From positions 232,670 to 252,669 of the forward strand of contig NOWV01000111.1 in assembly GCA_003344405.1 (NCBI GenBank): a stretch of DNA of 20,000 nt. The letters are read 5' to 3'. The number at the start of each line of letters is the position of its first letter. Within the stretch, counting starts at the first letter, position 1. The translations under genes were made by a program, and so were the position numbers. Origin of the DNA: Trichoplax sp. H2 (lineage: Eukaryota). Positions 1-20,000 of this stretch are shown here, piece by piece. The notes under the pieces are model-generated. The model saw only the letters and a list, made by a program, of their open reading frames with translations, had not been told where the DNA came from and made no database searches.

Positions 1-336
1 CAGACAATTTTTTGAATAGTGTGGCGTATCATGAAGTCCTATAATTAAAGCGGACTATCATTTCACAATATAATCTATATACATAAAGTAGGAACCGATT
101 TTTTGTGATGCCATCACAGCCAAACAGAGAGTAAGAGGGGAAAACTATGCTTACCTTTACGAAGCTGCTTTAAAATTTGGAGCGATAATGCTCGGCTACG
201 TGGGCTGTGTACACAGATGCCATATAGATATTCTTATGTGAAGTAATAGATTCATATATTTTGCAGAGAAATGCCGGTGTAGCCGGGTTTACACTAGCTA
301 ATAAGTCAATAAAACAATCAAGGAATAATTAGAGAT

Positions 337-790
337 TGTTACGATGCGTAAGCTCGTCCTAATTATTGAGTAATATTAAATATTGCTTGTGTGGATTGAC
401 GTTTTATTAATTGTCATTTCTTCATATAATTTGTTTAATCTTTGATTAATATGATAATGCACTAGGAGTTTCTGACGAGACTATAAAAGGCTGGTGCCTG
501 AAGATTCCTTTTTAGTTAGTTAGTCGGTTGGATAGTCAACTAGTTTTTCAATTGATATTTAATTGTAAGACTATAATCTTGGGTGCCAAGATTCCTTCAG
601 TAATAAATGATAGTAAATCTCTGACTATCTCGTCTACATCATCTGTGACGCTATAATTATACCATAGTATTCGGTCGTTGGAACTGAATTATTTGGTGAT
701 ATAGCTAATCTCGCCTCTTTAAGTTAGTAAGTGGCATTCTCCGCAAGGATTGGCGTGTGTAGACTACTTTGTCACTAGTGGTGTGTGACA
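337..790 (+). mobile_element. Solo LTR (454 bp) of an LTR retrotransposon, with 5-bp target-site duplication GAGAT
   Basis: Starts TGTTAC (337) and ends GTGACA (790). Flanked by GAGAT at 332-336 and 791-795. The duplicate segment has a single GAGAT (1419-1423) with the same flanks, i.e. the empty site. Internal TATAAAAG at 482-489 and AATAAA at 602-607. About 458-790 recurs at about 18762-19095. Confidence 0.9.
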
Positions 791-1002
791 GAGATATTTC
801 CTCTTTGAAGTGTTAAAGTGTGTATTTCCAAGCATGGCATTTGGTAAAATCACTAAGAGCAACATTGATGTTTGATTACGACGACTTTGCCAATAATAAC
901 TGCGATCAATGTCGTCATTAACCGTCCACGTAGCTTAAGTAAAGTTAAAATCTTTGTTGGCTAAAAATTCACAGTTGGCTGAAGATAGCAGACATTTTAT
1001 AG

Positions 1003-1022
1003 NNNNNNNNNNNNNNNNNNNN
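1003..1022. other. Assembly gap (20 N)
   Basis: Run of n characters. Confidence 1.
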
Positions 1023-1676
1023 AACCGTCTATGCAGCTTAAGTAAAATTAAAACCTTCGCTAAAAATACACAGTTGGCTGAAGATGGCAGACAATTTTTG
1101 AATAGTGTGGCGTATCATGCAGTCCTATAATTAAAGCAGACTATCATTTCACAATATAATCTATATACATAAAGTATGAGCCGATTTTTTTGTGATGCCA
1201 TCACAGCCAAACGGAGAGTAAGAGGGGAAAATTATGCTTACCTTTACGAAGCTGCTTTAAAATTTGGAGCGATAATGATCGACTACGCGGGCTGTGTACA
1301 CAGATGCCATATAGATATTCTTATGTGAAGTAATAGATTCATATATTTTGTAGAGAAATGCCGGTGTAGCCGGGTTTACACTAGCTAATAAGTCAATAAA
1401 ACAATCAAGGAATAATTAGAGATATTTCCTCTTTGAAGTGTTAAAGTGTGTATTTCCAAGCATGGCATTTGGTAAAATCACTAAGAGCAACATTGATGTT
1501 TGATTACGACGACTATGCCAATAATAACTGCGATCAATGTCGTCATTAACCGTCCACGTAGCTTAAGTAAAGTTAAAATCTTTGTTGGCTAAAAATTCAC
1601 AGTTGGCTGAAGATAGCAGACATTTTATAGATGGCGTAGCGTATCCTGAAATCCTATGATTAAAGTCAATGATCAT
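1023..1676. repeat. Older diverged ~125-bp direct repeat (1023-1147 versus 1548-1676; partial copy at about 920-1002)
   Basis: aaccgtctatgcagcttaagtaaaattaaaa...cacagttggctgaagatggcagaca...ggcgtatcatgcagtcctataattaaag versus aaccgtccacgtagcttaagtaaagttaaaa...cacagttggctgaagatagcagaca...agcgtatcctgaaatcctatgattaaag. Confidence 0.75.
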
Positions 1677-1847
1677 ATATGCAAGCACTTTTAGCAACGG
1701 ACGCTTACAAAAATTAAATTGACAAATACAAAACAAAGATCAATTCAAATCATAGTTATGGATAACGGGCGTTATTCCTGCTTGGAATAGAATGATTAAG
1801 GCTGTCCTTTCATACTGTACAGTCTACAGTGTAGAGCCTCACATGAC

Positions 1848-2080
1848 AAAATGTTCTTCAATAATGTCAGCAATTTCTGATATTTTCAATATTTCTTCAA
1901 TAACGACATTTTCTGTCGGTGTTAAGGATGGAAAGAATCGCCACTTGTTTATCCATTTTGATGCGACTGTTCTTTTGTATTGCACAGCTTCATCATGGCA
2001 GAATATTTGGTCATTAATGATGTTAGCAATTTCTAATATTTTCAATATTTTTTTTAATAGTAATATTTTCTGTTGATGTT
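1848..2080. repeat. Diverged ~75-bp direct repeat (about 1848-1921 and 2005-2080)
   Basis: aataatgtcagcaatttctgatattttcaatatttcttcaataacgacattttctgtcggtg versus aatgatgttagcaatttctaatattttcaatattttttttaatagtaatattttctgttgatg. Confidence 0.7.
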
Positions 2081-2872
2081 GAGGATGTTAAGAGTAGTAA
2101 ATTAAATGGCATTGAATGATGAATAAAATTCTAGACGCTGGAAAAGGTATACCGATTAAGCCAGCCGTAGAATATTGTACATTCTTATGCAATAGACTTA
2201 TTCCTCCATCGAATTTAAGATGTTTAAAGAGTGTTCAAGTAAAACGAGCTTGTTTTTCGACCTATACAACCACTTTATACAGTTTGAAATAATAACAACA
2301 GAATACACTCTAATTTTGCATTCTATCTGTGCATCAATTTATCCGACGTTCAGTAGACGTTTATAGAGATCAGTTTGCAATTTTTCTCACTTTCTTACAA
2401 TAAATATCCTCAAACAAGTCAACTTGGCATTTGAGCAAAGTGTAAGAAGAGAGCTCTAATATTAGCTTAGCACTAATAAATTATTCAAGAATGCAATAGT
2501 AAAACCAATGTAGAATCTTTTCAATTGGAAAGTAGTGTAGCATGATTGGAAATATACAGATATCTTTAGGGTATATCGCGGTATATAACTAAAGTAAAAT
2601 ATATTTATTTCATGTAGAATAGTCAATTATGCTAAAATAAAGTAATTGTAGATGATGACAGGTGTGAATCGATGAAATAGTGTGCTTGCACTATTTTTAT
2701 GCATACTAATGAATTATCAAAAGATATACTGGTATCCTTTTTAAAATAAGGTAATTTTTATATTTTAATATAGAAAAAGGTAACTGGTATTGCCAGGCTA
2801 TAAATAATGCCAGACGACATAAACTCTCTTCATCACTGCTATTTTAGCCGTGTCATCAAAAAATATGTCAGT

Positions 2873-3340
2873 ACTGCCATTTCACGTACATTATCAAAGA
2901 TATATCGGTATTCTTTCAGCAATGTGTACGTTCTTACATTAAAAACATTGCATTTAAGGTATCTGATATTAAAAATTAATTCTTTCGTATCGCCATTTTA
3001 GGCACATTATCAAGAAATATCGATACTCTAGCTGCAATTTGCATGTCCTTATACTTAATATACTATATGCAGGATATCTGATGTTACAATATCTTCAGGA
3101 CTGCTGTTTTACGCATGATATCAAAGACATATCGGTACCCTTTTTGCAATTTGCGTGTTCTTATATTTAATATACTGTGTTTACGGTAGCTAATATTACA
3201 ATCTCTTCAGGACTGCTATGTTATGAACATTATTGTCATCAAAAATTTATTGGTGCTCTTTCTGTAATTTGCTTATTCTTATGTTTAATGTGTATGAGGC
3301 ATCTGATATTACAATCTCTTTAGCACTACCATTTTACTCA
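2873..3340. repeat. Degenerate minisatellite, ~112-bp unit, at least 4 copies
   Basis: Units start at about 2873, 2989, 3100, 3212 and 3325 (spacings 116, 111, 112, 113). Consensus ACTGCYRTTTTA...ATCAAAGAYATATCGGT...GCAATTTG...TTCTTATA...ATCTGATATTACAATCTCTTCAGG. A more decayed copy lies at about 2688-2770. Confidence 0.85.
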
Positions 3341-4078
3341 CAGTTTGCTAATTTCAACAATGCTGTTTCATGCAGAGTAGAAATGATATACTCTATCATT
3401 CCAAATTCTATCGATATTGAACGCATAACTTATCTCTTTCTTAATTTAATAAGGAGCTGTTGTGCTATAGTTCAGCTGAGAGTAATGTAATAAATAGTTA
3501 AGGTATAAAAAGATACATTAATACCTGAACATTAATTTCCTCTAATAAAAAGCAAGGGTTACAGTATTTGCTATTTGGATACTAGTGTAAATTGTCGATT
3601 TTCTGCTTATTATAACGACGATGATATTTACTAGCAACGCAACAATAAGAAAAGTCAATATTTCCTCCTCTAGCTGTGCCTTAGCAACACTCTTTCCTCA
3701 GTCCCTTGTGCTATAAAGATCGTACGTAGACTAATTCTAATTACGCAATATATCATTAGGAATGTATGATTAATTAAGCAATTAACTATAAAGTACTTCC
3801 CACTAGATAGAATAGTTTTATAGACATTTTTTAAACGTTTCAATCTTGCAGACATTCCTGTTTCACCATAAAATGGTGAATGATAATAAATACAAAATGA
3901 TCGGAGTTTAGAAGAAATGCTAAATAAAAATTTTTTTCTATTCATAAATATCAATAAATAGTCCTAAACGAGATAGGATAGAAATCTACAGGAAATGCCA
4001 AATGAGATTTTGGTCTTTTAGTGGCATAAGTAAGGAAATGCTTAAACAAAGCATGATGAAACTGTACAAGAAATCGTC

Positions 4079-4348
4079 GTACAGTCTAGTACTGTACAGT
4101 ACTGTATGAGCTATTTGCCATTTGTCGGAAATTATCTTCGGACGGACGCTAAATATCTCAAAATGAAAACGCTAGCTACAGTACAAAAAATACTCTGGAG
4201 TACAGTACAGTGCTGTACAGTACAGTACTGTAAGGTACAGATGAACGTGTACTGTACTGTACTGTACAGTAGTTGACAGACAGTAGGGTTTTGTGCACTG
4301 TAGCGTACAGTTCAAAGTACTGTACGTGTACAGTACTGTATACTGTAG
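4079..4348. promoter_or_regulatory. Cluster of TACAGTAC/GTACTGTA motifs plus CGGACGGACG; putative promoter of the RBM41 transcription unit
   Basis: Dense TACAG/CTGTA repeats in both orientations just upstream of the first candidate exon (donor at 4469). The same motif mix occurs upstream of PPT1. Promoter function is inferred. Confidence 0.45.
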
Positions 4349-4441
4349 CTTACGGAGGGTAAAATCAATTCATCAACAAACTCGCCAACTCACAACAATT
4401 TCCACCTTGATTTGTACAAGTAAATGATTATTTCATCATCA

Positions 4442-5204
4442 ATGCTAACAAAATGGTTGGAGGATCAGGTGAGTGATAGTCATAGTTGTCGAATTGAAAT
4501 GGCTACGTCAAAATAGTGTATTTGATTGAGTACGACAGTGCTTGGACAAAACTATTTGACGACTGGTGAAGAAGTACAGGTACTGTGCTGTAATGACCAT
4601 AGACCTTCATTCGTACAAGCATTTTGCAAATCGGTGTAGTCCCTTCGACAGGAATAGACTAGTACAGCATGCTCACAATGATCAAGGTTGCGATTCTACA
4701 TGCGTAAACCTGAAATGTTGAAAATGCTTAGCAAAGGCCTCCATGCAACACGTCTAGTTACTTACAATACTCAATTTGGAATGGAGTTGATTGCCTATAC
4801 TGTAGGTTACTGCAAGTGGATGATTGATTGCTTATTTACAGTAACAAAAACAATCCAAGTCATCCTTGGAGCCAACCAATATTGCAATATACCCATCGAT
4901 AGTAGAAGTCATCTCGTTTTTAGAAACTCACTTTGCATCACCAATCTATTCACAATTAACACATCTCTATACTTTTATCATTACTACAGTGAGCGGTAAA
5001 CCTTTCCGAGAAGATCCAACATCCTACGCAAAAACCGGCATTCCATGGTAAGTACAGTAGATTGCAATGGAAATGACTGCTAGTTATGCCTAGACATAGA
5101 ACAGTACATCATACTGTAATAATTTACCCTAGCATAGTCAATACATACAAGGACTGTATAGGTGACGTTATAAAAAAATGAAATCAGATACTAGTCGTTC
5201 ATGA
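4442..5204 (+). other. Candidate spliced 5' leader of RBM41 with upstream ORFs (or a small upstream cistron)
   Basis: Strong donors CAG|GTGAGT (4469) and ATG|GTAAGT (5048). Exon 4990-5047 follows acceptor cattactacag; acceptor ctgtatag ends at 5161. Weaker candidate exons at 4539-4579, about 4640/4668-4686 and from 4842. All three frames stop within 5162-5200. Confidence 0.4.
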
Positions 5205-7153
5205 AGAAGCATAATGTTAGTGATATGCAAGATATCGCTATAAAATTGGACTTACTGTAAGTACCTTATTTTACTCATCATGATCCTTGATACGTGCATT
5301 CTTTAAAGTGGTCATCCTACGCGATATAAAAGCCGGGGGGTAATTCGCTTGATTCGCGATTCTTCAACACCATATGAAGATCAGCGGATTGAAGCTCCTC
5401 CCAATGATAACGTTGAATCAGAAACCGATAAACTCCTACATGATTTACTGGAAAAGCAATTAAGTAAGTCCGTCGACGTCAAAAGGTAAGCCATTCTACA
5501 TGCATGCGATTGTAAACATTAGCTGGTTAAATGCTCTCAAATGGAAGATGATAGTAATCGAATACTAATCATACTCATTTTGCCAAATTCTTATACATCA
5601 TGATGGCAGGCAACGTAGGGATTTTGTCGGTGGAACAGTCGTTGATAATGCTCAGGGAGAATTTAGCGGACAATTATCTTTGGATCAATATAAAGTAAAA
5701 TCGTCAATAAATGACCAAACTAATTTTTTAAGAAATCAAGGCTTAGATGAAGAGGAGATAAGGTACCAAGCAATGTGCATACCGGATTATCATAAGTGAT
5801 ACTCATTCATTCTTACAATTGTAGATGGAAAATAGAAGATAACATAGAGTCACAATTTCAGTCAACAAAGCGGAAAAGATACGGTACTGATCCAAGCATA
5901 GCTAGAGACAGGCTAGAAAATATCGAACGCAAGATAATTAAAAAAGAGTCAATGCTGGCACATCCTGATAGTTTTACCAATGCTAAACCAATGAATAGGT
6001 GAAAATTAAGCATTATCAGAAGGATGGACCAAAATTATATAATATTAATGTGAAATGGATATCATCCGATTCTTAAATTTCTACATTGCTGTATGTTGCA
6101 GGCAGTTAATGGATATTGAAAAATCAATCAATCGCGGTACAGAGAAGGCGACAATGTTCAGTCATCTTTTAAGACCAGAAAGTATTGAATCAAATGCAAT
6201 ATTACAAGCTACAGTGGATAACGTGAACCATTCTATAAGCACTACTGATGGTAACAATTCCAATAGCAAGTGCAAAGAATTGAACGACGAGGAAACAAGA
6301 TTACCCGTATCTTCTGAAATTGACGATGCAACGTGCAAAGTAGAAATTACTATTGATCAACCGAGTAGTTCTCCATCTACTAAAGACGAAACAAGGCAAG
6401 AATATTACATTGTATGACTCACTAAAGCTTCAGAGAATTATTTTTTATAAAGCAAAACGACAACGAGTACTTTCTGTCTTCAAATATGCTATACCATACC
6501 ATGGCTGAATATTTAGACTGTATAGACATACAACTGTTGATCAAGTTATTTTATTTACTCCAATATAGAACTAAGGGAATAAATTACGGTACTGGTACCT
6601 TGCGTGATAATTTGCAAGCAGTAAAAGCAGAAGATATTATCAAGAATAGAATAACTATTGAGGAAATAAGAGCTATGGCAAGATTTGCTCATTATGAGCA
6701 GGGAGAACCTTCTAAGGTACTAATCTATTTCCCCATATAACTTACTTTATTCATATAATATTCCGTAGTTAAAGCATTGACGTCTATATAAAATTTGGGC
6801 AATTGTAGGTGCTCTACATCAAAAATTTAAGTGATAAAGTCAATGAGAAAGATTTAGTCATGACCTTTATAGGATTTCAAGAAGACAGTAAAGATAATAT
6901 CCGATTTCGGTTAATGAAAGGCAAAATGAAAGGTCAAGCGTTCGTAACATTTTCAGGTATAACGATAGACACTACTCATTCATGACGTATTAAACTCTGA
7001 TTATCTTTATAAAATCTTATTTGATTACATTCCGTAATAATGTCAAACCTATCAAAATTAGATGTAGCTACTGCGGGGAAAGCACTAGATTTAGTAAATG
7101 GATATAAGCTGAAAGGGAAGCCCATGGTTATACAATACGGGAAGAAATCATAA
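5201..7153 (+). CDS. RBM41: RNA-binding protein 41 (RRM protein, paralogue of minor-spliceosome U11/U12-65K). Exons 5201-5256, 5309-5485, 5610-5762, 5825-5998, 6102-6395, 6569-6716, 6809-6956, 7062-7153; 413 aa
   Basis: Phase-consistent splicing. N-terminal blocks ESETDKLLHDLLEKQL, LRNQGLDEEEI, DPSIARDRLENIERKI and RQLMDIEKSINRG match my recollection of RBM41. C-terminal RRM: GEPSKVLYIKNLSDKVNEKDL...RLMKGKMKGQAFVTF...ALDLVNGYKLKGKPMVIQYGK. The start exon and the exon-5 donor (GC) are least certain. AATAAA at 7388-7393. Confidence 0.9.
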
Positions 7154-8233
7154 ATACTTTGATACCGTGAGAAGAATAGCTACGTAAGCCCAAAGGATTG
7201 CGACCATAACGCAATGAAGTAAAATCATACTGATGTACAAACACCTTTTTATTATATATATATATATTAATATGCTATATTTATCTGTTTGATTATTTAT
7301 GCGTATCTCCATAATGCCAAATTACATCTATTGCACAAGACCCTATGTATAAATTTATTGTATGATAGTCAAAATTCGGTTCAACTGAATAAAATCAATC
7401 AAGCATTTGCATAGTATATACGGATTTTGCATAACAACATATTTTCGTATGATCAACGCAACGATTGCCTGAGCAAAATTCCCATTGATTGAAATAAGTG
7501 TAGCTCCGTTTTAAGCCAATACCTTACCTTTTTGCCTTGTTTCTTATTAATGATAACAATGCTTATCGCCTTTGTTTTATCTTAGTTCTAACATAGACGA
7601 ACTAGATCAATCATAAACACAATATTATCACAACTGGGTTATGTTATAAAATCGTTTTCTTTTATGGTATGTACTTGAATTTCAAAGGTTACATTAGTTA
7701 TAAGTCTAATAACAAAATTAATAGTCGTCAAGAATAGGAAGATAGCAGTAGAGTGCAGTAATTGTAATTTAGACACAAATAACAAACTCTTTAAGCATGT
7801 TTCTGTTTAATTGCGTAATAAACACATTAAAGTTTGGTTTACATTAATATACGTTGGGCAAATAATAACTTAACCAGCGTATTGACCATCTCAATTCAGG
7901 TTTCAATTACGCTAGGATACATTGCAGTCACTTGCGAATCGATAATATTGTTATATTATGCATACAGTTTCGTCAGCTATTGCTCAATGCTCATGGATAT
8001 CAATGGAATAAACTTCATCACATTTTTCTCAAGCATTGTGCCCTAAATTGTGCACATTTACAATTAACTCAATCTCATCAATAAAACGGTATGATGGAAA
8101 ACATAATTTCGATGTCTGTAATTATAATAGCCATTGATAATACAATGGAGTCGTGCAGCCTAATTCACGAATATCTGGTAGTTTACTGTATATTAATATC
8201 TACTACTTATAAAATTATTAAAATCAAACTTTT

Positions 8234-10132
8234 TTAAACAAACATTTCTTCAGTGTCGTCTTCACTTTCAGTTAGAAGGGTATTAGCATTGTCCTTCGTA
8301 TCTGTCTTTTTAGAGATATCTTTTGATACTTTGGATATCTACGCGAAAAAAACAAATAAGTGATATAAAACCAGTAAAATGAACTTTACAGATTATTATC
8401 ACAAGTCTATTTACATCAAGTGGTAACATTGAAAATACTGATACGATATGACTAACCGTAATTTCCTGATCAACTTCCATTGCATAATCAACAGTAGGAG
8501 AGACAGCTACCGATCTTCTATCTCGACCTCCTTCTCTCTGAATTCGTTGAAAAAAGTTATTGTTACTCTTTGCCGTTGAGTGCAAATACAACTGATAATT
8601 TACAGGTATCGTACATAATTAAGCCCTAACCGATTTATCCTTATTCGAAACTCTGACATTGGTTTCCCCTTGATCCATGTGAGAGTCAAAATCGAGACTT
8701 AGATGCTTAGTGCCTCTTCTATTTTTCTTTGGCATAACACGTATCCTATCACGCGCAGCGCTATGATTCAGAACAGGTGAACTACTAATTGGCATACCAT
8801 CCTTGTCATACTGTACAGACTCGTCTAAAAATTATGAGCACATAATACAGGATCATCAGCGATTGAAAGCATTATGGTATATCAAGTAAAAGTGTAGCAA
8901 GATCTATAACATCACAATGTGGATCATTAAAAATCGGAATACTACTGTATCCCTTTTAGAAGTGATTCTGCTATTTTGGGACCTACCTTGTTTTTGCTGA
9001 TTCAATAATTTATTCGGCGTTCCTCCATCGCTATTCTGTCTCATAGTCTATAAAAGAATTATTACTCTTAGACGTCAATAATAAAACAACTTAGGACAAA
9101 GCATTTAAGGCATCTTTATTACTACAGCCAAAAAATGAATTTCTCCAACCTGAATCGGTAATTTAACTCCTCTAGGAGGAGTTGCAAACGGGCTCTGAAT
9201 TTTAAGCTTGGCATTTAATTCTTTGGCTATATCGTTACCAAACTGTCGATTTGGTGTTTTTTGTGCGGTTATCGGATTAAATCCGATCGGCTTCTTTGCA
9301 ACAGCTGGTGGAGTCGGTTTTTCATTTGATGGTGAGGAATTTTGGGCTGGCATTTTCTTTCCAAGCAGTGGATTAAAACCGATCGGTTTCTTAGCAATTG
9401 ATGGTGGTGTCGATTTCTCACCAACTGGTGATTCGGGTTGTTCCTAATAGTATGTATCCCCCAAAATGAGTCATTTACTGATAAGTATACCCTACTATCG
9501 GAATAACTAAGGTTTGCTTCGAGTTCCAATATAAAATTACAGGATAAGATATACGTGTAAAGTAACGAAACTGTTCTCAAAAAATTCTACAGACAAATGA
9601 TAAGTTTAAAACCATTGGAAATTTAGCTTTATTATTCGGTTGAAGGATCGAGTTCGTAGGATTACTAAGCAAGAAATTTACTCGATTGCATTAAGTGCTA
9701 TGGTAACGGGATAGAGTCAAATTCGATGAAATACCATGCAGTAAATTTCATTTCGTTCATTGTATTTCACTGTGCAAATCGATTTGTAGTATACTAGACT
9801 CGATGTATGCTTTTCTATTTCCGATTTAATTCAATTCCGTACTTATTACGAACAGTTTAGCTATACATTCAATCATGAAATTGTGCAGTGTAATGTTGGC
9901 GCATTCTAAATCCTTCTTTTAAGTGGGTATATTGAATACAGTACTTATATATAATACTAGTGTATATTCATAATGTCGTATGCTGTGTGCGTTATATCAT
10001 TACAGATGAAAATAAAATAGCTACAAACAGTGGTCATACCGATTGATCAGCTCCACTTCTCCTTTTAAGCTTATCAGCAAGTTCTTTAGAAATATTACTA
10101 CTTAGTAAAGGCATACCACCGGTTGCAGCCAT
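8234..10132 (-). CDS. Uncharacterised 275-aa disordered protein, possible actin capping-protein regulator. Exons 10132-10040, 9443-9150, 9047-8987, 8824-8631, 8537-8457, 8338-8234
   Basis: Five GT-AG introns with consistent phases (0,0,1,0,0) give one open frame, from MAATGGMPLLSSNISKELADKLKRRS to ...LLTESEDDTEEMFV*. It contains two EKxTPPxxAKKPIGFNP repeats, two KELxxKLK motifs and PVLNHSAARDRIRVMPKKNRR. It accounts for parts of ORFs 9105-9353 and 8310-8591. The function is inferred. Confidence 0.8.
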
Positions 10133-13100
10133 ATTATACAGCAATGGCAAGAGTTACAAGAATGAATAGTATACGTATATAGTTTCTTTCTTTAGAAATG
10201 TCCGAAGTGATTTTTGTAATAAAATTTCACTTGGATTACCAGGAGTTAACAATTAATTGATTATATATTAGTAACCCTAAAAAAATGATTGATAAAGAAC
10301 TGATATTAAATGTTGAATTGAATATACAGTATTTATTAGGCTAAGCAGGTTATCAATAATAAATTGTGAGAAAATTGACTTGATACGAGAAATAAAAAAA
10401 CGAGATACACGTCGATGCAATAACGTTTTGAAAAAGTGGCAAGGAATTGAGTTAAGATTCAGTGTTAGAAGAAGAGCATCCTCCAATTAAAATAATAAAA
10501 GATGGCCCAAGTACCCAACCATTTCCTACTATACAAAGAGTAATACCTTCGCTAGTTGATACTTTTGTCAAGTGTATTTGAAACTTCATATCAAGTTTAT
10601 AAGGTAATTAATTCTTAATATACGTACCATATATATTAAGAAATGAGAACGATCGAACACACTGCATAAGGAACGTAACTAGGGCAAGGGGCTAAGTAAA
10701 AAATCCATTCTTTAGATTTACCATAGTCTTGGCAATCAAATCGACAAAAGGTGACTAGCGGTTAACAACATTTATTATCTACTATGTTGGTAACTTTGAA
10801 TGAATAAAAAATGTTTCAAAGGCTTACATACAGTGCAATGTAGTTTTATTACAGCCTTCAAGATAGTATTTTAAGAATCCAACTGTGCAGAAGGGGAAGT
10901 AGAAATGCACGGGTACTTAATGTTTGTTAGAAAGCCTATCAGACACTTTGAACTTTTGCTAGGATAAATCGATACGGAGACAACATCAATTGAAAGTCAA
11001 GTCAGACTAGCGATTAGAAATTAATGAGCGTATGATAATAGTTAAAGTCTCATTTTGTTTGTAGACAATAATAGAGCCATCCATCCAATCTTTATTTTAC
11101 TGGCAGACGTCTACGATTGTAGAGAGCAATTAAATAATAATTGAAGACTTTTTCCATACTTATCCAGGGACATTTTCCAATAACCTACTTGATAGTGGTA
11201 TGACAGAGATGCATAGCGGTTAAAAGATCAAATACTTGGCAAGCCAAGAATGCAAAGCATGGGAATAATATTTTTTGATTATGTCCCCTGAATCCCTGAT
11301 TATGTATTAGTGGCCGTGATTCAATTAATTTGCAATGCTACGGTCAATATCAAACAGTTTCTTCTCCTTCCTTCACTGAAGAGGGCTGAAAAATGATTCA
11401 ATAATCGAATTAAGGAGCGTATTAACCTTAGTAATACAGTACTGCATAGACTACTATACAGTAATGTCGTAGTATTTCAAATCAACAGCGATTACAAGAA
11501 TGTTAGTAGCCATTTTCTCTTATTCTAATTATCGATATATTCAATGAATTTCTATGACGACTGAAGTAATTCCACTAATTGGTGATGGCGACCGTGGTCG
11601 AATCTCGTCCACTTTTAGACAATAGGTGAAAAAAATAGAGATTTGAAATTTCCAGAGTGGATTTAATTGGGTTGAGAGGAGGACGAAAACGTCGGTAAAA
11701 ACAGACATAAAATCAATCAAGTTGGACTGATGGCGATTGTAAGCAACTTCATGTATGATATCTTAATCTACGTTATTGTTCACGTTTTTGTTGAGTCAAT
11801 AATTGCAATAAAATGACGAGATTAGGTATCCATAACACGACAGGCTTGAACAGTATGAGGTCATCAAGAGTGAGGGAGTTTGGCCTGGGGCAGTCGTTTA
11901 TTTAAATAATTTAAGTTCAAGGTAGGCAGTGAGAGCGTCAAAGTCAATGAATGATCTAATCAAGTTACTTTTCTAGCTTAAGATTGAAGTTTATTGACGG
12001 TAAATTAGCCTAGTAGACAAGGGGTTATTACTCATGAAGTGTATCCTGTCAATGCATGGTATTGGTATTGGAAAGGTTTTAACGGGAGCGTGTATTCTAT
12101 GCTAAGATAGCGCTGTTATTTTTTGGCAATGATGAATGATGGCAGATAATTTTCCAGTTGCCAGTATAGTACATGGATGAGTCCCATGGTAGTTATTCAA
12201 TAATTGCTCTTTACATACCACTCATGATGAAATATAAAATAAAATGAACGAGAATATGCAAGGTACCAGTTGACAGGGAAACGCAGTAGCAGATACAAGT
12301 GATTGTTGTTGTATTGTTGTATGGGAGGAGAAATTATTGCGGTTACGGAAAGACAGGTTGAAATCAAATATGGCGGATGTAGTTTATGTTGAAGTAGTTA
12401 GGAGACGATTGAATTTAATCCCTGGATCATTGACGTCTGGAACAGTGAGTAAATACCATCCATGGTGGAATTGGGAACGAGTTATAAAGTAAGTTGCGAC
12501 TACGAAAGAAACGATGAAGACCTATCAGCAGCGTTAAAGACTTGATCGAACAGCCAATGCTGTTTTTAGCTGTATCTTGAGAGTTATTTCAATTAATATT
12601 TTATTATGCTAGCCCGATATCATCCAATACAGTATTAGCATAACGGTAAGCCCATCAATATCAGATCATTTCTAGTAAATTTCAACTTGCATTACTCTAG
12701 TAATGGCTTTTCATAATCGAACGGATTGAATGTCTGTTGAGGCTGGCGATGAAAATCACCCCATCAAATTGCTATTTACCCAGCTTCAACATAACCGCCA
12801 TAACGCTAATGCTTGAAGTTCTGTCTATTGCATTATGGAGCCTGTTGGTAATAGCTTTTTTACTTACCCACTAATGCTGAACATCAATTTCTTGCTCTAC
12901 GAATTAACTGGATCGATTCGATCACTCCTCAACATACAACTAGGTAGAATTTCTTTCCCAAGGAGTCCCTGATATGGATATCTTGGATGCTCTCCTTCTC
13001 AATATTTGATCGGTTCAACCCCCAAATTGTTCAACTTGAACGGCCTGCCAAATGTTTCATCCAATGCGCCTACGGACGTTGACTTCCAATGCTAGCCACC

Positions 13101-13269
13101 ACTAAACTAAGTGCTCTAAGTGGAGTGCGTACTCATACTGTACTCTACTGAACTAGAGGTATTTCCAGGCTCGAGTATTTGGAAAGCAAGTGGGTGGGTC
13201 ATGAGTTGCACGACCGGACATGGTGTTGACTTTGACCTGTGCAGCACCATAGACTACTAGAAGCAGACC

Positions 13270-13875
13270 CGGACGGATCGCACCCTCAGACGGACGGAAA
13301 TCTTTACGAACTGGAAAGTGAGGTCCCGTTCATGTCGAAAAATGATTACTGAGTCGGCAACGTGTGTATCTGTTTTCTAAATTACTGGTACTCCTTTCAA
13401 TAACATTGTCGATCTTATCCAGCTGATTGTATGACAGGGACCTGAGCGTAAAAGGACTTTACGCATTGAGCCATCGTAGAATCTAGTTTGGCACAATATG
13501 GAGGTGGGAAGTGTCTGTCCGTCCAAGAACGATCACTCCAGCGACTGCAGCCTGTACACTGTACAGTACAGCAGACTTCTGTATTACTCTACACTATAGT
13601 TAGATCGATCCAGCATCTGTTAACAACTATCAATACATCGCTGAAATGGCTTATAACGATATGATTTATTATGCATACCACATTGTAATTGCTGAGTTTC
13701 AATTCAAATAATTTCCATTACATAATCAATCATGGAGTAAACGTATCCACTTGGGTGTGGTTCCAATACTGTCAGCGAAAGACTTTACACTGCGCAAGAT
13801 CTTCTTCTACTGTAGTACAGTTCAGTACTACAGTGTACAGTACCGCATATCATGCTGTACAGTGTACAGTACTGT
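13270..13875. promoter_or_regulatory. Putative promoter (possibly bidirectional) upstream of PPT1, with GGACGGA and TACAGTAC motif clusters
   Basis: CGGACGGA at 13270-13277, CAGACGGACGGA at 13287-13298 and a reverse copy at 13513-13524. TACAG/CTGTA clusters at 13552-13571 and 13808-13875. Locally higher GC and CpG content. Confidence 0.45.
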
Positions 13876-13970
13876 GCTTCAAGCTTCTGGTTCTCACTCC
13901 AGTCACATGACTCGGACTCTATCTCCTTTCTGCACTGAACTCAAGAAAAAGAATAACAACAGCCTCCAAG

Positions 13971-14885
13971 ATGGCTAGAGCGCTTCTCTCTCGTAGGATT
14001 TTCTTCTCCATCACCTGGATTTTGCTCGGTTTAACTTGTCATACACAGTCAAGCCCAACGCCTGCTGTCTTATGGCATGGCCTTGGTGACAGCTGCTGCA
14101 ACCCACTGAGCTTAGGGCGCATTCAAAAAGTGATTGAATCCAATGTCAAAGGCATCTATGTCAGATCACTACAAATTGGCACCAATTTTTTCGAGGACAC
14201 CTTCAATGGATATTTCTTAAATGCCAATAAGCAAATTGCTATGGTGTGTGAAAAATTAGCAAAAGATCCCAAGTTAAAACACGGTTATAATGCTGTTGGA
14301 TTCTCTCAAGGGGGACAATTTCTGAGAGCAGTAGCTCAACGCTGTCCTAACCCGCCTATGCGTAATTTCATCTCCATTGGAGGACAACATCAAGGTGTTT
14401 ATGGCTTCCCTCGTTGTCCTGGTAATTCCAGCGAATTATGCAATTTATTACGACAACTTCTGAACCAAGGTGTTTATGTACCATTTATTCAAGATAATGT
14501 AACACCAGCGGAATATTGGCAAGATCCTCTCAATAAGAAAGAATATAAGCAGAAAAGTGTTTTCTTAGCTGATATTAATCAGGAAAGAGGAATCAATGCT
14601 ACTTATAAAAAGAATTTAATGAAGTTATCCAAATTCGTCATGGTTAAATTTGAGAATGATACTGTTGTCCAGCCTAAAGCAAGTGAATGGTTTGGATTCT
14701 ATAAAGAAAATTCAACTTCGGAAACTTTCACTCTCCAACAAAGTCGTTTATATAAGGAAGACTGGTTAGGATTGAAGGCCATGGATCACGCCAAAAAGTT
14801 GGTCTTTCTTAAAACTGAAGGCGATCATTTACAGTTTTCTAATAAGTGGTTTATTCAAAATATCGTCAATCCCTATTTAAAGTAG
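13971..14885 (+). CDS. PPT1: Palmitoyl-protein thioesterase 1, lysosomal, intronless, 304 aa
   Basis: Signal-peptide-like N-terminus followed by [19 protein letters not shown]. Nucleophile motif [17 protein letters not shown], then [41 protein letters not shown] (catalytic Asp) and GDHLQ (catalytic His). Several N-glycosylation sequons. Confidence 0.97.
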
Positions 14886-17268
14886 GGAATGGAGAGATAG
14901 CTTTTGAAGCAATTCTTGCAGTTGATTTACCCTTAAGATAAAATACTCTGTTGTAAATCTATAATCTTGGTAATAGATATTGATTATCCCTACGAAGATA
15001 ACACATCGACGCGTATTTTGCGATTACATCATCGTTTGTCTACATCATATATTAGCTTACGATTTTAGAAGTAACTCTCAACGAACGGGGTTTGCCTGAA
15101 AATGATATCTTTCTAAAGTTTGCTCCAATAGTTGAGTTATCGATCAATACGAGATATGTAGCTAGCCATCGCGATTACTTAACGTCTCGAATTTTATAAA
15201 ATGTCAATTTTCTTAAAAAGTAGTTGTTTTAGCTGACTATTTTATGTTGATAGTATTGGCGTAGCCTACAGTAGTGATCGATTATAAATATGACAATGCT
15301 GCAAGGGTGGTCACAATACTACTGGAATCCTTAGCAGCTCTTTCTTAAAGCGTTGTTCTTCGATATTATATTACTCTATAAGCTTGATGTGGCGCCGTTT
15401 AAAAGATTTCCAAAAGTTTCAAGTTATTTGTATTTTGGCTAACACTGTATAGCGTAGCAACTAAGATAACCACAGCAGCCATAGTGTACATACTGTACTG
15501 TGGTTTAGGTGATTTCGCAATGTTGTTGAAAAAATATATTCTTCACAAATTTACAATACAGAATAAAATGTGAAAAGTATACGTACATGCCTTATGAGTA
15601 TCTACATTTACTACATAATGATTTGCCTATGTGCTATAGCTGAATTAAAGACGAGAGGCTTTTATACACGTCAACAAACGGTATCGTTGCTAAATTAATG
15701 TGGATAGTAGTTCTACTCTTAAAAATCCGAACTTTTTGCTGTTCTAATCATGAAGAGTCGATTATCTATCTGTTCAATGTAAAATTGTAATATTAAAATA
15801 TAATATCTAAAGTTCTGAACACACTTTACATTTCATTCCTAAGCCCGTAGCAGTCCTGAAACGAACTATTTTCAGAAATGTACATGTTGCACAAACTGAC
15901 TCGATATGAATTTGCTTTTTCCGCAGGAAAAGTCAAATAACATTTCATCACCAATATCATCAACTGATCACTAGGTTTTAACTTTGTAAACAGCCTTGTC
16001 CATATCTATCTACTGTACTACGCGTAGAAGTAACTAGTAGCAATACTTTACCGCCGTGGTGGTAAATTAAAACAGATAGTGCAGATGAATTCACATACAG
16101 AAATCGCCTTCGGCGATTTACTAATATCAAGATATAACATACCGTAAAGTTACTGTATAGATCCTATCCTTCAGCTATCAGCCACTCTATTGGACTCCTT
16201 CTAAAGCGGTACCATTACTACATAGGATGCGTTCTTAAACACCAGACAAATTTCAACGGCGTTGACATTAGTATATTTGGAGGTGGAATTTCTCATTTTT
16301 TTTATCAGAGTCTCCTTTACAGCATAGGCTATTTTAGCCAATGGAAAAGTAACCAATAAAAATCATTACGCAGTCAGTAGTTAAACTAACAAGTATCGAC
16401 TAATCTATTTATAATCTAAGCAGCTGGATCCAATGCGTTTATTAATAAATCAAGTAAGATGATACCAGTATTACACGAGTTTTTACTATTCTAAATCACA
16501 GCAGTAAATCGAGATTAATTAGAACTATCATCTACTTTATAAAAGCACTATCGCTACATCCTGACAGTTGCAAGCAGGCTAAGCAATTTTAAAGTTAAAA
16601 AAAGAGACTCGTTAAATCAATCGTAAAGATATTGTGCAGAGCTCTAATACTATGAACCCGCAGTTGAAAATCAGTATACGCGTATATTGGATAAATGCCT
16701 TGCCGTAAATGGTACCAATATCACTTTGTTACAGTTATTTACTGTAACCTGTTGGTTAACACATCCTATTTCTTGCCAGATCCTAGTCAATAGATCAAAT
16801 ATCAGAAGTTATAACTGGACTAATTACTTGTCGCGATCGATCAGTATAAAGCTTTACATTAGGCACTCGTTTTGGAGATTTAATGTTATCCGCAGAATCT
16901 TACGTTAATTAATCACACAACAACCAGATGCGAATACAGTGAAGAAAAAGTTGTGATGAAATTTTTTTAAATTGGGCAAGATTGGACAGAAATATACTAC
17001 TGTTCAATACATTAAATTAAATGTTTCAATGCGAGGACTGCAAGGCTAAAAGTACTGGTTACGCATATTGCGGTGCATTCTAATATACGCAGATATGGAT
17101 GATAATGAATTGAAATTGCAACAAATCTTAATAGTCACTGTGATAATTAAAGTGTTCAAATTTTATCCGGATGAAGCTTTATCGAAATTGACCTAGTGCA
17201 GTAAACATCTCGACTAAGCTTCATGATATACGGTGAAACTAATAATTTGTCCTACACATAAAAGATCG

Positions 17269-17590
<322 letters not shown>

Positions 17591-17629
17591 TCACGCAGTG
17601 CCTTTGCTTCTATCGCACCAGAGTAAGAT

Positions 17630-17661
17630 ACTGTTTAGTGATGAGCTTTTAACCTTAAATA
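17630..17661 (-). promoter_or_regulatory. Candidate core promoter of the beta-thymosin gene (TATTTAA plus Inr-like CAGT)
   Basis: On the minus strand, TATTTAA at 17661-17655 and CAGT at 17633-17630, about 29 nt apart and about 65 nt before the ATG. Confidence 0.4.
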
Positions 17662-18366
17662 GCTATCTAATACGTCTATATTGAACCCCATTTCATTTGC
17701 TTTATCGCTCCCCTTTTCAGAACGTTTCGTGTACTTACAGTATGGCACAATGATGGCGACAATGGGCCTAACGAGGCATAGAAAGTGGAATACAAAAACA
17801 TAAAACATTAAAAGCATTTCATATACGAGTGTAATAGAGAGATTTACAAAGAGATTGGAATTCGCTATGCTTTGGTGTAGCAAGTTATTGAATAGAATTA
17901 TAGAATTATCTACAATATACTAAAGTTATTTTTTTTTTATGAAGTAGTATTCCCTAGAAATTGTTATGACTGGACGTAAGGTCAGAAGAATCCGCAGGCC
18001 GCCTACAACTTTTAAAAATGGCTGATTCCAATACAGCACAGTGCTGTATACTGTTTCAAGGAGTAATTGAAAGTCTGTAATTATGTGATCAGGAATTCAA
18101 TGAATTTTGCCCAAATAGTAGTCTTGAATGATTATAATAGCTACATTAATGCTAGCGAAACTTGTTGATAGAGAGTACCGTAATTTGCGGAATTGCCTCT
18201 AATTATAATTGCTTGTCCATCTTTAACTAAATGATGTTGTTCTTAACCATGGCTTAAGAAAATTTACGTTCACGTTAGCCAGGCTTAATGATCAAATATA
18301 AAATTTACCGAAAAAGATTAAATTAATTAGATGAAGTTAACTATCCTGTTTAGTCTCAAATGTTAC

Positions 18367-19195
18367 TTAATCCTGATCTGCAACAGGTTGTAGCTGAATG
18401 CTCATTTTTTGAACATGTAAATTATATAACATGGCTGCAAATTTAATTGAAGACTCAAGTGCAGTATCTATGCTTGATTCTTCTTCAATAACTGCAGTAA
18501 AATTGGATTAAATTACATATCTAGAAAGGGCAATACTGTCATATACTTCAGTAGTAGTGCCGTATCGCCATCACTTAATAATAATATAATTATAATTATT
18601 AAAAACAATGCTTCTAAAAAGTAGCATGATAATACGCCCACAGTAACATTCAATATCTTAACAGTTACATACCTTCGCTTATTGGCAGTTGTTATATGAA
18701 GTCTTTAATGACAATATTCATAATAATTCCTATAACTTTAAAAGGATACTTTTATATTATGTGCACCGGGAGTTTCTGACGAGACTATAAAAGGCTGGTG
18801 CCTGAAGATTCCTTTTTAGCTAGTTAGTCGGTAAGATAGTCAATTAGTTTTTCAATTGATATTTAATTGTAAAGACTATAATCTTGGGTGCCAAGATTCC
18901 TTCAGTAATAAATGATAGTAAATCTCTGACTATCTCGTCTACATCATCTGTGAGGCTATAATTATACCATAGTATTCGGTCGTTGGAACTGAATTATTTG
19001 GTGATATAGCTAATTTCGCCTCTTTAAGTTAGTAAGTGGCATTCTCCGCAAGGATTGGCGTGTGTAGACTACTTTGTCACTAGTGGTGTGTGACAGCAGT
19101 ACAGTCTTCTCTGCAATCTCAGCGTGCTTGAGTTTGCTGCTATTGAAATTTGCAACTTCACTTGTCGGTAATTTCACTTCAGAGAGAGTTTCCAT
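18367..19195 (-). pseudogene. Second, divergent beta-thymosin-like gene disrupted by a solo LTR. Exon 1 = 19195-19096 plus 18684-18673; exon 2 = 18491-18367
   Basis: Removing the LTR and one TSD copy restores METLSEVKLPTSEVANFNSSKLKHAEIAEKTVLPISE|VIEEESSIDTALESSIKFAAMLYNLHVQKMSIQLQPVADQD* (78 aa). The phase-1 intron 18672-18492 (GTATGT...CTGCAG) is at the same position as in the intact paralogue. Confidence 0.85.
18690..19095 (+). mobile_element. Solo LTR (406 bp), same family as 337-790, with 5-bp target-site duplication GCAGT
   Basis: Starts TGTTAT (18690) and ends GTGACA (19095). GCAGT at 18685-18689 and 19096-19100. TATAAAAG at 18786-18793 and AATAAA at 18907-18912. The 3' ~330 bp is nearly identical to about 458-790. 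Confidence 0.9.
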
Positions 19196-20000
19196 TCTGC
19201 AATGACTACGGTACTTTTCGTGAATGTAAATATTTATATTTAATGCTCAAATCTTACAAATGTAGTGCGCCCTTTAAGAATAATATAGTACTTAGTGTTT
19301 AACTACGTCTCTCTAGAAGCCTTCCGCACTGCGAAGATCTTAAAAGTAGTAAACACTTAAAGAGCCTTTACAAAGTACCATTAAATGATTAGACGACGAC
19401 GAATGATGACTAGAACTAACTCATTGTTATGATAGTTTACTAGTGCACACTACAAATTTACATCAGCTGCGAAGATACTGCAGCAACATGCATTATGTGA
19501 TGCACATACTCCTCGTCATGAAGAAAAGTGGATCTCTTCAACCTGATCCTGATCATAGAAAATTAATATATTTCATCCATTAACATCATAACAATTGTGG
19601 TTTGATTGTCGTCATTCTTGGTAATTAAGTAAAGTTGCCTTCCAACAATAATGTTAACAATAATGTTGGCAGAAGAGGAGCGAGTCATTGTTTCTTTTAT
19701 TCATCTTGAACAACGTATACACCAAATGGCAGATGCTACGGACATTACTCTTCATTATTATCATTATATTATTATGCCTGCAACTGTTGTATATTACGTT
19801 ATGATATAAGGTATACTGCGTTAATAGTATTCACTCTGAATCATGCTAAAATATTCAAAACAACTGACTGTCCACACAATATGTGGCGACCTGGATGGAA
19901 TGGATTCGTCATCTATACGTATGATTTTGTATAGTATTAGAAAAATTCTCTATTTGAGTAGCTATATTAACTATCTGAAGCTTTCCTACTAACATGATAC

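Follow-up and report, generated by a model that had tools for sequence, protein, structure and literature searches.

A polymorphic LTR-type insertion in a diverged tandem beta-thymosin exon of Trichoplax

In a 20,000-nucleotide stretch of DNA from Trichoplax sp. H2 (hereafter the window), an LTR-type element of 406 bp interrupts a first coding exon of beta-thymosin type, and since the site is uninterrupted in other Trichoplax read sets, the insertion has not reached fixation. The probable event is a solo-LTR insertion, still polymorphic, into a weakly expressed and probably relaxed tandem duplicate of a beta-thymosin gene whose canonical copy lies in the same window.

Results

The insertion and its duplication lie within four adjoining features:

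18690-19095, plus strand: LTR-type element of 406 bp, TGTTA...GTGACA, a putative solo LTR (sequence)
18685-18689 and 19096-19100, no strand assigned: target-site duplication GCAGT, 5 bp as read on the plus strand (sequence; read-contig joint)
19096-19195, minus strand: first part of the thymosin-like exon, ATG at 19195-19193, 33 codons to 19097 (Pfam; X17 RNA contig)
18673-18684, minus strand: last 12 bases of the thymosin-like exon, then the phase-1 donor GTATGT at 18672-18667 (X17 RNA joint)

Read on the minus strand, the exon part with the ATG runs into the element (19095-18690), which is followed by the 12 remaining exon bases and GTATGT; on the plus strand the element starts with TGTTATATGA and finishes with GTGTGTGACA. 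The GCAGT copy at 19096-19100 forms the final 5 bases of the exon's first part. Five flank letters match by chance about once in 1024, and the insertion is independently proven by DNA contigs from three runs that connect its two flanks directly. The preliminary description of this DNA had reported a solo LTR in a beta-thymosin coding exon, with the duplication falling in the V-L-P codons. What we found is an LTR-type repeat with a 5-bp duplication in a thymosin-type exon, probably of solo-LTR origin, and excision in silico restored the EK-x-x-L-P motif. With the element and one GCAGT taken out by script, the rebuilt exon measures 112 nt (37 codons and 1 base), is of phase 1 and ends at the GTATGT donor, as had been predicted.

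In the filled allele the frame continues for 28 codons into the element and then meets a stop, 423 bases ahead of the original donor, giving 61 codons in total; the 61-aa read-through product had no exact match in the protein collection. Because the frame stops inside the element, the exon product would be knocked out on the window haplotype.

We then compared the window with public reads. Twenty listed runs from 7 studies cover at least part of 16900-19400, and we examined four of them over 16800-19700: the DNA runs X2, X3 and X12, from 3 studies, and the RNA run X17, all as assembled contigs, which drop rare variants. A contig joint was counted as bridging with 31 letters on its shorter side. 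An X2 contig (depth 18.7) joins 18684 to 19096 with 5 letters that fit both sides, its shorter side being 47 letters long; this agrees exactly with the empty site as predicted. An X3 contig has the same joint, but its shorter side of 25 letters falls under the 31-letter rule. In X12, a contig of 451 letters joins 18689 to 19103, spanning 18469-18689 and 19103-19332 with 221 letters on the shorter side; this empty allele has lost 2 further bases (19101-19102), leaving an exon of 110 nt with the frame shifted ahead of the L-P codons. The uninterrupted site that the preliminary description had proposed to look for is therefore present in contigs of X2, X3 and X12.

The insertion site reads GCAGTACAGTC, and the 2-base loss of X12 falls in the same stretch. 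We rejected imprecise loss of the element as the origin of the shorter X12 allele, as its junction, inspected by eye, has no microhomology. We take the full-length exon form to be ancestral because the spacing from E-K to the splice site is equal in the interrupted exon and in its paralogue, described below. At 18638, about 50 bases from the insertion, all contig depth of X2, X3 and X12 differs from the window's letter, so the window haplotype was not seen among the contigs listed for these three runs. Codon 15 changes from A to E in X2, X3 and X17, and is A in both the window and X12.

Motifs of the LKKTET type form the actin-binding core of beta-thymosins. Against the Pfam Thymosin model (PF01290, curated cut-off 24.8 bits), the 33 codons ahead of the element scored 30.7 bits over residues 12-33, a pass in the search that had been suggested for them. 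Like the G-actin-binding peptides of the beta-thymosin/WH2 group that PF01290 describes, the interrupted exon retains S-K-L-K-H, E-K and L-P, the most conserved places of the family. Its own actin-binding core reads L-K-H-A-E-I, equal to the LKHTET of the neighboring gene at 4 of 6 positions, with both Thr replaced. As a separate observation, a 238-aa protein of the representative library (P0010) consists of five tandem copies of a 21-residue unit, and this unit shares with the interrupted exon the exact 8-residue string T-S-E-V-A-N-F-N, possibly by chance.

The neighbor is a canonical member of the family:

16766-17566, minus strand: canonical beta-thymosin gene, coding exons 17566-17467, 17300-17277 and 16782-16766 (stop TAG)

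Its ATG at 17566 lies 1.6 kb downstream of the interrupted exon, it scores 59 bits against Pfam Thymosin, and a six-frame motif scan identified it as the only other thymosin-like exon in the 20 kb. The first coding exon is 100 nt long and of phase 1, with the donor GTAAAT, and the gene is 76-91% identical to thymosins of distant animals. Once 4 extra N-terminal residues are allowed for in the upstream copy, the two paralogous exons align without internal gaps, with identity at 16 of 33 residues and 60 of 99 bases; they stand in tandem on the same strand, and in both a phase-1 intron follows the same residue, past the L-P-x-x-E stretch. The gapless alignment, the shared residues and the common intron position lead us to conclude that the interrupted exon arose from the canonical gene's tandem duplication and has since diverged. 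The shared intron position, together with use of the donor in RNA, also bears out the earlier placement of GTATGT at a conserved phase-1 site. The copies differ in their core (LKHTET versus LKHAEI), in their Pfam score (59 versus 30.7 bits) and in the 4 additional N-terminal residues of the interrupted exon, which, unlike the neighbor, has no joint to a second exon of the TIEQEK type among the RNA contigs listed.

The canonical gene is abundantly represented in RNA. At depth 2015.5, an X17 contig connects 17467 with 17300 across the canonical intron as predicted, its shorter side counting 25 letters; a loose end of this contig at 17276 carries a motif located at 16765-16779, which leads to the third exon at 16782. 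The three coding exons of this abundant contig give a frame of 46 codons; if the second splice is omitted, the frame stops 43 codons in, at TAA 17271-17269. A colinear contig of low depth (12.4) also spans 16800-17343.

The upstream exon is transcribed as well. An X17 contig of 433 letters (depth 5.96) is colinear with the genome over 19487-19096, continues with ten letters equal to 18684-18675, and then with 31 letters on 17769-17739. This places a junction at 18673|17767 (two letters ambiguous), flanked by GT at 18672-18671 and AG at 17769-17768. Because the ten letters are those of 18675-18684 and the following two agree with 18673-18674, splicing in RNA uses the donor GTATGT. The uninterrupted allele is thus transcribed and spliced from the predicted donor to the acceptor at 17767, not to 18491, where the preliminary description had placed its second exon:

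17739-17767, minus strand: RNA-joined exon sequence, acceptor TTAG at 17771-17768, 29 bases (31 with the two ambiguous letters) (X17)
18367-18491, minus strand: second exon of the preliminary description, open for 41 codons, its start resembling the canonical second exon

Directly past the RNA-joined 17739 lies GTAAGT (17738-17733), a candidate donor. Both X17 contigs begin one 31-letter word left of the 17769/17770 branch, and the start at 17739 may have been set by the assembler. If nothing more is spliced, the upstream transcript has a frame of 67 codons. The TTGCAG ahead of the ATG, earlier taken as a possible acceptor for further upstream exons, is unused in the X17 contig, which is colinear to 19487. 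Depth over the thymosin-like exon is about 300-fold lower than over the canonical gene (5.96 versus 2015.5), contig depth being a poor measure of expression. Further upstream, an X17 contig of 1413 letters (depth 356) lies on 19536-19700 and extends beyond 19700, and we found no long open frame in 19450-20000. This transcript may represent an untranslated end of a neighboring gene with strong expression, in which case read-through from that gene could account for the low-level transcription of the thymosin-like exon.

The splice to 17767 raises the question of what the upstream exon encodes. It could supply the first of two repeats in an unannotated thymosin isoform, one running from 19195-18673 through 17767-17739 and from about 17581 into the canonical ATG. 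X17 shows the joint to 17767, the 29-base exon 17767-17739 would bring the frame to phase 0, and among the 14 AG sites in 17738-17567 only 17581 leaves the frame open, and in register, as far as the canonical ATG; such an in-frame match, however, has a prior of 1 in 3. A 133-aa 'thymosin beta-like' protein of another animal (P0015), a conjoined beta-thymosin, has the same layout: a first unit that lacks the usual end, a linker, and a second unit with its own Met. The layouts are equal only if 17739 joins 17581, and the window's first unit is much more diverged. No contig is listed beyond 17739, where the X17 start may be an assembly effect, and none from X17 is listed on 17545-17672, the range with the candidate boundary at 17581. 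Searches for a long protein with both repeats returned none among 12 matches to the 33-codon query and none among 4 matches to the canonical exon, these 4 being longer proteins with the canonical exon, without the two-repeat form that also holds the diverged one. We consider this isoform unlikely.

The preliminary description had instead reconstructed a working two-exon gene (19195-18673 and 18491-18367) encoding an extended thymosin of 78 aa that was hit recently. Parts of that model stand: exon 1 is restored exactly, an empty allele exists, and joining 18491-18367 reproduces an open frame of 78 codons. At its start, the proposed second exon equals the canonical second exon at 13 of 18 bases, the AG counted; there are 3 other equal sites in 40 kb (both strands), and about 0.02 would be expected by chance in the 300 bases past the donor. 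The start of 18367-18491 is probably what remains of the second exon of the ancestral gene. Against a functional exon, the sole RNA contig listed off the donor goes to 17767 and skips 18491, giving no support to the predicted 18673 to 18491 junction or the 78-aa product. One base at 18445 is missing in part of the depth (11.6 of 26.7 in X2, 22 of 44.3 in X3 and 17.6 of 30.7 in X12), a loss that would end the 78-codon frame at 66 codons. An open stretch of at least 41 codons lies ahead of about 5% of minus-strand positions in 16000-20000, the tail has no Pfam match, and no such protein occurs in the libraries. No X17 depth is present over 18255-18642 among the listed contigs, which alone proves nothing. 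We regard an intact 78-aa gene as quite improbable.

Nor did other comparisons point to a working gene. Among 1.84 billion representative proteins we found none nearly identical to the 33 codons ahead of the element, and the exon occurs in no predicted protein; the 12 matches at E<=0.001 were all multi-repeat thymosins of other organisms with 43-58% identity, the best at 42 bits and 51% identity. Between the upstream exon and its neighbor pN is 0.385 and pS 0.43, a dN/dS of about 0.85 that has little power, coming from 33 codons and a paralogue in place of an orthologue. The preliminary description had named a ratio near 1 as evidence against its model; the value goes in that direction, but with the same limits. 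Most replacements must have fallen on the branch of the upstream copy, since the neighbor is so similar to thymosins of distant animals. The upstream exon has also been disrupted twice independently, by the element and by the 2-base loss that shifts the frame in X12. With the deletion at 18445, the A-to-E replacement at codon 15 and the low depth in X17, these results speak against the working gene that had been proposed, and we infer with moderate confidence that the upstream copy is a spare, weakly used exon under relaxed constraint and not an essential gene. Pure decay would not be expected to leave as much as is retained: the frame is open from ATG to donor, SKLKH, EK and LP are held, the Pfam cut-off is passed, and the donor is still used.

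The element itself has a second copy near the other end of the window:

337-790, plus strand: second element copy, 454 bp, flanked by GAGAT at 332-336 and 791-795

The two copies agree in their first five and last ten bases, have 8 differences over the last ~335 bp, and differ in the first 70-120 bp. Both read TGTTA...GTGACA, that is, TG...CA ends of the TGTNR type, and in neither do the termini form an inverted repeat longer than a few bases. The second copy, too, has an empty counterpart: a single GAGAT at 1419-1423 within the near-identical duplicate 1095-1630. A unit of about 1.09 kb is present twice here, as 9-336 plus 790-1002 and as 1095-1630, at 96-100% identity; an N gap (1003-1022) separates the two units, the first filled and the second empty. 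The repeated unit in 1-1630 may reflect genuine duplication in tandem, or the placement of two haplotypes next to each other in the assembly.

On the plus strand, the 406-bp element contains TATAAAAG at 18786-18793, a TATA box, and AATAAA at 18907-18912. These motifs suggest a plus-strand orientation, antisense to the thymosin exon, and with the variable 5' part they fit a U3-R-U5 layout. The family clearly has many copies: in X2, X3 and X12 the contig depths summed across the element reach thousands against 18-60 in the flanks, a ratio of ~100-600-fold that is not a copy number, and 19015-19041 is covered by at least 18-23 different contigs in each DNA run. All four runs have loose ends at 18692 and 18731, which mark sub-families with different first 40-70 bases, and one sub-family in the reads matches the 337-790 copy. 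In X17, a 1590-letter contig (depth 129) has the final 71 bases of the element at its end, and other sequence comes after them. The ratio of element to background depth is no higher in X17 than in the DNA runs, giving no sign of transcription of the family, and a metagenome scan with the element's last 30 bases returned no matches.

From its ends, duplication length, TATA box with AATAAA, and copy number, the element is most likely a solo LTR. It resembles solo LTRs of the integrase-type LTR retrotransposons (Ty3/gypsy, copia, BEL), a comparison that includes the gypsy-like elements of Trichoplax adhaerens mentioned in part of PMC2871265: it shares with them TGTNR ends, a 5-bp duplication inside their range of 4-6 bp, a length of 400-450 bp, TATA box and AATAAA in one orientation, 5' variability, many copies, and both filled and empty sites. 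In contrast to complete LTR retrotransposons, we saw neither an internal gag-pol body nor a primer-binding site nor a polypurine tract in the window.

A non-autonomous cut-and-paste element, for example of Ginger type, would share the TGTNR termini and a short target duplication. Such ends fit Ginger and LTR elements alike according to a passage of PMC2836005, and a section of PMC6057997 names Ginger as the most frequent family of DNA transposons in two Trichoplax genomes. The right flanks in the reads are heterogeneous (loose ends at 19095/19096, agreement ~0.5), so most copies have no shared internal body after them. However, the same passage of PMC2836005 gives Ginger elements 40-270-bp terminal inverted repeats and, in animals, 4-bp duplications, whereas here inverted repeats do not extend beyond a few bases and both duplications are 5 bp; the TATA box and AATAAA in one orientation and the U3-like variable 5' part also argue for an LTR. 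We therefore rejected a Ginger-type element, which we consider very doubtful. That a high-copy repeat was misassembled into the exon is highly improbable: an N gap and near-identical duplicated segments do occur at the window's other end, and none of the contigs listed in the four runs bridges a junction of element and flank, but a mis-join would create no target-site duplication, and a perfect one of 5 bp lies exactly at the element ends, as it does for the second copy.

Elsewhere in the window, short-repeat runs resembling GTACAGT/ACAGT occur at 4079-4276 and 13555-13885; the ACAGT microsatellite is described in part of PMC2871265 as unusually abundant in Trichoplax. An intronless gene of 304 codons for palmitoyl-protein thioesterase 1 (PPT1; 13971-14882, plus strand) has an exact match in the protein atlas, and its 304-aa frame represents a 90%-identity cluster whose other member is a Trichoplax adhaerens protein, which places the window in a very near placozoan relative of that species. 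A 112-codon frame at 9105-9443 (minus strand) contains the proline-rich motif K-P-T/S-P-P...A-K-K-P-I-G-F-N-P repeated twice, and had no match in Pfam.

Discussion

We suggest the following history for this locus. Tandem duplication would have yielded two minus-strand beta-thymosin genes: a downstream copy (ATG 17566), which remained canonical and very highly expressed, and an upstream copy (ATG 19195), which diverged. On the empty allele the upstream exon is transcribed at a low level, its old phase-1 donor spliced to 17767 and not to the putative relic of its own second exon. The LTR-type element would then have inserted antisense into the L-P codons of this first exon, duplicating GCAGT; loss of the exon product on the window haplotype was presumably close to neutral. 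The three allelic states (intact, 2-base frameshift and LTR insertion) form a natural series bearing on whether the exon does anything, and the old donor of a duplicated beta-thymosin exon has here been re-wired to a new acceptor beside the canonical gene, in an early-branching animal.

Two published surveys describe Trichoplax genomes as quiet, with scarce and inactive transposons. In the portion of PMC2871265 that treats transposons, these make up 0.13% of the Trichoplax genome under the entry 'Active TE: None', and the LTR elements surveyed there are few and degraded; the corresponding portion of PMC6057997 gives 0.11-0.16% for LTR elements and states that transposons did not shape the two Trichoplax genomes. 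We found no paper on thymosin in Trichoplax and none on active LTR elements in placozoans; the supplements of PMC6057997 and PMC2871265 may list the element. Two insertions with empty counterparts suggest more recent movement than these surveys do, present activity not being proven. The family is perhaps still, or was very recently, mobile in Trichoplax, a tentative idea under which related clones or haplotypes would differ in their insertions and exons would be knocked out.

LTR insertions that disrupt genes are textbook knowledge, and a diverged duplicate of a thymosin gene matters little in itself. Yet one 20-kb window holds two copies of the element with intact 5-bp duplications and empty counterparts, one of which differs between read sets. 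The element family thus offers concrete markers with which recent transposition can be tested and clones or haplotypes distinguished, and the main value of the locus is the modest evidence it provides for recent transposon movement in placozoans.
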